A stretch of 64,000 bases of DNA from a bacterium (GTDB lineage Bacteria > Bacteroidota > Ignavibacteria > UBA10030). The notes under the pieces were generated by a model, which was not told the DNA's origin, searched no databases, and saw only the letters and a list, made by a program, of their open reading frames with translations. This document shows positions 1 to 64,000 of this stretch, piece by piece. The translations under genes and the position numbers were made by a program. Every line of letters begins with the position of its first letter. The stretch's first letter is position 1. The DNA is taken from NCBI GenBank assembly GCA_043803945.1, contig JAZDJN010000016.1, positions 224,812-288,811 of the forward strand, given 5' to 3'.

Positions 1-300
1 GGAGGAATCGTACCAAATTCAACGCCGCTTCATCCGACTCCGGTATACGAATTCCTCATTGCTCTCCTCATTTTCGTTCTTTTGTGGAGATTAAGGAAAT
101 CCTTCCGCCCTGACGGAAAGCTTTTTATGCTTTATCTTGTTTTCGCCGGACTTGAACGCTTCGCTATTGAATTTATGCGACTGAATGAACGGACAGCCCT
201 TGGCTTCACCGAAGCGCAGTTGATTTCTTTCGGAATGACGATCATCGGCGTATTCGGCTGGATTCTCCTTTCACGGAAGAATACTACACTGAGTGGATAA
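1..300 (+). CDS. lgt: Prolipoprotein diacylglyceryl transferase, C-terminal part (5' end lies outside the window)
   Basis: Frame 1 is open from nt 1 and continuous with ORF 82..300. The translation GGIVPNSTPLHPTPVYEF...YLVFAGLERFAIEFMR matches the Lgt C-terminal membrane region. TAA stop at 298-300 overlaps the next ATG. Confidence 0.7.
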   Translation, partial: GGIVPNSTPLHPTPVYEFLIALLIFVLLWRLRKSFRPDGKLFMLYLVFAGLERFAIEFMRLNERTALGFTEAQLISFGMTIIGVFGWILLSRKNTTLSG

Positions 301-767
301 TGCATCGACTTGAGCTTTATGTTATTGAGGACAATCCAGAAAATAGTGAGGTAAGGAACCTGCTTCATTCACTTATCACTAATTTCTTTTTTGAGTATCG
401 CGAGATCACCCTGACCAGCGACCACCCCCTCTTTGAGCGCTTCAGAGGAAAAACTCCATTGATCATTGTCGATGGAAAACATCAACTCAGTAGCCCTATT
501 ACGCGTGAAGTCATTATTCAGCACCTCCTTTCCCCTGAGCCGATTCAGAAGCGATATCTCTTTGGAAGAATATTCGAGGTGATCGGATTCTGTATCATCG
601 TCATTAGCTTCATCTTCGGATTGCGCGGTGACATCCAAACCGATCTCACATTCTTTCTGGGCGGCATGGTCATCTTTGCCATCGGATGGCTGCTGGAGAA
701 ATCGAGCGTGAAGAATAAACCGGTGCCCATTCTGCCTTCTTCTGAAGACCAAAAACGAAATGAATAA
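300..767 (+). CDS. Glutaredoxin-like (DUF836-type) N-domain fused to a 3-4 TM membrane segment
   Basis: N-terminus YVIEDNPE...FRGKTPLIIVDGKH resembles glutaredoxin-2/DUF836. Hydrophobic C-terminal half. Start overlaps the lgt stop (TAATG). Confidence 0.45.
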   Translation: MHRLELYVIEDNPENSEVRNLLHSLITNFFFEYREITLTSDHPLFERFRGKTPLIIVDGKHQLSSPITREVIIQHLLSPEPIQKRYLFGRIFEVIGFCIIVISFIFGLRGDIQTDLTFFLGGMVIFAIGWLLEKSSVKNKPVPILPSSEDQKRNE

Positions 768-1497
768 TTACATCGTTGGAAGAAAACCGGTTCTCGAAGC
801 TTTAAAACATGGTGTACCAATCCAAAAGATTTTTCTCGCCCATGGTGGTCACGGAGAAATACTTCAGCAGCTACGATACCTGGCAAAACAGCGTGGTGTT
901 CCGGTTTCCGAAGTGAATAAAGAAAAGCTGCATGAACTCTCCCCCGAGACACTCCACCAGGGGGTTATCGCGATCACATCGACAACGCGGGAGTATGAAA
1001 TCGAAAACCTCCTGGAGATTCCCGTATTGAAAAAAGAAGCTCCGTACTTTGTCATCCTCGATGGCATTGAAGATCCTCATAACATCGGAGCAATCATCCG
1101 CACTGCGGAATGCGCAGGAGTTCATGGTATTATCCTCCAAAAACACCACTCACCTCCATTAAATGAGACGGTCATTAAAGCATCTGCCGGTGCGGCATTG
1201 CATCTGCCCATCGCTCGCGTAACCAACATCGCACAGACCATAGATCTTCTAAAGCAACATGGCTGCTGGATCGTTGGTACAGCCGTGGATGCTGAAAAAA
1301 AATATTTTGAATTGGATTTTACGATGCCTCTTGCCATCGTCATCGGCAGTGAAGGAAGAGGAATGCGAAGGCTGGTTAAAGAACAGTGTGATTTCCTTAT
1401 CAGAATACCATTACGAGGCTCTTTGGACTCTCTCAATGCCTCGGTAGCGAGCGCATTAGTCCTGTTTGAGGTCTCCCGCTACAGAAAAACCCTGTAG
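760..1497 (+). CDS. rlmB: TrmH-family 23S rRNA (guanosine-2'-O)-methyltransferase
   Basis: SpoU/TrmH motifs ILDGIEDPHNIGAIIRTAECAGVHGIIL and IGSEGRGMR; length 245 aa. Confidence 0.8.
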   Translation: MNNYIVGRKPVLEALKHGVPIQKIFLAHGGHGEILQQLRYLAKQRGVPVSEVNKEKLHELSPETLHQGVIAITSTTREYEIENLLEIPVLKKEAPYFVILDGIEDPHNIGAIIRTAECAGVHGIILQKHHSPPLNETVIKASAGAALHLPIARVTNIAQTIDLLKQHGCWIVGTAVDAEKKYFELDFTMPLAIVIGSEGRGMRRLVKEQCDFLIRIPLRGSLDSLNASVASALVLFEVSRYRKTL

Positions 1498-1579
1498 TGA
1501 CTCCAGAGTATCCGCCTGGACCGATAAAGAGATTTGAGTACGCATAGTTGAGGTCAGAGGGTGAGCAAGCGTGCCGCTT

Positions 1580-2953
1580 CTATGCCCCTTCGATTTCGTC
1601 TTCCTCCCTCATCAATCCATAGCGTTTCATCTTCGTGTAGAGGTGGCTCCGTTGAATATCGAGAATTTCCGCGGTCTTTGAAATATTCCAGCGGTTTTTT
1701 TCCAATTGACGCTTGATGAATGCGGCCTCTGCCTTCTCCTTGAAATCCTGGAAGGAACCACTCAGTTCGAGAAGCGAATCAAACTCATTCTTACCAGAGC
1801 CGGTCGTGCCTTCGAAGAGAGAGATATCGATAGCTGTTCCTGCAGAGAGAATCACAAGTCGTTCAACAACATTTTTTAATTCACGGACATTTCCAGGCCA
1901 TGGATAAGCGGCCAGTTGCTCCAGCGCTGCGGCTGAAATGGTTTTCACCGCCATACCGTTCCTTGAACAGACCTCTTCGATAAACGACTTCACGAGAAGC
2001 GGAATATCGCTTTTCCGATCGGACAATGGTGCTACATGAACGGGAATAACTTTTAATCGATGATAGAGGTCATCGCGGAACTGCCCCTTCTTGATCAAGT
2101 CTTCGAGGTCCTTGTTGGTGGCGGCGAGAACGCGAACATCAACCGCAATCAATTTATTTCCCCCGACTCGTTCGATCGTCCTCTCTTCCAGTGCACGAAG
2201 GACTTTTGCCTGTGCCTGAAGACTCATATCGGCGATTTCATCAAGAAAGAGTGTCCCGCCATCGGCTTGTTCAAATTTTCCAAGACGCTGCGTTGTAGCA
2301 CCAGTAAAGGATCCCTTTTCATGTCCGAACAATTCCGATTCGATCAATTCCGAAGGGATTGCAGCGCAGTTCACTTCAATAAAAGGTTTCTTTGCCCGCT
2401 TGCTCTTTCGATGAATCGCTCTGGCAACAAGCTCCTTGCCAGTACCATTGGCACCGGTGATGAGGACGCGTGCATCAGTAGGGGCTACCCGATCTATTAT
2501 TGCCAGAACCTCACGGATCTTCGGACTCTCGCCGAGTAGTTGCCATTTTCCCTCAAAGGATTCTTGTAGCTTTCGGTAGTCTTCCGAAAGCTTTGCCTGG
2601 TGAAGCGCATTCCGGACTGTTACCAGGAGCTTATCCCGGTCAAGCGGCTTCGGGAGAAAATCGAAAGCACCCAGCTTGGTGGCTTCGACAGCGGTTTCAA
2701 TAGTTCCATGGCCTGAGATCATAATCACCGGAACATCACTATTCTTCTCTCGTGACCGTTGGAGTACTTCCAGGCCATCCATACCAGCCATTTTGACGTC
2801 GAGGAGTAATAAATCAATAGATTCTGTCTGCAATAATCGAAGCGCTTGTTCACCATTTTCAGCTATGAGGGTTTCATACCGTGCGTAGTCGAGAATCATT
2901 TTCACGGAATCGCGAATACTCTTTTCATCATCGACAATGAGGACGGTCTTCAT
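1580..2953 (-). CDS. Sigma-54-dependent response regulator (NtrC/Fis family: REC + AAA+ + HTH)
   Basis: N-terminal REC (LIVDDE...D), AAA+ Walker A GANGTGKE, GAFTGA motif (GSFTGA), ESELFGHEKG, C-terminal Fis-type HTH. Confidence 0.9.
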   Translation of the reverse strand: MKTVLIVDDEKSIRDSVKMILDYARYETLIAENGEQALRLLQTESIDLLLLDVKMAGMDGLEVLQRSREKNSDVPVIMISGHGTIETAVEATKLGAFDFLPKPLDRDKLLVTVRNALHQAKLSEDYRKLQESFEGKWQLLGESPKIREVLAIIDRVAPTDARVLITGANGTGKELVARAIHRKSKRAKKPFIEVNCAAIPSELIESELFGHEKGSFTGATTQRLGKFEQADGGTLFLDEIADMSLQAQAKVLRALEERTIERVGGNKLIAVDVRVLAATNKDLEDLIKKGQFRDDLYHRLKVIPVHVAPLSDRKSDIPLLVKSFIEEVCSRNGMAVKTISAAALEQLAAYPWPGNVRELKNVVERLVILSAGTAIDISLFEGTTGSGKNEFDSLLELSGSFQDFKEKAEAAFIKRQLEKNRWNISKTAEILDIQRSHLYTKMKRYGLMREEDEIEGA

Positions 2954-2965
2954 GATTAGCCCCTG

Positions 2966-3712
2966 CTATGGGATTCTTGTGGAGACATGGATATATTCCG
3001 AAGGAAGGAGATTCTTAATCACACTCAAATCGTGACCGAACTGTTCGCCCTGCTTATTTGCTCTACGGTCGCGGATATCATTCACTCCGCCGACAATGAA
3101 TTGAGTTTCTCCCCATTCAATAAAATTTCCTGAAGCTCTGGCGAGTTCGGGTGAGTCTGTGGTATACGCAAGATAAGCGGAACCAAAGAAATGCTGTAAT
3201 TTATCCTTATCACTCTGGCTGGTTTCAGGTGAATCCGGATAGAGCTTTGCAGGCAAGTGGTTGATCCGAGCGGAATAGAGTGAATCAGTTTCGTACGTTA
3301 ATGGGACACCGACCTTGCCAAGCACGGGTATACGAATCTCCAGATTTTGATGATCGAGAACTCCCATCATCGAAAGAAAGAGTGCTCGAACAATATTGTA
3401 GTCCGCAATAGCCAACGCTTTCTGATAGATGGCATCAACTGCCCGCAGATCTCCATCCCGTCTCATAAGTATGGCAAATTTTTCATGACGGATATAACGA
3501 CGAATCTGTTGAACGTCCTGGATAAGTTGCGGCGTAAAAAAGCGCCCAACAATCGTACCGAGAGAGAAACCCGAGTCATCAGCATCATTATAATTCCATG
3601 TCAAATAGTCTCCCGTAGCCGTCATGCCTTGCTGGGTATGGGCAATCCCCAATCCAGCCAAGAGGATGAGGAGCAGAAGACTCAATCGGACGATGTGCAA
3701 TTGCAGTACCAC
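2966..3712 (-). CDS. Hypothetical secreted protein (signal peptide)
   Basis: 248 aa ORF with hydrophobic N-terminal signal LLLLILLAGLGIA. No family recognised. Confidence 0.5.
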   Translation of the reverse strand: MVLQLHIVRLSLLLLILLAGLGIAHTQQGMTATGDYLTWNYNDADDSGFSLGTIVGRFFTPQLIQDVQQIRRYIRHEKFAILMRRDGDLRAVDAIYQKALAIADYNIVRALFLSMMGVLDHQNLEIRIPVLGKVGVPLTYETDSLYSARINHLPAKLYPDSPETSQSDKDKLQHFFGSAYLAYTTDSPELARASGNFIEWGETQFIVGGVNDIRDRRANKQGEQFGHDLSVIKNLLPSEYIHVSTRIP

Positions 3713-3794
3713 TGAGTGTTAGGGGTTAGAAGCTGTTCATTGTTTACTACCTCTATTCCACGAGAAACTCTACGAGAAGTTTCAGAAGGATCCA

Positions 3795-6700
3795 TCAGCG
3801 CTGAGCTTGCCTATTTTTTTTACTCCCTTTGATAAAGATATAAAACGCATAGTCCTTCGCCTCTGTATTATTTGGATTCAATCGTGATGCTTGCGTAGCG
3901 AAACTGAGCGCATATCCTTCATTCCCCATTTCATTCCAACAGATAGCGAGATTGAGCAGCAACCGATCAAGTTGAATCCTGCTCACATTCTCACGATCTT
4001 CATTCATCTTCAATGCCTTCTCGTAATATACCGCTGCTTGTTTGAATTGCTGAAGGTGAAAATAATAGTCGCCAAGTTTTGAAAAATAGTAATCCACTGA
4101 GTCCTTGGTAAGTCTGATGCATTCCTTCAATAACTGCACCGAAGCTGTGGTGTCAAAGGGCTGAACCGGGCTGCTCAAGTTGCGGAGGGATATGAATTTC
4201 TTCCAGACATACTTTTCAAGGACAACAGGATCGTGGGGACTTAACTCTACCAGGCGCTGTAAATAGATTAGGCCCTCCTCCTTTTTTTCCAACCGATCAC
4301 AGAGATCGACCATCTGCTTAAGGCTTGCTGTATCTTGTGGATGAGCCTGGAGATACTGTACTAATAACGAATAGCCGATCGGTGCGCCTCCTCGATCGCT
4401 TAATGTATGATACCGGATCAGGTTGAGGGCTTCTTCTTCAGTTAAGGCGCGCCTTCGAAGAAGCTTCTTGAAAGCAGTCGGGCTGTCGTCAAATCTCCAG
4501 CGTTCATCGTAGGCGTTCAGCTTTGTGACACCGGCATTGATATAGAATGCCTTCGGTGCACGATATTCCAACAGCGGTTTATCTTCCGTATTGAATTCTC
4601 CATAGTTTGCATACTCCGAGAGGCCTCGTTCAGAGATCGCCTGGAGAGAGAGAAATGTGGCTACATCATTCACATGCAATCGCCGAAGATCATCCCGCAC
4701 CGCCGGAATGGATATTTTCTTTTGAAGCTCCTCCTCTGTTATTTCGATTGGTTCGTTTGATCCAATAAGGATAACATCTTTGGTTAAGGAATACCAGAGA
4801 CTGGTGTTCGGAAAAACGGAAGAGAATGTTCGAACGACTAATCGAAAAGTCTCATCATCCATTTCGTACAGATAGAACCATTGTACCATCAATCCGTTCG
4901 GTTTCATTCTCGTTTTACATTCTTGAAAAAATTCAATCGTGTAAAGGCTTCCGATACCGGCAATCCATGGATTCGAAGGTTCACTGACAATTACATCGTA
5001 GCTGGAATTTGAGAGTTTGAGAAATGAAAGGGCATCATCAATAAAAATTTTGGAGCGCGGATCGCTCAGTGGTTTTCCGTTGACATGTTCAAAATGTTTT
5101 GAGGCATCGATGACCTCAGCGGAAATCTCCACTGTTTGTACGGACTTCACAGGGTGTGTTAAGATACTCCCGATTGTTGCTCCACTGCCAAATCCAATGA
5201 CCATCACGGAATCCGGTTTCGGGTGGATCATCATTGGAATCTGGCCAAGCAGTACCTGGGTGGGAAGGTCAACGGTCGACGATGCATCGGCTTTTCCGTT
5301 AATGATCAGGACGTTTTGAAAATCAATCGGTGTTCCCTCCTGGAGAACGCCGACTGTCGCCATCGTACCCTCTTTGTAATACACAATTTTATTCCGCCGA
5401 ATGGTATTCACAAATTCTGTATAGGAAGCAGGAGGTGCACTTTTTCTGGTTAAGTTGCGAAAGACACCTGAGAGAGTGACAATTTGATTCCAATCAGCCG
5501 TAAGGTAGATAAAGATGAGAACGGCAGTAATGATCGACGTCGTTTGAAATTTCCTTCGCTTGATCGATATACGGGGATCATGGAATAAGAGCAGGACTCC
5601 GCTGAGTATATTGATTAAGAGGCCAACCTCGATGGAATGCCGGACACCAATCAACGGGATGAGAATCAATCCTCCCGCCAAGGAGCCCAGAACAGTTCCA
5701 AGCGTGTTGATAGAAAAAACCGTGCCGACCATCCGGCCTAAAATCTTGATATCGCTTGTGGCAATTCTGCTGGCAATCGGCAAACTCATCCCGAGAAAGA
5801 TTGTGGGAACGATCATGATGAGAAAGCCGACAAAGAATTGAAGCGTCAGGAAAATCGGATATGTTGCTTCTGTCCTGTTGAGAGCATAGCCCACATGCCA
5901 GAAAGCATAGGGCACATAGCCGTAGAGAGGCAGGGACATTACCATGGAAATCCCAATGGCGAATTGGCACGAAGTAAGAAGATTGAAGAGGTTCTTCACT
6001 TTATGAATGATCTTCGATACAATGAGACTGCCGATTGTGATACCTGAAATAAAAGCAATGAGGAGAAGCGTATACGAATACGTGGATGAACCGAGGATAG
6101 GAATAAGCAAGCGCAACCAGGTTACTTCATAGATCATTGAAGCAAGGCCTGAGAGGCCTGCGACCAGAATCGCCAATGTAATTTGCCGCTCGGAATAAGT
6201 CGTCTCTTCTGATTCCGCTTGGTCTAATTCCTCCCGGGCTGCCATCTGCAATTTTGAGATCAACAATGCGATTACTCCGACTCCGATATTGATAACGCCT
6301 GCCGCGATGATCGTTCCTTTCAATCCCACAAGAGGCACCAGGAAGAATCCGCCTAGCATTGACCCAACCACAGCTCCAAAACTATTCAGAAAGTAAAGAA
6401 GTGCAACATTTTTTCCGGACTCATTAATGCTCTTTGAGAGAAATCGGACGAGTACCGGCAATGTCCCTCCCATGAGAATCGTTGGAAGGAGGAGTGTCAC
6501 TACACTGATGAGTAATTTGAGGATTAATACACCAAACGAGTCGCTTGCCAGATTTGCTCCCTGAGCAATACTGATGAAAACTCCTTTGAGCGATGAAATC
6601 AAGAATGGATAAAGGAGGCAGTAGATTCCGATCAGGATTTCAAGAATCGCATACAGGCGAAGCGGATTCCGGGAGCTGTCTGATTTTCTCCCCCAGAGCG

Positions 6701-6875
6701 ATGCCCCTATCGCCAATCCTCCCATAAATGTTGCCAGAACAACCGTTTGCGCATAGGTGGTATTTCCAAGGAACAATGAGAGATATTTAAACCAGACAAT
6801 CTGGTAGACCAGTCCTGAAGCACCGGAGACGATGAACAGAATTGCGATAATTGAATAGAGACTGCTTTTCTTCAT
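3795..6875 (-). CDS. Polyamine aminopropyltransferase (spermidine synthase)-like protein fused to N-terminal polytopic MFS-like domain and C-terminal TPR repeats
   Basis: Twelve or more TM helices, then a spermidine synthase fold (VMVIGFGSGATIG...DVIVSEPSNPW...), then TPR-like repeats. The ATG at 6875 (MKKSSLYS...) is preferred over the track start 6917, which would overlap meaB. Confidence 0.8.
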   Translation of the reverse strand: MKKSSLYSIIAILFIVSGASGLVYQIVWFKYLSLFLGNTTYAQTVVLATFMGGLAIGASLWGRKSDSSRNPLRLYAILEILIGIYCLLYPFLISSLKGVFISIAQGANLASDSFGVLILKLLISVVTLLLPTILMGGTLPVLVRFLSKSINESGKNVALLYFLNSFGAVVGSMLGGFFLVPLVGLKGTIIAAGVINIGVGVIALLISKLQMAAREELDQAESEETTYSERQITLAILVAGLSGLASMIYEVTWLRLLIPILGSSTYSYTLLLIAFISGITIGSLIVSKIIHKVKNLFNLLTSCQFAIGISMVMSLPLYGYVPYAFWHVGYALNRTEATYPIFLTLQFFVGFLIMIVPTIFLGMSLPIASRIATSDIKILGRMVGTVFSINTLGTVLGSLAGGLILIPLIGVRHSIEVGLLINILSGVLLLFHDPRISIKRRKFQTTSIITAVLIFIYLTADWNQIVTLSGVFRNLTRKSAPPASYTEFVNTIRRNKIVYYKEGTMATVGVLQEGTPIDFQNVLIINGKADASSTVDLPTQVLLGQIPMMIHPKPDSVMVIGFGSGATIGSILTHPVKSVQTVEISAEVIDASKHFEHVNGKPLSDPRSKIFIDDALSFLKLSNSSYDVIVSEPSNPWIAGIGSLYTIEFFQECKTRMKPNGLMVQWFYLYEMDDETFRLVVRTFSSVFPNTSLWYSLTKDVILIGSNEPIEITEEELQKKISIPAVRDDLRRLHVNDVATFLSLQAISERGLSEYANYGEFNTEDKPLLEYRAPKAFYINAGVTKLNAYDERWRFDDSPTAFKKLLRRRALTEEEALNLIRYHTLSDRGGAPIGYSLLVQYLQAHPQDTASLKQMVDLCDRLEKKEEGLIYLQRLVELSPHDPVVLEKYVWKKFISLRNLSSPVQPFDTTASVQLLKECIRLTKDSVDYYFSKLGDYYFHLQQFKQAAVYYEKALKMNEDRENVSRIQLDRLLLNLAICWNEMGNEGYALSFATQASRLNPNNTEAKDYAFYIFIKGSKKNRQAQR

Positions 6876-6913
6876 AGAATTTCCTTCGTTAATAAAAACC
6901 TCGACATTGCCTC

Positions 6914-7888
6914 TCACTTATCTTTTTCATCAGTGCCACAGGGGCCGTTATAATCTTTCATTAACAGTTCAACCAGGTGATATGGTGTAATCTCACGTTT
7001 GAAGATCCTCGTCAGAGAGCTGCTGAGATTTGATGATCTCTCTTCATTCCAGAAATCGATATGGAGCCGGTCATGAATGATCTCCTTAATACGATGTTCG
7101 ATCCGCTGAATTCTTCTGAGTTCAAAAGTTCCGGATGAGAGCAGGAAGTCATGATGGCGTTTGATTTGCAGCGCGATCTCTTCAATTCCGATGCCCTCAT
7201 TTGCTTGAGCCTTGACGATTGACGGTAACCAGCTTTTCACCTCATGAGGCCGTAACCCAAGAATGAGTTGAATGGAATTAATCGCCTGATCTGCACCCGG
7301 CCGATCGGACTTGTTCAGTACAAAGAAATCGGCAATCTCCATCAAACCGGCTTTCATCGCCTGAATCCCATCACCTGACTCCGGAACAAGCACGACTACA
7401 GTGGTATCAGCGGCGCCCGCAATGTCCAATTCAGACTGACCAACTCCTACTGTTTCCAGCATTACAACATCATGGCCGGTTGCATCGAGAATATCCGCGG
7501 CTTCCTTTGCCTTTTTACTGAGCCCACCGAGACTTCCCCGCGATGCCATGCTCCGGATGAAGACACCTTGATCGAGATCGATATCGGTCATTCGAACACG
7601 GTCACCGAGCAACGCACCTCCGGTGAATGGGCTTGTAGGATCGACGGCAATGATGCCGACAGTGTTCCCCTGAGATCGATAATACTTCGCGAGCTTATTC
7701 GTCAATGTACTCTTCCCTGCTCCCGGAGGTCCAGTAATTCCGATACGATAGGCCGAACCGGTGTGGGGATAGATCGCCGAGAGAATTTCGACGGTATGCT
7801 GTGTACCATTTTCAACCTCCGAAATTGCGCGTGCAATTGCCCGGCGGTCTTTTCGAAGTAATGATTGAATAAATGAATCAAAGGCCAT
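6914..7888 (-). CDS. meaB: Methylmalonyl-CoA mutase-associated GTPase MeaB/ArgK
   Basis: P-loop GITGPPGAGKST, IIAVDPTSPFTGGALLGDRVRM, ETVGVGQSE, VLNKSD motifs. Confidence 0.85.
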   Translation of the reverse strand: MAFDSFIQSLLRKDRRAIARAISEVENGTQHTVEILSAIYPHTGSAYRIGITGPPGAGKSTLTNKLAKYYRSQGNTVGIIAVDPTSPFTGGALLGDRVRMTDIDLDQGVFIRSMASRGSLGGLSKKAKEAADILDATGHDVVMLETVGVGQSELDIAGAADTTVVVLVPESGDGIQAMKAGLMEIADFFVLNKSDRPGADQAINSIQLILGLRPHEVKSWLPSIVKAQANEGIGIEEIALQIKRHHDFLLSSGTFELRRIQRIEHRIKEIIHDRLHIDFWNEERSSNLSSSLTRIFKREITPYHLVELLMKDYNGPCGTDEKDK

Positions 7889-7890
7889 AA

Positions 7891-9189
7891 TTATTGCTTC
7901 GGCGTTAAATGTTTCAATGCCTTTTTGCCAATGTCGCTTCGGTAGTATGCTCCATCAAAGGTCACTTTCCCCACGACGCGATATGCCGTCTCAATGGTCT
8001 GAGGAAGGTCAGCGGCGTATCCAATTGCCGTCACTCCGAGAACTCTCCCACCCGATGTCTCAACACGCTCTCCAGCAGATCGGGTACCGGAATGGAAGAT
8101 TGCCACACCCTCTTCCGGTTTCGCTGACTCCAAACCAATTATTTCCTTGCCCGTTTCATAGTCATCCGGATACCCGCGGGAAGCCATCACAACACAAACC
8201 GCAGAGGCATCGTGGAGTGGGACCGGTTGACCATTCAATCTTCCTTCTGCTGCCGAGAGCAGTAGCTGCGCGAAGTCAGCATCGATCAATGGGATGACGA
8301 CCTGAGCTTCAGGATCTCCAAAGCGGCAATTATATTCGACAACCTTAGGGCTTCCATCGGTGATCATCAATCCGCAGTAAAGACATCCTTTATAGGGAGT
8401 TCCTAACTCCTGCATTCCTTTGAGGGTGGGTGCAATGACCTCCTCTTCAATGCGTTTCATTAACTCAGGGGTCACGATCGGAGCCGGAGCATAAGCTCCC
8501 ATGCCACCGGTATTCTTCCCCATATCATTGTCGAAAATTCTTTTATGATCCTGTGCTGCGGCAAGTGTCGTGAATCGAACACCGTCGGTAATAGCAAAGA
8601 CGGAAGCTTCCTCTCCAGCCATGTATTCTTCGATCACGACGCGTTCACCTGCTGTTCCAAATATCTTACGGACCATCAGGTCTTCGATCGCAACACACGC
8701 TTCATCCTGAGTGGAACAGATGAGCACGCCCTTCCCCGCTGCCAATCCATCAGCTTTGACGACACAGGGAACTTGATGCGATCTGATATACGCTTCTGCA
8801 TCGGAGCGTTGGTTGTTAGTAAAGATGGCAAACCGCGCCGTTGGAATATGGAACATCGCCATAAACTCTTTTGCAAAAACCTTGCTCCCCTCCAATGCTG
8901 CAGCAGCTTTACTCGGCCCGAAGATTTTTAGGTGATGTGACTCAAAGAGATCGACAATTCCCTGTACAAGCGGCTGTTCAGGCCCGACGATCGTTAAATC
9001 GATTGCATTCTCCTGTACGAATCTCAGAATCCCGGCATGGTCATTGAGTGTGAGCGGGACAAGTTGTGCGATTTGACCGATGCCGGCATTTCCGGGAGCG
9101 ACAAAGAGTCGTTGGACCAGTGGGCTTTGCCGTAATTTCCATGCAATGACATGTTCACGGCCGCCAGATCCCAACACGAAGACATTCAT
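7891..9189 (-). CDS. purD: Phosphoribosylamine--glycine ligase
   Basis: MNVFVLGSGGREHVIAWKL... ATP-grasp; 432 aa. Typical PurD throughout. Confidence 0.9.
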   Translation of the reverse strand: MNVFVLGSGGREHVIAWKLRQSPLVQRLFVAPGNAGIGQIAQLVPLTLNDHAGILRFVQENAIDLTIVGPEQPLVQGIVDLFESHHLKIFGPSKAAAALEGSKVFAKEFMAMFHIPTARFAIFTNNQRSDAEAYIRSHQVPCVVKADGLAAGKGVLICSTQDEACVAIEDLMVRKIFGTAGERVVIEEYMAGEEASVFAITDGVRFTTLAAAQDHKRIFDNDMGKNTGGMGAYAPAPIVTPELMKRIEEEVIAPTLKGMQELGTPYKGCLYCGLMITDGSPKVVEYNCRFGDPEAQVVIPLIDADFAQLLLSAAEGRLNGQPVPLHDASAVCVVMASRGYPDDYETGKEIIGLESAKPEEGVAIFHSGTRSAGERVETSGGRVLGVTAIGYAADLPQTIETAYRVVGKVTFDGAYYRSDIGKKALKHLTPKQ

Positions 9190-9199
9190 CTCGATACTC

Positions 9200-10504
9200 C
9201 TAGGATTTATTTAAGGCATTCTGATCAATATCCATCAACGATTCAAAGAGTTTCGCCAATTCACCCGTCAGGACGCGACGGTCATATCGCTTGGCGAACT
9301 CCACCGGAATTTGTTCAAGTTGGTTCTTCTCAAATTTCGAAAAATTCTCAAGGATCGCCGCTTCGTGAGCCTTTACATCTTTCAGCGGAATGCAATTGCC
9401 CGCCCCTGATTCAAGCATGAGTTGGCGGAGATGTCCATCAGGTACCGCAGCTAGAATAGGTTTTCGCGTGCCGATGTATTCGTACAGTTTTCCGGGAGAC
9501 TGGAAGTTGTTATCCAAGACAATCCAGAGAAGATCTGACAGCAGCAGTTGCCGAATACACTCCCGATGCTCCAGATAACCGAGGAAGCAGACATCATTCT
9601 GAATTCCCAGTTTATTGACGAGAAACCGGTCTTCATCGCGTGGATTCCCTGCAAGCATGAGTTCGATTCGCCCGCGCAACTGAGGCTGGTAATTGAAGAT
9701 ATTCCGGAGTGCATGGAAAAAGACGGAAGGATCGCGCCCAGCATAAAATGTTCCGGCATGTGCAATCCGCATCTTCTTCTTCGTGGTCGAACGATCGATT
9801 GTGATTGAATCAAAATCTTCTGGGTCATAGCCCTGGGGTATGATCGTCACATCCTGATAATCCAGCGCCGGGTAATGTTTCAGAATGCTCTCTTTGACTC
9901 TTCTCAGTGTCACAATCACTCGATCACAGGAATGCAGTACTCTCCGTTCCATTCGATAATGAATATAACGATGCAGGGGCGTTGGATAGTACTTGAAGGG
10001 GTAATCGAGCCAGGCATCACGGTAATCGAGCACGAGCGGGATGCGGAATTCTTTCTTAAGAGTTTCTCCGATGAGAAAATCTGTCTGTGGCGGCGCCGTC
10101 GCGAACAGGAGATCAAACCCTCCGTGTTGCAGAAGCACTCTGGCCGCTTTCAGAGCATTGGGTTTCCATCCAATTTTTGTATCTGGAAAGAAAAATGTGT
10201 CGCCCAGGAATTGAAAGACCTTTCGCATCCGCTCAGAGGGCATTTTAACCACACCCTGTTTCTTGAGTATTCGGTTAACGTCGTAGGATGACGCACGAAC
10301 GATGCCGATACCCCGTTCTTCGACCTCCGTCAAGAGAGAAGCATCGGTAGCAAAATAACCCGTTGGAGTCACAGTGAGGACGGTCGGTTTCCATCCATAC
10401 TGTGAGAGATACTTCACAAACTTTACTGTCCGTTGTACGCCGCTCAATCCCATCGGGGGAAAGTAATAGGCGATGACAAGAACCCTTCGACAATCATCTC
10501 TCAT
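9200..10504 (-). CDS. Glycosyltransferase family 4 (GT-B) protein
   Basis: N-terminus VLVIAYYFPPMGLSGVQRTVKFVKYL typical of GT4; 434 aa. Overlaps the pepP-like stop by 4 nt. Confidence 0.7.
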   Translation of the reverse strand: MRDDCRRVLVIAYYFPPMGLSGVQRTVKFVKYLSQYGWKPTVLTVTPTGYFATDASLLTEVEERGIGIVRASSYDVNRILKKQGVVKMPSERMRKVFQFLGDTFFFPDTKIGWKPNALKAARVLLQHGGFDLLFATAPPQTDFLIGETLKKEFRIPLVLDYRDAWLDYPFKYYPTPLHRYIHYRMERRVLHSCDRVIVTLRRVKESILKHYPALDYQDVTIIPQGYDPEDFDSITIDRSTTKKKMRIAHAGTFYAGRDPSVFFHALRNIFNYQPQLRGRIELMLAGNPRDEDRFLVNKLGIQNDVCFLGYLEHRECIRQLLLSDLLWIVLDNNFQSPGKLYEYIGTRKPILAAVPDGHLRQLMLESGAGNCIPLKDVKAHEAAILENFSKFEKNQLEQIPVEFAKRYDRRVLTGELAKLFESLMDIDQNALNKS

Positions 10505-11571
10505 AGTCTGATCAACTCTTTTGTGGCGGTATTCAAAATTTCAATTGTCGATTCTCTTATCACTATGTCATCTTCGATTCTCACGCCACCAAAACCAGGG
10601 ATGTACACGCCAGGTTCAATGGTCAGCACATTGCCAGCCGCCAGGATGTCGTTACTGAAAGACGACACTTTTGGCAATTCGTGAACCTGAAGTCCAATGC
10701 CGTGTCCAAGGGAATGTGTGAAGTATTTTGCCATGCTGTGACGTCGGAGATCTCGCCGTGCAATCTGATCGAGTGTCTTTGCCGGCATTCCCTCATGCGC
10801 AGACTCTATTGCCTGTTCTTGGGCATGACGAACAGTATGATAAATCGTTTTCGCCTCCGAGGATGCTCTGCCAAGTGCAATAGTTCGTGTGAGATCGCTG
10901 TGATATCCATCGACCCTGCAGCCGAAATCCAGCACAACAAGTTCACCCCTCCTCAGAATTTTTGAGGAAGAACGTGCATGCGGCAAAGCGCTGCGCACGC
11001 CACTGGCAACAATCGGCTCAAATGCATCGGCCTCTGCGCCAAATTTCTTATGAAAGTAGCTGATTTCAGCAGCGATATCAAGTTCACTCATACCATCCTT
11101 GATGATTCCCAGAATCTTCTCCCAAACACGATCGGTGATGTTCACAGCTTTTCGTATGCTCGAAATCTCACTTTCGTCTTTAATCGCCATCTGCTCATCA
11201 ACAAGAGAGCCAACTGGAATATATTGAACACGAGGGAATACCGATTTCATATTCTCAAACGTTATGAGAGTGACATATTGGCTCTGAATTCCGATCCTCA
11301 TCTTCGTTTTGGCGGGAATTTTTACTGCCATAGCTTGTATGAGACTCCCTTTTGTAATCAGGAGAGAATATCCCGAAGTCTCTTGCCGTATTTGCTCACG
11401 ATATCGACCATCGGTAACAAGATATTGATTCGATGGTGAGATGAAACACATGGCATGAGAGCCTGAAAATCCTGAGAGATACCTGATATGCGGCAGTGAG
11501 GTGAGTAACAGCGCATCGATCTTCAAAACTTCACATCGTCTTAGTAACGTTTCAATGCGGTGTCTATACAT
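10501..11571 (-). CDS. M24 family Xaa-Pro aminopeptidase
   Basis: Creatinase N-domain followed by pita-bread domain with HSLGHGIGLQVHE and metal ligands; 356 aa. Confidence 0.8.
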   Translation of the reverse strand: MYRHRIETLLRRCEVLKIDALLLTSLPHIRYLSGFSGSHAMCFISPSNQYLVTDGRYREQIRQETSGYSLLITKGSLIQAMAVKIPAKTKMRIGIQSQYVTLITFENMKSVFPRVQYIPVGSLVDEQMAIKDESEISSIRKAVNITDRVWEKILGIIKDGMSELDIAAEISYFHKKFGAEADAFEPIVASGVRSALPHARSSSKILRRGELVVLDFGCRVDGYHSDLTRTIALGRASSEAKTIYHTVRHAQEQAIESAHEGMPAKTLDQIARRDLRRHSMAKYFTHSLGHGIGLQVHELPKVSSFSNDILAAGNVLTIEPGVYIPGFGGVRIEDDIVIRESTIEILNTATKELIRL

Positions 11572-11582
11572 TCTGTCCGAAA

Positions 11583-13058
<1,476 letters not shown>

Positions 13059-13074
13059 CTAAAGTGTTGAGTCA

Positions 13075-14244
13075 TTATTCAAAAGCCGGGAAGTCTGTAA
13101 TGTCCTCCCCCACAATCAATGTATGCATTTCGTGGGTACCTTCATACGTTTTAACAGATTCCAGATTTGCAGAATGACGCATGATAGGATACTCACTGAG
13201 AATGCCATTCGCACCAAGAATCTCGCGGGCCATGCGGGCAATTTCAAGCGCATGGAAAACATTATTGCGTTTTGCCATCGAAATCTGTGTGTATTTTGCT
13301 TTACCGGCATCCTTTAAGCGACCCAGTTGAACACAGAGCAATTGTCCTTTCGTTATCTCACTCACCATATAGACAAGCTTTTCCTGAGTCAACTGGAATG
13401 CAGCAATGGGTTTGCCGAATTGAATCCTGCTTTTTGAATAGTCAAGCGCCGTTTGATAACAAGCCATTGCCGCCCCGAGCGTTCCCCAGGCTATGCCATA
13501 TCGCGCTTGTGAAAGACACTGGAGAGGCGATTTGAGACCTTCTGATTTAGCAAGTATATGAGTATCAGGAATAAAACAATCTTCAAAGACCAACTCAGAG
13601 GTAATAGAAGCCCGGAGGGAATGTTTGCCTGTTATCTCGGGTGCTGAAAAACCTTTCATCCCCTTCTCAACAAGAAATCCCCTTATCATGCCATCCAACT
13701 TCGCCCAAACAATTGCGACATCGGCAATGCTCCCGTTGGTTATCCACATTTTAGTGCCGTTGAGAAGATAGCCTCCATCCATTTTCTCTGCTCGCGTACG
13801 AAGCCCACCTGGATTTGAGCCAAAATCAGGTTCAGTCAATCCAAAGCAACCAATAGCCAATCCGGTGGCGAGTTTGGGAAGCCAGAAATCTTTCTGTTTT
13901 TCGGAACCAAATGTGTAAATGGGATACATCACAAGCGAACTTTGAACTGAGACAAAGCTTCGGATGCCGCTGTCACCCCGCTCCAATTCCTGCATGACCA
14001 ACCCATAAGCAACATTATTCATCCCGGCACAGCCATATTCCTGCGGTAAAGTCGCCCCAAATAATCCCAATTCTGCCATCTTTGAGATTAATGTATGTGG
14101 GAATACACCCTCCAGATAATGTTTTTCAATGATGGGGATGATATTCTGCTCAGTAAATTCCCGCACTGTGCTCCGAACGAGAACCTCTTCCTCGCTCAAT
14201 AGCTCGTCAATACTAAAGTAATCCACACCGGGGAATTTCGACAT
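13075..14244 (-). CDS. Acyl-CoA dehydrogenase (glutaryl-CoA dehydrogenase-like)
   Basis: ACAD N/M/C domains, YGCAGMNNVAYGL, catalytic-base region; 389 aa. Confidence 0.85.
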   Translation of the reverse strand: MSKFPGVDYFSIDELLSEEEVLVRSTVREFTEQNIIPIIEKHYLEGVFPHTLISKMAELGLFGATLPQEYGCAGMNNVAYGLVMQELERGDSGIRSFVSVQSSLVMYPIYTFGSEKQKDFWLPKLATGLAIGCFGLTEPDFGSNPGGLRTRAEKMDGGYLLNGTKMWITNGSIADVAIVWAKLDGMIRGFLVEKGMKGFSAPEITGKHSLRASITSELVFEDCFIPDTHILAKSEGLKSPLQCLSQARYGIAWGTLGAAMACYQTALDYSKSRIQFGKPIAAFQLTQEKLVYMVSEITKGQLLCVQLGRLKDAGKAKYTQISMAKRNNVFHALEIARMAREILGANGILSEYPIMRHSANLESVKTYEGTHEMHTLIVGEDITDFPAFE

Positions 14245-14636
14245 TTAAAGCCCCTCAGGAGGGATAAGGAATGATTTATAAAACCTAGGTGTGAATTATT
14301 CTCTCTTCTCCCAATGAAAAAATACTCAAGAAAGGCTGAAAAGTCAAGGTAAGCTGGAATAGTGCTGAGATGATAAAATGAAGAGCCAGTTTCTCGATCG
14401 ACCCCACCATAGGTGACCGATGACTGGCTCATCAAGAAGGAGGTAGCTACTTTTGAAGTGCTCCATATTTTTAGACGCTGGAAAGGGAAAAAAGTTGCAT
14501 CGAGGAATATAAATATCTTAAAGAGAACTCCATCTTGTTCGATCAGGTTTTCGAATCGTTGATCAGTACTGACAGAGGAGAGATTTGGCATTTAATGAAG
14601 ATGCATCGCTAAGTTCCATGCGATAAAACATCCCGA

Positions 14637-16022
14637 CTAATCTTCCCGGGGGATTTTTAAGTTATGTCTTTTGATCTTAAGGTAGAGCGTCTTCGGTGTG
14701 ATGCCGAGAGCCTGTGCAGTTTTCTGGCGATTCCCGTGATGCATCTTGAGCGTCTTTTCGATGTGAATATTTTCGATCTCTTCAAGAGTCATCGACTTCT
14801 GAGGTTCAGAAACGATTTGGGGTTGGGCAACGGCAGGTGTGCTAGTGTGGAGGATTGTCGGATTCATCCACAGATCTTTTTGTTCGATGACATCACTTTG
14901 GCAGAGCACAACTGCGCCCTCAATGACATGCTCAAGTTCTCGGATATTTCCCGGCCAATCATAGCTGAGAAGCATCTCGAGAGCATTAGGATGAAATCGT
15001 TTCTGACTTGACTTCGATTTTCTTTTCAGAAAGTATTCCGCTAAAATCGGGATATCCTCTTTGCGATCTTTCAACGGGGGCAGCAGAATATTTACTACTT
15101 TAAGACGATAGAGAAGGTCTTCCCGAAACCGTCCTGCTTGTACTTCAGCAAGGAGGTTTTTATTGGTTGCCGAGATTACCCTGACATCCACCTTCATCGA
15201 TACGGTTCCACCAACTCTCCTGAATTCTCCTGTCTCCAGAAATCGCAACAACTTCGCTTGTGTAGGCTGACTGATATCGCCGACTTCATCGAGAAACAAT
15301 GTACCTCCATTGGCCACTTCGACTAATCCCTGTTTCGCGGCATAAGCATTTGTGAATGATCCCTTTTCATGTCCGAACAATTCACTCTCAAGCAATTGGT
15401 CGGGAATTGAGGCACAATTGACAGCCACAAATGGGCGATCCTTTCTCGGGCTCTCATGGTGGAGAAGCTGAGCGATTAGTTCCTTGCCTGTTCCACTTGC
15501 ACCATTGATCAACACAAAGGCTTCGCTTGCTGCGACTTTTTTTGCGTTGCTCAGAATAGTTTTAAATGCTTCATTCTGCCCTATAATTTCAGCCGATCCA
15601 CCAATTCGGGTCAGCTCGTTTTTCATGACCTCTTTCTCAATGACGAGTTGCCGGCGCTCAAGAGCGCGACGAACCGTAACGAGCAGCTGTTCACGATCAT
15701 AGGGCTTACTCACAAAGTCGTATGCTCCCAATTTAATCGTTTCGATCGCTGTTTTGTAATCCACAATATTGGTGAGCATGATAACTTGCGTCGTAGGAGA
15801 ATGCTCGTTGAGGTATTTTAAAACATCGATCCCACTCACGCGAGGCATCTGGATGTCAAGCAGTGCTACATCATAGATTTTCGATTGGATACGGTTGATT
15901 GCCGCAGTGCCATTTGAGGCAGTGTCGACAGAGTAATCTTTTTGCTCCTCGAGTTCGGTCTTGAGGAGGAAGGTAATGGATTCTTCATCATCGACAACAA
16001 GAATCTGGTACTTATTTCTCAT
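14637..16022 (-). CDS. Sigma-54-dependent response regulator (NtrC/Fis family)
   Basis: REC domain, AAA+ (GASGTGKE, GSFTNA, ESELFGHEKG), C-terminal HTH; 461 aa. Confidence 0.9.
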   Translation of the reverse strand: MRNKYQILVVDDEESITFLLKTELEEQKDYSVDTASNGTAAINRIQSKIYDVALLDIQMPRVSGIDVLKYLNEHSPTTQVIMLTNIVDYKTAIETIKLGAYDFVSKPYDREQLLVTVRRALERRQLVIEKEVMKNELTRIGGSAEIIGQNEAFKTILSNAKKVAASEAFVLINGASGTGKELIAQLLHHESPRKDRPFVAVNCASIPDQLLESELFGHEKGSFTNAYAAKQGLVEVANGGTLFLDEVGDISQPTQAKLLRFLETGEFRRVGGTVSMKVDVRVISATNKNLLAEVQAGRFREDLLYRLKVVNILLPPLKDRKEDIPILAEYFLKRKSKSSQKRFHPNALEMLLSYDWPGNIRELEHVIEGAVVLCQSDVIEQKDLWMNPTILHTSTPAVAQPQIVSEPQKSMTLEEIENIHIEKTLKMHHGNRQKTAQALGITPKTLYLKIKRHNLKIPRED

Positions 16023-16046
16023 AGCATCTCCCGGCGAGTAACGAGA

Positions 16047-16418
16047 TCAGACGCCGCTGAGTACTCGTTCCACCGTTGTGAGGAGATCGACCAGATCATA
16101 GGGCTTGCTGACAAAATCCTCTGCGCCTAACTTTTTCGATTCGATGGCATTCTTAAGGTCAGCGAACCCGGTCAGCATGATGACTTTGGATTTGGGGTGA
16201 TTGTCCTTGATGAACTTCAGAACTTCGAAGCCATCAACATTCGGCATCTTGATATCGAGAAGGATGAGATCAAATTCCTGTAATTTTAGTATGGAAATGG
16301 CTTCGGCTCCATCAGCAGCCATATTCACTTTATAGCCTTCACCCTCTAATTCAGCACTTAAGACAGTACGAAGTGCATCTTCATCATCAACGACAAGGAT
16401 GCGGTTCTTTTCTGCCAT
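16047..16418 (-). CDS. Stand-alone response regulator receiver (CheY-like) protein
   Basis: 123 aa, single REC domain (ILVVDDE...D...K). No output domain. Confidence 0.85.
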   Translation of the reverse strand: MAEKNRILVVDDEDALRTVLSAELEGEGYKVNMAADGAEAISILKLQEFDLILLDIKMPNVDGFEVLKFIKDNHPKSKVIMLTGFADLKNAIESKKLGAEDFVSKPYDLVDLLTTVERVLSGV

Positions 16419-16611
16419 AACACAATCTCCTAACTGAACCTTTTATGTGCTTGGTGCTTCTAGTTTCAAAACTCCCCTTCTCAAGTGGCGGCAGTATAGA
16501 TAAATTCCCCAAGAAAATCAACTTATTATCTCAACGCGATAAAAAAACCTCATAGCCGATTTCCAGCGTTGAATTTAATAAAAACTTCACATACCTTTAC
16601 ACAGCAAAGGT

Positions 16612-17304
16612 ATGACAACTGACCAACCTATTCTCTCAGACCCGCCAATCCACGTATTGCTCGTGGATGATGAACTCACGTTCGCCAAAGCGGTCAACCA
16701 TTTTCTCCAAAAATTCCCAAATCGTGAATTTAACCTTATCTGGAAGGATTCGGTTGAGGCAGGAATTCAGGAGGTCGCGAACAATAAAACAATCGATATC
16801 ATCATTACAGATTATGTTTTTGCAGAATCGAACGGCCTCGAGTTCTGTTTGCAATTAAATCAAATGAATACGGAAATCCCAATCATTTTCTTAACTGCGA
16901 CGAAGGATTTCAAATTAGCCATTGATGCGATGAAGCTCGGTGTCGAAGACTTCCTGCTGAAGGAAGACCTCTCGGAATCCCTTCTCCCCAGGACGATTAT
17001 CAATGTCCATGAGAGAGTACAAATGCGTCGGCAATCACACGCAATTGAGAAAAGGATGATTATTGCGGAAAAACGGGCCGAGGCAATCAGAGAACTCGTT
17101 GTAACCGTTTGTCACGAATTTAATAATCCGCTCGCTGCCATTAAGATCAGCACAGACCTGCTTCGACGGCAACCTATGTCCGAGAAGGAAGCACAAGTGT
17201 TCAAAACCTTTGACGAAAATTTTCAACAGATTGAGTCGGAGATAAAAAGGCTCCGAGATATTAACTTTGAAAAAATAGATTTTAGGAACCAAAAAATCGA
17301 TTGA
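16612..17304 (+). CDS. Receiver domain + HisKA (DHp) phosphoacceptor domain protein lacking an HATPase_c catalytic domain
   Basis: REC (VLLVDDELTFAKAV...DIIITDY) followed by H-box VCHEFNNPLAAI. ORF ends about 60 aa after the H-box with no N/G1/G2 ATP-binding boxes. Confidence 0.7.
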   Translation: MTTDQPILSDPPIHVLLVDDELTFAKAVNHFLQKFPNREFNLIWKDSVEAGIQEVANNKTIDIIITDYVFAESNGLEFCLQLNQMNTEIPIIFLTATKDFKLAIDAMKLGVEDFLLKEDLSESLLPRTIINVHERVQMRRQSHAIEKRMIIAEKRAEAIRELVVTVCHEFNNPLAAIKISTDLLRRQPMSEKEAQVFKTFDENFQQIESEIKRLRDINFEKIDFRNQKID

Positions 17305-17484
17305 GAGCCGATCTGATCGAGCTGAAAGATTGATTTTCATCTGTTTTTTTGCTATCTTATGGCAGCAGGTGAATTGAGATAATGACGCAGACACGATATG
17401 AGAAGCTAATCCAGTAGACAATGACATTAGAAAGTAGGAATAAACAACCGAACCACGGACAACATCGACAGTAAAGCACCAAAA

Positions 17485-17516
17485 GTGTCCCGCCCAAGAA
17501 GCGGGACACTTTTTTT
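17485..17516 (+). terminator. Rho-independent terminator (GTGTCCCGC-7nt-GCGGGACAC + T7) ending 1 nt before the nif3 start codon
   Basis: Perfect 9-bp GC-rich stem, 7-nt loop, run of 7 T, read directly from the sequence. Confidence 0.6.
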
Positions 17517-18641
17517 ATGGACAACTCTTCAGAGATGAACGTCGCTGATATTGAAAATATTATTGATCAATGGTCTCCCTCCTGGACAGCTTGGGAACGG
17601 GATAACTCCGGACTTCAAATTGGCAATCGATCGAGGCGAGTAACTAGAATCCTGCTCGCACTCGATGTTTCTGAGTCTATCATCAAAGAAGCTATATCAA
17701 AGAACGTACAGTTAATCATCACGCACCATCCATTGTTCTTCAGACATCCCGCTGCGATTACCTCTGCCAATTCAACAGGAAGACTCGCTCTGCTGCTTGC
17801 TGAACACAAAATTGCACTGCTCGCAGTTCATACAAATTTAGATTTTACTAAAAATGGAGTGAGTTTTTCACTTGCAAAGACTCTTGGACTGACCAAGATA
17901 CAGTTCCTCACGCCACTGAAAGAGACTCTGGCTAAGATCGTTGTTTTTGCACCTGAGGATCACGTTGAGACTGTAGCAAATGCCATGGCAACCTGCGGTG
18001 CCGGTCTAATTGGAAATTATTCCTCATGTTCGTTTCGGACAAACGGCGTAGGAACATTTCTCGGTTCTGACGAAAGCAATCCACACCTCGGCCAATCAAA
18101 CCAATTGGAACAAGTCCATGAGATTCGGCTTGAAATGATTGCACCGCGAGCGCGTGTAGGCAATATCATCGCTGCGATGAAGTCGGTACATCCCTATGAA
18201 GAAGTGGCTTATGACATTTATCCTCTTGATAATCCCAATCCAAACTACGGAATGGGTGCAATCGGAGAACTTCAAAAATCCATCGGGTTGACTGATTTTC
18301 TTTCCAGGGCCAAACGCGCTCTCCAGGCCGAAGGCGTTCGATATTCTGGCAATCTCCAGCAGCAAATTCGATCAATCGCCGTCTGCGGAGGGAGCGGTTC
18401 TGAACTCCTTGAGGACGCTATTCGTGCCCGGGCTGATATCTTTCTCACAGCAGATATCAAATACCACACATTTCAGGCAGCTGATCAACGTATTGCATTG
18501 GTTGATTCGGGACACTGGGAAACTGAGCGAATTATTCTTCCTGTACTGGCGAAGCACTTACGCCGGGCTTTCCAACAGAGCCGGGTTTCAATTCAACTTA
18601 TGATCACAAAGAAAATCACAAATCCAATTCATTATTATTAG
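17517..18641 (+). CDS. Nif3-like dinuclear metal center protein (GTP cyclohydrolase 1 type 2 homolog)
   Basis: 374 aa; NIF3/DUF34 family features (HHPL..F, HTNLD, inserted PII-like domain, HWETE). Confidence 0.8.
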   Translation: MDNSSEMNVADIENIIDQWSPSWTAWERDNSGLQIGNRSRRVTRILLALDVSESIIKEAISKNVQLIITHHPLFFRHPAAITSANSTGRLALLLAEHKIALLAVHTNLDFTKNGVSFSLAKTLGLTKIQFLTPLKETLAKIVVFAPEDHVETVANAMATCGAGLIGNYSSCSFRTNGVGTFLGSDESNPHLGQSNQLEQVHEIRLEMIAPRARVGNIIAAMKSVHPYEEVAYDIYPLDNPNPNYGMGAIGELQKSIGLTDFLSRAKRALQAEGVRYSGNLQQQIRSIAVCGGSGSELLEDAIRARADIFLTADIKYHTFQAADQRIALVDSGHWETERIILPVLAKHLRRAFQQSRVSIQLMITKKITNPIHYY

Positions 18642-18650
18642 GAGTATCAA

Positions 18651-19382
18651 TTGGAAAACAAGTTACGACTCCTTTTCTCACTTCAACAGATAGATTCCAG
18701 CCTTGATGAACTCGTGGAATTAAAAGGCGACCTTCCGCAGATTGTGGCAGATCTCGAGGAGAAGCTTTCCGCGAAAAAGTCCGGGAAAAAAGCTTTAGAA
18801 GCCGCCATCAAGCAGGCGTTAATGCGCAGAGATGATATCGATGTCGAGGTCATTTCATTGAAAGCAAAAATTGAGAAATACAAAGAACAGCAATTCCAAA
18901 TCAAAACGAATAAACAATATGATGCTTTGACCCGAGAAATCGACGGGGCACAACATACGATCAACCAACTCGAGAAGGAGATGGAAATCGTTGAGGGAAA
19001 CATTACGAATGGAAAAAAAGACCTCAATGATTTGCTGCCCATCCTGGATCAAATGTCGGAAGAATTGGTTGAACAGAAAACAGAATTGGAAGCTGTCAAC
19101 AAGGAACACGAAGAAGAAGAATTGAAGCTGCAGCATCAAAGGGAGAAAATCGCTGTCCGCATCAGTGATCACGATAAGCGAATGTACGAACGCATCCGTA
19201 AGGGTGTGGGAAATCAGGCAGTCGTTCCGGTAAGGAGGAATGCTTGCGGCGGTTGCTTCACACGGGTCACTCCACAGGCGATGGTCGAGTTGAGAAAGAA
19301 CCAGAAGGTTATGACCTGTGAGCATTGCGGCAGAATATTAGTTTCCGATGAAATCGTCGATACCCACTCTACACATCCATGA
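18651..19382 (+). CDS. Zinc-ribbon/coiled-coil protein (COG1579 family)
   Basis: Long coiled-coil N-region then C-terminal CGGCF...CEHCGRIL zinc ribbon. Conserved position between nif3 and rnhA. Confidence 0.7.
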   Translation: MENKLRLLFSLQQIDSSLDELVELKGDLPQIVADLEEKLSAKKSGKKALEAAIKQALMRRDDIDVEVISLKAKIEKYKEQQFQIKTNKQYDALTREIDGAQHTINQLEKEMEIVEGNITNGKKDLNDLLPILDQMSEELVEQKTELEAVNKEHEEEELKLQHQREKIAVRISDHDKRMYERIRKGVGNQAVVPVRRNACGGCFTRVTPQAMVELRKNQKVMTCEHCGRILVSDEIVDTHSTHP

Positions 19383-19795
19383 TTTTCCATGCTCACACAG
19401 ATGGTGCATCGAGAGGAAATCCCGGTGAAGCGGGTATTGGCATAACGATCAGGGATGACGCAGGGAGAAAAATCACCTCATTGTCCGGGTATATCGGGAT
19501 CGCCACAAATAATGTAGCGGAATATACAGCATTGCTTGCCTGTCTGAAGGCAATCGCCGGAACACCCTGCACACGATTGATTGTTCATTCTGATAGTGAA
19601 TTAATGGTTCGCCAGTTGAATGGAAAATACAAGGTTAAGGACTCTAATCTCAAAACGCTCTTCAGCCAGGCACAGAGGATCCTCCGGCAGGCTTCGTTTG
19701 ATTTTGAGATCAGGCACATTCCGCGCGAAGAGAATAAAGAAGCGGATCGGTTGGCAAACTTCGGCATTGATTCGAAAAAGAGTATCAAGATCTGA
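19379..19795 (+). CDS. rnhA: Ribonuclease HI
   Basis: HTDGASRGNPGEAGIG...VAEYTALLACL...HSDSELMVRQLNG...EENKEADRLAN catalytic DEDD pattern. ATGA overlap with the upstream gene. Confidence 0.85.
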   Translation: MIFHAHTDGASRGNPGEAGIGITIRDDAGRKITSLSGYIGIATNNVAEYTALLACLKAIAGTPCTRLIVHSDSELMVRQLNGKYKVKDSNLKTLFSQAQRILRQASFDFEIRHIPREENKEADRLANFGIDSKKSIKI

Positions 19796-19842
19796 AAAGC
19801 AGATTGATCGAGTTTAACTCAATACAACATCACATACAGGTA

Positions 19843-20278
19843 TGGTCGGCCAGGCAGTCGCTCCACGCTCGATCTGAGCGTGGGGAGGAAAGTCCGAACA
19901 CCACAGGGCATGGCGCCCTGGGTTAACCAGGGGTCCCATGGGCAAGAACCCATGGGAACGGAAAGTATCACAGAAAATACACATCCCGTTCACTTCGAAG
20001 AAGTGAGCGAGAGAATGGTGAAATGGTGGTGTAAGAGACCACCGCATATCGAGTGATCGATATGGTCTCGTTTGAGATCCCGTGTGAACAATTGTTCATA
20101 CGGGACACGATAAACCCCACCTGGTGCAAGACCAAGTAAATCACGTTCGAGATTTCTCGTCAAGGTTGCCCGTCTTGGACCCGACTCGTCGGGTCGGCGT
20201 GAAGGGTAGGTCGCATTAGAGAAATGACTGCCTCTCCGTCCAGTACGGAAAGACAGAATTCGGCTTATCGACCGGCCA
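19843..20278 (+). ncRNA. rnpB: RNase P RNA, bacterial type A
   Basis: Universal blocks present: GGGAGGAAAGTCCGAACACCACAGGGCA (P4 region), GGTGAAATGGTGGTGTAAGAGACCACC, ACGATAAACCCCACCTGGTGCAAGACCAAGTAAAT, GAAGGGTAGGTCGC, GACAGAATTCGGCTTATCGACCGGCC (3' P4/P1). The 5' GGTCGGCC pairs with the 3' GACCGGCC, and a T7 run follows. About 435 nt. Confidence 0.9.
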
Positions 20279-20310
20279 TATCTGTTTTTTTCTAAGTAAA
20301 GGATTCATTC

Positions 20311-22080
20311 ATGCCCAAGTCCCGTGAGTATCGATGGACATTCTCAACAATCGATAGCGCCGATCCAACCTCTCACCAAAATGCTCTTGAGAAGGTGAAA
20401 AGGTTAAGCGACGAATTGAATATCTCACCGATCCTTGCGGAAATTCTGGTTCGCAGAGGGATCGAAACATTTGAGACCGCGCGGGCATTCTTTCGTCCCT
20501 CCCTCGATGATCTTCATGATCCATTCCTCTTCGAAGGAATGTATCGGGCTGTCGACCGGATCGACCGTGCCCTTAAAGAGAAGGAGAAAATACTGATCTA
20601 TGGCGATTATGACGTCGACGGTACGAACAGTACGGCCCTCCTGTGGACATTCTTCAAGCGGCTCGGCGCCGAAGCCTATTACTTTATTCCAGACAGGATT
20701 AAACAGGGCTATGGACTCTCTGCATTCGGTATTGATTATGGAAAAGAAATTGGCGCCACACTGCTGATTGCTGTCGATTGTGGCATTACCGCCATTGAAC
20801 CTGTTGCTTATGCTACATCCCTTGGTATCGATGTTATCATCTGCGACCACCATGAACCGGGAGATAAGATTCCCGATGCCTACGCCGTGCTCGATACCTT
20901 CATGCCGGGGTGCCGTTATCCCTTCAAGTATCTCTGCGGCTGTGCAGTTGCATTCAAATTAATCCAGGGTATTACAAAGACGCTGTTTGATATCGAAAAT
21001 GATGAAGTGAAGCAGTCGCTTTATAGTTACCTTGATTTTGTCACTCTCGCCACAACTGCCGATATTGTAAACCTGACTGGAGAAAACAGGCTCCTCGTGA
21101 AACTGGGGCTGGAGCTTCTCAATACAAATCCTCGACCGGGCATTCGTGCTCTCATCGAATCTTCCGGCCTCAAGCTGGGCAAGATATCGGCGGGCCAGAT
21201 TGTCTTTGTCCTTGCTCCAAGAATCAACGCCGTGGGAAGACTCGGTGATGCGCTCCGTGCCGTACAATTACTCACATGCCCGTCGTACGAGGAAGCGCTC
21301 AAACTCGCACAGGTGTTTGAAGAGGAAAATCGCAATCGACGAAAAATCGATGAAGGTACATTTCTTGAAGCCCAGGAACTTGTCGAAAACTATTTGAACT
21401 TCGAAAAGGAAAGTGCCATCATCCTTCATCAGGAAACCTGGCATCCCGGTGTTATCGGCATTGTTGCTTCCCGGCTCGTGGAAAAGTACTATCGTCCGGC
21501 GATTATGATGACTACGATTGATGGTGTTGCTAAAGGTTCGGCACGAAGCGTCGCAGGATTCGATATTTACCAGGCGTTAAAAAAGTGTGAAGATAAACTG
21601 CTCCAATTCGGAGGACACAAATACGCAGCTGGCCTCTCAATTGAAATCGATCGTCTTGATGAATTCAAGGAGGCATTCAATGCCATTGCCCGCGAATTGC
21701 TGACAGAAGAACTTCTGACGCCTGAAATTCGGATAGATGCAGAAATTTCGCTTCGCGAATTGACTCCAAAATTCGTCCGAATCTTATGCCAATTTGCCCC
21801 GTTCGGTCCCAACAACATGCGCCCGGTTTTTGTGGCCCGCAATGTTGAGGTGGTCGGCACTCCGAGAATTGTCGGAGGAAAACATTTGCGTCTGAAAGTA
21901 AAGAATAACGGGCAGATCTTCGATGCTATTGGATTTAATCTTGCCGGAATGCTTGATCTTGTCACGAGCGGAGAAGGATCTCTCTCTATCGCATTTTCGC
22001 TCGATGAGAGTGAATATTTTGGTGAAGTTATTCCTCAATTGAAGCTTCGAGACATCAAACGGGAAGCTGCGGGAGCGTAG
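20311..22080 (+). CDS. recJ: Single-stranded-DNA-specific exonuclease RecJ
   Basis: DHH (IYGDYDVDGTNS, DHH) and DHHA1 domains; 589 aa. Confidence 0.9.
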   Translation: MPKSREYRWTFSTIDSADPTSHQNALEKVKRLSDELNISPILAEILVRRGIETFETARAFFRPSLDDLHDPFLFEGMYRAVDRIDRALKEKEKILIYGDYDVDGTNSTALLWTFFKRLGAEAYYFIPDRIKQGYGLSAFGIDYGKEIGATLLIAVDCGITAIEPVAYATSLGIDVIICDHHEPGDKIPDAYAVLDTFMPGCRYPFKYLCGCAVAFKLIQGITKTLFDIENDEVKQSLYSYLDFVTLATTADIVNLTGENRLLVKLGLELLNTNPRPGIRALIESSGLKLGKISAGQIVFVLAPRINAVGRLGDALRAVQLLTCPSYEEALKLAQVFEEENRNRRKIDEGTFLEAQELVENYLNFEKESAIILHQETWHPGVIGIVASRLVEKYYRPAIMMTTIDGVAKGSARSVAGFDIYQALKKCEDKLLQFGGHKYAAGLSIEIDRLDEFKEAFNAIARELLTEELLTPEIRIDAEISLRELTPKFVRILCQFAPFGPNNMRPVFVARNVEVVGTPRIVGGKHLRLKVKNNGQIFDAIGFNLAGMLDLVTSGEGSLSIAFSLDESEYFGEVIPQLKLRDIKREAAGA

Positions 22081-22218
22081 CGGAGTTCCTGTTGTATCCT
22101 CCGACGTACGATCGGAGTTGAACAAGAATATTGCGTGTTGAATTTCATTGATTCGGGACTCACAATGACAGTGGTACTTGAGTACTCAATCTACGACCAT
22201 TAACGACTCACAATTTCC

Positions 22219-22788
22219 ATGATTATTCTGGGCGTCGATCCCGGCACACTTATTACAGGCTATGGAGTCATTGAGGTAAAAAACGGAAAACTCCGAATGC
22301 TTGCTTCCGATGTAATCAAGAATCGAAGCGACTATTCCATGCCCCTCCGCCTGAAGAAAATTTACGATACGCTCTGTATGGTGATCGACCGATATCATCC
22401 CGATGAGTTCGCCATTGAGACTGCATTTTATGGGAAGAATGTTCAATCGGCACTCAAGCTTGGCCATGCCCGGGGTGTTTCAATACTTGCCGCAGTCCAT
22501 CGCCAACTCCCGACCTCAGAGTACTCTCCAAGGGAGATCAAACAATCGGTTGTCGGCAGTGGCGCTGCATCAAAGGATCAGGTGAGTTACATGGTCCAAG
22601 CAATCTTTCGAATTAAAGAGAGATCAAAAAACCTTGACGTTACTGATGCCCTCGCAGTGGCTTTTTGCCATTACTTGCGACGGGTATCCACCCCCACACT
22701 GTCCGGCAAACCAGCCAGCCGGTCCAAATCATCCGCCACAAGCTGGAAATCATTCGTTGAGAAGAACACACATAGGATCATCAAATAA
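22219..22788 (+). CDS. ruvC: Crossover junction endodeoxyribonuclease RuvC
   Basis: MIILGVDPGTLITGYGVIE...ETAFYGKN...TDALAVAFCH catalytic residues. Confidence 0.9.
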   Translation: MIILGVDPGTLITGYGVIEVKNGKLRMLASDVIKNRSDYSMPLRLKKIYDTLCMVIDRYHPDEFAIETAFYGKNVQSALKLGHARGVSILAAVHRQLPTSEYSPREIKQSVVGSGAASKDQVSYMVQAIFRIKERSKNLDVTDALAVAFCHYLRRVSTPTLSGKPASRSKSSATSWKSFVEKNTHRIIK

Positions 22789-22790
22789 AC

Positions 22791-23399
22791 ATGATAGCCT
22801 CACTCACTGGCCTCCTTCGACATAAGGCACCGACTGAAATCATCATCGATGTTCAAGGAGTCGGTTATGCCATTCACATTCCATTCTCAACATATGAGAA
22901 ACTCGGTGAACTCAATTCAACAGCTACCCTGCTCACCTATCTTCAAGTGAGGGAAGATGCAATGCAGCTCTATGGTTTCTTCACTGAAGAGGAACGGTTT
23001 TACTTTAAACTTCTTATTTCAGTGTCAGGCATTGGGCCGAGGATTGCTCAAGGGATACTCTCGGGAATCTCGGTGGATGATCTGGGGAAACACATCGCAT
23101 CAGGCAACATCCTAGCACTCACGGCAATTCCGGGGGTAGGGAAGAAAACAGCCGAGCGTATGATTATCGAATTACGCGATAAAATCGGCAAACTTGACAC
23201 TGTGCATCCCTCAACCGCTGCACAGACAAGTCTCCCATCAGATACTCGGTATGAAGCAATGCTCGCACTCACTTCTCTGGGGTATCCGAAACCAGTCGCC
23301 GAGAAAGCTATCCGTCTCGCCTCGAGCGAATCAGGCGGGACAGAGCCTACTTTGCAAGACCTTATCAAACGAGCATTGCGGCATACGACGACAAAGTAA
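22791..23399 (+). CDS. ruvA: Holliday junction DNA helicase RuvA
   Basis: MIASLTG...GVGYAIHIP OB fold, HhH motifs (IPGVGKKTAERMI), C-terminal domain III. Confidence 0.9.
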   Translation: MIASLTGLLRHKAPTEIIIDVQGVGYAIHIPFSTYEKLGELNSTATLLTYLQVREDAMQLYGFFTEEERFYFKLLISVSGIGPRIAQGILSGISVDDLGKHIASGNILALTAIPGVGKKTAERMIIELRDKIGKLDTVHPSTAAQTSLPSDTRYEAMLALTSLGYPKPVAEKAIRLASSESGGTEPTLQDLIKRALRHTTTK

Positions 23400-23449
23400 T
23401 TCTCGACGCACATTGATATTCAACCCTGTTCTCGCTACATTTTATCTGT

Positions 23450-24490
23450 ATGAGACAATCAGATTACACATCTCCTGAACCACTGGAACAGGAAAAAGAA
23501 CTCGATCATTCATTGCGCCCATCGAGACTCAACGACTTTACCGGACAGCAGAAGCTGGTCGATAACCTTGTTGTATTTATACACGCCGCTAAACAACGTA
23601 ACGAACCGCTTGATCACGTACTCCTGACAGGGCCGCCAGGCCTCGGTAAAACGACGCTGGCATTCATCATCGCCAACGAGATGGGCACAGGGATTAAGAT
23701 CACATCGGGCCCCGCATTGGAAAAACCCGGAGACCTTGCCGGCATCCTCACTTCTCTCGGAAAAGGCGAAGTTCTTTTCATTGATGAAATCCATCGCGTT
23801 CCGGTAAAGATTGAAGAGTACCTCTACTCTGCAATGGAAGAGTATCGAGTAGACATTATCATCGATAGCGGACCCGGCGCAAAAACGATTTCGCTCAGCC
23901 TTGAGCCATTCACCTTGGTCGGTGCTACTACACGAGCAGGATTGCTGAGTTCGCCTCTGCGCTCGCGCTTTGGTATTACCAATCGACTCGATTATTATCA
24001 TGCCGATCAATTGAAAACCATCATCGAACGATCTGCGGGTATATTGAATATTGAAATCACAGAAGAGGCCGCCGCCAATTTAGCAAAACGCTCCCGCGGA
24101 ACTCCCCGTATTGCTAATCGTCTATTGCGGCGTTGCCGCGATTTTGCACAGGCAGAACGAAAACTCGCCCAGCATAAAGGAGTCATTACCCGCGAGGTTG
24201 CACAATACTCGCTGCAGGCATTAGAAGTCGATGACCATGGATTGGATGACATGGACAAGAGGATTCTAAAAGTGGTCATTGAAAAATATAAAGGTGGACC
24301 CGTCGGGCTGAACACATTAGCGGTAGCTGTCGGCGAGGAAGCCGGCACAATTGAAGAGGTCTATGAACCGTATCTTATTCAGGAGGGATTCCTCTCGCGC
24401 ACTCCCCGTGGACGCGAGGCAACTGACCTCGCCTATCAACACCTTGGATACCAGCGGAAAGGAATACCGCAGGGATCTCTCGGTTTGTAA
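23450..24490 (+). CDS. ruvB: Holliday junction DNA helicase RuvB
   Basis: AAA+ [19 protein letters not shown], sensor arginines, winged-helix C-terminus. Confidence 0.92.
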
Positions 24491-24701
24491 TCTGGAAACT
24501 GCTTACACTGCTACACTTCGAAATTTCTTCAGGGACCGCAGGACTGACACAATAGCCTTTTATCATGGCGATTCAACCATTTTTAACCACTGATGACACA
24601 CTGATAATCACTGAGAAAAGGAAGTAGTTTGAAATCTTGTCCAAAGAAAGAACAAATAAAATCCTTATCTGTGTTCACCCCATTAAACGGGGTAAATCGG
24701 T

Positions 24702-25430
24702 GTGTCATCCGTGGAGAACTTACTGATGAAGAATTTAAGAAGCTGCTATAACATTCGCGTGATCACCAAACTTCCCCCTTTCTTTTATCTTCGAGATACC
24801 GTGCAAGTGGCTCGAGAGCTTCTTGGGAAACGGTTGGTACGAATTATCAACGGTAGTCGATTAGTCGGAATAATCGTTGAGACCGAAGCGTATTGTGAAG
24901 GAGACGCAGCTTCCCACTCATTCCGCGGCAGAACAAAACGAAATGACGTTATGTTCTGGAGAGGAGGCCACCTCTATGTTTACTTCACTTACGGAATGCA
25001 CTTCTGCGCTAATGTTGTAACGAGAGAAGAAGGGGCAGGCGAAGCGGTGCTGATTCGTGCTATCGAACCCACGGAGGGGATTGAGAGGATGATGAGGAAT
25101 AGAGGGATGAATGAGAGAGGGGGAGAGAGGGAGAATGGGAGAGAGGGTGAGAGTAAGAGTGTGAGAGGGAGAGAGAGTAAGAGTGGAAGAGAGTATGAGA
25201 GTAAGAAACAACTTTTCAATCTAACGAATGGGCCGGCGAAGTTGTGCCAGGCATTTGGCATTGGGAGAGAAGAGAATGGAACGGATTTATCGGGTAATGA
25301 GATCTATATAGTAGATGTCCAAAGCGAGAGACGACTAACGATCAGCTCTTCAACGAGGGTAGGTATTAAAAATGGGAAGGGAAAAAAATGGAGATATTAT
25401 GTGAAGGGTAACGATTGGGTATCAACTTGA
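24702..25430 (+). CDS. mpg: DNA-3-methyladenine glycosylase (Mpg/AAG family) with ~35-aa low-complexity Gly/Glu/Arg/Ser insertion
   Basis: VARELLGKRLV...ETEAYCEGDAASHSF...LYVYFTYGMHFCANVV...LIRAIEPTEGIE [insert] LTNGPAKLCQAFGI. The true start is possibly MKNL at about 24726. Confidence 0.8.
   Translation: MSSVENLLMKNLRSCYNIRVITKLPPFFYLRDTVQVARELLGKRLVRIINGSRLVGIIVETEAYCEGDAASHSFRGRTKRNDVMFWRGGHLYVYFTYGMHFCANVVTREEGAGEAVLIRAIEPTEGIERMMRNRGMNERGGERENGREGESKSVRGRESKSGREYESKKQLFNLTNGPAKLCQAFGIGREENGTDLSGNEIYIVDVQSERRLTISSSTRVGIKNGKGKKWRYYVKGNDWVST
25073..25208 (+). repeat. 136-nt C-free polypurine (G/A, few T) tract embedded in-frame in mpg
   Basis: No cytosine on the + strand across this span; GAGAGG/GAGTAAGAG-like degenerate repeats encode ...RGMNERGGERENGREGESKSVRGRESKSGREYESKK. 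Confidence 0.7.
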
Positions 25431-25484
25431 ACTTTCGATTTCATGAAAGACCAGGGCTGGTGAATGCGTATGAAAATAATCTTC

Positions 25485-25709
25485 TTATGACACCCGCTTT
25501 AATGCTTGAAGCGGCGCATCAAGTTCTAAACGCAGCAAAGATCTCATTTGGATTTTCCGTGAAGCATTGAGAATTTCAATACCCACGATCTTATTCGTTT
25601 TTGTTGTATCAAGATTCACACCATCTGTAATCTCTACAACTCCATCGGGGCGACTCTTCGAGAGTTCAATATATACTGAATCGGTCTCTTTGTCATAATA
25701 TACTTTCAT
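25485..25709 (-). CDS. DUF2283 domain protein (putative antitoxin-like partner of a DUF4258 protein)
   Basis: MKVYYDKETDSVYIEL...GVNLD...NKIVGIEILNAS matches the DUF2283 signature; 74 aa. Confidence 0.7.
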   Translation of the reverse strand: MKVYYDKETDSVYIELSKSRPDGVVEITDGVNLDTTKTNKIVGIEILNASRKIQMRSLLRLELDAPLQALKRVS

Positions 25710-25882
25710 TCTATTATTCCCTTCTTTAGAGGATATGCAGTCACCACGATATCAAGGTAGTTAAGGTCAGGACGATCTACAATAGAGGCGTGAAGGTTTT
25801 TCCATAAAGGTAATCCCTGGGTATCCAGATGAAGGAAGAAGTCCGACTTCGAAATAATAGAAGTCTGTCTTCTTACGCAGAT
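25706..25882 (-). pseudogene. Possible 3' remnant of a DUF4258-like gene (no start codon; 5' part replaced by a palindromic repeat array)
   Basis: Open frame ...LHLDTQGLPLWKNLHASIVDRPDLNYLDIVVTAYPLKKGIIE. Its TGA stop overlaps the DUF2283 ATG (ATGA). Upstream in-frame TAG and no ATG/GTG/TTG initiator. Confidence 0.3.
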
Positions 25883-25990
25883 CTAGCGAAGATTAGAAGA
25901 CAGACTTCTACGAAAAGGCAGGCCTAAAAGTCCGTCTTCTTACCGAGATTAAGCATGGATCAGAAGACGGACTTTTATATACAGACTTCT
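25837..25990. repeat. Array of five to six copies of a palindromic 15-mer AGAAG-N5-CTTCT in alternating orientation, forming two tandem 15-bp-stem hairpins
   Basis: Copies at about 25837-50, 25859-73 (agaagtctgtcttct), 25895-909 (agaagacagacttct), 25926-40 (aaaagtccgtcttct), 25962-76 (agaagacggactttt), and a partial copy at 25981-90. Period about 33-36 bp. Confidence 0.55.
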
Positions 25991-26014
25991 ACAACGATAT
26001 TTAAAAAAACAATC

Positions 26015-28597
26015 TCACTTTAATAGCAACATACGTTTCGTGTCAATATACTTACCAGCCTGCATGCGATAGATATAGATACCGCTCGGTAGATTTCGAG
26101 TATCGAATCTTACGCTATGCCTGCCCGGCCCCTTCTGTTCGTTGACCAGCATCCCAACCTGCTCTCCGATAAGATTAAAGATCCTCAGCGTCACATATTC
26201 CGAGGAAGGTAAATTGTATTCAATCGTTGTTGATGGATTGAAGGGATTGGGGTAGTTCGAGAGTTTGAATTCAGATGGAACGTTCGAGAGTTCTTCTCTC
26301 ATTTTTTCGAGTACGAGATCCGATGTTGCTCCTTGAGAGGCAATAAGAAATTGCGGATTGGCTTGAACTATATAAATCGGGCCATCATCAAGAGCAACTG
26401 CACCCTTCGATTGATTGGGCAGGACATTGATTCGATAGCTTGCAGTTCCTTTATTTCCACAAGGATCGATAACGGCAAGATTGACCGTATAAACGCGCCC
26501 ATTCCCCCCTCCCATCCGTTCCGCTCGAACCTGAATGGATCTGCAATCTTGAGCAATCACAATATCATTATATGTATTTCCATCATCATCACCAGGCGCA
26601 TCTTCCAATTCATCACTTGATGCAGAAACAATCTGAACATCTGAAACAGGAATCTCACCGGCGCATGCATCATTTACCGACCTTACCATTGCACTTAGAT
26701 TGAAGGAGATGTACTTATGATTGGGTGGCGATAAGTATGCAGGAGAGGCAACGGTGATGATTGGCGGTTTTGCATCGACTATGTTTATGACCACTTGATC
26801 TGTGCTCGTTCCACCATGACCATCATTCACTGTTAAAGTAATGAGATGAGAACCGCAAGGTAAGGTCACAATAGGTGTAGGACCTGTTACGGTGCCAAAT
26901 GGTCCTGTCCACGTAAAGGTTAGTTCATCACCATCAGGATCGCTTGAAGCCGAGGCATTAAGTTGCACTGGTGTGCTTGTAGTGGAGATGCATTCAATCG
27001 TTTGATCAAGTCCAGCATCGGCAATCGGTGGGTGATTGATTGGAGGCAGGCTCGCAATACTTACATTGTCGAAAGATATTCGATCGTCGGCACCCAAGAA
27101 TCCCACACCCCCGCCGGTGAGTGCATTTGCGATAACGGTCAAATCTACCAATAAAGTCTCAACACCGCCCACTTCATTGAAGTAGGCCAAGATCCTGTTT
27201 CCACGAATCGAGATCTTTATATGATAGTCTATTCCCACAGCAATTGTCCTGTTACCTGTTGCCAGATTGGAACCCGAGTTCCCATCGTTGTAGTAGTGTC
27301 TCAAATACCAGCTACCGTTGCGCCCCTGAAAATCGAGATAGTAGGTGTTTAGCATGATGTTGTTACCGGGGGCTCTTTTGACACTACTCAGATAGAAGGC
27401 AACCCTGAGACCGTTGTAGCCGTCTTCCAATGACTGCTCAACCCTCATATCTGCTTCAATCACATAGTTATTCCATGTCGGGCTTCCGCATGCAATAACA
27501 TTGTTTTGCTGGTCGTGAGTAATCAGTTCTGCTCTTCCATTGGATAACGTTGGAGTAACTGCCGGCCCGTACAAACCGGTGCTGAATCCATCGTACCCCC
27601 AGCCGTCCAGGTTGCCATCGCTAAAGGTTTCATAGAACGGCAAAGGGATAACCGATCCATCATCTACTACATTTATTGTCACTTGGTCTGAGTTCAAGCC
27701 TCCCAATCCATCTGAGACTGTGAGAGTTACGACATTGTTCCCGACTGGCATCTGTACTATCGGATTGGATCCAGTTGCAGTCCCAAATGGCCCACTCCAT
27801 AAGTATGAAAGAGGATGACCATCTGGATCGGTGGATAAGCTTCCATCCAACGTGACAAGAGTAGTGCTGCAGATTGTTTGTGCCTTAACCACTTGATCGG
27901 AGCCAGCGTTTGCAATTGGTGAGTTGTTGCCTGATGTAAGGTTCTTATAGATTGTAATTGTACTGCTTGTATGATTAGCGATCACAATATCCGGTTTACC
28001 GTCGTTATCGAGATCTGCGAACTCAACAGAATGCGGTAAACTTCCAGCAGGTATCGACTGAGCAGGTTCAAATGAATTTTCATTCAAGCCAGGAGAAGTA
28101 ATTACATTCCTCAAGATCGAAATATTATCTCCCCCTTGATTTGCACTTGCAATATCTACCCTTCCATCTCCATCTAAATCTGCTGCTGCTATCCAGCGTG
28201 CTACTGGAGAAACAGGAAAGTCAACCTTTGGGGCAATTGTGAAAGAACCAACAGTCGATAAATTTCTAAAAACAGACACCGAAGCTGAATAATCGTTTGA
28301 AGTGATGATATCGATCAGACTATCTTTGTCAACATCGCATACTTTTGGATAATTGACACCCTTAGCCGCTTCAATATCTATGCGTGTTTCAAATAAAATA
28401 TCATGGCCGGTGCTTGTATTTCGTAGAAGAGAAATTGTACTTGAATAAACATTTGTTGTAATGATATCAGGTTTTGAATCGTTGTCAATATCTGCCGTTG
28501 TTACAAAAGTGGGACCATTGCCTGTTAAAAGGCTAATGCGTTGTGAGAATGATGATTCAGTCAGCGAACCTAGTGTGGATTGGTTAACGAACACCAT
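26015..28597 (-). CDS. FG-GAP/VCBS-repeat, PKD-like domain protein with T9SS C-terminal sorting domain (downstream segment of an interrupted gene)
   Basis: Multiple D-x-D-x-DG-x-x-D FG-GAP repeats and Ig-like/PKD segments (LDGSLSTDPDG, LNASASSDPDGD). C-terminal ~80 aa (...TLRIFNLIGEQVG...GIYIYRMQAGKYIDTKRMLLLK) is typical of a T9SS type A CTD. Confidence 0.8.
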   Translation of the reverse strand: MVFVNQSTLGSLTESSFSQRISLLTGNGPTFVTTADIDNDSKPDIITTNVYSSTISLLRNTSTGHDILFETRIDIEAAKGVNYPKVCDVDKDSLIDIITSNDYSASVSVFRNLSTVGSFTIAPKVDFPVSPVARWIAAADLDGDGRVDIASANQGGDNISILRNVITSPGLNENSFEPAQSIPAGSLPHSVEFADLDNDGKPDIVIANHTSSTITIYKNLTSGNNSPIANAGSDQVVKAQTICSTTLVTLDGSLSTDPDGHPLSYLWSGPFGTATGSNPIVQMPVGNNVVTLTVSDGLGGLNSDQVTINVVDDGSVIPLPFYETFSDGNLDGWGYDGFSTGLYGPAVTPTLSNGRAELITHDQQNNVIACGSPTWNNYVIEADMRVEQSLEDGYNGLRVAFYLSSVKRAPGNNIMLNTYYLDFQGRNGSWYLRHYYNDGNSGSNLATGNRTIAVGIDYHIKISIRGNRILAYFNEVGGVETLLVDLTVIANALTGGGVGFLGADDRISFDNVSIASLPPINHPPIADAGLDQTIECISTTSTPVQLNASASSDPDGDELTFTWTGPFGTVTGPTPIVTLPCGSHLITLTVNDGHGGTSTDQVVINIVDAKPPIITVASPAYLSPPNHKYISFNLSAMVRSVNDACAGEIPVSDVQIVSASSDELEDAPGDDDGNTYNDIVIAQDCRSIQVRAERMGGGNGRVYTVNLAVIDPCGNKGTASYRINVLPNQSKGAVALDDGPIYIVQANPQFLIASQGATSDLVLEKMREELSNVPSEFKLSNYPNPFNPSTTIEYNLPSSEYVTLRIFNLIGEQVGMLVNEQKGPGRHSVRFDTRNLPSGIYIYRMQAGKYIDTKRMLLLK

Positions 28598-28678
28598 AAC
28601 TGAATTACCAACAGTCCAAACTCCCCACTCTGAATACTGAGTGACAATAATTTCAGGCTTTCCATCTGAATTTAGGTC

Positions 28679-29140
28679 TTAAATTGTAACACCCCAGGGA
28701 CCCATTGGAGTAAAAAGGTCTATTCTAGATTCAAATGAATTTACAGTAATAGCACCTGGTGAGCTAATATTCCTATATATAGAAACCGATCGCCCTCCAC
28801 AATTTGTTTGCACAATATCCAGTTTTCCGTCTCCGTCGAGATCACCGACAGCAACAGCCGTAACGGTATGTGTACTTCCGGCAATAGGCAAATCAACAGA
28901 TGGGGCGAATGAATTTGCAGAAAGAGGCGCTGATCCTGGTAGTATAATATTACGGTAGATACCAACACTATTGGATGCTACCTTCGGCACAACCAGATCA
29001 AGCATCCCATCTCGATCGATATCAGCTACTACCATGCCGTACGGATTTGAGGCATTATAAATATCCGACCTGGGACCAACTATGATCTGAGCGGATATCA
29101 CAAATGGAATGAGAATAAGCAATAATAGACCTCTAATCAT
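28679..29140 (-). CDS. N-terminal segment (signal peptide + FG-GAP repeats) of the same FG-GAP/T9SS protein, separated from the downstream segment by one in-frame TAA
   Basis: Signal peptide MIRGLLLLILIPFVISAQ and FG-GAP repeats. The frame continues unchanged after the TAA at 28679-28681 into DLNSDGKPEIIVTQ...MVFVNQ... Confidence 0.6.
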   Translation of the reverse strand: MIRGLLLLILIPFVISAQIIVGPRSDIYNASNPYGMVVADIDRDGMLDLVVPKVASNSVGIYRNIILPGSAPLSANSFAPSVDLPIAGSTHTVTAVAVGDLDGDGKLDIVQTNCGGRSVSIYRNISSPGAITVNSFESRIDLFTPMGPWGVTI

Positions 29141-29206
29141 AAATCCTCCTAATTGTTAAAAATGTGGATTACAACTTTGACTTATGGCATTTTATCCTCC
29201 GTGCTG

Positions 29207-29242
29207 AAAAAAAACCGCCACAAAAAAATATTATGAGGCGGT
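29207..29242 (-). terminator. Rho-independent terminator after the anti-sigma gene (stem ACCGCC/GGCGGT, U8 tail on the - strand)
   Basis: + strand reads aaaaaaaaCCGCCacaaaaaaatattatgaGGCGGt. On the - strand the hairpin is followed by TTTTTTTT. Confidence 0.5.
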
Positions 29243-29270
29243 ATTCAAAAAGAATTATGAGGCTCATGGA

Positions 29271-30686
29271 TCAATGCCTAATCATCGTTGCTTCTTCTAT
29301 CCATTGTTTCCCATCCCAGTATCGAACCTTATTTTGCAAAAACCTCAAATAGGTGTCATCCAATATAGTGGAGAACACGCCCTCCTCATTTCGTTGTTTA
29401 AAATATACTGCTGCTACATCTGTTTTTCTAATATTCAGAAGGGAAAGGTCATTTCTCGAAAAGGAATAATTGAATATACATGATCTGTTCTCATTTGATA
29501 ATGAATAAGTTAATGTAGAATCATCATATGGCTTCCCATCGAATCTAGGTTTTGTTTTCATTTTTTCGTCTATAGGAGATCTAAGCACTTTAATGTAATA
29601 TATTTCAGGAGATGGCATTTGTGTATTGAATCCTGGAGTAACCATGGAAGAACTCTTTCCAATTAATCTTGAGGGATCTATTATCGCAATTGATGCTTCA
29701 CCCAGATCGTGCTCTCCTCGGTATGAACCCGATAAGGCGATCCTTTTCTTCGCCGGACTTACTACCGATACTGTTTCAGCAAAAAGAAAGTGTCCGAAAT
29801 GCCAGTATGCGCCAATTACTTCTAATTTCTCATTGAGTTTGAGCAGAACAAAAGGAGAATAAAAGTTACCCAATCCAACGTACAATTCTGGTATTTTATT
29901 CTCATCAAAATCCCCTGTAAGGAGAAATTTGCAGATGAATACGTTCGGATAATCTTCTCGTTTATATGATACATTCTTACCTAAATCACGACTAAATAGC
30001 GAATCACCATCCGGTGAATATATTCTTATCAGGCTTGTTCTTGTCCAATCATCAGGATCAACCGGAAAGAATGTCACCAGTTCATTTCTCCCATCGTTGT
30101 TTAGGTCGATCAAAGTAGTAAACATTTTCGCTGAAACTTCATAAGTCGGCCGATCACACCAGTAGGGTATCGTCCACAATTGCTGCCGTGCACTATTATA
30201 CACAGCAATCGAATGTAGGGAATCTATATAATCATAACGAACTGGATTTCTATCACTAATTCGATCATTCTCATAATTATTCCTAGGGAAGAAAAGAAAG
30301 AGCATAAAGGCGATCGATAAAAGACCTACTCCACCAACCCTTATCGGCACTGAATATTTCTTCATATAGTACCTGAACTTCTCAATTCCTCTTAATGGCT
30401 CGTAATAGACCTGTGTATATTCTTCAGGTTTACGTGAGAGATATTGTACTGCTCTTCTTATCAATGCACGCTCGGGCTTAGCACCGAGTTTCGGATTTTC
30501 ATCTAACTCTTTATGAGTTGTCATATAGAATTCCTTCATCTCTAGAAAGAGCTGTTGGCAGCCCGGACACAAATCGAGATGTGCTTCGATCTCCCTTGCC
30601 CGCTTAAGCACTTGCTCATCACCCAAAAGAAAAAGCTCTAATGTATGTTCATCGATGTGTCTCATTTCACCTGATATTTCTTTCAT
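29271..30686 (-). CDS. Anti-sigma factor with N-terminal zf-HC2 zinc-finger domain, one TM helix and large extracytoplasmic domain
   Basis: HTLELFLLGDE...HLDLCPGCQQ matches the zf-HC2 anti-sigma motif. TM helix VGGVGLLSIAFMLFLFF, then ~330-aa unknown domain. Start immediately follows the upstream sigma-like gene stop. Confidence 0.6.
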   Translation of the reverse strand: MKEISGEMRHIDEHTLELFLLGDEQVLKRAREIEAHLDLCPGCQQLFLEMKEFYMTTHKELDENPKLGAKPERALIRRAVQYLSRKPEEYTQVYYEPLRGIEKFRYYMKKYSVPIRVGGVGLLSIAFMLFLFFPRNNYENDRISDRNPVRYDYIDSLHSIAVYNSARQQLWTIPYWCDRPTYEVSAKMFTTLIDLNNDGRNELVTFFPVDPDDWTRTSLIRIYSPDGDSLFSRDLGKNVSYKREDYPNVFICKFLLTGDFDENKIPELYVGLGNFYSPFVLLKLNEKLEVIGAYWHFGHFLFAETVSVVSPAKKRIALSGSYRGEHDLGEASIAIIDPSRLIGKSSSMVTPGFNTQMPSPEIYYIKVLRSPIDEKMKTKPRFDGKPYDDSTLTYSLSNENRSCIFNYSFSRNDLSLLNIRKTDVAAVYFKQRNEEGVFSTILDDTYLRFLQNKVRYWDGKQWIEEATMIRH

Positions 30687-31718
30687 CTAATCGCCACTGC
30701 TGAAAATGTTTCTTAATCGCTCTTCCACGCATCGACCAAGGTATTCCAAAATATTCTTATGCTTCCTCGAATATTCTTCTTTCGTTAATCCCTCAATGTG
30801 CCGCTGTAACTCCCTTTGATAACTGAAGCCCTCTCCATTCTGAAAGATAAGCACTGCATGCAAACGCCTTTCGATAACTGTAAAGTATGATTCGTACACC
30901 TCGGTACATACTTTACGCTTGCCAACGTATTTAATGGCCATCTTCTCTCGTACATGTTTACATGCTTCCCGAATCAGAAGGCGTATATCTTCCTCCATAA
31001 GGGTTTCTTCAACTTCAGGCCGCTGAATGTCGGAAATCGCAGGAGAGCCAAAGACCGATCTGAATACCTTTGCAACCATGATGATCGGCAATGATCGGGA
31101 GTATGTATTTTGTTCGCGTATTATTCGTGAGAGTGTTGAAAGGAGTGAAGGGATGATATTTGTTTCATCCCCAGTTGCCCGCATATCCACCTCGAGCAAT
31201 TCAATCGGGTATTCAGGGAGATTCAATAATGGATCACAACAACTCGGTGCGATGTAACTCTCTCCAAATCGCTCGAACTCCGTAAAATTATTCAACGTCT
31301 GAAGTGCAATTTTTATATTCCTTAGAATCCTTCCTAATGTTGGATCGATCTCGTTGTAGAGTCTGAAAAGATTGATATTCACCTTCGAGAAGACCAACCG
31401 ACGGAGCTGGGCGATGAGTTCCTCGTTGGACATAGAAGAAACGGGGAAACCCTCAAAATAGATTTTAAGCTGAACCAAATTTCCATACTGATCCCGCTGA
31501 AAGAGATCAGCGATGCAGTCGTACCCCAGGTCGGTTAAGTCAATGCCTAAGAGATTTTTCGTGAGTCGACCTGAAGCGCGTTTGCTCTTGAGAAATGAGA
31601 TTGCCAATCCGTGGCAGAGTTTAACGAGTTCGTTTAACCGCTGCTCGTTGTAGGAAGAGGAAAGAATAGCCTCAAGGCAGGTGCGGATGTCGGGAAGGAT
31701 ATTTTTCGTGGATGACAT
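30687..31718 (-). CDS. Divergent, enlarged sigma-70-family factor (putative ECF-like sigma with long insertion)
   Basis: Region-2-like LVKLCHGLAISFL...GIDLTDLGYDCIADLFQRDQYG and region-4-like HTH ERRLHAVLIFQNGEGFSYQRELQRHIEGLTKEEYSRKHKNILEYLGRCVEERLR. 343 aa against ~190 for typical ECF sigmas. Co-transcribed with the anti-sigma gene. Confidence 0.45.
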   Translation of the reverse strand: MSSTKNILPDIRTCLEAILSSSYNEQRLNELVKLCHGLAISFLKSKRASGRLTKNLLGIDLTDLGYDCIADLFQRDQYGNLVQLKIYFEGFPVSSMSNEELIAQLRRLVFSKVNINLFRLYNEIDPTLGRILRNIKIALQTLNNFTEFERFGESYIAPSCCDPLLNLPEYPIELLEVDMRATGDETNIIPSLLSTLSRIIREQNTYSRSLPIIMVAKVFRSVFGSPAISDIQRPEVEETLMEEDIRLLIREACKHVREKMAIKYVGKRKVCTEVYESYFTVIERRLHAVLIFQNGEGFSYQRELQRHIEGLTKEEYSRKHKNILEYLGRCVEERLRNIFSSGD

Positions 31719-31768
31719 ACGATGTGTTACTTCATAATGAGACCAAGCACTATCTTCACTCTAAATTG

Positions 31769-32326
31769 CTACTTCATCTTGAGCAATTGTTGAACATTCT
31801 CCAGAACGTCGCTCCGTTCTAGATCAATAAATGCCCTAGCGATAGCGAGGAGGTACTTTGAGTCAAGGTGTTTGCTGTAAAGCCTGGCAAGTAATTGCAC
31901 ATCGTCTCGATCTCTACCCCTGTCAGCAGCAAGTTTATAAATAATCAAATCCTCGACAGTACAACATGGTATTGATCTGCCAGCAACTTTCTTTTGAATT
32001 GCCCGTCGCACAGCACTTCTATCAAATCCACCCAGGCCCGCTGAAATATCAATCTCAACACCTGTCTCCGGATCGGTTACGGGAAGGACAAAATACTTTT
32101 CAAAAAAATCTTCTGGATGATCTTTTCTCGGTTTATAGAACTTAAGAATGCGTGCTGCAGTTGCTTTTAAAACATCAAATTCTATGAGGAGCGTGATATC
32201 AATATCCTTTGTTACCCTCTGAATTCCATATAAGATTACTGCATATCCTCCAATGAGAATATATCGTAAATTGTTTTGCATCAGATTGTCATCGAGTCGT
32301 AATATTGTCTTCTCGAATTGAGTCAT
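31769..32326 (-). CDS. Pol-beta-superfamily nucleotidyltransferase-fold protein (TA-toxin-like minimal NTase)
   Basis: LRYILIGGYAVILYGIQRVTKDIDITLL matches the G[GS]x9-13DxD NTase core; 185 aa. ATGA overlap with the upstream small gene. Confidence 0.5.
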   Translation of the reverse strand: MTQFEKTILRLDDNLMQNNLRYILIGGYAVILYGIQRVTKDIDITLLIEFDVLKATAARILKFYKPRKDHPEDFFEKYFVLPVTDPETGVEIDISAGLGGFDRSAVRRAIQKKVAGRSIPCCTVEDLIIYKLAADRGRDRDDVQLLARLYSKHLDSKYLLAIARAFIDLERSDVLENVQQLLKMK

Positions 32327-32577
32327 TCTTTTATATCAGGTAGTCTATTCAATAGTCTCTGACGATCAATGGTTGATTGTAACTCAATATCCCGTACCTT
32401 TTGATGTATCGATTCATCGATAGGAAAAGCTAGAGCTTCATCCATAAATATGAGAAATTCTTGGAGAGATGCAGGATCTTCTGCTGCTTTAAGTATCCGT
32501 TCTTCTTCCAACTGTCCCATCATCTCATACTTGCGTTTGAATGCTTGGTACTCTGCCATATTTTCGAAAAGCTTCAT
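32323..32577 (-). CDS. Small acidic hypothetical protein (84 aa from ATG; the track's 98-aa version starts at TTG), putative partner of the NTase
   Basis: Coupled to the NTase gene by a 4-nt overlap. Only a TTG exists at the track start 32619, so the first ATG at 32577 (MKLFENMAEY...) is preferred. Confidence 0.4.
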   Translation of the reverse strand: MKLFENMAEYQAFKRKYEMMGQLEEERILKAAEDPASLQEFLIFMDEALAFPIDESIHQKVRDIELQSTIDRQRLLNRLPDIKE

Positions 32578-32674
32578 CGTCTTCACTAAGGATTTTATAT
32601 TCGGGAACTGAGCTGCCAACCTGAACGGTTTTCGGGCGGGGCTCCCTCACAGTTAGAATTAACGTATCGGGTCA

Positions 32675-32974
32675 TTAAGCCGTCTTCTCAATTCCTTCTT
32701 CATTCTGAATGATGATTTTGGGAGAGGGATTTTTAGGTGGAATGGGCACCCCATGTTCTTTCATGATAAAGGTATGCTCACGCATTCCCCATCGAGCTTT
32801 ATAGAGACAATCTTCAATGGAATGTCCGATCCCTGTAAATCCTTCTAACTCGGGGGAATAGAATCCAAAAAAGTCTGGCTCTTTCGTTGCTTCGATGATA
32901 AGAGAATAATCTAAGTCTAACAATCGCTTTATCCAATCGCTCACGTTACGCAAAAAAGAAAAATCATCGATCAA
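32675..32974 (-). CDS. HicB-like (UPF0150) antitoxin-fold protein, orphan
   Basis: YSLIIEATKEPDFFGFYSPELEGFTGIGHSIEDCLYKARWGMREH resembles the HicB N-domain. The start codon at 32974 is TTG. No HicA-like ORF with a start codon is adjacent. Confidence 0.4.
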   Translation of the reverse strand: MIDDFSFLRNVSDWIKRLLDLDYSLIIEATKEPDFFGFYSPELEGFTGIGHSIEDCLYKARWGMREHTFIMKEHGVPIPPKNPSPKIIIQNEEGIEKTA

Positions 32975-33271
32975 TGGAGGTATTTCTGAGCAAAATCAAA
33001 CCTCCCCATATGGGGCCGTCCAAAAAGAAACGATCTGTCACACCGGAATGCTTCAATCCGGTGTCCAGTGCCTTAATTAAGCATTTTTCTGGATTCCGGT
33101 TAGAAGATTACCGGAATGACAGTGCACTAGTTTTCTTTTTAGACAGCCCCAAAAGGGGAGGTTAAAAACAAGAATAACCACTTCAATCAAGAAGCTTCTT
33201 CGTTTTAAGTAACAACAGTAATCAATAGAATTTTAATCAAACTGTTGGCCATTCGCAAGGTATAAAAGCTG

Positions 33272-36148
33272 CTATGGCGTAAATAATACTTTCTTCAAAT
33301 ATACTGCTGTATGTGACCGCTTATTCTTCACGATCTCTTCAGGAGTCCCCTCTGCAACAATCTCCCCTCCTTCGTCTCCCCCTTCAGGACCCAGGTCGAT
33401 AATCCAATCGGCGGTCTTGATCACGTCAAGATTATGTTCGATGACGATCACGGTATTTCCCTTGTCCACCAATTTATTCAGCACTGTGAGAAGCATCCGG
33501 ATATCTTCAAAGTGTAATCCGGTTGTCGGTTCATCCAGAATGTAAAGTGTCTTTCCGGTACCAATTTTCGAAAGCTCCGTTGCTAATTTCACCCGCTGCG
33601 CTTCTCCTCCGGAGAGAGTCGTGGCCTGTTGGCCCAAACGGATATATCCGAGCCCGACGTCAAAGAGAGTCTGCAAATGTCTCATAAGGCGGGGATACTC
33701 GCTGAAGAGCGCCATCGCATCTTCAACGGTCATATCAAGAACCTCTGCGATCGATTTACCTTTATAGTGAACCTCGAGTGTTTCACGATTATACCGTTTC
33801 CCTTTACAAACATCGCAGAGCACGTAAACGTCAGGGAGGAAATTCATTTCTATTTTGCGCACTCCGTCGCCCTCACACCCCTCGCAGCGGCCGCCTTTCA
33901 CGTTAAAACTAAAGCGTCCCGCCTTGTATCCGCGTATCTTTGCCTCCGGCAATTGAGTATAGAGATCGCGGATGAGTGTAAAGAGCCCTGTATAGGTTGA
34001 AGGATTTGAGCGTGGAGTTCGCCCGATGGGAGACTGGTCGATATCGATAACTTTGTCGATGTGCTCGATTCCCTTTATTTCTTTATAGGGGAGAGCAACC
34101 ATGCGGGAGCGATAAAATTTATTGGAAAGAATCGGATAGAGCGTTTCATTAATCAGCGAAGATTTGCCGGATCCGCTGACACCGGTTACGCAAACGAATG
34201 TTCCAAGGGGAAGTGCTAACGTTACCGATTTGAGATTATTCCCTGTTGTTCCTTTCAGGACAATAGATTTCCCGTTTCCAGCTCGTCGTGTTTCCGGGAC
34301 CTCGATCTTGCGCATTCCCTTCAGATACATTGTTGTAAAAGACTGGACGGATTGAGCGGGACCCCGATTCAACTCCAACGTACGATGAGTCTTCAATTCA
34401 CCGGGTCTGCCAGTCGTCACAACGTAACCCCCATGCTCACCAGCTCCCGGTCCCAAATCAACAACAAAGTCTGCATGTTCAATGGTTTCTTTGTCGTGCT
34501 CAACAACGATGATGGTATTACCGAGATCGCGAAGAGATTTCAATGAGGTGATGAGTTTGATATTATCGCGTTGATGAAGCCCGATGCTGGGTTCATCGAG
34601 GATATAGAGTACGCCGACCAATTGGGTGCCGATCTGAGTGGCAAGACGTATTCGCTGACCTTCCCCGCCGGAAAGCGTCCTCGCCGAACGGTCAAGTGTG
34701 AGATAATCAAGTCCAACATTCAGGAGAAAATCGAGCCGCTGTGTAATTTCTTTGAGGATCTGCCTGCCGATTTCCTGCTGCCGCGGGGATAGTTCCAAAG
34801 CATCAAAAAAATTTCGTGTCGATTTGATAGACATCGAGACAATGGAATTTATCGGGTATGCCGATCCATCCTGTACATTTTCCAACTTAACGGCCAAGGA
34901 TTCTTTTCTTAACCTCCCACCGTTACAGCTTTCACAAGGAGCCGTGCTCATAAATGATTCAACCCACTCCCGAATCTGATTACTCGATGTCTCTTCGTAG
35001 AATCGGTTCATCATTTGCAGCACACCGCCGAATCGATGACGATAGGTTAGGACACGGCCGCTCGACTGTGAATATTCGATCTCGAATTTTTCACTCCCCG
35101 CGCCGTAGAGGAGAACTTTCTTCGCCTCAGGAGTAAGCTCGTTCAGGGGAGTGTCAAAGTCAAATTCATATCGCTTTGCCACTGCCCGCAACTGGCTGAA
35201 CATCCATGTGGAACGCGGTTTGCCGAGTGCTGCAATTCCCTCCTGATTGATTGAACGGCTCTCATCGGGAATAATCAGTTGAAGGTTAAAAGCCCGCTTC
35301 TCGCCGAGTCCTTCGCATTCGGGACAGGAGCCTGCCGGTGAGTTAAAAGAGAATGAACTGGGTGCCGGCTCCTCATAACTGATTCCACAGTAATGGCAGG
35401 CATATTCCCGGCTGAAGAGGTGATTCTTCTCTCCATCGAATACCAAGAGCATGCCATCCCCATACCGCAATGCCACTTCTACAGATTCTGCCACACGGGT
35501 ACGGATCTCTTTCTTTACTGCAATTCGATCAATCACAATTTCGATGTTGTGAATTTTATACCGATCGACCTTCATCCCCTCCTGCAGCTCTTTCATTGTT
35601 CCATCGATACGAACGCGAACAAAACCATCCTTCATGAATTGTTCAAAGAGGTCACGATAATGACCCTTGCGGCCCCGAACGACAGGTGCGAGAATCTGCA
35701 ATTTCGTTCCTGCGGGAAATCGGAGAATCGCATCGATGATTTGATCGACAGTCTGGCGTTGTACTTTTCGCCCGCACTGGAAACAAAACTGCGTGCCGAC
35801 CCGGGCAAAGAGCAGCCGCAAATAATCGTAGATCTCGGTAACCGTCCCAACGGTCGAACGGGGATTGTGACTGATTGTTTTTTGCTCGATGGAGATAGAA
35901 GGGCTTAATCCTTCAATGTAATCAACATCGGGGCGTTCCATAATCCCGATAAACTGCCGCGCGTAGGCTGAGAGACTCTCAACATATCGACGTTGCCCTT
36001 CTGCATAAATCGTATCAAACGCTAAACTTGATTTTCCAGAGCCGGACAGTCCCGTGATAACGACGAACTGATCCCGCGGTATTTCGACATCGATACTCTT
36101 TAAATTATGAACCCGGGCACCCCGGATGATTAATGAATCTTCAGGCAT
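33272..36148 (-). CDS. uvrA: Excinuclease ABC subunit A
   Basis: Two ABC ATPase modules, zinc fingers, signature LSGGE. The track ORF starts at GTG 36217; the ATG at 36148 ([17 protein letters not shown]) fits the canonical UvrA N-terminus. Confidence 0.92.
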
Positions 36149-36246
36149 ATGGTACACGTTATGGACAGTGTTAAGAGGATTGCACTGACGAACGGAAAAT
36201 ACTCTGTGTCCCGCCACTAGAGCACATCCAGATCGCGAATCACTCC

Positions 36247-37143
36247 CTAATACATCTTCCTTCGTTTATTTAAATATTCTATGAGCGAGGTATCGAATGG
36301 TGTGGCTGTGTCGAGCAGGATATAGTCAATTGCATTCTCCCGGCATTCTTTCTTTATCAAGTCAAGAAACTCCTGCATCGATTTTCGATAGGCTTTCTGC
36401 ACATGCCACGGTTGCGTGAGAAGCTCCTCTCTCGTTTCAAGATCGCGAAAGACAGCATCGCTGCCAAAGGCAAATGAACGTTCGAGAGGATCCAGGATCT
36501 GCATCACGATCACTTCGTTTCCCCTGTGCCGGAAATGCTTGAGCGCAGTGATTACACTTTGGGGATCATCGAAGAGATCGCTCAGGACAATAACGAGCCC
36601 CCGGCGTTTGATTCGTTCTGCGACTTCGTGGAGCGATTGAGCAGTACCGGTTTTATTTGCCGCTTCGAGATGTTCTAGCTCACGAAGAATCTGATTCAAA
36701 TATAATCGGGTTGCACGGGGAGGAAGCGATTTTCGGACCTGTTCATCATAGACGGTCAATCCAACCGCATCGCGCTGCTCGATCATCAGGTATGCGAGTG
36801 CAGCAGCGAGATACGAGGCATATTCAACTTTTTTCAAGTTCTTCTCTGATGCATAGCCCATTGAGGCACTTGCATCGAGAAGGATATACGATTTTAAATT
36901 CGTCTCTTCTTCAAATTGCTTGATATAATAACGATCAGTTTTTCCATACGCTTTCCAGTCGATATGCTTGATCTCATCCCCTGGCATATACGGCCGATGC
37001 TCGGTAAACTCGACACTGAAGCCATGATAGGGACTCTTGTGCAAGCCCGTGATGAATCCCTCCACCACCAGGCGTGCACGCAATTCCATATTCGCAAGCT
37101 GTGCTGCAACCTCCGGCTGCAAATATTTCATACTATCAAACAT
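36247..37143 (-). CDS. DUF58 domain protein (vWA-like, MoxR-associated family)
   Basis: GFSVEFTEHRPYMPGDEIKHIDWKAYGKTDRYYIKQFEEETNL...ILLDASASM matches the DUF58 signature. Confidence 0.8.
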   Translation of the reverse strand: MFDSMKYLQPEVAAQLANMELRARLVVEGFITGLHKSPYHGFSVEFTEHRPYMPGDEIKHIDWKAYGKTDRYYIKQFEEETNLKSYILLDASASMGYASEKNLKKVEYASYLAAALAYLMIEQRDAVGLTVYDEQVRKSLPPRATRLYLNQILRELEHLEAANKTGTAQSLHEVAERIKRRGLVIVLSDLFDDPQSVITALKHFRHRGNEVIVMQILDPLERSFAFGSDAVFRDLETREELLTQPWHVQKAYRKSMQEFLDLIKKECRENAIDYILLDTATPFDTSLIEYLNKRRKMY

Positions 37144-37157
37144 TTATAGAATTCCTC

Positions 37158-37613
37158 TTACTTCCCTGAGCCTTTTAGCTCTTTCAAAGCCGCACGCGCG
37201 GATTCACGCTGCAACGCTGCAGGAAAACGATTCAGGAAATCCTCGTACGCGATGGTAGCAGCATTCAGATCCTTTAACTCGCGATGAGCAATGTAACCGA
37301 TCAGATATGCCGCCGTCGGGGCAATCGGATGCTGTGGATACTCTTTAAGAATTCGTTGAAAGGATTTGATTGCCTCCCTAAACGAGCTCTTTTGCTCATA
37401 AAGAATGTTTCCCATCTGAAATAGCGCTTCTGGATACTTTTTACTGGCGGGATACAATTCACAGAACTGCCCGTATTTTTCTAATGCGGCATCATACTGC
37501 TCTGAACGATTCGCGTCCTCAGCTTCCTTAAACAAAGCCTCTTCTGTTGGTTTGTCACATCCAGCCAGCACAACAACAACCAAAAGAACTAAACTGAAAT
37601 ACCGTCCTTGCAT
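37158..37613 (-). CDS. TPR-repeat lipoprotein (YbgF/CpoB-like)
   Basis: Lipoprotein signal MQGRYFSLVLLVVVVLAGC from the ATG at 37613 (track start 37637 is TTG). TPR repeats; paralog of the next gene. Confidence 0.7.
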   Translation of the reverse strand: MQGRYFSLVLLVVVVLAGCDKPTEEALFKEAEDANRSEQYDAALEKYGQFCELYPASKKYPEALFQMGNILYEQKSSFREAIKSFQRILKEYPQHPIAPTAAYLIGYIAHRELKDLNAATIAYEDFLNRFPAALQRESARAALKELKGSGK

Positions 37614-37643
37614 GGATCCTCCCCTCTCGCCGGTCAAGGCAAG

Positions 37644-38153
37644 TCACTTTTTCTTTTTTGATTTCGCTGCCAGAGGCTTGGATTCGGCAGGCGTGATAAT
37701 TTCATTAGGATTTTTCCCCAGATTTTCCAACTCATATTTTGCAGAGAGTGCCAATTCATGAGCGGGGTACTTTTGAAGAAATTCGCTATAGACTGCACGC
37801 GCACTATCGAGTTGCTTCAATTCATTGTGATACAAGAATCCACAGAGAAACAAAGCATTGACAGCCTTGCCGGAATCGGGATATTCTATTGCTGCCATCC
37901 TGTAATATTTAATGGAACGGGGAAAATCCTTCGAATAATTCTGATAGATCGTACCAATCGCATAGAGAGCAGACAATCGATGGTCCGACTTCGGAGTCTT
38001 GTTAAGAATTTCATTGTACAAGGAAAGAGCCGCCTGATAATTGCTTGTTTTCAACGAATCCTCGGCTTCTTTCAAATACTCCTGATCTGATTTCTGTGAA
38101 CAACCAAGTATGAAGAGTAAACAAACACCAGCAACGATGATACTACCTTTCAT
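37644..38153 (-). CDS. TPR-repeat lipoprotein (paralog of preceding gene)
   Basis: Signal MKGSIIVAGVCLLFILGCSQ, TPR repeats, same architecture as the 37158..37613 gene. Confidence 0.7.
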   Translation of the reverse strand: MKGSIIVAGVCLLFILGCSQKSDQEYLKEAEDSLKTSNYQAALSLYNEILNKTPKSDHRLSALYAIGTIYQNYSKDFPRSIKYYRMAAIEYPDSGKAVNALFLCGFLYHNELKQLDSARAVYSEFLQKYPAHELALSAKYELENLGKNPNEIITPAESKPLAAKSKKKK

Positions 38154-38222
38154 AGGTTCTCCTTACAATAACGATGATGATTGATATAATATTAAATAAT
38201 GACAGCAGAGTCAAAGAACTCT

Positions 38223-39539
38223 TCAGTACTTCCTGAGCATGGAGACACAGAAAAATCCATCGGTGTTGTGTCGATGCGGTAATAATGTATAAGCAAGCGA
38301 GGGGGAAGCAATCCCTTCGAGCGCCGGCAATTTTGAGAATGGAGCACATTCAAACTCCGGGTGCGTGTTGAGAAACCTCTCGACAACGTCTTCGTTCTCA
38401 TCTCTGAACAATGAACAGGTTGCATATACCAGCCGTCCTTGTGGTTTGACAAGAGGGACACATTGACCGAGAATTGCCAATTGCTTTTCAGCCATTGTCG
38501 TGACAAGATCTGACGTGATACTCCACTTCATGCCGGGATTTCGCCGGATCGTGCCAGACCCGCTGCATGGTGCATCAACAAAAACAATATCAAAATATTC
38601 AAGATGATCCCGCTCAAGGTCCGATAGTGTCGCGACGTGTTTGATGCGAATTGTATCAACGCCAGCCCGTTTCATCCGACGTCTGAGTTCATCGAGCCGG
38701 TAGGAATGGATATCCGCTGCTACTATCTCGCCCCGATTTTTCATGAGGGCAGCGAATTCGAGCGTTTTCCCTCCTGCTCCGGCGCATGCATCGAGGAGTT
38801 TTGCCGTGGGTTTCGGATCGATGAGCAAAGGAAGAATCTGACTGCCAGCATCCTGCATCTCAAACCACCCATCTTTAAATGCCGAAAGGCTGAACACATT
38901 AATCCGTTTCTCCAGTGTCAGACAGTTCGGGATTGCAGGATTTTGGTGAGCAATGATGTTTTCACGAGCCAGCCGTTTTTGACATTCTTCTAATGTCGTT
39001 TTCACTGTGTTCACACGGAGCTGAATCGGTGCCTGCTGATTCATTGCTTCACACAACTGTTTTGCCTCGCCGCCATACTCCTTAATAATTTTTTCCGCCA
39101 TCCAATCTGTATAGGAATATCGCAGGGCAAGCTCTTTTTTTAGGTCATCCTGAGTCTCTAATTCCGACTGCCGCAATCCCTCAAGCAGCGAGGGCAAGTA
39201 TGATTTGATGGATGGAGATACTATTTTTTGAAGAACATCATCCGGCGAGAGTTGATGGTTTGCCACCTTGAGAAGATAGGCCGCAATCAGTAAGAGCATT
39301 CTATCATCATATCCCATATCCTTATGGTGTCCGGCGAGCGCCTTCTGAAGGAGATGTTCACACAATCGCAGGTGCCGCAGGACTCCATACGTTCCAGTTG
39401 CAATAAATTTCCGTTCCTGGGATCCGAGATATTTTCGTTTCCGGAAAAAGCTATCGATAACACTATCCGCCGGTTTAGTGGATTCCCGAACCATCAACAA
39501 CAACTCGTGCAAGTGCCCGATAAGCGATTGGAGTTTCAT
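38223..39539 (-). CDS. rsmB: 16S rRNA (cytosine967-C5)-methyltransferase RsmB/Sun (NusB-like N-domain + SAM MTase)
   Basis: NusB-like N-terminus, LDACAGAGGKT SAM motif I, catalytic DAPCSGSG and TCSL Cys motifs. Confidence 0.85.
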   Translation of the reverse strand: MKLQSLIGHLHELLLMVRESTKPADSVIDSFFRKRKYLGSQERKFIATGTYGVLRHLRLCEHLLQKALAGHHKDMGYDDRMLLLIAAYLLKVANHQLSPDDVLQKIVSPSIKSYLPSLLEGLRQSELETQDDLKKELALRYSYTDWMAEKIIKEYGGEAKQLCEAMNQQAPIQLRVNTVKTTLEECQKRLARENIIAHQNPAIPNCLTLEKRINVFSLSAFKDGWFEMQDAGSQILPLLIDPKPTAKLLDACAGAGGKTLEFAALMKNRGEIVAADIHSYRLDELRRRMKRAGVDTIRIKHVATLSDLERDHLEYFDIVFVDAPCSGSGTIRRNPGMKWSITSDLVTTMAEKQLAILGQCVPLVKPQGRLVYATCSLFRDENEDVVERFLNTHPEFECAPFSKLPALEGIASPSLAYTLLPHRHNTDGFFCVSMLRKY

Positions 39540-39599
39540 TTGAACACAAGATACAGAGATTTCACTGTGAGAACAAAACGAGGTTCCAGCGGCTCCAGC

Positions 39600-39725
39600 A
39601 GGGTGCTAAACAAGAAAACCGCCCTGCCTGCCGACTTGTTCGCCGAAGCCTAGCGTAGGCGAAAGTGCCTTCGGCCTGTCTGCCGGAGCGGCAGCGCAGG
39701 CAGGCACGCAGGCAGGCAAGACGCC
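39600..39725. other. GC-rich nested inverted-repeat element between clpB 3' end and rsmB 5' end
   Basis: CCTGCCTGCC ... GCCGAAG-N22-CTTCGGC ... GCAGGCAGGCACGCAGGCAGGC forms an outer and inner stem. Much higher GC than the flanks. The 64-aa Arg-rich ORF 39562..39756 is a composition artifact. Confidence 0.35.
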
Positions 39726-39755
39726 GAGAGCGCCAAGGAAATATTAAATTAAGCA

Positions 39756-42404
39756 TTATTCTTTCGTTGCCGTGGAATTTGGCGTTGTGATGATCTCAAC
39801 CAACCCCCGCTGATCGAGAGAGAGTTGCACCTCATCACCTTCCTTGATTACTCCTTCCAGGATCTTTTCAGAGAGCGCATTGAGGATATACCTCTGAATC
39901 ACCCGTTTCAACGGCCTGGCCCCAAATGCAGGGTCATATCCAACTTTTGCAAGCCATTGTTTCAATTCATCGGAGAAGTTTAGCACGATATTTTGGCCGG
40001 AAGAGAGGCGCTGTACACGCCGTAACTGGACATCAACAATGGATGTCAAATTGGCCAGGGTGAGCGGCTTGAAGAGAATGATTTCATCAATACGATTGAG
40101 GAACTCCGGACGAATAGTCTGTTTCAGCAGATCCAGTAGTTGCACCCGGATATCGCCCATAAGAATTTCCCGATTCTCCTCGGTCAGGAATTGCATCTTT
40201 TCCTGAATGAGGTGCGATCCAAGGTTCGATGTCATAATAATGATGGTATTCCTAAAATTCACTGTGCGGCCTTTGCTGTCCGTCAGCCTACCTTCATCGA
40301 GAACCTGCAGGAGCAGGTTGAACACTTCGTGGTGGGCTTTTTCGATTTCATCCAGCAGGACGACGGAGTATGGTTTCCTTCGGACTGCCTCTGTCAGTTG
40401 ACCGCCCTCTTCGTAACCGACATATCCCGGAGGAGCACCAATGAGTCGTGAAATAGAAAATTTTTCCATGTACTCACTCATATCTATGCGAACCATAGCG
40501 TTTTCGTCATTAAAGAGAAACTCTGCCAATGCCCGCGCAAGTTCTGTCTTTCCCACTCCGGTACTGCCGAGGAAAATAAATGAGCCGATTGGACGTTTCT
40601 CATCCTGCAGGCCGGCACGGCTTCGCCGGATGGCATTTGCCACAGCACTCACCGCATCCTCCTGATCAATCAACCGCTCGTGAATGCGCCCCTCAAGGTG
40701 CAAGAGTTTCTGGCGTTCACTTTCGAGCATTCGCGAAACAGGGATCCCGGTCCACTTTGCTACAATTTCTGCAATGTCTTCGGCATCGACCTCCTCCTTC
40801 AGCATCTTTCGATCTTTCTGAACCTGAGCTAACCGTAAGGATGCATCCTTCACCTTCTTCTCAAGAGTCGCAATAGTGCCATAGCGGAGTTCTGCCACCC
40901 TTCCCAGATTACCGCTCCGTTCCTGCTGCTCCGCTTCCATCTTCGCAGATTCAATTTCTTCTTTCATCTTGCGGATGGCAAGGATCAATTCCTTTTCGAA
41001 CTGCCAGTGTGCTCTTAACTCCGAACGACTCTGGTTCAAATCGGCCAGGTCCTTCTGGATATCGGACAATCGGATGTTCGACTCTTCATCCTTCTCCCGT
41101 TTAACTGCTTCCCGCTCAATCTCGAGTTGCTTGATTTTTCGTTCGACATCGTCCAATTCATCGGGCATCGAATCGATTTCAATTCGGAGTTTCGACGCTG
41201 CCTCATCGACCAGATCAATCGCTTTATCGGGGAGGTATCGATCAGTGATATAGCGATGGCTCAGTTGCGCCGCTGCAATGATTGCCCCATCTGTAATCCG
41301 GACTCCATGGTGTACTTCATAACGTTCCTTCAATCCTCGCAGAATGGAGATGGTATCCTCTATCCCCGGTTCATCCACCAGCACCGGTTGAAAACGGCGC
41401 TCTAATGCCGGGTCTTTTTCGATCTGTTTCCTGTATTCATCAATCGTCGTTGCTCCGATGGCTCTTAAATCGCCGCGGGCCAGTGCGGGCTTTAACATAT
41501 TGGCGGCATCGACTGCTCCCTGTGCCGCCCCTGCTCCGACCAGAGTGTGGAGCTCATCGATAAAGAGGATAATCTCTCCGTTCGACTCTGTCACTTCGTT
41601 CAGTACCGCTTTCAAGCGTTCTTCGAACTGGCCTCGGAAACCTGTTCCGGCAACGAGCGTTCCCATATCGAGAGCGATGATGCGTTTGGTTTTCAGATTC
41701 TCCGGAACATCGCCCTGAATGATCCGATGAGCGATTCCTTCGGCAATGGCAGTTTTTCCTACTCCAGGATCACCTATCAATACCGGATTATTCTTTGTTC
41801 TCCTCGAAAGAACCTGCAACACCCTCCGTATTTCGTCTTCTCTTCCAATGACGGGATCTAATTTTCCCTTGCGCGCAAGCTCATTCAAATCGCGTCCATA
41901 ACGTTCGAGCGCCTGATATTTTTCTTCCGGATTCTGATCGATCACCCGCTGCGATCCGCGGATTTCCTTCAGCGCTTTATAGAGATCATCCTTTGACACA
42001 CCCTGGTCACGCAACAGAATGATCACTGCCGAACTCCGTGCGCCTTGCGTTGCATCTTCAGCCAGGGCAAGAAGCAGGTGCTCAGTACTGACATACTCAT
42101 CCTTCAACTTCAATGCTTCTTGTTGAGCAGCCTCAAGAAGCTGGATGAGTGCGGGTGAAAGATGTTGGCCCGTTATGCCCTGTATCTTCGGAAGCTTTTC
42201 GATCAACTCATTGATTTTGACCATGAGGTAATTCAGGTTGCTGCCAAGTTTTTGAAGAAGAGAAACAGCAATTCCCTCCTTATCCTGGACGAGGGCAGCG
42301 AGCAAATGCTCCGATTCGATCGCTTGATTACGATAACTCGAGGCTATTTCCTGAGCGTTCTGGAGTGCCTCCTGTGATTTGAGTGTGAACTTATTGAAGT
42401 TCAT
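39756..42404 (-). CDS. clpB: ATP-dependent chaperone ClpB
   Basis: Clp N-domain, two AAA+ modules ([13 protein letters not shown]; [14 protein letters not shown]) and the long ClpB-specific middle coiled coil; 882 aa. Confidence 0.95.
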
Positions 42405-42440
42405 TGCTGCAATTCTCCGACATCATCTTGTGAAGAACAC

Positions 42441-42470
42441 CTTCCGATAGAAAAGGCGAGGTTTCCCCCG
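42441..42470 (-). terminator. Probable rho-independent terminator downstream of dnaK (stem AAGGCGGGGG/CTCGCCTT on the - strand, followed by a U-rich tract)
   Basis: + strand reads gaaaaGGCGAGgtttcCCCCGCCTTctct, about 90 nt after the dnaK stop. Confidence 0.45.
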
Positions 42471-42556
42471 CCTTCTCTGTGTTGCTGTGTAATACTACTG
42501 ATTAGATTCAGTGGAATCCGCACGCCACTGCATTTCTGTGCTGTGCAGGAGTGCAC

Positions 42557-44497
42557 TTACTTATCATCAACCACCTCGAAGTCAGCATTCTCAACCTTTT
42601 TTCCAGAATCACCACCTGATTGTTGCTGCTGACTCGCCTCACCGCTCTCCTGAGGACCAGCTTGCTGCTGAGCGCCGGCGGATTTGGCTGATTCATACAT
42701 CTTAGACGAAGCCTCATTCCAGACATTATTCAATGCCTCCATCTTAGCCTTGATATCGGCGGCGTTACCACCTTTTACAGCTTCATCAAGTGCGTTTGCG
42801 GCACTCTCAATTTTCAACTTCACATCAGCAGGCATCTTATCTCCCAGATCCTTAAGCTGTTTTTTTGTTTGGAAGACCAGATTGTCCGCCTGATTCTTCG
42901 TCTCGATTTCCTCTTTCCTCTTTTTATCTTCTGCCGAATGAGCCTGTGCATCAGTTTTCATCTTATCGATCTCCTCCTTCGTCAGACCGCTCGAAGAGGT
43001 GATGCGGATGCTCTGTTCCTTGTTTGTTGCCTTATCTTTTGCAGAGACGTGGAGAATACCGTTTGCGTCGATATCAAAAGTTACTTCAATCTGTGGTATA
43101 CCGCGGGGTGCAGGCGGAATTCCATCGAGATGGAATCGGCCAAGAGTTCTATTATCGAGTGCCATCGGTCGTTCACCCTGAAGGATATTGATTTCAACAG
43201 AGGGCTGGCTATCCGAGGCAGTAGAGAATATTTCACTCTTTCGGGTCGGAATCGTGGTATTCGCCTGAATCATCTGTGTCATCACACCACCCAGAGTCTC
43301 AATGCCGAGCGTCAATGGAGTCACATCGAGCAGGAGTACATCGGTCACATCGCCTGAAAGCACGCCGCCCTGAATCGCGGCACCGACAGCGACAACCTCG
43401 TCCGGGTTCACACCTTTATGACCTTCTCTTCCAAAGATCTCCTTCACGAGCAGTTGGACGCGTGGTATTCTCGTCATACCACCAACGAGAATAACCTCGT
43501 CGATCTGGCTGGGATTCAATCCTGAATCTTTCATCGCTTTCTCAACCGGCGGTACACATCGTTGGATGAGATCTTCAACAAGCTGCTCGAATTTAGCGCG
43601 TGTGAGATTCATATTGAGATGCTTCGGCCCATCGGCAGTTGCCGTAATGAATGGCAGGTTGATTTCTGTTTGCATCAACTGCGATAATTCCATCTTTGCC
43701 TTCTCTGCGGCTTCGCGCAAGCGTTGAAGTGCCATCGGATCCTTGCGCAGGTCGATTCCTTCCTGCTGCCTGAATTCATCAGCAATATATTCCAGAACGC
43801 GCATATCAAAATTATCGCCGCCCAGATGAGTATCGCCATTGGTTGATTTGACTTCAAAAACCCCTTCTCCTAATTCGAGGATGGAGATATCGAAAGTTCC
43901 ACCGCCAAGATCAAACACGGCAACTTTCATATCCTTATTCTTTTTATCCAGTCCATAGGCCAGAGCGGCAGCAGTAGGTTCGTTTATTATTCTTCGAACA
44001 TTCAACCCGGCTATTTCGCCTGCTTCCTTCGTCGCCTGCCGCTGAGCATCATTGAAGTATGCCGGAACTGTAATGACTGCTTCCGTAATCTTTGTGCCCA
44101 GGTAGTCTTCGGCAGTCTGTTTCATCTTCTGGAGAACCATTGCAGAAATCTCAGGGGGTGAATACACGCGGTCGCTTAGCTGTACGCGTGCCGTATTATT
44201 CTCGCCATGAACCACCTTGTAGGGGACGAGTTTCATCTCCTCATTCACCTCGTTAAAAAATCTTCCCATGAATCGCTTAATGGAGAAGACCGTATTCTGT
44301 GAATTCGTCACAGCCTGTCGTTTGGCGGCAGCACCAACAAGCCGTTCCCCCGATTTGGGGAATCCAACGACCGACGGGGTTGTGCGTGCACCTTCCGCAT
44401 TTGCAATCACAACCGGATCATTACCCTCCATTACCGCAACAACGGAATTCGTTGTCCCAAGGTCTATTCCAATAATTTTTGTTGATTTGTTTGACAT
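42557..44497 (-). CDS. dnaK: Molecular chaperone DnaK (Hsp70)
   Basis: [29 protein letters not shown] and other Hsp70 signatures; 646 aa. Confidence 0.95.
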
Positions 44498-44669
44498 TAT
44501 TCTTACTCCTTCAAATGTTGATGCGGTTTACCTCCGCTACGGTACTTCAGTATCATCGATCTGTAGAATTAAAATCGTTGTCTGTGCACTCAACTCCGAT
44601 TGCTTCAGGCACCGATTTCTGTTCACCAGTCATAATGTAGGAATATTTCTCCACTTTGTTACATAAGGA

Positions 44670-44700
44670 AGTCGAGTCCACTCCCACCATGGACTCGACT
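44670..44700. promoter_or_regulatory. Perfect 11-bp inverted repeat AGTCGAGTCCA-N9-TGGACTCGACT between hsp20 (3') and dnaK (5'); CIRCE-like architecture, different sequence
   Basis: Read directly from the sequence, about 170 nt upstream of the dnaK start and about 55 nt downstream of the hsp20 stop on the - strand. Confidence 0.35.
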
Positions 44701-44755
44701 GATGTTACTCATCCTTATGCTGTATGAACTGAGCATGAATCCGAGAAAGGGGACG

Positions 44756-45241
44756 TTATCTGACTTTCACCTCAATCTGTTTGGGCTTGGTCTCCTCAGC
44801 CTTTGGTATAGAGATCGAAAGTATTCCATTATTGTAGACAGCATCGATTTTATCAGCATGGACTTCTGTGGGGAGATTAAAGGAGCGTTGGAATGAACCG
44901 TAGCTCCGTTCAACACGGTGATAGTGCTTATCCTTCTCCTCGCTCTCCTGTTTTTTCTCACCTCTAATTGTCAGGATGTTCGACTCAAGGGTTAATTTTA
45001 CATCCTCCTTCTTAACACCTGAAAGTTCTACCTTGACGATAAACTCGTTATCGCTCTCCGCAATATCGACTGCCGGTGTCCAAAGCGAGAGACTGGTTGA
45101 TTCGTCGGCCTGTGCTCCACCACGGAAAAAGTTTTCGAACATTTTATTGATTTCCCTCTGCATTGTAAAAACGTCAGAGGGCCATGTCGCAAGCTCGCGA
45201 GCTGGATTCCATCGAATAAGTGACATGATGATACCCTCCAT
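44756..45241 (-). CDS. Hsp20/alpha-crystallin family small heat shock protein (copy 1)
   Basis: Alpha-crystallin domain: WTPAVDIAESDNEFIVKVELSGVKKEDVKLTLESNILTIRGEKK...GILSISIPK. The start may be the second Met (MSLIRWNP). Confidence 0.85.
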   Translation of the reverse strand: MEGIIMSLIRWNPARELATWPSDVFTMQREINKMFENFFRGGAQADESTSLSLWTPAVDIAESDNEFIVKVELSGVKKEDVKLTLESNILTIRGEKKQESEEKDKHYHRVERSYGSFQRSFNLPTEVHADKIDAVYNNGILSISIPKAEETKPKQIEVKVR

Positions 45242-45257
45242 ATTTTGAAAATAGTAA

Positions 45258-45673
45258 ATTATGAAATGTGGATAATACGTGATTTATATGATTCGTTTTT
45301 CGTGATACCCAGTGTCAGAACACCATCCACAAACTCTGCCTGGATAGATTCATGATCGACACCAGAGCCGAGAGTGAATTCGCGCCGGTACAACTTTTTC
45401 CCGATCTCGCCAAAGAGCACGGCAGCCTCTCCTCTCCTGGATGTCGATCGTAGCTTGTATCAACAGTTGACCGGATTTGGCCGTCACTTGAATGGCATCC
45501 TTCGAAACACCGGGCATATCGAGTTTCACCACGAAACTTTCCTCGGTCTCAAAGATATCGGCCGAAGGAGTGACAATGGTTTCGGCAAGATCCCGGTATT
45601 TCACCAGTGCCTGTGTTCCAGCCTTCATCAGGGCTGTCTGATTCTTGAATCCCATAATACTTCCTCCAGGCAA
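45258..45673 (-). pseudogene. Hsp20 family gene (copy 2) with frameshift inside a GA-rich tract
   Basis: The track ORF 45350..45673 reads an Hsp20 N-half then nonsense (..IQERRGCRALWRDREK..). The +1 frame continues a bona fide Hsp20 C-half (EAAVLFGEIGKKLYRREFTLGSGVDHESIQAEFVDGVLTLGITK) to a stop near 45258. The shift falls in GGAGAGGAGAGG (+ strand cctctcctctcc, 45426-45440). Confidence 0.6.
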
Positions 45674-46078
45674 TTACTTAATCTCGATTGACTTTGGTTT
45701 GGCAACCTCGGATTTCTTCAGAGTGATCCGAAGAAGACCATTTGATAACTCTGCCGAGATGGACGTGAGATCAACTTCCCGGGGGAGCCGAATGGAGCGT
45801 GAGAAATTCTGGACACGCATCTCATTTAGCAGAATTTTAGCATTCTCCGGTATTTCATAAGCCTTGCGCTCACCACTGATATTCAAAATATCATCTTCCA
45901 CCGACAGCTTGATATCTTCTTTCTTCACTCCAGGGAGTTCAACGAAAATTTGATAGTCATTTTCCTCTTCGGTGATATCGAGCGATGGGCAATGACATGA
46001 ACGAGGGTTATTCTCCGCGGCAAGAAATTCGTCAAAAAGTCGGCTCGTTGTTCTTGGGTATTCAAATCGTACTAGCAT
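45674..46078 (-). CDS. Hsp20/alpha-crystallin family small heat shock protein (copy 3, first gene of the cluster)
   Basis: SLDITEEENDYQIFVELPGVKKEDIKLSVEDDILNISGERK...GLLRITLKK; 134 aa. Confidence 0.85.
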   Translation of the reverse strand: MLVRFEYPRTTSRLFDEFLAAENNPRSCHCPSLDITEEENDYQIFVELPGVKKEDIKLSVEDDILNISGERKAYEIPENAKILLNEMRVQNFSRSIRLPREVDLTSISAELSNGLLRITLKKSEVAKPKSIEIK

Positions 46079-46127
46079 TGGTAACTCTCCTTAGTATTAA
46101 TATTGTTTTTGTTTCACTGCTAACTTA

Positions 46128-46143
46128 TGCAAGCGGTGTGCCA
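46128..46143 (-). promoter_or_regulatory. Consensus sigma-54 (-24/-12) promoter TGGCAC-ACCGC-TTGCA about 50 nt upstream of the hsp20 cluster
   Basis: + strand tgcaagcggtgtgcca reverse-complements to TGGCACaccgcTTGCA, a perfect match to the RpoN consensus TGGCAC-N5-TTGCA, correctly oriented toward hsp20 copy 3. Confidence 0.55.
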
Positions 46144-46407
46144 CGAGAAGCCAGAATATTTTCCTTCAATATTGAGCAATTTGGGATAAACGATAGAATA
46201 ATAATTTCCAACTCAATCCAGGAGCGACAAGATGGCAGATATATCGGTAATGTATTCAGGTCAAGTACGCAAAATTGGCAGTCTTTTTCTGCAATATTTT
46301 CAGATATCCTTGTGGAAAGTTTCTTGATTCTCTTCGCTCTTTTCTTTATCCTCTTTGGTGTTTTTCCTAATTCAGTGAGCTCAGTAATCGTTGAGGGTCA
46401 GAAGGAT

Positions 46408-47973
46408 ATGAGGAGATGGATTATTTTACTGTTACCATTGTGTGTGGCATTATCGCAGCCGCGTCAGATTCCGAAAGAAGAAAGAGTCGGCTATTCTTCA
46501 ATCACCGCAAATGATCTTAGTGCTCATTTACATTTTCTCGCTTCCCAGGAACTGGAAGGAAGGGAGACAGCATACCGGGGACAGAAAGTTGCTGCACGAT
46601 ATATCGCTTCGGTTTTTCAAAAATTAGGATTGAAAGCTATTGGTGACAACGGATCATATTTTCAATCCTTTGACATTTTTGTCAGAAAGGTTGACCCACG
46701 TTCTGCTATAATAGTGCAAACCAGTGGTGGGAAGAGAAACTTTCAAATCCTCAATGATTACCTGACATTTGCCAATCGTGACACTGTGGTTGGCGGCGGG
46801 ATTCTCTTCGTTGGCCGCATGGGGAAAGGGCTTGATTCCCTGACCGAGGAACAGACAAAAGGTAAAATTTTACTGGCGTTTCAACAGAAACAAACAGGCC
46901 CCGTGACAAATACACGTGGAATGAGAATTCCACCGACTAGGCTGCTCCCTAAAAATAACGGCGTTCTAGTGATTGCTGATAAAGATGGATCAGGCTCTCT
47001 CGACAGCATGCGTGATAATTACAGATCGCGGATCGAGAAAGGCACTCTCTCCACCGTGCAGCCAAGACCATCTATGGGGATGGGAAGCCAACTTACTTAC
47101 TCCATCAGCTGGGAAATGGCTGAAACCATAGTGAAAGGGACAGGCCAATCCCTGAGTCAACTTGAAGAATCCGCTTCAAATCAGCAATCCGCAAAACCTA
47201 TGCTGCTGAATGATATCAGCGTCCAGATCGAATCCAAAATGATTTCAGAAAAGGTGACGTCAGAAAACGTTATTGGATTACTTGAGGGAAGCGATCCGAA
47301 ATTAAAAGATGAGTATGTCATCATTACCGCACATTACGATCATCTCGGTGTCGGTGCGAATAGAGTTGTGAATCCAGGTGCTGACGATGATGGCTCCGGA
47401 ACTATCGGCGTGCTCGAGTTGGCTGAAGCCTTTGCCTTAAATCCGGTAAAACCAAAACGCTCCATTATTTTTATGCCGGTGACAGGTGAAGAGAAGGGAC
47501 TTTGGGGATCATCCTATTATACACAGAATCCTATAATCCCCCTCGAGAAGATCATCTCGGATCTCAATATCGATATGATTGGCAGGATTGATCCAAAGTA
47601 CGACAGCTTGAGCAATCCAAACTATATCTATGTTATTGGCTCCAACAGGATAAGCACAGAGCTTGATCAGATACTTGTTAAGGCAAATAAAGAGTCTGAA
47701 AACCTGATTCTGGATTACAAGTACAACGATCCTAAGGATCCGAATAATTTCTATCAGCGAAGCGACCATTACAATTTTGCAAATAAAGGCATACCAATCA
47801 TTTTCTTTTTCAATGGCACGCATGCTGATTATCATCGGCCCACAGATACGGTTGATAAGATTAATTTTGCCAAGATGGAAAAGATCACCAGGCTCATTTA
47901 TCACACTGCCTGGAAAGTGGCTAACGGACAGCATCCGCCCAAAAAAGATGTGAAACAAGCTTCATCAAAGTGA
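46408..47973 (+). CDS. M28 family zinc aminopeptidase, secreted
   Basis: Signal peptide MRRWIILLLPLCVALS; M28 motifs HYDHLG...GADDDGSG, EEKGLWGS, HRPTDT. The track ORF's 141-aa N-terminal extension (from 45985) is rejected. Confidence 0.8.
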   Translation: MRRWIILLLPLCVALSQPRQIPKEERVGYSSITANDLSAHLHFLASQELEGRETAYRGQKVAARYIASVFQKLGLKAIGDNGSYFQSFDIFVRKVDPRSAIIVQTSGGKRNFQILNDYLTFANRDTVVGGGILFVGRMGKGLDSLTEEQTKGKILLAFQQKQTGPVTNTRGMRIPPTRLLPKNNGVLVIADKDGSGSLDSMRDNYRSRIEKGTLSTVQPRPSMGMGSQLTYSISWEMAETIVKGTGQSLSQLEESASNQQSAKPMLLNDISVQIESKMISEKVTSENVIGLLEGSDPKLKDEYVIITAHYDHLGVGANRVVNPGADDDGSGTIGVLELAEAFALNPVKPKRSIIFMPVTGEEKGLWGSSYYTQNPIIPLEKIISDLNIDMIGRIDPKYDSLSNPNYIYVIGSNRISTELDQILVKANKESENLILDYKYNDPKDPNNFYQRSDHYNFANKGIPIIFFFNGTHADYHRPTDTVDKINFAKMEKITRLIYHTAWKVANGQHPPKKDVKQASSK

Positions 47974-47974
47974 G

Positions 47975-48751
47975 ATGTATTCTAAAGAGGAATTACAGCG
48001 CGGTCTTTCGACTCGGTTGATCGGGAGGAAGCTCTTCGTTTTCGACCACATCGACTCGACGAACACGTGTGCTAAAGCGTTAGGCGATGCCGGAACGGAC
48101 GAAGGTGCGGTTGTCTTAACCGATTTTCAGACACAGGGGAAAGGCCGATTGGGCCGAACTTGGAATGCAGAACCGGGATCAAATCTTCTCTTCACGGTGC
48201 TTCTGAGGCCCCAGCTTGCCGAGGAGACTTCCAATCTTCTTACTTTTTTTGCTGCTGTTGCTGTAGCAAAGGCAATCGAGTTCGTCACAAAACGTACTAT
48301 CGAATGCAAATGGCCAAACGACCTTCTGCTGAATGGGAAAAAATGCTGCGGTATTCTGCTGGAAAGCTCTTTCAAAAAAAACAAACTCGATTATTCTGTC
48401 ATCGGTATCGGCCTCAATGTGAATCAGAAGGTTTTTACGCCTGAACTGTCGCTCTCAGCGACTTCTCTTGCACAGGAATGTGAAGCCGAATTTGACCGTA
48501 AGCAACTCTTGCACAGAATTCTCGAACAAATGGATTTTCTCTATGATGATGTTCGTGTCGGACAATTTGATCGGGTCTTATCAGAATGGCAGGAGCGCTC
48601 TTCGATGATCGGCAAATCCGTCACGGTGAGCGGGTATAACAACTCATTCACCGGTACCGTCATGAGTATCAGTACCAATGGCGGCCTTATCATCAAAACT
48701 GCCAGGGGATTAGCAACGGTGTATGCCGGAGATGTTCAAATCAATCAATGA
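47975..48751 (+). CDS. birA: Biotin--[acetyl-CoA-carboxylase] ligase (group I, no HTH domain)
   Basis: BPL catalytic core GRLGRTW, KWPNDLLLNGKKCCGILLE, C-terminal SH3-like domain; 258 aa. Confidence 0.85.
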   Translation: MYSKEELQRGLSTRLIGRKLFVFDHIDSTNTCAKALGDAGTDEGAVVLTDFQTQGKGRLGRTWNAEPGSNLLFTVLLRPQLAEETSNLLTFFAAVAVAKAIEFVTKRTIECKWPNDLLLNGKKCCGILLESSFKKNKLDYSVIGIGLNVNQKVFTPELSLSATSLAQECEAEFDRKQLLHRILEQMDFLYDDVRVGQFDRVLSEWQERSSMIGKSVTVSGYNNSFTGTVMSISTNGGLIIKTARGLATVYAGDVQINQ

Positions 48752-48773
48752 ACAAGTCCCGGAGGAATACTCT

Positions 48774-49568
48774 ATGCTCTTAGCAATCGATATCGGAAAT
48801 ACCCATACAGTGTTTGGTGTCTATCGCGGTTCTTCACTTATCGTTGACTGGCGTGTGACCAGTATGCTCCAGCGTACGGAGGACGAGATTGGAACGCAGG
48901 TAAAACTCTTCCTCGAAGAGGCAAAGATTCCGTTAAAAAAGATCACCGGTGTCGGAATTTCCTCTGTGGTACCAAACCTCACCGATATCTTCACCATGAT
49001 GTCCAGAAAATATTTTCATAAAGAACCTCTCATTGTCTCATCGGCTCTCGATCTGGGAATCACGATTCATTATGACGATCCAAATTCCGTCGGTGCCGAC
49101 AGGCTTTGTAATGCTATCGCCGGGTACTCAAGGTTCGGTGGTCCCTTGATCATTATTGATTTTGGTACTGCAACCACCTACGACGTTATTGATAGCAACG
49201 GAGATTATCTGGGAGGTGCCATCGCTCCGGGAGTCGAAACATCGGCTGTCGATCTTCACCGCCGGGCTGCCAAACTTCCAAAAATCGAGCTTCGCTTCCC
49301 AAAAGCCCTCATAGGGCAGGATACCGTTACCAGTATGCAGGCAGGGATAATGTATGGTGCTGTTGATGCAATGGATGGTATGGTAGAGCGGCTGCAGAAG
49401 GCCCTGCGTGAGATGAATAAGAAACCTGCCATGGTGATCGCTACAGGAGGATTCTCGAAGCTCCTCTCCAGCCAATCCAATGTTATCTCGGAGTGTGTTC
49501 CTTCGCTGGTCCTGGATGGTTTGAGATTGATTTTCGAGCGTATTGAGAAGGGAAAAAATAAGCTATAA
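48774..49568 (+). CDS. coaX: Type III pantothenate kinase
   Basis: MLLAIDIGNTHTVFGVY...GADRLCNAIAG...IIDFGTATTYDV (ASKHA fold). ATG at 48774 preferred over the track start 48723, which would overlap birA. Confidence 0.85.
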   Translation: MLLAIDIGNTHTVFGVYRGSSLIVDWRVTSMLQRTEDEIGTQVKLFLEEAKIPLKKITGVGISSVVPNLTDIFTMMSRKYFHKEPLIVSSALDLGITIHYDDPNSVGADRLCNAIAGYSRFGGPLIIIDFGTATTYDVIDSNGDYLGGAIAPGVETSAVDLHRRAAKLPKIELRFPKALIGQDTVTSMQAGIMYGAVDAMDGMVERLQKALREMNKKPAMVIATGGFSKLLSSQSNVISECVPSLVLDGLRLIFERIEKGKNKL

Positions 49569-50315
49569 CCGCGCTTTTAATTCCTTGATCCGTGCTTCGA
49601 ACTCATTCATGACTCTCTTAATCTCACCAATGTCTTCGTGACGTGCATAGAGATGCTGGCTAAGTTCAAGAAAACTTCGCATTCCTATTTCCAGAGCTTT
49701 AGTTGCTTCCTCTACTTCCAGAATGCGATCGGTCTCACTAGAGGATCCTCTGTCAGATCCTTGCTGTTGCTTGGAGTGCGTTGATTCATAAATCGCCGCG
49801 AGATGAGCAAACGCTGTATTAAGTACGGGGGTGACAATATTGATTGCTTGTTGGACGGAATCGGTGGCTTCCCGGTTTAACAGTATCTCTTTTTGTACCC
49901 TCTCCTCTTCATCCTTCTTTGAAACTCTATATACATAGCGTTCATGTGTCGCTTCAATAAGATTGTGCAGCATCAGAATATCGGTTGATTCTTTTCGGGC
50001 ATAGTCATACGCACCGAGCTTCATTGCCTCCACAGCAATGATTTCAGAGCCTGCTCCCGTTAACATGACAACCGGTATTGAGATATTCCTGGCGATGATC
50101 CATTCCAATACCTCGAGCCCATTCATCTCAGGCATACGATAATCGAGTAAAATAACATCGAAGACCTGGATTTCATCCCCAAGAATTTTGATGGCTTCCT
50201 CACCCGACATCGCCAGGGTCGTCTGATAGTTATATTCTTCTGTTAAACCATAAGAAAGGACTTCGATGTAAGAGCGTTCGTCGTCAACGAGTAGGATTCG
50301 AAGATTTGATGCCAT
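49563..50315 (-). CDS. Response regulator receiver protein with ~120-aa helical C-terminal domain of unknown function
   Basis: REC domain (ILLVDDERSY...DVILLDYRMPEMNG...K), then a coiled-coil-like tail. Start taken at MASNLRILLVDDE (50315). Confidence 0.7.
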   Translation of the reverse strand: MASNLRILLVDDERSYIEVLSYGLTEEYNYQTTLAMSGEEAIKILGDEIQVFDVILLDYRMPEMNGLEVLEWIIARNISIPVVMLTGAGSEIIAVEAMKLGAYDYARKESTDILMLHNLIEATHERYVYRVSKKDEEERVQKEILLNREATDSVQQAINIVTPVLNTAFAHLAAIYESTHSKQQQGSDRGSSSETDRILEVEEATKALEIGMRSFLELSQHLYARHEDIGEIKRVMNEFEARIKELKARL

Positions 50316-50374
50316 ATTCAAACCATGGGCGGTTCCCATAGTTTTCCCCCTACACAAAACAATAATGACAGAGT

Positions 50375-50413
50375 AAAAAGAGCCTCTCGCTTCCTATCCG
50401 AAGGAGAGGCTCA
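50375..50413 (-). terminator. Rho-independent terminator downstream of nuoN (9-bp stem GAGCCTCTC/GAGAGGCTC + U5)
   Basis: + strand reads aaaaaGAGCCTCTCgcttcctatccgaagGAGAGGCTC. On the - strand the hairpin is followed by TTTTTAC. Confidence 0.55.
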
Positions 50414-50429
50414 TGGTTAGAACAATTCG

Positions 50430-51926
50430 TTATCGTGCGCCAACCATCATCACCGATGCATTTGCAAGATCCACAATCGGTGCATAGAACAATCCGAACA
50501 GCACAGTCGGAATCATTAACACAAATAGGAAAACAATCTGAGGTACCGAAAATTGAATCGGCGTTGCATGCTTTTCTGGATCACGTAAAAATATATTACG
50601 TATGACGCGGACGTAAAAGTAGAGTGACACAACACTATTTAATGCACCGACGATGGCCAACCAGATCCATCGTGCATCGAGCAATGCGGCGAAGAGAAAG
50701 AGTTTTCCGATGAATCCCGCAGTCGGCGGTAAACCGGCAAGCGATATGAAAAAGATCACCATTGCCACACTGATCATCGGCGATCGGTATCCCATCCCCT
50801 TGTAAGAATCAATATCTTCTTTCCCTGTCTTCGATTCGATAAGCATAACGACATAGAATGCACCCAGGTTCATGAACAGATATACGATGAAGTAGATGAG
50901 CACTGCGGCGATTCCCTTATCGCTCAGCACGACGACTCCCATTAACATATAACCGGCATGAGCAATGCTCGAGTACGCAAGAAGCCTTTTCAGATTATCC
51001 TGCCAGACTGCGACGAGATTTCCAAGGGTCATCGTCAGCACTGAGAGAATCGCAACGATCTTGTTCCATTCCAAGCCCTGTAATGTTACCCAGAGAGCGG
51101 AGGGTAATCCGGGAACGGTGAAATCAAAAAACGACATCTTGAAAAATCGAATCAACATCGCGAACCCTGCAGCTTTCGATGCCACTGAGAGGAACGCGGT
51201 AATGGTAATAGGTGCACCCTCATAGACATCCGGAGTCCAGAAATGAAATGGGACTGCGGAGATCTTATATCCAAAGCCCACGAGAATAAAAATGATCGCG
51301 ATGAGTAAAGCAATCGGATTTACCGGCATCATCGTTAAAGCCCTATTGATGCCATAAACGTCCGTCGCACCGGTCAGACCAAAGAGAATAGACATGCCAT
51401 ACAGCATCACTCCCGACGAGAGCGCTCCATAGATGATATATTTCAATGCTGCTTCGCTTGAGTCGGAAGCTTCGCGGGTATATCCTGCAACCACGTAAGA
51501 ACTCAAACTCGTTAACTCGATCGCCAACACCATCATCAGGAGGCTCGTGGCACCGGCCATAAGAAACATGCCGAGCGTCATCGAAACAATCAGCGTTGAG
51601 TATTCCATTAACCGATTAATGGTCGAACGAACCTCCGACGAGTAGAGGGAAAAAAGCAGGATGAGAAAAGCTGACATACCGACAATCAGTTTGAAAAAAG
51701 AGGCAAACGGATCGAGAGCCAGCATCCCAGAGAATAGGGCCTGTGACGTGCCCATTTGTTTGACCACAAAATACAGGGAAACGAGTATTCCCACACCGGA
51801 GAGTACCGGAACAATTTGTGGTCTCTTGGTAGCAATTAACCCGGCGAGCAGCGTTACGCAGACCGTTGCCGTCAGAATCGTCTCCGGGAGGAATAACGAA
51901 AGACTATTGAGAATTTGTTCAGTCAT
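50430..51926 (-). CDS. nuoN: NADH-quinone oxidoreductase subunit N
   Basis: 14-TM antiporter-like subunit, 498 aa, last gene of the operon. Confidence 0.9.
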   Translation of the reverse strand: MTEQILNSLSLFLPETILTATVCVTLLAGLIATKRPQIVPVLSGVGILVSLYFVVKQMGTSQALFSGMLALDPFASFFKLIVGMSAFLILLFSLYSSEVRSTINRLMEYSTLIVSMTLGMFLMAGATSLLMMVLAIELTSLSSYVVAGYTREASDSSEAALKYIIYGALSSGVMLYGMSILFGLTGATDVYGINRALTMMPVNPIALLIAIIFILVGFGYKISAVPFHFWTPDVYEGAPITITAFLSVASKAAGFAMLIRFFKMSFFDFTVPGLPSALWVTLQGLEWNKIVAILSVLTMTLGNLVAVWQDNLKRLLAYSSIAHAGYMLMGVVVLSDKGIAAVLIYFIVYLFMNLGAFYVVMLIESKTGKEDIDSYKGMGYRSPMISVAMVIFFISLAGLPPTAGFIGKLFLFAALLDARWIWLAIVGALNSVVSLYFYVRVIRNIFLRDPEKHATPIQFSVPQIVFLFVLMIPTVLFGLFYAPIVDLANASVMMVGAR

Positions 51927-51969
51927 AGTTCAACGCGCATTCATATTTCAAGAGAAAATCTTAATACCC

Positions 51970-53574
51970 TTACGGTAGTACCGGTACTGCGACAACGCCG
52001 GTTTTCACAAGTTCGACGAGATGATTCAACGAACTGGTCATCATATCAAGCAAGAATGATGGATAAATACCCAGAACGAGCACAATAACTGCAAGCGGAA
52101 CGAGAGCTGCAAGTTCACGTCCGTTAATATCGGGCAATGTGGCCCATTTTTCATTCGGTTGTCCAAGGAATACACGCTGCAGCGTCCAGAGCATATACGC
52201 GGCGGTCAGTACAATGCCAAGTGTCGATGCAATCGTAATGGCTCTGTGTGTCTGGAATGCACCGAGGAATGAAAACGCTTCGGAAATAAATCCGCTTAAT
52301 CCGGGCAATCCAAGAGCAGCGAAAAACGCAACAGTCATAATTCCAGTATATTTTGGCATCGTTAACGCAAGTCCGCCAAACGCCGTGAGGTCTCGGGTAT
52401 GGGCACGGTCATAAAGGACTCCAACGATCAAGAAGAGCATTGCGGTGATTGTACCATGGTTGAACATCTGGAACACAGCGCCCATCATACCCTGCGTGTT
52501 CATCGCTGACATCCCCAGCAAGACAATACCCATGTGGCTGATGCTGGAATATGCAATGAGTTTCTTGAAGTCCTTCTGCGCCATTGCACAGAGTGCACCA
52601 TACACAATGTTGATGAATGCCAAAATGGCCAGCGCCCAACTATAATGATTGGCGGCATCGGGGAAGATTGGGTAACTGATCCTCAACAGCCCATAGGTAC
52701 CCATTTTCAGCAGCACCCCGGCGAGAATAACACTAATGGCGGTTGGAGCCTCAACGTGTGCATCGGGCAGCCAGGTGTGGAACGGGAAGATTGGTACTTT
52801 GATGGCGAATCCGATAAAGAGCGCGATATAAGCCAAATAGCGCCAATAGGTACCGACTCCACCGAGAAGAGAACTGGGATCAAAGTTCGCAGGATTCATC
52901 ATGGCGAGCATATTAAAGGTATAAATCTTCTCACCAGTTGCCGGATCAATAATCCTGACACTGAAGTAGAGAGCGATCATCGCGAGCAATATGAGCACGC
53001 TTCCAAGCAGCGTAAACAGGAAGAACTTGATTGCGGCATACTCACGACGCGGGCCTCCCCAAACACCAATAAGAAAGTACATCGGCAGAAGCATCACTTC
53101 CCAGAATACATAGAAGAGGAAGAAATCGAGAGAGACGAAGACACCCATCATACCGGTGTCGAGCAGAAGAAACATCGCAAAGTATCCCTTCAGCGCCTTG
53201 TCGATTTTCCAGGAGGCAATGACGCCTATAAAGGAAATTAATGCCGTCAGGAGGACCATCGGGGCGCTCAATCCGTCGATTCCAAGAAAGTACTCAACAT
53301 AGATGCGGCCAAACCAGGGCACACCCTTAATGTCGATCCACTTCGCTCTCTCGACAAATTGCATTCCCTCTGCTGTATTGATGCCTGCCAGGGCATGATC
53401 AAACTTGAAGTAGATCAGCACTGCAATCACCAACTGCAGGAAGGTGAAGAACAGCGCAGCCCACTTCATCATCTCCTGACTCTCCTTGCGAAGAATCAGA
53501 ACGACGACCATGCCAACAATCGGCAGGAATGTTATCCAACTGAGAATACCGATACCCAAGAATTCCATTATCAT
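51970..53574 (-). CDS. nuoM: NADH-quinone oxidoreductase subunit M
   Basis: Antiporter-like subunit, 534 aa, conserved NuoM motifs (WLPDAHVEAPT). Confidence 0.9.
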   Translation of the reverse strand: MIMEFLGIGILSWITFLPIVGMVVVLILRKESQEMMKWAALFFTFLQLVIAVLIYFKFDHALAGINTAEGMQFVERAKWIDIKGVPWFGRIYVEYFLGIDGLSAPMVLLTALISFIGVIASWKIDKALKGYFAMFLLLDTGMMGVFVSLDFFLFYVFWEVMLLPMYFLIGVWGGPRREYAAIKFFLFTLLGSVLILLAMIALYFSVRIIDPATGEKIYTFNMLAMMNPANFDPSSLLGGVGTYWRYLAYIALFIGFAIKVPIFPFHTWLPDAHVEAPTAISVILAGVLLKMGTYGLLRISYPIFPDAANHYSWALAILAFINIVYGALCAMAQKDFKKLIAYSSISHMGIVLLGMSAMNTQGMMGAVFQMFNHGTITAMLFLIVGVLYDRAHTRDLTAFGGLALTMPKYTGIMTVAFFAALGLPGLSGFISEAFSFLGAFQTHRAITIASTLGIVLTAAYMLWTLQRVFLGQPNEKWATLPDINGRELAALVPLAVIVLVLGIYPSFLLDMMTSSLNHLVELVKTGVVAVPVLP

Positions 53575-53636
53575 CTACTCCTTTTAGATATCAATTGAAC
53601 AAATTCACATATTCTGAACTGCTGTACTACTGCACA

Positions 53637-55904
53637 TTATCGAAACCATAAAAAGAACACCATCACGCCAAGAATCACAAAGGCGAGATAGGTTTGCACC
53701 TTTCCTGTCTGCAAACGGCGGGAAAGCAAACCCAGGAAACCTGCGAAGTAGGCGGTAAAGTTAACCAGTCCGTCGACGATGCGATTATCAAATCCACCAA
53801 CACCGACGTAGAAGAGGAAAAATGTTAAGCCTGCGACACCAAGCGAGAGAACAACATACCCGATGATGCCCCAGAGCTGCACATCGAGCGGCATAATCGC
53901 CGTGCCGAAAAGATAACCGATGTACATCGAAATCATTCCTGTGACAGCGAGATAGAATAGGCTGGCAATGCTTCCCTCTTCCCAATTCTCCTTGCGTCCC
54001 AACACCAGGCCTTTTGTCCAACTGCCCACACCATTGACGATGCCGTCAATGATTTTATTGTCAAACCAGGCATAAGCATTCATCACTACCATGGTGCCGC
54101 GAACAACAGTCCAATCATAGATCTCATCGAAATACCATTTGTTGAGCAGTATCCGATGAAGCACTGGCAATTTGGCTGCAAAAGCATCGGCATTGATTTT
54201 CTTCCAGTGATAGGTTGCAAACGCGATCAGGATGCCTGTGCCTGCAACGAGCAGCGAAAGAATCATCGCCAGAGTGTGATTGTGATGAAGCGCCTCCTCG
54301 AACTGTTCAATTCCGGCAGCAGCAACACCCACAGGTACGACAGATTCAGGCCTGGGAACCGCTCCGAAGAGCCAGCCACTGGCGGCTCCGATTGGATTGA
54401 AACTATAGAACACAAAGAAAGAAAGCACGGCAAAAACGATGAGGGGAATTGTCATCACCTTTGGCGATTCATGAATCGAATCAAACCGATGGCTGTCTTT
54501 GTGTTCCCCGTGGAAGGTCAGGAGCACCAGGCGGAACATATAGAATGCTGTCAATCCGGCGACCAGAAATGCGACAATTGGAATAATGGTATGGCCCGTG
54601 AGGCTTCCAAAAGCAAGAGTACCCGCAAGAATTTCGTCCTTGCTTAAAAATCCGGAGGTCAATGGTACTCCAGAAATAGCGAGCGTAAACATCAGGAATG
54701 TCCAGTATGTGACAGGCATCTTCTTTTTCAATCCACCCATATTCCTGATGTCTTGTGGATCTGTGTGATGGTCGCCGCCGTGATGCAATGCATGATGCAT
54801 CGCGTGGATGACGGAGCCTGAGCCAAGAAATAAGCCTGCCTTAAACATGGCATGAGTCACAAGATGGAAGAAACCTGCAGTGTATGCCCCGACGCCAAGT
54901 CCCATCACCATATACCCCAGTTGGCTGATGGTGGAATAGGCAAGTACCTTCTTAATATCGTTCTGGGCGATCGCAATCGTTGCAGAAATGAATGCGGTAA
55001 TAACACCGATATAGGCGATGGTCAGCAGCGCATCTGCCGTCATCATCGGGAATGTGCGTGCAATGAGATAAACACCTGCGGCAACCATTGTTGCGGCATG
55101 AATGAGTGCACTGACCGGCGTGGGCCCTTCCATAGCATCGGGCAGCCAGACATGGAGCGGGAACTGGGCAGACTTGCCGACGGCGCCGCAGAAGATTAAT
55201 ATCCCGGCTGCCGTAAGCCACGATTCGCTGCCCATCGGAATGGTGCCGTTTTTCAATGCTTCAAAGATTGTCTCAAAAGTAAAGGTCTTGAAGGTTGAGT
55301 AGAGAATCATAATACCGGAGAACATACCGATATCGCCTATACGGTTTACAATAAACGCTTTCATCGCTGCATCGCTGGCGGATTTCTTTTCGAACCAATG
55401 GCCAATCAACAAATACGAACTCAGTCCCACCAACTCCCAAAACACATACATCATGAAGAAATTATTTGTTAGAACGATTCCGAGCATCGAGAAGGTAAAA
55501 AATCCAAGGTAAGCAAAATAGCGGCCGTAACGAACATCGCCATACATGTACCCGATCGAGAAGAGATGGACCAGCGCACTCACCAGGTTGACGACAACCA
55601 GCATAATGGCGACGAGATTGTCGACCATGATGCCAAGTGTTATCGTGAGCGGCCCGAATCCCGGTACGATACCGAAACTTACCCATGTGAAGCTGCCCTC
55701 AATTGTCTGATCGTGGTAAGAAAGTAATTTCACCGCCAGGATGATAATTGAAAGCAGAAGGGCAAGGAATAAGATCCCCGTTTCAAGCCAGTCTCCTCTT
55801 CGCGGAAGCCTCTTGTCGAAGAAGATGAGGATAGCAAATCCGAGCAACGGGAGAAGAAGCACAGCGACAGCGAGCGAGAGAATTGTTTCGTGAGACATAG
55901 GCAA
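53637..55904 (-). CDS. nuoL: NADH-quinone oxidoreductase subunit L (extended, 755 aa)
   Basis: NuoL core (WLPDAMEGPTPVSALIHAATMV) plus the lateral-helix start WYFDEIYD. The C-terminal region is about 100 aa longer than usual, with a duplicated FDNxI(I/V)DG(I/L)VN segment. Confidence 0.9.
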   Translation of the reverse strand: MPMSHETILSLAVAVLLLPLLGFAILIFFDKRLPRRGDWLETGILFLALLLSIIILAVKLLSYHDQTIEGSFTWVSFGIVPGFGPLTITLGIMVDNLVAIMLVVVNLVSALVHLFSIGYMYGDVRYGRYFAYLGFFTFSMLGIVLTNNFFMMYVFWELVGLSSYLLIGHWFEKKSASDAAMKAFIVNRIGDIGMFSGIMILYSTFKTFTFETIFEALKNGTIPMGSESWLTAAGILIFCGAVGKSAQFPLHVWLPDAMEGPTPVSALIHAATMVAAGVYLIARTFPMMTADALLTIAYIGVITAFISATIAIAQNDIKKVLAYSTISQLGYMVMGLGVGAYTAGFFHLVTHAMFKAGLFLGSGSVIHAMHHALHHGGDHHTDPQDIRNMGGLKKKMPVTYWTFLMFTLAISGVPLTSGFLSKDEILAGTLAFGSLTGHTIIPIVAFLVAGLTAFYMFRLVLLTFHGEHKDSHRFDSIHESPKVMTIPLIVFAVLSFFVFYSFNPIGAASGWLFGAVPRPESVVPVGVAAAGIEQFEEALHHNHTLAMILSLLVAGTGILIAFATYHWKKINADAFAAKLPVLHRILLNKWYFDEIYDWTVVRGTMVVMNAYAWFDNKIIDGIVNGVGSWTKGLVLGRKENWEEGSIASLFYLAVTGMISMYIGYLFGTAIMPLDVQLWGIIGYVVLSLGVAGLTFFLFYVGVGGFDNRIVDGLVNFTAYFAGFLGLLSRRLQTGKVQTYLAFVILGVMVFFLWFR

Positions 55905-56021
55905 ATTTTCGATTGACGATTTACGATTGTCTGCGCCTGAGGCGCATCCGCTTTGGCGGAGAATGCCGATTGGCTGGAGAATTTCAGATGACTTCTCGCA
56001 GCAGCATCTCGGCTTTTTCGT

Positions 56022-56357
56022 TTAGTCGCGGAGTTGATTCAACTCATCGACATTGACTGTATTAAAGTTCTGAAAAATATTAAGAACAATTGCCAGTGCG
56101 ATCGCCGCCTCGGCAGCCGCAAGAATAATCACAAAGAGCGCAATCACCTGTCCATCGAGCGTTCCCGATGTGTAGCGTGAGAAAGCGATAAAGTTAATGT
56201 TCGCTGCATTCAGGACGAGTTCAATCCCCATCAAGACCATTATGGCATTTCTGCGTGTCAGAATGGCGAAGACACCCAGGGAGAAGAGAATTCCGCTAAT
56301 GATGAGAAAGTGTGTCAATGACGGATGTTGAAGCCACTGTGCGAAATCTTGTTGCAT
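56022..56357 (-). CDS. nuoK: NADH-quinone oxidoreductase subunit K
   Basis: 3-TM subunit, conserved glutamates (MGIELVLNAANI); 111 aa. Confidence 0.85.
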   Translation of the reverse strand: MQQDFAQWLQHPSLTHFLIISGILFSLGVFAILTRRNAIMVLMGIELVLNAANINFIAFSRYTSGTLDGQVIALFVIILAAAEAAIALAIVLNIFQNFNTVNVDELNQLRD

Positions 56358-56371
56358 AACGCGATCCTTGC

Positions 56372-56878
56372 TTATGAACTTTTTCTTTCCCGCCGGGCGA
56401 TCATGGCAGAGCCAAATAACGCGACGAGCAGTACCACCGATGCGATCTCAAACGGGAGAATATAGCTCGACAGGAACATCATCCCAATTTCACGGGCAGT
56501 TGTTTCCAATGGCGGCAGCGGTGGAAGCATCCGCCACTCCGTAGACCAAAAGATTCCTATGAGCGTACCAGCCAGTGCAGAGGTGATGATGACCGCGGGC
56601 AATGTTTTCAAAGAGTTTGTCTTCATCTCGAGATTGACCATATTGGTCGTTAACATCACGCCAAACAAAATCAGGATGAGAATACCGCCGACATAAATCA
56701 TCAATTGCGTGATTGCCAGAAAATCAGCCATGAGCAGGACATAGAGTCCTGCCACTCCAAAAAATGTAAACAGGAGAGAAAATGCTGAATGGACAATATT
56801 CTTAGAGAAAACGACGATACTCGCCGAAACGAGTGTGATGAAAGCAAAAAGATAAAATGCGATGGTCGTGAGTTCCAT
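56372..56878 (-). CDS. nuoJ: NADH-quinone oxidoreductase subunit J
   Basis: 5-TM subunit, 168 aa, positioned between nuoI and nuoK. Confidence 0.85.
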   Translation of the reverse strand: MELTTIAFYLFAFITLVSASIVVFSKNIVHSAFSLLFTFFGVAGLYVLLMADFLAITQLMIYVGGILILILFGVMLTTNMVNLEMKTNSLKTLPAVIITSALAGTLIGIFWSTEWRMLPPLPPLETTAREIGMMFLSSYILPFEIASVVLLVALFGSAMIARRERKSS

Positions 56879-56884
56879 TGTTCC

Positions 56885-57493
56885 TTAATTCCCGGTTTGT
56901 CCTGATGGTGCCGCTGGTGGAGTTTGCGGAGGCGGCGCAGGGGGCGGCGTTGCCGCTTTCGCTGCGGCGGCTGCAGCTTTCTTTGCTGCCGCTGCGGCAT
57001 CTGCCTTTTTCAACCGTTCACGTGCTCCCTCAATCTCCTGCGGTGTCATTGTACCAAAGTGATAGATCAAATTGTGACGATCGTATTCGGAAAATTCGTA
57101 GACATCTGTCATAACAATACATTCTGTTGGACAAGGCGGGACACACAATCCGCAATAGCAGCACTTGCCGATGTCGATATCAAACCTGGAGACATACAAA
57201 CGCTTCTTTGTGTTCTTTGAGGTCAGGCCAAGATCGACATCCGGAGTGGACTTAATTGTTTCGATGGAAATGCAGTCGACCGGACAAGCCATGGAGCATT
57301 GATCGCACCCGATACAATCGTCAATATTGACATAGAGGCGATTTCGTGCCCGTTCAGGCATTGTCAATTTTTGATCGGGATAATGAATTGTCACCGACCG
57401 GATGAAGAGCTGGCGGATGGTAATCCGCATGCCGATCACAATACTGTAGAGAGCAGACCAGATATTTCCAAAATAGATTTTTACAGCTTCCAT
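56885..57493 (-). CDS. nuoI: NADH-quinone oxidoreductase subunit I (2x[4Fe-4S]) with Ala/Lys/Pro-rich C-terminal tail
   Basis: Two CxxCxxCxxxCP ferredoxin motifs. 40-aa low-complexity tail KKADAAAAAKKAAAAAAKAATPPPAPPPQTPPAAPSGQTGN. Confidence 0.9.
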   Translation of the reverse strand: MEAVKIYFGNIWSALYSIVIGMRITIRQLFIRSVTIHYPDQKLTMPERARNRLYVNIDDCIGCDQCSMACPVDCISIETIKSTPDVDLGLTSKNTKKRLYVSRFDIDIGKCCYCGLCVPPCPTECIVMTDVYEFSEYDRHNLIYHFGTMTPQEIEGARERLKKADAAAAAKKAAAAAAKAATPPPAPPPQTPPAAPSGQTGN

Positions 57494-57515
57494 AGACTCA
57501 CCAAATAATGTTTGC

Positions 57516-58562
57516 TTACAGCACCAGAATCAATCCAACGGCAAAAAGACAGACAAATAAAAAGGGTAAAAGAACTTTCCAGGAGGTGTACATCAATTGA
57601 TCGACTCGCAACCTCGGCAGCGTCCATCGCAGCCAGATTTGCATGAACACGAGGGACATACTCTTCATAATGAACCAGAAAAATCCCCACACCGGACCTG
57701 CGAGGAAGGATCCGAACGGGCTCGACCATCCTCCGAGGAAGAAACAGACGGCAACGCCAGAAACGAGAAACATGTTGGCATACTCGGCGAGATAAAACAT
57801 TGCCCACCGCATACCGCTGTATTCGGTAAAGAATCCCTGGACCAGTTCCGATTCTGCTTCGGGCAAATCGAAAGGCGTCCGATTCACCTCTGCAATTGAA
57901 GCGATAAACATGATGAAAAAGGTGATGAGCGTGAATGGCAGCAGAAGCAGCTTTGTGCCGAGCGGCAATGCGCCCCCAAAGACCACCCAGTTCTGGATTC
58001 CCCCTTCTTGAAACTTTACAACTTCCTGGAGGTTGAGCGACCCGACGATCGTCACACCGATAACGATGGCGAGGACAGTCGGTAACTCGTAGCTGATCAT
58101 CTGTGCCGCGGAACGGACAGCGCCAAAGAGCGACCACTTATTATTCGATGCCCATCCTCCCATGAGAATCCCTGCTACAACGAGCGAGGAAATCGCAACG
58201 ATAAAGAACGCCCCGAGGTCGATATTGCTGCCGATGAAAATGCTCGAAAACGGCAGTGAGGCGTATGCTGCATACGTTCCAATGAACACAATATAGGGAG
58301 AGAGTATAAAGAGAGTTTTATTGGCTGAATCGGGGATCGTGTCTTCCTTCTGAAGCAGCTTGATCATATCGGCAATCGGCTGCAGCGTGCCATGCCAACC
58401 TGTTCTCATATAGGCAACGCGATTCTGAATATGAGCAGCTACCTTCATCTCCATGTAGAGGGTTACAAGGACATAAACCAAGATGAAGATTAAGGGAAGG
58501 GCGCTTAATACCACGGTAACAAGCAGTGTTCCCCAGAATCCAAGATTTTGCAGAGCTTCCAT
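57516..58562 (-). CDS. nuoH: NADH-quinone oxidoreductase subunit H
   Basis: 8-TM ND1 homolog, 348 aa, conserved EXE loop and quinone-site residues. Confidence 0.9.
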   Translation of the reverse strand: MEALQNLGFWGTLLVTVVLSALPLIFILVYVLVTLYMEMKVAAHIQNRVAYMRTGWHGTLQPIADMIKLLQKEDTIPDSANKTLFILSPYIVFIGTYAAYASLPFSSIFIGSNIDLGAFFIVAISSLVVAGILMGGWASNNKWSLFGAVRSAAQMISYELPTVLAIVIGVTIVGSLNLQEVVKFQEGGIQNWVVFGGALPLGTKLLLLPFTLITFFIMFIASIAEVNRTPFDLPEAESELVQGFFTEYSGMRWAMFYLAEYANMFLVSGVAVCFFLGGWSSPFGSFLAGPVWGFFWFIMKSMSLVFMQIWLRWTLPRLRVDQLMYTSWKVLLPFLFVCLFAVGLILVL

Positions 58563-58604
58563 AGTAGTCAGTATCTGATGTCTATGCCATCAATCACATA
58601 TTTA

Positions 58605-59795
58605 TTATCGATCGACCTCACCGAGCACGATGTCAACACTGCCGGCAATCAGGACAATGTCGGCGATCATTACACCGCGGGAAATCTCCGGTAAGGCTTG
58701 TAAATTAGAAAATGCCGGTGCGCGCCCTTTCACACGGAATGGGCTGCTCGTACCATCGCTCATGATATAGAATCCGAGTTCACCCCGGGGAGTCTCTGTC
58801 CGTGCATAGATCTCTAATCCGGGCTCAGGACGAATTCTCTTTGGAATCGCTGCCTGAACATTTCCCTCAGGAATCTTATCAATTGCCTGTTCAACAATGT
58901 TTAGACTTTGCTCCATCTCGCGCATACGAACAATATGACGATCCCAGCAATCGCCTACTGCTCCAACCTCGCCCTTACCGACCTGGGGTTCCCACGCGAA
59001 ACGGTCATAGATAGAATAGGGATCATCGCGTCGAAGATCCCAATTCACTCCCGATCCTCTCAACATCGGTCCGCTGCAGCCAAAGTTGATTGCAACATCG
59101 GCGGGAAGCACTCCCACGTTTGCTGTTCGCTTGATAAAGATCTCGTTGTAGGTCAGGAGATCATTCACCATTTTAATACGGGGGCGGAAATACTTGCAAA
59201 ACGCCTTGGTCTTCTCGACAAATTGCGGTGGAATATCGTGCGAAAGCCCGCCAATCCACATGTAGTTATACAACAGACGTGCGCCGCATGTCATCTCAAA
59301 GAGATTGAGTATCATCTCCCGATCGATGAAGCAATAGAGAAACGGCGTGAATGCACCTGCGTCGATTCCATAAGTACCAACGGCAATCAGATGGCTTGCG
59401 ATTCTCTGCAGCTCAGCCATTATGACGCGGATATATTCTACCCGTTCGGGCACCTGGATTTTCAGCATCCTCTCCATCGCCACAACGAAGCTGAAATCGT
59501 TCGTCATCGAAGAGCAGTAGTCCATCCGGTCTGCATAGGGAATGACTTGTTGATAATTGGTCATCTGCTCGCAATGCTTCTCAAAACAACGATGGAGATA
59601 GCCAATATGGGGAATGACATCGACTACGATTTCACCGTCGAGAATGACTTCAAGCCGAAGCACTCCGTGAGTCGATGGGTGTTGCGGGCCCATATTAACG
59701 ATCATTTCCTCGGTGCGTAATGTTTTCCCGCTCGAGGTTTTTAATTCGCCATGCTTGAATACATAGTTTGTCGGAAGAGATTTAGTTTCAACCAT
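58605..59795 (-). CDS. nuoD: NADH-quinone oxidoreductase subunit D
   Basis: 49-kDa subunit. Typical NuoD N-terminus ([15 protein letters not shown]) and C-terminus ([12 protein letters not shown]...[10 protein letters not shown]). Confidence 0.92.
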
Positions 59796-59811
59796 CGATC
59801 AATACTCTGGT

Positions 59812-60288
59812 CTAGTATGGAACTTTCATGCCGTTGTAAAATTCAGGAGTCTTATAGTCTTTCCTGAGTGGATATCCTTCCCAATCGTATGGAAGGAGTA
59901 TTCGACGCAAATCTGGATGTTCGTCGAAGACAATACCGAAAAGATCGAATGCCTCACGCTCGTGCCAGTTAGCCGTTGCCCACACCTCGCTCACCGTTTG
60001 CACATGAGGATCATCCTTTGTGCATTCAGCTTTCAACACAATCTTATGTTTGAATGGAATTGAGGAGAGATGATAGACAACCCCGAGCTTTCCGTTATTG
60101 TAATCGATCCCGCTCAGGGACATCAGGAAATCGAATTGCATGGAGGCAGTGTCGCGGAGGAAGAATCCCACTTTTTTCAACTTCGCGGGGGCAATTTTAA
60201 TCCAGGGTTGGAGAACATCCAGCCTGGATTCAAGGATTGCCTCTCCGAATTGCTCTTTTAATACAGTTAGAATTTCTTGAGCGGTCAT
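59812..60288 (-). CDS. nuoC: NADH-quinone oxidoreductase subunit C
   Basis: 30-kDa subunit, 158 aa (LSGIDY...YHLSS...ATANWHEREAFDLFGIVFDEHPDLRRIL). Confidence 0.9.
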   Translation of the reverse strand: MTAQEILTVLKEQFGEAILESRLDVLQPWIKIAPAKLKKVGFFLRDTASMQFDFLMSLSGIDYNNGKLGVVYHLSSIPFKHKIVLKAECTKDDPHVQTVSEVWATANWHEREAFDLFGIVFDEHPDLRRILLPYDWEGYPLRKDYKTPEFYNGMKVPY

Positions 60289-60294
60289 TCTATG

Positions 60295-60723
60295 TTATTC
60301 TTTTATTTGAAATTGTATCATTAATGGTATGCTTGCAACATCTATCCATTTATTCGGTGTTTCTTCATATGAAACATTAAATAGATGACGACCTCCCCTT
60401 TTTATAGGTAAGCCACCGATTTTCGTTATTGTTCGAAATCGGGAATGTGCAGTTAAATCGAGCTCATAGATTTGCTCTTTAATAACTTCTCCAGAAGGAT
60501 CAAGTTGCCTCATTTTACACCTTTTTTTCTCGGGTTTGTCAATTGGGAATCTTTCCCAGAGGCTAACTACATCAAAATTAAATGGTACTATGCCTACTTG
60601 CCCTTCAATTGGGGGTGTTCCTATAACTGTCAATTGTTCAACTACTTGAATTAAGCTAATATTTTTGGTCCCCTCATCGATTACACTGTTCGTACAGAGA
60701 ACAGTCCAAATGTGATTAATCAT
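60295..60723 (-). CDS. Hypothetical protein (142 aa), third gene of an AT-rich cassette inserted between nuoB and nuoC
   Basis: Clean ATG-initiated ORF, 6 nt upstream of the nuoC start and 11 nt after the previous gene. About 35% GC against about 48% for flanking nuo genes. No recognisable family. Confidence 0.5.
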   Translation of the reverse strand: MINHIWTVLCTNSVIDEGTKNISLIQVVEQLTVIGTPPIEGQVGIVPFNFDVVSLWERFPIDKPEKKRCKMRQLDPSGEVIKEQIYELDLTAHSRFRTITKIGGLPIKRGGRHLFNVSYEETPNKWIDVASIPLMIQFQIKE

Positions 60724-60734
60724 ATCTCACCTTG

Positions 60735-61340
60735 TCAATTCAATACATTAGCTGAACAGAGAACAATTTGATTATCCTCAGAAGCATTCAACTGTGCACA
60801 TAAGAAAGGTTGATGTTTCTCAGAAGTACCTCGTGAAAATACTTCAAATATCTTAGTGAATGGTAAAGAGTAATTTGGCAATGAGATAATTATCGATTCA
60901 CCAACCTCAAAATTCTTTGAATAAAATTCAGTGCCTTGGAATATAACTTGATGAAAGCTTATCACGTTATTATCAATTTGTCTATTGAGAAGAAAGTGTG
61001 CTGATAATTTCTTTGACCACCAACAATTAGGAGTATTCAATATGGTCTCAGCCATAATTTTTACATATTCTTGGTTATTGTCATTCATCAGCCAAAGATA
61101 AATCGTAAGGGGGGTGTCGAAAGGATGTTCATATCTAAGATCAATACTCTGTTGAGATAAGTTCAAAAACCTTGAAAAGATATACCTTTGAATTCTATTA
61201 TCCTTTAATTGTAAAGAAAGATATTGAACACATTCCTCGGTTTGGGCACCTTTGATAAAAGTTAAAAAATCACTCGCCACTCTCAATCTTGCAGAAAATT
61301 CATGACTTTCAATTATTATTATTGATTCTTTTAGATTCAT
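60735..61340 (-). CDS. Hypothetical protein (201 aa), second gene of the nuo-embedded cassette
   Basis: Its start overlaps the upstream gene's stop (TAATG at 61338-61342). AT-rich. No recognisable family. Confidence 0.5.
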   Translation of the reverse strand: MNLKESIIIIESHEFSARLRVASDFLTFIKGAQTEECVQYLSLQLKDNRIQRYIFSRFLNLSQQSIDLRYEHPFDTPLTIYLWLMNDNNQEYVKIMAETILNTPNCWWSKKLSAHFLLNRQIDNNVISFHQVIFQGTEFYSKNFEVGESIIISLPNYSLPFTKIFEVFSRGTSEKHQPFLCAQLNASEDNQIVLCSANVLN

Positions 61341-61861
61341 TATAAACCTCTCCTTTCAGACCAAAATTCGCTTGGCTTTCCTAGAATAGGAGGAAGAATA
61401 TCTATGGGATGAAAATATTCACCATGGTCACCCCATTTGCTTAAGACAATGAAAGAACGAGTTGCATCTTCAAGATTAAATTTTACATGATATATCTTTG
61501 CAATGTGAGTAATTTCATGAGTGGATTGATTGCGGTAAATTACTAAATCACCTTCCTTAAGCTGAGTTTCATCGGTTATCCTGTAATAACCGTCATCTGT
61601 AAATATCAATTCTAGATATTTAGGATCAATCCTTGTCCTACGAGAGGAAAATATCATTCCCACACAATTATATGTAGATGTAATTGATCGTGGTTTAGCA
61701 TCAGGATAAGCGACTGCAAAAGCTTTTTTTGCTATTATTTGCTTTTGAGGGATCAACTCCATCCCTCTCGAATTAGGAATATCATTCTTCTTGGCTGTAG
61801 CTAATGGAATATAGGAAGGATCTCTAGGTGTTTCAGCTCCAATTATTATCTCAGCAGTCAT
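61340..61861 (-). CDS. Cytoplasmic NlpC/P60-like (papain-fold) cysteine hydrolase, first gene of the nuo-embedded cassette
   Basis: Cys motif STYNCVGMIF (cf. DCSGLV), then EGDLVIYRNQ...THEITHIAKIYH (cf. PGDLVFF...HVGIYIG), then a third His in EYFHPID. No signal peptide. Starts 8 nt after the nuoB stop. Confidence 0.5.
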   Translation of the reverse strand: MTAEIIIGAETPRDPSYIPLATAKKNDIPNSRGMELIPQKQIIAKKAFAVAYPDAKPRSITSTYNCVGMIFSSRRTRIDPKYLELIFTDDGYYRITDETQLKEGDLVIYRNQSTHEITHIAKIYHVKFNLEDATRSFIVLSKWGDHGEYFHPIDILPPILGKPSEFWSERRGL

Positions 61862-61869
61862 AAGTACTC

Positions 61870-62364
61870 TTAAGCTGATTTCTTCTTGGCTAAACTTTCT
61901 TTTCTAATTTTTTCCTGAAGCTTTATAATGCCTTCCAGAAGTGCTTCGGGACGCGGGGGGCAACCCGGCACATACACATCAACCGGAATAACCCGGTCGA
62001 CGCCTTTCAATACATGGTATCCATGTTCCCAATATGGCCCGCCGCAATTCGCGCAGCTTCCCATCGAGAGCACATAGCGGGGTTCTGCCATCTGGTCGTA
62101 TAAGCGCTTGATGCGTGAAGCCATTTTTAGTGTTACCGTGCCGGAGACAAACATCACATCGATTTGCCGCGGCGTTGCCCGTGGAATGATACCGAACCTC
62201 ATAATATCGAAGTGTGATGCAGAGGCCGCCATCATTTCGATGGCACAACAAGCAAGTCCAAATTGCATCTGATAAAGCGATGAAAGCCTCGCCCAATTTA
62301 ATAAATTGTCAAGGGAAGTGATGAAGACATTTCCATTCTCAAACCGCTGATCAAGTAGTCCCAT
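61870..62364 (-). CDS. nuoB: NADH-quinone oxidoreductase subunit B
   Basis: N2 cluster ligands CCAIE...[10 protein letters not shown]...PGCPP; 164 aa. Confidence 0.92.
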
Positions 62365-62412
62365 AAGCAGGTTATCCCATTTCTATTTCAACTATCATGT
62401 CGTAGGAAGTTC

Positions 62413-62841
62413 TTACAGTTTTTGCTCTAGCGCAGCAGGCATAGAAAAGGAGGGGCGATTAATTGTCGGCACCTGGGGACGAGGTTTATCCCAATCCAGA
62501 TCACCCTTCACCCACACATAGGCAAATCCCACAAAGAGGATGACGAGAAAAATTGCCATTTCAATGAATCCAAAGATTCCCAGGCCGCGATAGACAAGGG
62601 CCCAGGGAAGCAGGAAGACTACTTCGACATCGAATATTAAAAAGATCAGAGCAATGACATAGAAGCGGACATTGAGCTTGATCCAGGCACTGCCGACAGG
62701 TTCTTCACCGCATTCATAGGTTGCATTCTTGGCCGGGTAGCGTCTGTTTGGCCGGAGGATCCAAGCGGCCATTAATCCAACAGCAACAAAGACAGTGCCG
62801 ATCAGGATGAAGATGAGAATTTTTCCAAATTCGGTTAACAT
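62413..62841 (-). CDS. nuoA: NADH-quinone oxidoreductase subunit A
   Basis: 3-TM subunit. Start taken at MLTEFGKILIF (62841) rather than the track's extended 62940; ...YECGEEP...FLIFDVEVVFLLPWA. Confidence 0.85.
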   Translation of the reverse strand: MLTEFGKILIFILIGTVFVAVGLMAAWILRPNRRYPAKNATYECGEEPVGSAWIKLNVRFYVIALIFLIFDVEVVFLLPWALVYRGLGIFGFIEMAIFLVILFVGFAYVWVKGDLDWDKPRPQVPTINRPSFSMPAALEQKL

Positions 62842-63029
62842 CGATGTCTCCTCGGAGAAAATTTCCTCATACAACTTCACATTCCACAAAAAATGGTTGT
62901 TCAATATAAAGAGAGTTCGACCATAAGTCAAGAAATACACTTGATTCTATTGAGTCTTTTGCCGTATAAAGTTTGGGATTCTCTATAATGAGAATTGAGA
63001 GTAGGAGATACCTTTTTCGCTCACGCACA

Positions 63030-63977
63030 TTAAGAACTTGTTTCCGAGTCTCCTTTTGCTTTGCGCTGCAATTGTCCTTCAATCCGTTTCGCACTGGGAG
63101 TAATCGATAATCCACCAAGACCCGTACACCTTAGCGTGTAGGGGAGGCTTCTGCCAACAGCATCGAACGCTTGGAGAACCTCATCAAGCGGAATGAGATG
63201 TTGGTAATCGGCCAATGCCATATTTGCACATGCCAGAGCATTTACAGCCGCCATTACATTTTTCCCGAGGCACGGCGCCTCAACCCGATTTGCAATCGGA
63301 TCACAGGTCATACCAAACGAATTTTGTAATGCGAATGAAGCAGCGGATAAAGATTGCTGGAGAGTTCCCCCAGCAAGATGCACTAAGCCCGCCGCAGCCA
63401 TTCCAGCAGCAGAGCCGCACTCTGCCTGACATCCGGCACTTTCAGCGGCAAAAGTTGAGCGCTCCGCAATAAACACGCCAATTACTCCGGCAGCAAGCAT
63501 CGCCTTGACAATTTCATCGTCGTCGAGATGAAGTGCATCACCCGTTCCGAGCAGCGCACCGGGCAGAGTACCACAAGAGCCTGCTGTAGGGGCGGCGACA
63601 ATGATCCCCATTGAACTCTTCACTTCCAGCATTGCTGTGACGTAGAGGATAATTCTGTTTAATACGGAGCCCTCGACAAGCCGGTTCTCCTCCATCTTAG
63701 TTTTAAAACGGAGCGACTGAACAGGAAGAATTCTGTCGGCATAGTCAGTCCCTTTCAGCCCCGAATCGAGTGAGCGCCTGAGGAGTTGGACAATTTCCCT
63801 CATCTTATCGATGACGTATTCTCCTGTAAAATTCCCCCGCTCCGCCTCGTAAGCAACCGCAAGTTCCCAGAGTGCAAGATTCTTCCCTTCATTGAACTTC
63901 AACATTTCCTCGCTAGTGGAAAATGGAACTGTCATTCCTTTCCGTGCAAGCACGGGTAACACCGGTTGTATGACCAC
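63030..63977 (-). CDS. sdaAA: L-serine dehydratase, iron-sulfur-dependent, alpha subunit (N-terminus at or beyond the window edge)
   Basis: VAAPTAGSCGTLPGAL, SAASFALQNSFGMTCDPIANRVEAPCLGKN motifs. The ORF reaches 63977 and may extend past 64000. Confidence 0.75.
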   Translation of the reverse strand: MVIQPVLPVLARKGMTVPFSTSEEMLKFNEGKNLALWELAVAYEAERGNFTGEYVIDKMREIVQLLRRSLDSGLKGTDYADRILPVQSLRFKTKMEENRLVEGSVLNRIILYVTAMLEVKSSMGIIVAAPTAGSCGTLPGALLGTGDALHLDDDEIVKAMLAAGVIGVFIAERSTFAAESAGCQAECGSAAGMAAAGLVHLAGGTLQQSLSAASFALQNSFGMTCDPIANRVEAPCLGKNVMAAVNALACANMALADYQHLIPLDEVLQAFDAVGRSLPYTLRCTGLGGLSITPSAKRIEGQLQRKAKGDSETSS

Positions 63978-64000
63978 AATGGAAGCAGCATGGGTAAGCT

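Follow-up and report, generated by a model that had tools for sequence, protein, structure and literature searches.

The 64,000-nt window that we analyzed, meaning the whole stretch of bacterial DNA, carries a three-gene cassette between nuoB and nuoC of a complex I operon. On balance, this cassette is probably a mobile toxin (A)–antitoxin (B)–helper (C) module that is read from the nuo promoter and is unrelated to complex I; here, we infer the toxicity of A and the binding between the proteins. The reading is built on direct observations of the gene content, the fold assignments, the module's mobility, the co-variation between the tail of B and the third gene, and the occurrence of C in HigBA operons as well.

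The interval between nuoB and nuoC holds three intact ORFs with ATG starts on the minus strand, as first annotated, encoding proteins of 173, 201 and 142 aa: gene A (positions 61340-61861), gene B (60735-61340) and gene C (60295-60723). An 8-nt junction, GAGTACTT, separates nuoB from gene A (61862-61869), a TAATG sequence joins A to B with a 1-nt overlap, 11 nt lie between B and C, and 6 nt, CATAGA (60289-60294), precede the nuoC ATG. Both flanking genes are intact and on the same minus strand. nuoB, immediately 5′ of the cassette (61870-62364, 164 aa; Pfam Oxidored_q6, E = 6.7e-30), aligns over residues 1-163 of 164 with the NuoB proteins of relatives at 80-92% identity, and nuoC, immediately 3′ (59812-60288, 158 aa; Pfam Complex1_30kDa, E = 9.4e-45), aligns over residues 1-158 with their NuoC proteins. 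Pfam identified 10 of the 11 contiguous nuo genes that had been counted around the cassette (A, B, C, D, H, I, J, K, L and M), and the ORF at 50430-51926 (498 aa) is taken to be the eleventh, a putative nuoN.

Homology identifies the three ORFs as real genes rather than chance reading frames, because each has homologues elsewhere (E ≤ 3e-21 for A and ≤ 3e-31 for C; those of B were recovered with its family profile) and because the trio recurs in the same order in other genomes. The TAATG overlap and a Shine-Dalgarno-like sequence read 5′ of gene B, AGGAGAGG, which lies within the end of gene A (61347-61354, minus strand), are consistent with translational coupling between A and B; a second such sequence, AAGGTGAG, can be read 5′ of gene C (60726-60733, minus strand). 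Co-transcription of the cassette with the nuo genes is plausible from the tight gaps and the lack of terminator-like sites (0 in positions 59500-63200, compared to 3.0 expected from shuffled sequence). A promoter scan showed no enrichment (10 sites, compared to 8.9 expected).

Sequence comparison assigns A to the NlpC/P60-fold cysteine hydrolases (papain-like clan CA), with predicted activity, which agrees with the earlier NlpC/P60 or CHAP papain-fold call. Across seven homologues that are 34-45% identical to the window's A, three residues are invariant: Cys66, the sole cysteine of A and its proposed nucleophile (codon at 61664-61666); His119, the proposed catalytic histidine (61505-61507), which aligns with the histidine of the GDLVFF...HVG motif of the NlpC/P60 protein 2evr; and His151, the proposed third residue of the triad (61409-61411), all on the minus strand. 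The cysteine, the histidine and the third polar residue occur in the classical order within conserved motifs, and the Cys and His motifs both align with those of 2evr. The predicted three-dimensional fold is of the NlpC/P60 type, in a model of only moderate confidence (pLDDT 67.6) whose region around Cys66 is poorly modelled. In searches with seven A-family members, DUF7689 (PF24738) matched all seven (best E = 1.6e-5), while CHAP (PF05257) matched six (best E = 0.0024) and NLPC_P60 (PF00877) matched four (best E = 0.0089), the last two below their gathering thresholds. The window's own A scores 21.6 bits against DUF7689 (E = 3.8e-4; gathering cut-off 22.6 bits).

Clustering at 50% identity divides the A family into over 1,200 clusters. 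The family shares its fold with the peptidoglycan hydrolases of PF00877 and PF05257 (MepS/Spr, the cyanobacterial 2evr protein, LytE and CwlO), and it has in common with the NlpC/P60 and CHAP enzymes the non-permuted Cys...His...His order and a GD(L/V)V..(Y/F)...H motif. In contrast to these enzymes, A is predicted to be cytoplasmic, scores below the Pfam gathering thresholds, carries family-specific motifs (LSKWG..GE..H and G.PSEFWSER) and is always paired with B. A was described at the outset as lacking a signal peptide, and indeed none of the three proteins has a signal-like N-terminus or a transmembrane segment (maximum Kyte-Doolittle 19-residue mean of 1.08). To our knowledge, the established toxin classes of toxin-antitoxin systems do not include the NlpC/P60 enzymes, and a literature search on NlpC/P60 in defence systems found nothing relevant.

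Another candidate is an orphan effector–immunity cassette of a secreted polymorphic toxin system, with A as a Tae-like NlpC/P60 amidase accompanied by immunity proteins. We regard this origin as very improbable. Among the best 150 family representatives, A is a single domain of 130-190 aa without a trafficking domain, and no secretion-system genes were present among the neighbours scanned. Immunity proteins against periplasm-acting amidases would be exported, whereas A, B and C all lack signal peptides.

B was said to match no recognizable family, and neither a Pfam family nor any Pfam or NCBIfam domain was found in it. B represents a helical protein family that was previously unrecognised. 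In its family alignment (34 sequences), E11 and D75 are invariant, R57, Y81 and W108 are nearly so, and the family profile is weakly similar to designed armadillo-repeat proteins. Scans of Pfam and NCBIfam found no recognisable DNA-binding domain in B (HTH, RHH, AbrB or Phd-type), whereas most type II antitoxins have one. The alignment divides the protein into a conserved helical N-terminal domain of about residues 1-125 (60966-61340, minus strand), which is proposed to neutralise A, and a variable C-terminal tail of about residues 126-201 plus the stop codon (60735-60965, minus strand), which is proposed to be a C-dependent element.

The length of this tail follows the identity of the third gene. 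When C is the third gene, the B tail has 31-106 aa in all 42 scored loci; at the two-gene loci it has 1-18 aa in six out of six. At the three loci where an unrelated DUF3467 gene replaces C, the tail is 89-92 aa long in two, and the third (L148) has a short tail of 12 aa that was apparently broken by an intervening ORF. The tail sequences vary between loci, and the motif that they share is weak (Gibbs sampler log-likelihood ratio of 272, compared to a null of 255 ± 4.4).

The other protein said to match no family does have a distant one: C is a predicted beta-sandwich protein and a remote DUF6941 relative. Its AF2 model (pLDDT 88.2) has 11 strands and no helix, and Foldseek aligns it with the Wzt carbohydrate-binding domain and the PDE6-delta and RhoGDI sandwiches (TM 0.45-0.57). 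DUF6941 (PF22091) matches five of ten C-family members (best E = 4.2e-10), and one homologue (L007) already carries this annotation; the window's own C has no match to it. C is not SecB-like, with SecB absent from both the Foldseek top 50 and the PDB profile matches. DUF7689 and DUF6941 are both Pfam families without assigned function, and neither is named by any paper in the library searched.

C homologues are also the third gene of two operons that contain a different, bona fide type II toxin-antitoxin pair. The L173 operon consists of a Gp49/HigB-like toxin gene, a gene for an XRE-HTH (HTH_3) antitoxin that is extended at its C-terminus by about 55 residues, and a C homologue that overlaps by 4 nt; the toxin assignment is the precomputed Pfam PF05973 annotation, and a PDB search with this toxin found no match. 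In L175, a viral contig, a HigB (PDB 5ifg_A, E = 9e-7) and a HigA of 219 residues (5ifg_B matches residues 9-113), which is about 105 residues longer at its C-terminus, precede the C homologue. The order toxin, antitoxin, C is the same as in A-B-C, and both C proteins nest inside the diversity of those from the triads. The motif of the B tails was absent from the antitoxin tail of L173.

This architecture resembles that of the tripartite toxin-antitoxin-chaperone (TAC) systems, including the HigB1-HigA1-SecB-like chaperone system of M. tuberculosis and HigBAC and CmdTAC of E. coli (PMC5105189; PMC6377645; bioRxiv 10.1101/2024.02.24.581848). TAC antitoxins have a C-terminal extension when compared to their two-component homologues, and the extensions are highly variable (PMC5105189). 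In A-B-C, too, the three genes are tightly coupled and run from effector through neutraliser to helper; the B tail, like the TAC antitoxin extension, is variable and tied to the third gene, and the two-gene versions are without it. The third component is portable between unrelated pairs, as C occurs with both A-B and HigB-HigA. Because the B tail is found only with a third gene, and because C is also the third gene of two HigBA operons, the comparison points to a TAC-like design. The differences lie in the parts. C is an all-beta, DUF6941-like sandwich rather than a SecB homologue, so the analogy to a chaperone is architectural only; the putative toxin A is an NlpC/P60 cysteine hydrolase rather than an RNase or ADP-ribosyltransferase; and the putative antitoxin B has a new helical domain that contains neither an HTH nor an RHH motif.

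Based on this design, the module would work as follows. Once a self-contained A-B-C module had inserted between nuoB and nuoC in this Ignavibacteria-type bacterium, transcription from the nuo promoter would read through into it. A would then be produced as a cytoplasmic hydrolase and act as a growth-arresting effector, perhaps by cleaving a gamma-glutamyl or isopeptide bond, for example in peptidoglycan precursors. The conserved helical domain of B would bind and neutralise A, while its variable tail would make B dependent on C, whose beta-sandwich would bind the tail and stabilise B. By analogy with TAC chaperones, a trigger such as a phage protein may also act on C to free the toxin.

We next consider the module outside the window. 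A metagenome scan for A found 136 relatives, of which 80 loci were examined. Among the 36 dereplicated loci with enough downstream sequence, 27 have A-B-C and 8 have A-B. In many metagenomes the A-B-C order is kept at unrelated chromosomal sites, with gene ends that overlap by 1-4 nt, and C homologues that were found independently of A also sit in triads of 170/200/150 aa. The GC content of the module is below that of its flanks in nearly every host, and there is no conserved fourth gene or neighbourhood around it. Thus, A-B-C is an autonomous, horizontally mobile conserved module. The Pfam and PADLOC scans of 102 neighbours returned mostly housekeeping and metabolic genes, and PADLOC v2 models matched none of A, B or C at E ≤ 10; PHROG and NCBIfam scans of the three proteins found nothing meaningful.

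A mobile but non-toxic accessory enzyme complex would share several of these properties. A would be a cytoplasmic peptidase or amidase, with B as its scaffold or regulator and C as the subunit that binds the substrate; A might recycle peptidoglycan-derived or gamma-glutamyl peptides, and the complex would have spread by usefulness and not by addiction. The conserved triad of A, the ligand-binding type of the C fold (as in the Wzt carbohydrate-binding domains and PDE6-delta), the missing DNA-binding domain of B, the mostly metabolic neighbours and the absence of a PADLOC match all fit such a complex. However, C homologues serve in two HigB-HigA operons as the third gene, the strict co-variation between the B tail and the third gene fits the TAC pattern better, and the third gene is swappable for an unrelated DUF3467 gene. 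The consistently low GC, the sporadic location and an insertion site common to toxin-antitoxin modules also argue against it. We therefore consider the accessory complex rather unlikely, though it deserves more weight than any of the other alternatives.

A dedicated anti-phage abortive infection system is less probable still. C would mainly be a sensor of phage proteins, not an aid to folding, and B a latch that C frees on infection, in keeping with reports that TAC chaperones double as phage sensors (bioRxiv 10.1101/2024.02.24.581848). One HigBA-C operon is on a viral contig, the single viral locus found with a narrower C alignment, and a few restriction-modification, Septu, DRT and PD-T7-4 genes lie near the module. 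About 6 of the 102 neighbours match defence-system families other than UvrD/GajB, which gives the neighbourhoods a slight defence flavour but no defence-island enrichment; no known defence model matched, and the A family is absent from viral contigs. Moreover, an anti-phage role overlaps the toxin-antitoxin-helper reading and does not exclude it.

The position inside the nuo operon could instead reflect a function in complex I, either as lineage-specific accessory or assembly factors or, through the cysteine hydrolase, as a system that modifies Nuo subunits. The first-pass annotation had listed both possibilities alongside a hitch-hiking toxin/immunity-like module. The operon-tight spacing within the nuo genes speaks for such a function, as does a second module that adjoins nuo genes: on two contigs from one organism (L096 and L164), it is found upstream of a divergently oriented nuoA-B-C-D operon, some 460 nt away. 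A single further nuo adjacency in about 36 dereplicated loci is not significant, with about 0.1-0.3 expected by rough estimate. Against such a function, the cassette is missing at this junction from all 74 Ignavibacteria-type relatives that have nuoB as well as nuoC (median gap of about 10 nt), nearly all other copies of the module are far from nuo genes, its composition is foreign, and unrelated small modules occupy the nuo junctions of relatives. A role in complex I, whether in assembly or in Nuo modification, accordingly has very little probability, and as far as complex I biology is concerned the outcome is negative, with no new subunit. The hitch-hiking toxin/immunity-like reading is the one we favour of the three, on the evidence of C in HigBA operons, the tail co-variation and the HicA-type genes at the junction.

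The cassette had been called AT-rich and horizontally inserted, and both descriptions hold. Its GC content is 0.32-0.36, compared to 0.44-0.52 in the nuo flanks, and its GC3 of 0.24-0.27 lies far below the mean of 46 host ORFs (0.479 ± 0.057), at z = -3.7 to -4.3. Because the cassette is absent from the 74 relatives, has a deviant GC3 and occurs as a module at unrelated loci, the data supports its horizontal insertion rather than descent as an ancestral subunit. Conservation of the cassette at the junction with native composition, which had been named as the outcome that would speak for ancestral subunits, was not what we found.

An artificial insertion, in which metagenome mis-assembly joined the cassette into the nuo operon, is hardly credible. 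The exact A, B and C proteins are on record from a single contig only, and a contig search for the exact A protein of the window returned no record. Yet the junctions are seamless, with full-length nuoB and nuoC and spacers of 8 and 6 nt, the contig is 299 kb long, and relatives have analogous insertions within the operon.

A search for mobile-element footprints around the cassette found no convincing terminal direct or inverted repeats. The start of gene A, ATGACTGCT, is similar to the start of nuoC, ATGACCGCT, a likeness that might stem from a short duplication of the target site (p of about 0.005 by rough estimate); this reading is ambiguous because the N-terminus of A is also like those of its homologues. 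In two relatives (L014 and L023), the nuoC ATG is immediately preceded by TAAGAGT or TAAGAGC. Separately, a 12-nt exact repeat, AGCCAAGAAGAA, is present in the 3′ end of nuoB and inside gene A, and about 0.2 such pairs are expected by chance.

If the toxin-antitoxin-helper reading is true, then a second helper fold would do a job known only of SecB-like chaperones in TAC systems, and the addiction of an antitoxin tail to its helper would seem to have had more than one origin. The toxin-antitoxin effectors would come to include a cytoplasmic NlpC/P60 cysteine hydrolase, and DUF7689, DUF6941 and the newly recognised family B would all be placed in a functional context. More tentatively, and at somewhat less than even chances, A-B-C may be a new and widespread tripartite class in which a non-SecB, DUF6941-like beta-sandwich serves as chaperone or sensor for variable antitoxin tails and is portable between the NlpC/P60-toxin family and HigBA. 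Such a class would amount to a second independent chaperone addiction with a new enzymatic class of toxin, and the Ignavibacteria-type nuo operon would be one of its settings as a recurrent landing pad.

The relatives' operons, surveyed here in 80 of 314 hits, show what else lands there. We found no published description of a system in this position, as had been said of it, and a literature search on toxin-antitoxin modules in nuo operons found nothing relevant; the nuoB-nuoC junctions of five relatives nevertheless hold HicA-type toxin-antitoxin genes or another small foreign gene. These occupants include HicA and HicB (L049 and L045), a PHD-like antitoxin with HicA (L076) and a HicA-like ORF without Pfam confirmation (L032), while other nuo junctions in relatives contain DUF4258 with DUF2283, or DUF2442. 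The cassette shares its insertion site and strand with the HicAB and PHD-like/HicA modules of L049, L045 and L076 (and probably L032), and all are small self-contained modules with a GC content below that of the host. In contrast, the HicAB-type modules are two small genes of known families, whereas the genes of the cassette number three, are larger and are unrelated in sequence to HicA and HicB. In one bacterial lineage, small selfish modules are repeatedly found inside the complex I operon, a clean natural example of mobile genes that would draw on the promoter of a long core operon and leave that operon intact, with relevance to the tolerance of operons to insertions and to the persistence of toxin-antitoxin modules. 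Within the nuo operons of this lineage, the nuoB-nuoC junction is the commonest site of small inserted modules.

An 11-gene-type nuo operon lies on the minus strand of the window. Its products NuoA, B, C, D, H, I, J, K, L and M were confirmed with Pfam; the last ORF of the operon (50430-51926), outside the Pfam scan, is taken to be nuoN. Three ATG-initiated genes on the same strand, A (61340-61861, 173 aa), B (60735-61340, 201 aa) and C (60295-60723, 142 aa), separate nuoB (61870-62364), their 5′ neighbor, from nuoC (59812-60288), their 3′ neighbor. From nuoB through A, B and C to nuoC, neighboring genes are set apart by 8 nt, a TAATG overlap, 11 nt and 6 nt, the very spacings that the first-pass annotation had given for a three-ORF insert here. 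The low GC content it described is also borne out (0.32–0.36 in the cassette versus 0.44–0.52 in the flanks), and GC3 is 0.24–0.27 versus 0.479 ± 0.057 across 46 host ORFs (z ~ −4). There are no terminator-like sites in 59500-63200, compared to 3.0 in shuffled sequence, and virtually no spacer, which makes transcription from the nuo promoter probable; translation would then proceed by coupling, through the TAATG overlap and the Shine-Dalgarno-like AGGAGAGG before B and AAGGTGAG before C. Elsewhere in the operon, the 3′ end of nuoI (56885-57000) encodes an Ala/Lys/Pro-rich low-complexity tail of ~40 residues (AAAAAKKAAAAAAKAATPPPAPPPQTPPAAPSGQTGN) past the protein's two 4Fe-4S motifs.

We compared this arrangement with the nuo loci of related species. 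The best relatives of the window's NuoD are 70–84% identical and come from MAGs labelled Ignavibacteriota, Ignavibacteriales or Bacteroidota. None of the 74 related species with both nuoB and nuoC in the locus contains A, B or C there, and their median nuoB-nuoC spacing is ~10 nt. In two relatives (L014 and L023) ATGAC.GCTCAAGA comes immediately after TAAGAGT or TAAGAGC; the window reads TAAGAGT, then ACTT, then gene A starting ATGACTGCT. The window's NuoB and NuoC can be aligned over their whole length with the relatives' proteins, and thus the insertion disrupted neither gene. With both of these genes whole and both junctions seamless, it is unlikely that the cassette is a chimera created during assembly.

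An 8-of-9-nt direct repeat brackets the cassette, pairing the start of A (ATGACTGCT, 61853-61861) with the start of nuoC (ATGACCGCT, 60280-60288), both encoding Met-Thr-Ala (p ~0.005 by chance, by our own estimate). The repeat may record a target duplication or a capture of the nuoC start; it is ambiguous because A's N-terminus also resembles the N-termini of its homologues. The 3′ end of nuoB (61880-61891) also shares an exact 12-nt direct repeat (AGCCAAGAAGAA, minus strand) with gene A, 95 nt downstream (61785-61796); chance alone should give ~0.2 such pairs in the stretch, so this repeat is probably without meaning.

The same three genes occur at other loci. A word-indexed search returned few close homologues of A, and their contigs carry a three-gene unit (products of 174–181, 160–214 and 144–152 aa), placed between a UvrD helicase gene, joined on some contigs by a CoA-transferase gene, and ilvD; all three of its proteins are homologous to the window's A, B and C. 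Scanning metagenomes with the alignment of A found 136 relatives, from which 80 loci were kept; HMMs for the three proteins placed A, B and C in this order on a single strand, often overlapping by 1–4 nt. Dereplicating at 85% A identity and requiring 1150 nt or more on the downstream side of A left 36 loci, of which 27 carry A-B-C, 8 carry A-B and 1 carries A-?-C. C homologues found independently of A also stand behind genes of ~170 and ~200 aa. Flanking genes are conserved only among close relatives and are mostly housekeeping; ~6 of 102 neighbors match defence-system families other than UvrD/GajB. The module's GC content is lower than that of its flanks in almost every host (0.34 versus 0.57 at L098, 0.46 versus 0.67 at L154).

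An exhaustive profile search yielded 2748 A-family clusters (50% identity) at E ≤ 1e-3 and, with the cut-off at E ≤ 1e-10, 1234; most of the best 150 representatives have a single domain and 130–190 aa. Named members are few, all 'hypothetical protein', one being from Chloroflexota. Two different clusters, P0022 and P0023, each lie on a contig of 87,136 bp, and one genome may therefore hold two copies of the module.

We consider it very probable that the cassette was acquired horizontally, as an autonomous module with no relation to complex I. The earlier proposals of a complex I accessory or assembly factor, or of a system modifying Nuo subunits, are not supported, given its absence from all 74 relatives and its presence at other loci. 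A complex I role could draw on one further nuo association, the only other one seen, in a different organism: at L096:7166-9591 (also L164, same organism; NuoB 60% identical) A-B-C starts ~460 nt upstream of nuoA and is divergent from it. Roughly 0.1–0.3 such adjacencies are expected among the loci examined and this one is probably a coincidence; with the comparative data against it, a complex I role is essentially excluded.

The nuoB-nuoC junction has received other cargo. The gap is enlarged in 5 of the 74 relatives, where inserts on the nuo strand encode HicA and HicB (L049:3703-4330 and L045:4977-5450), a PHD-like antitoxin and HicA (L076:1325-1899), a HicA-like ORF lacking Pfam confirmation in a partly N-masked gap (L032:5206-5498), and a retropepsin-like aspartyl protease ORF (L069:5139-5526); all five have a lower GC content than their own locus. 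By junction, gaps exceeding 200 nt number AB 0, BC 5, CD 0, DH 2, HI 2, IJ 1, JK 3 and KL 2. Inserts at other junctions encode DUF4258 and DUF2283 (L032:7176-7759) or a ClpP-like SDH protease (L028:6426-7595) at nuoD-nuoH, DUF2442 at nuoH-nuoI (L076:4556-5065), and a SAM methyltransferase (L067:9837-11031) or two large ORFs of 363 and 534 aa (L041:5303-8262) at nuoK-nuoL. Consequently, small selfish modules recur in the nuo operon of this lineage, above all at nuoB-nuoC. The operons of L032 and L076 each hold two separate insertions.

The first-pass annotation had called the 173-aa protein a papain-fold hydrolase lacking a signal peptide, and both points stand. C66, the sole cysteine of the window's A, is invariant together with H119 and H151 in seven homologues (34–45% identity to A), which share the motifs YNCVG, GD(L/V)V.Y...H, LSKWG..GE..H and G.PSEFWSER. 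These homologues match DUF7689 (7/7), CHAP (6/7) and NLPC_P60 (4/7), all below curated thresholds, and in a PDB profile search the Cys and His motifs of A align to the NlpC/P60 protein 2evr; the alignment and the sub-threshold matches support the fold call. Its fold and catalytic triad place A in the NlpC/P60 superfamily, though below threshold for the curated families, as a divergent cytoplasmic branch. A hydrophobic stretch fit for a signal peptide or membrane helix was found in none of A, B and C. Because signal peptides and trafficking domains are absent, it is unlikely that the cassette encodes a secreted effector and its immunity protein.

No Pfam or NCBIfam family was found for B. Its N-terminal domain (~125 aa) is helical and conserved in a 34-sequence alignment (E11 and D75 invariant; R57, Y81 and W108 nearly so), with weak, repeat-summed similarity to designed armadillo-repeat proteins. 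The tail that follows varies in length and composition, and its length tracks the third gene: 31–106 aa (median 79) in all 42 scored loci with C, and 1–18 aa in all 6 with A and B alone. In a variant where a DUF3467 gene (129–159 aa, unrelated to C) replaces C (L117:6011-7579, L135:322-1927, L151:3-1439 and L148:2051-3494), three loci were scored, with L135 left out; the tail is 89–92 aa in L117 and L151 and reads 12 aa in L148, where it is apparently broken by an intervening ORF. Such co-variation is the signature described for toxin-antitoxin-chaperone (TAC) systems, whose antitoxins end in a variable 'chaperone addiction' extension at the C-terminus; it is absent from two-component homologues, and the extensions have no significant mutual similarity (PMC5105189). 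At L095:8396-9202, where no separate C gene follows B, the tail has 112 residues and closes with a sequence (KEVAKIPLSITVTMH) similar to the conserved strand at the C-terminus of C; this B may be a B-C fusion, or C may have decayed.

C is modelled as an 11-strand all-beta sandwich (pLDDT 88.2) with only generic likeness to Wzt carbohydrate-binding domains and PDE6-delta, RhoGDI and UNC119 sandwiches (TM 0.45–0.57). DUF6941 is matched by 5 of 10 C-family members, the window's C not among them. Two C homologues close HigBA operons. At L173:54-1316 a C homologue that overlaps by 4 nt and starts MINHIWTVLC, as does the window's C, comes after a toxin of Gp49/HigB type (PF05973) and a 147-aa XRE-HTH antitoxin with ~55 residues past the HTH domain. 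At L175:3038-4420, on a 32-kb viral contig, HigB (full-length match to E. coli HigB 5ifg_A, E 9e-7) and a 219-aa HigA (residues 9–113 matched by 5ifg_B, ~105 extra residues) precede another C homologue, again with a 4-nt overlap. By bit scores and a neighbor-joining tree both nest within the diversity of A-B-C-encoded C, and the window's C is closer to them than to the C of the ilvD-adjoining L001, L004 and L006. On these two loci, C is a portable third component, shared with genuine type II toxin-antitoxin operons; their order of toxin, antitoxin and C corresponds to A, B and C.

Three independent observations, namely the co-variation of B's tail, the presence of C in HigBA operons and the shared insertion site, argue for a toxin-antitoxin-helper design, which we regard as moderately probable, and favor the initial suggestion of a hitch-hiking toxin/immunity-like insertion. 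Under such a mechanism A would be the effector, a cytoplasmic thiol hydrolase; going by superfamily chemistry, its substrate could reasonably be guessed to be a cell-wall precursor with a gamma-glutamyl or isopeptide bond. B would neutralize A through its helical domain, as gene order and the two-gene A-B forms suggest, and B's tail would make it depend on C, which would bind that tail, as suggested by the co-variation and the HigA-C operons. More speculatively, C could also be the trigger point; the analogy is with HigC, reported to detect a phage tail protein competing with the tail of the antitoxin (bioRxiv 10.1101/2024.02.24.581848).

Several findings count against the toxin-antitoxin-helper mechanism: Pfam and NCBIfam show no DNA-binding domain in B, no PADLOC defence or toxin-antitoxin model matches A, B or C, C is not SecB-like, its link to HigBA comes from two loci, and the motif common to B tails is weak. 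That the three proteins form a non-toxic accessory enzyme complex is, in our view, possible but less probable. Functionally, TAC systems are the closest known kind; since A-B-C lacks both their defining SecB-like third component and the DNA-binding domain of classical antitoxins, we term it TAC-like rather than TAC. A falls in or next to DUF7689, and C in or next to DUF6941, two families on which our literature search found no papers.

The window holds a second low-GC stretch (29271-32326, 0.37–0.41) with three minus-strand ORFs, which may be another acquired island. By eye, its 471-aa product has an anti-sigma zinc-finger-like N-terminus, its 343-aa product has no assignment, and its 185-aa product resembles a nucleotidyltransferase-type toxin or antitoxin component.
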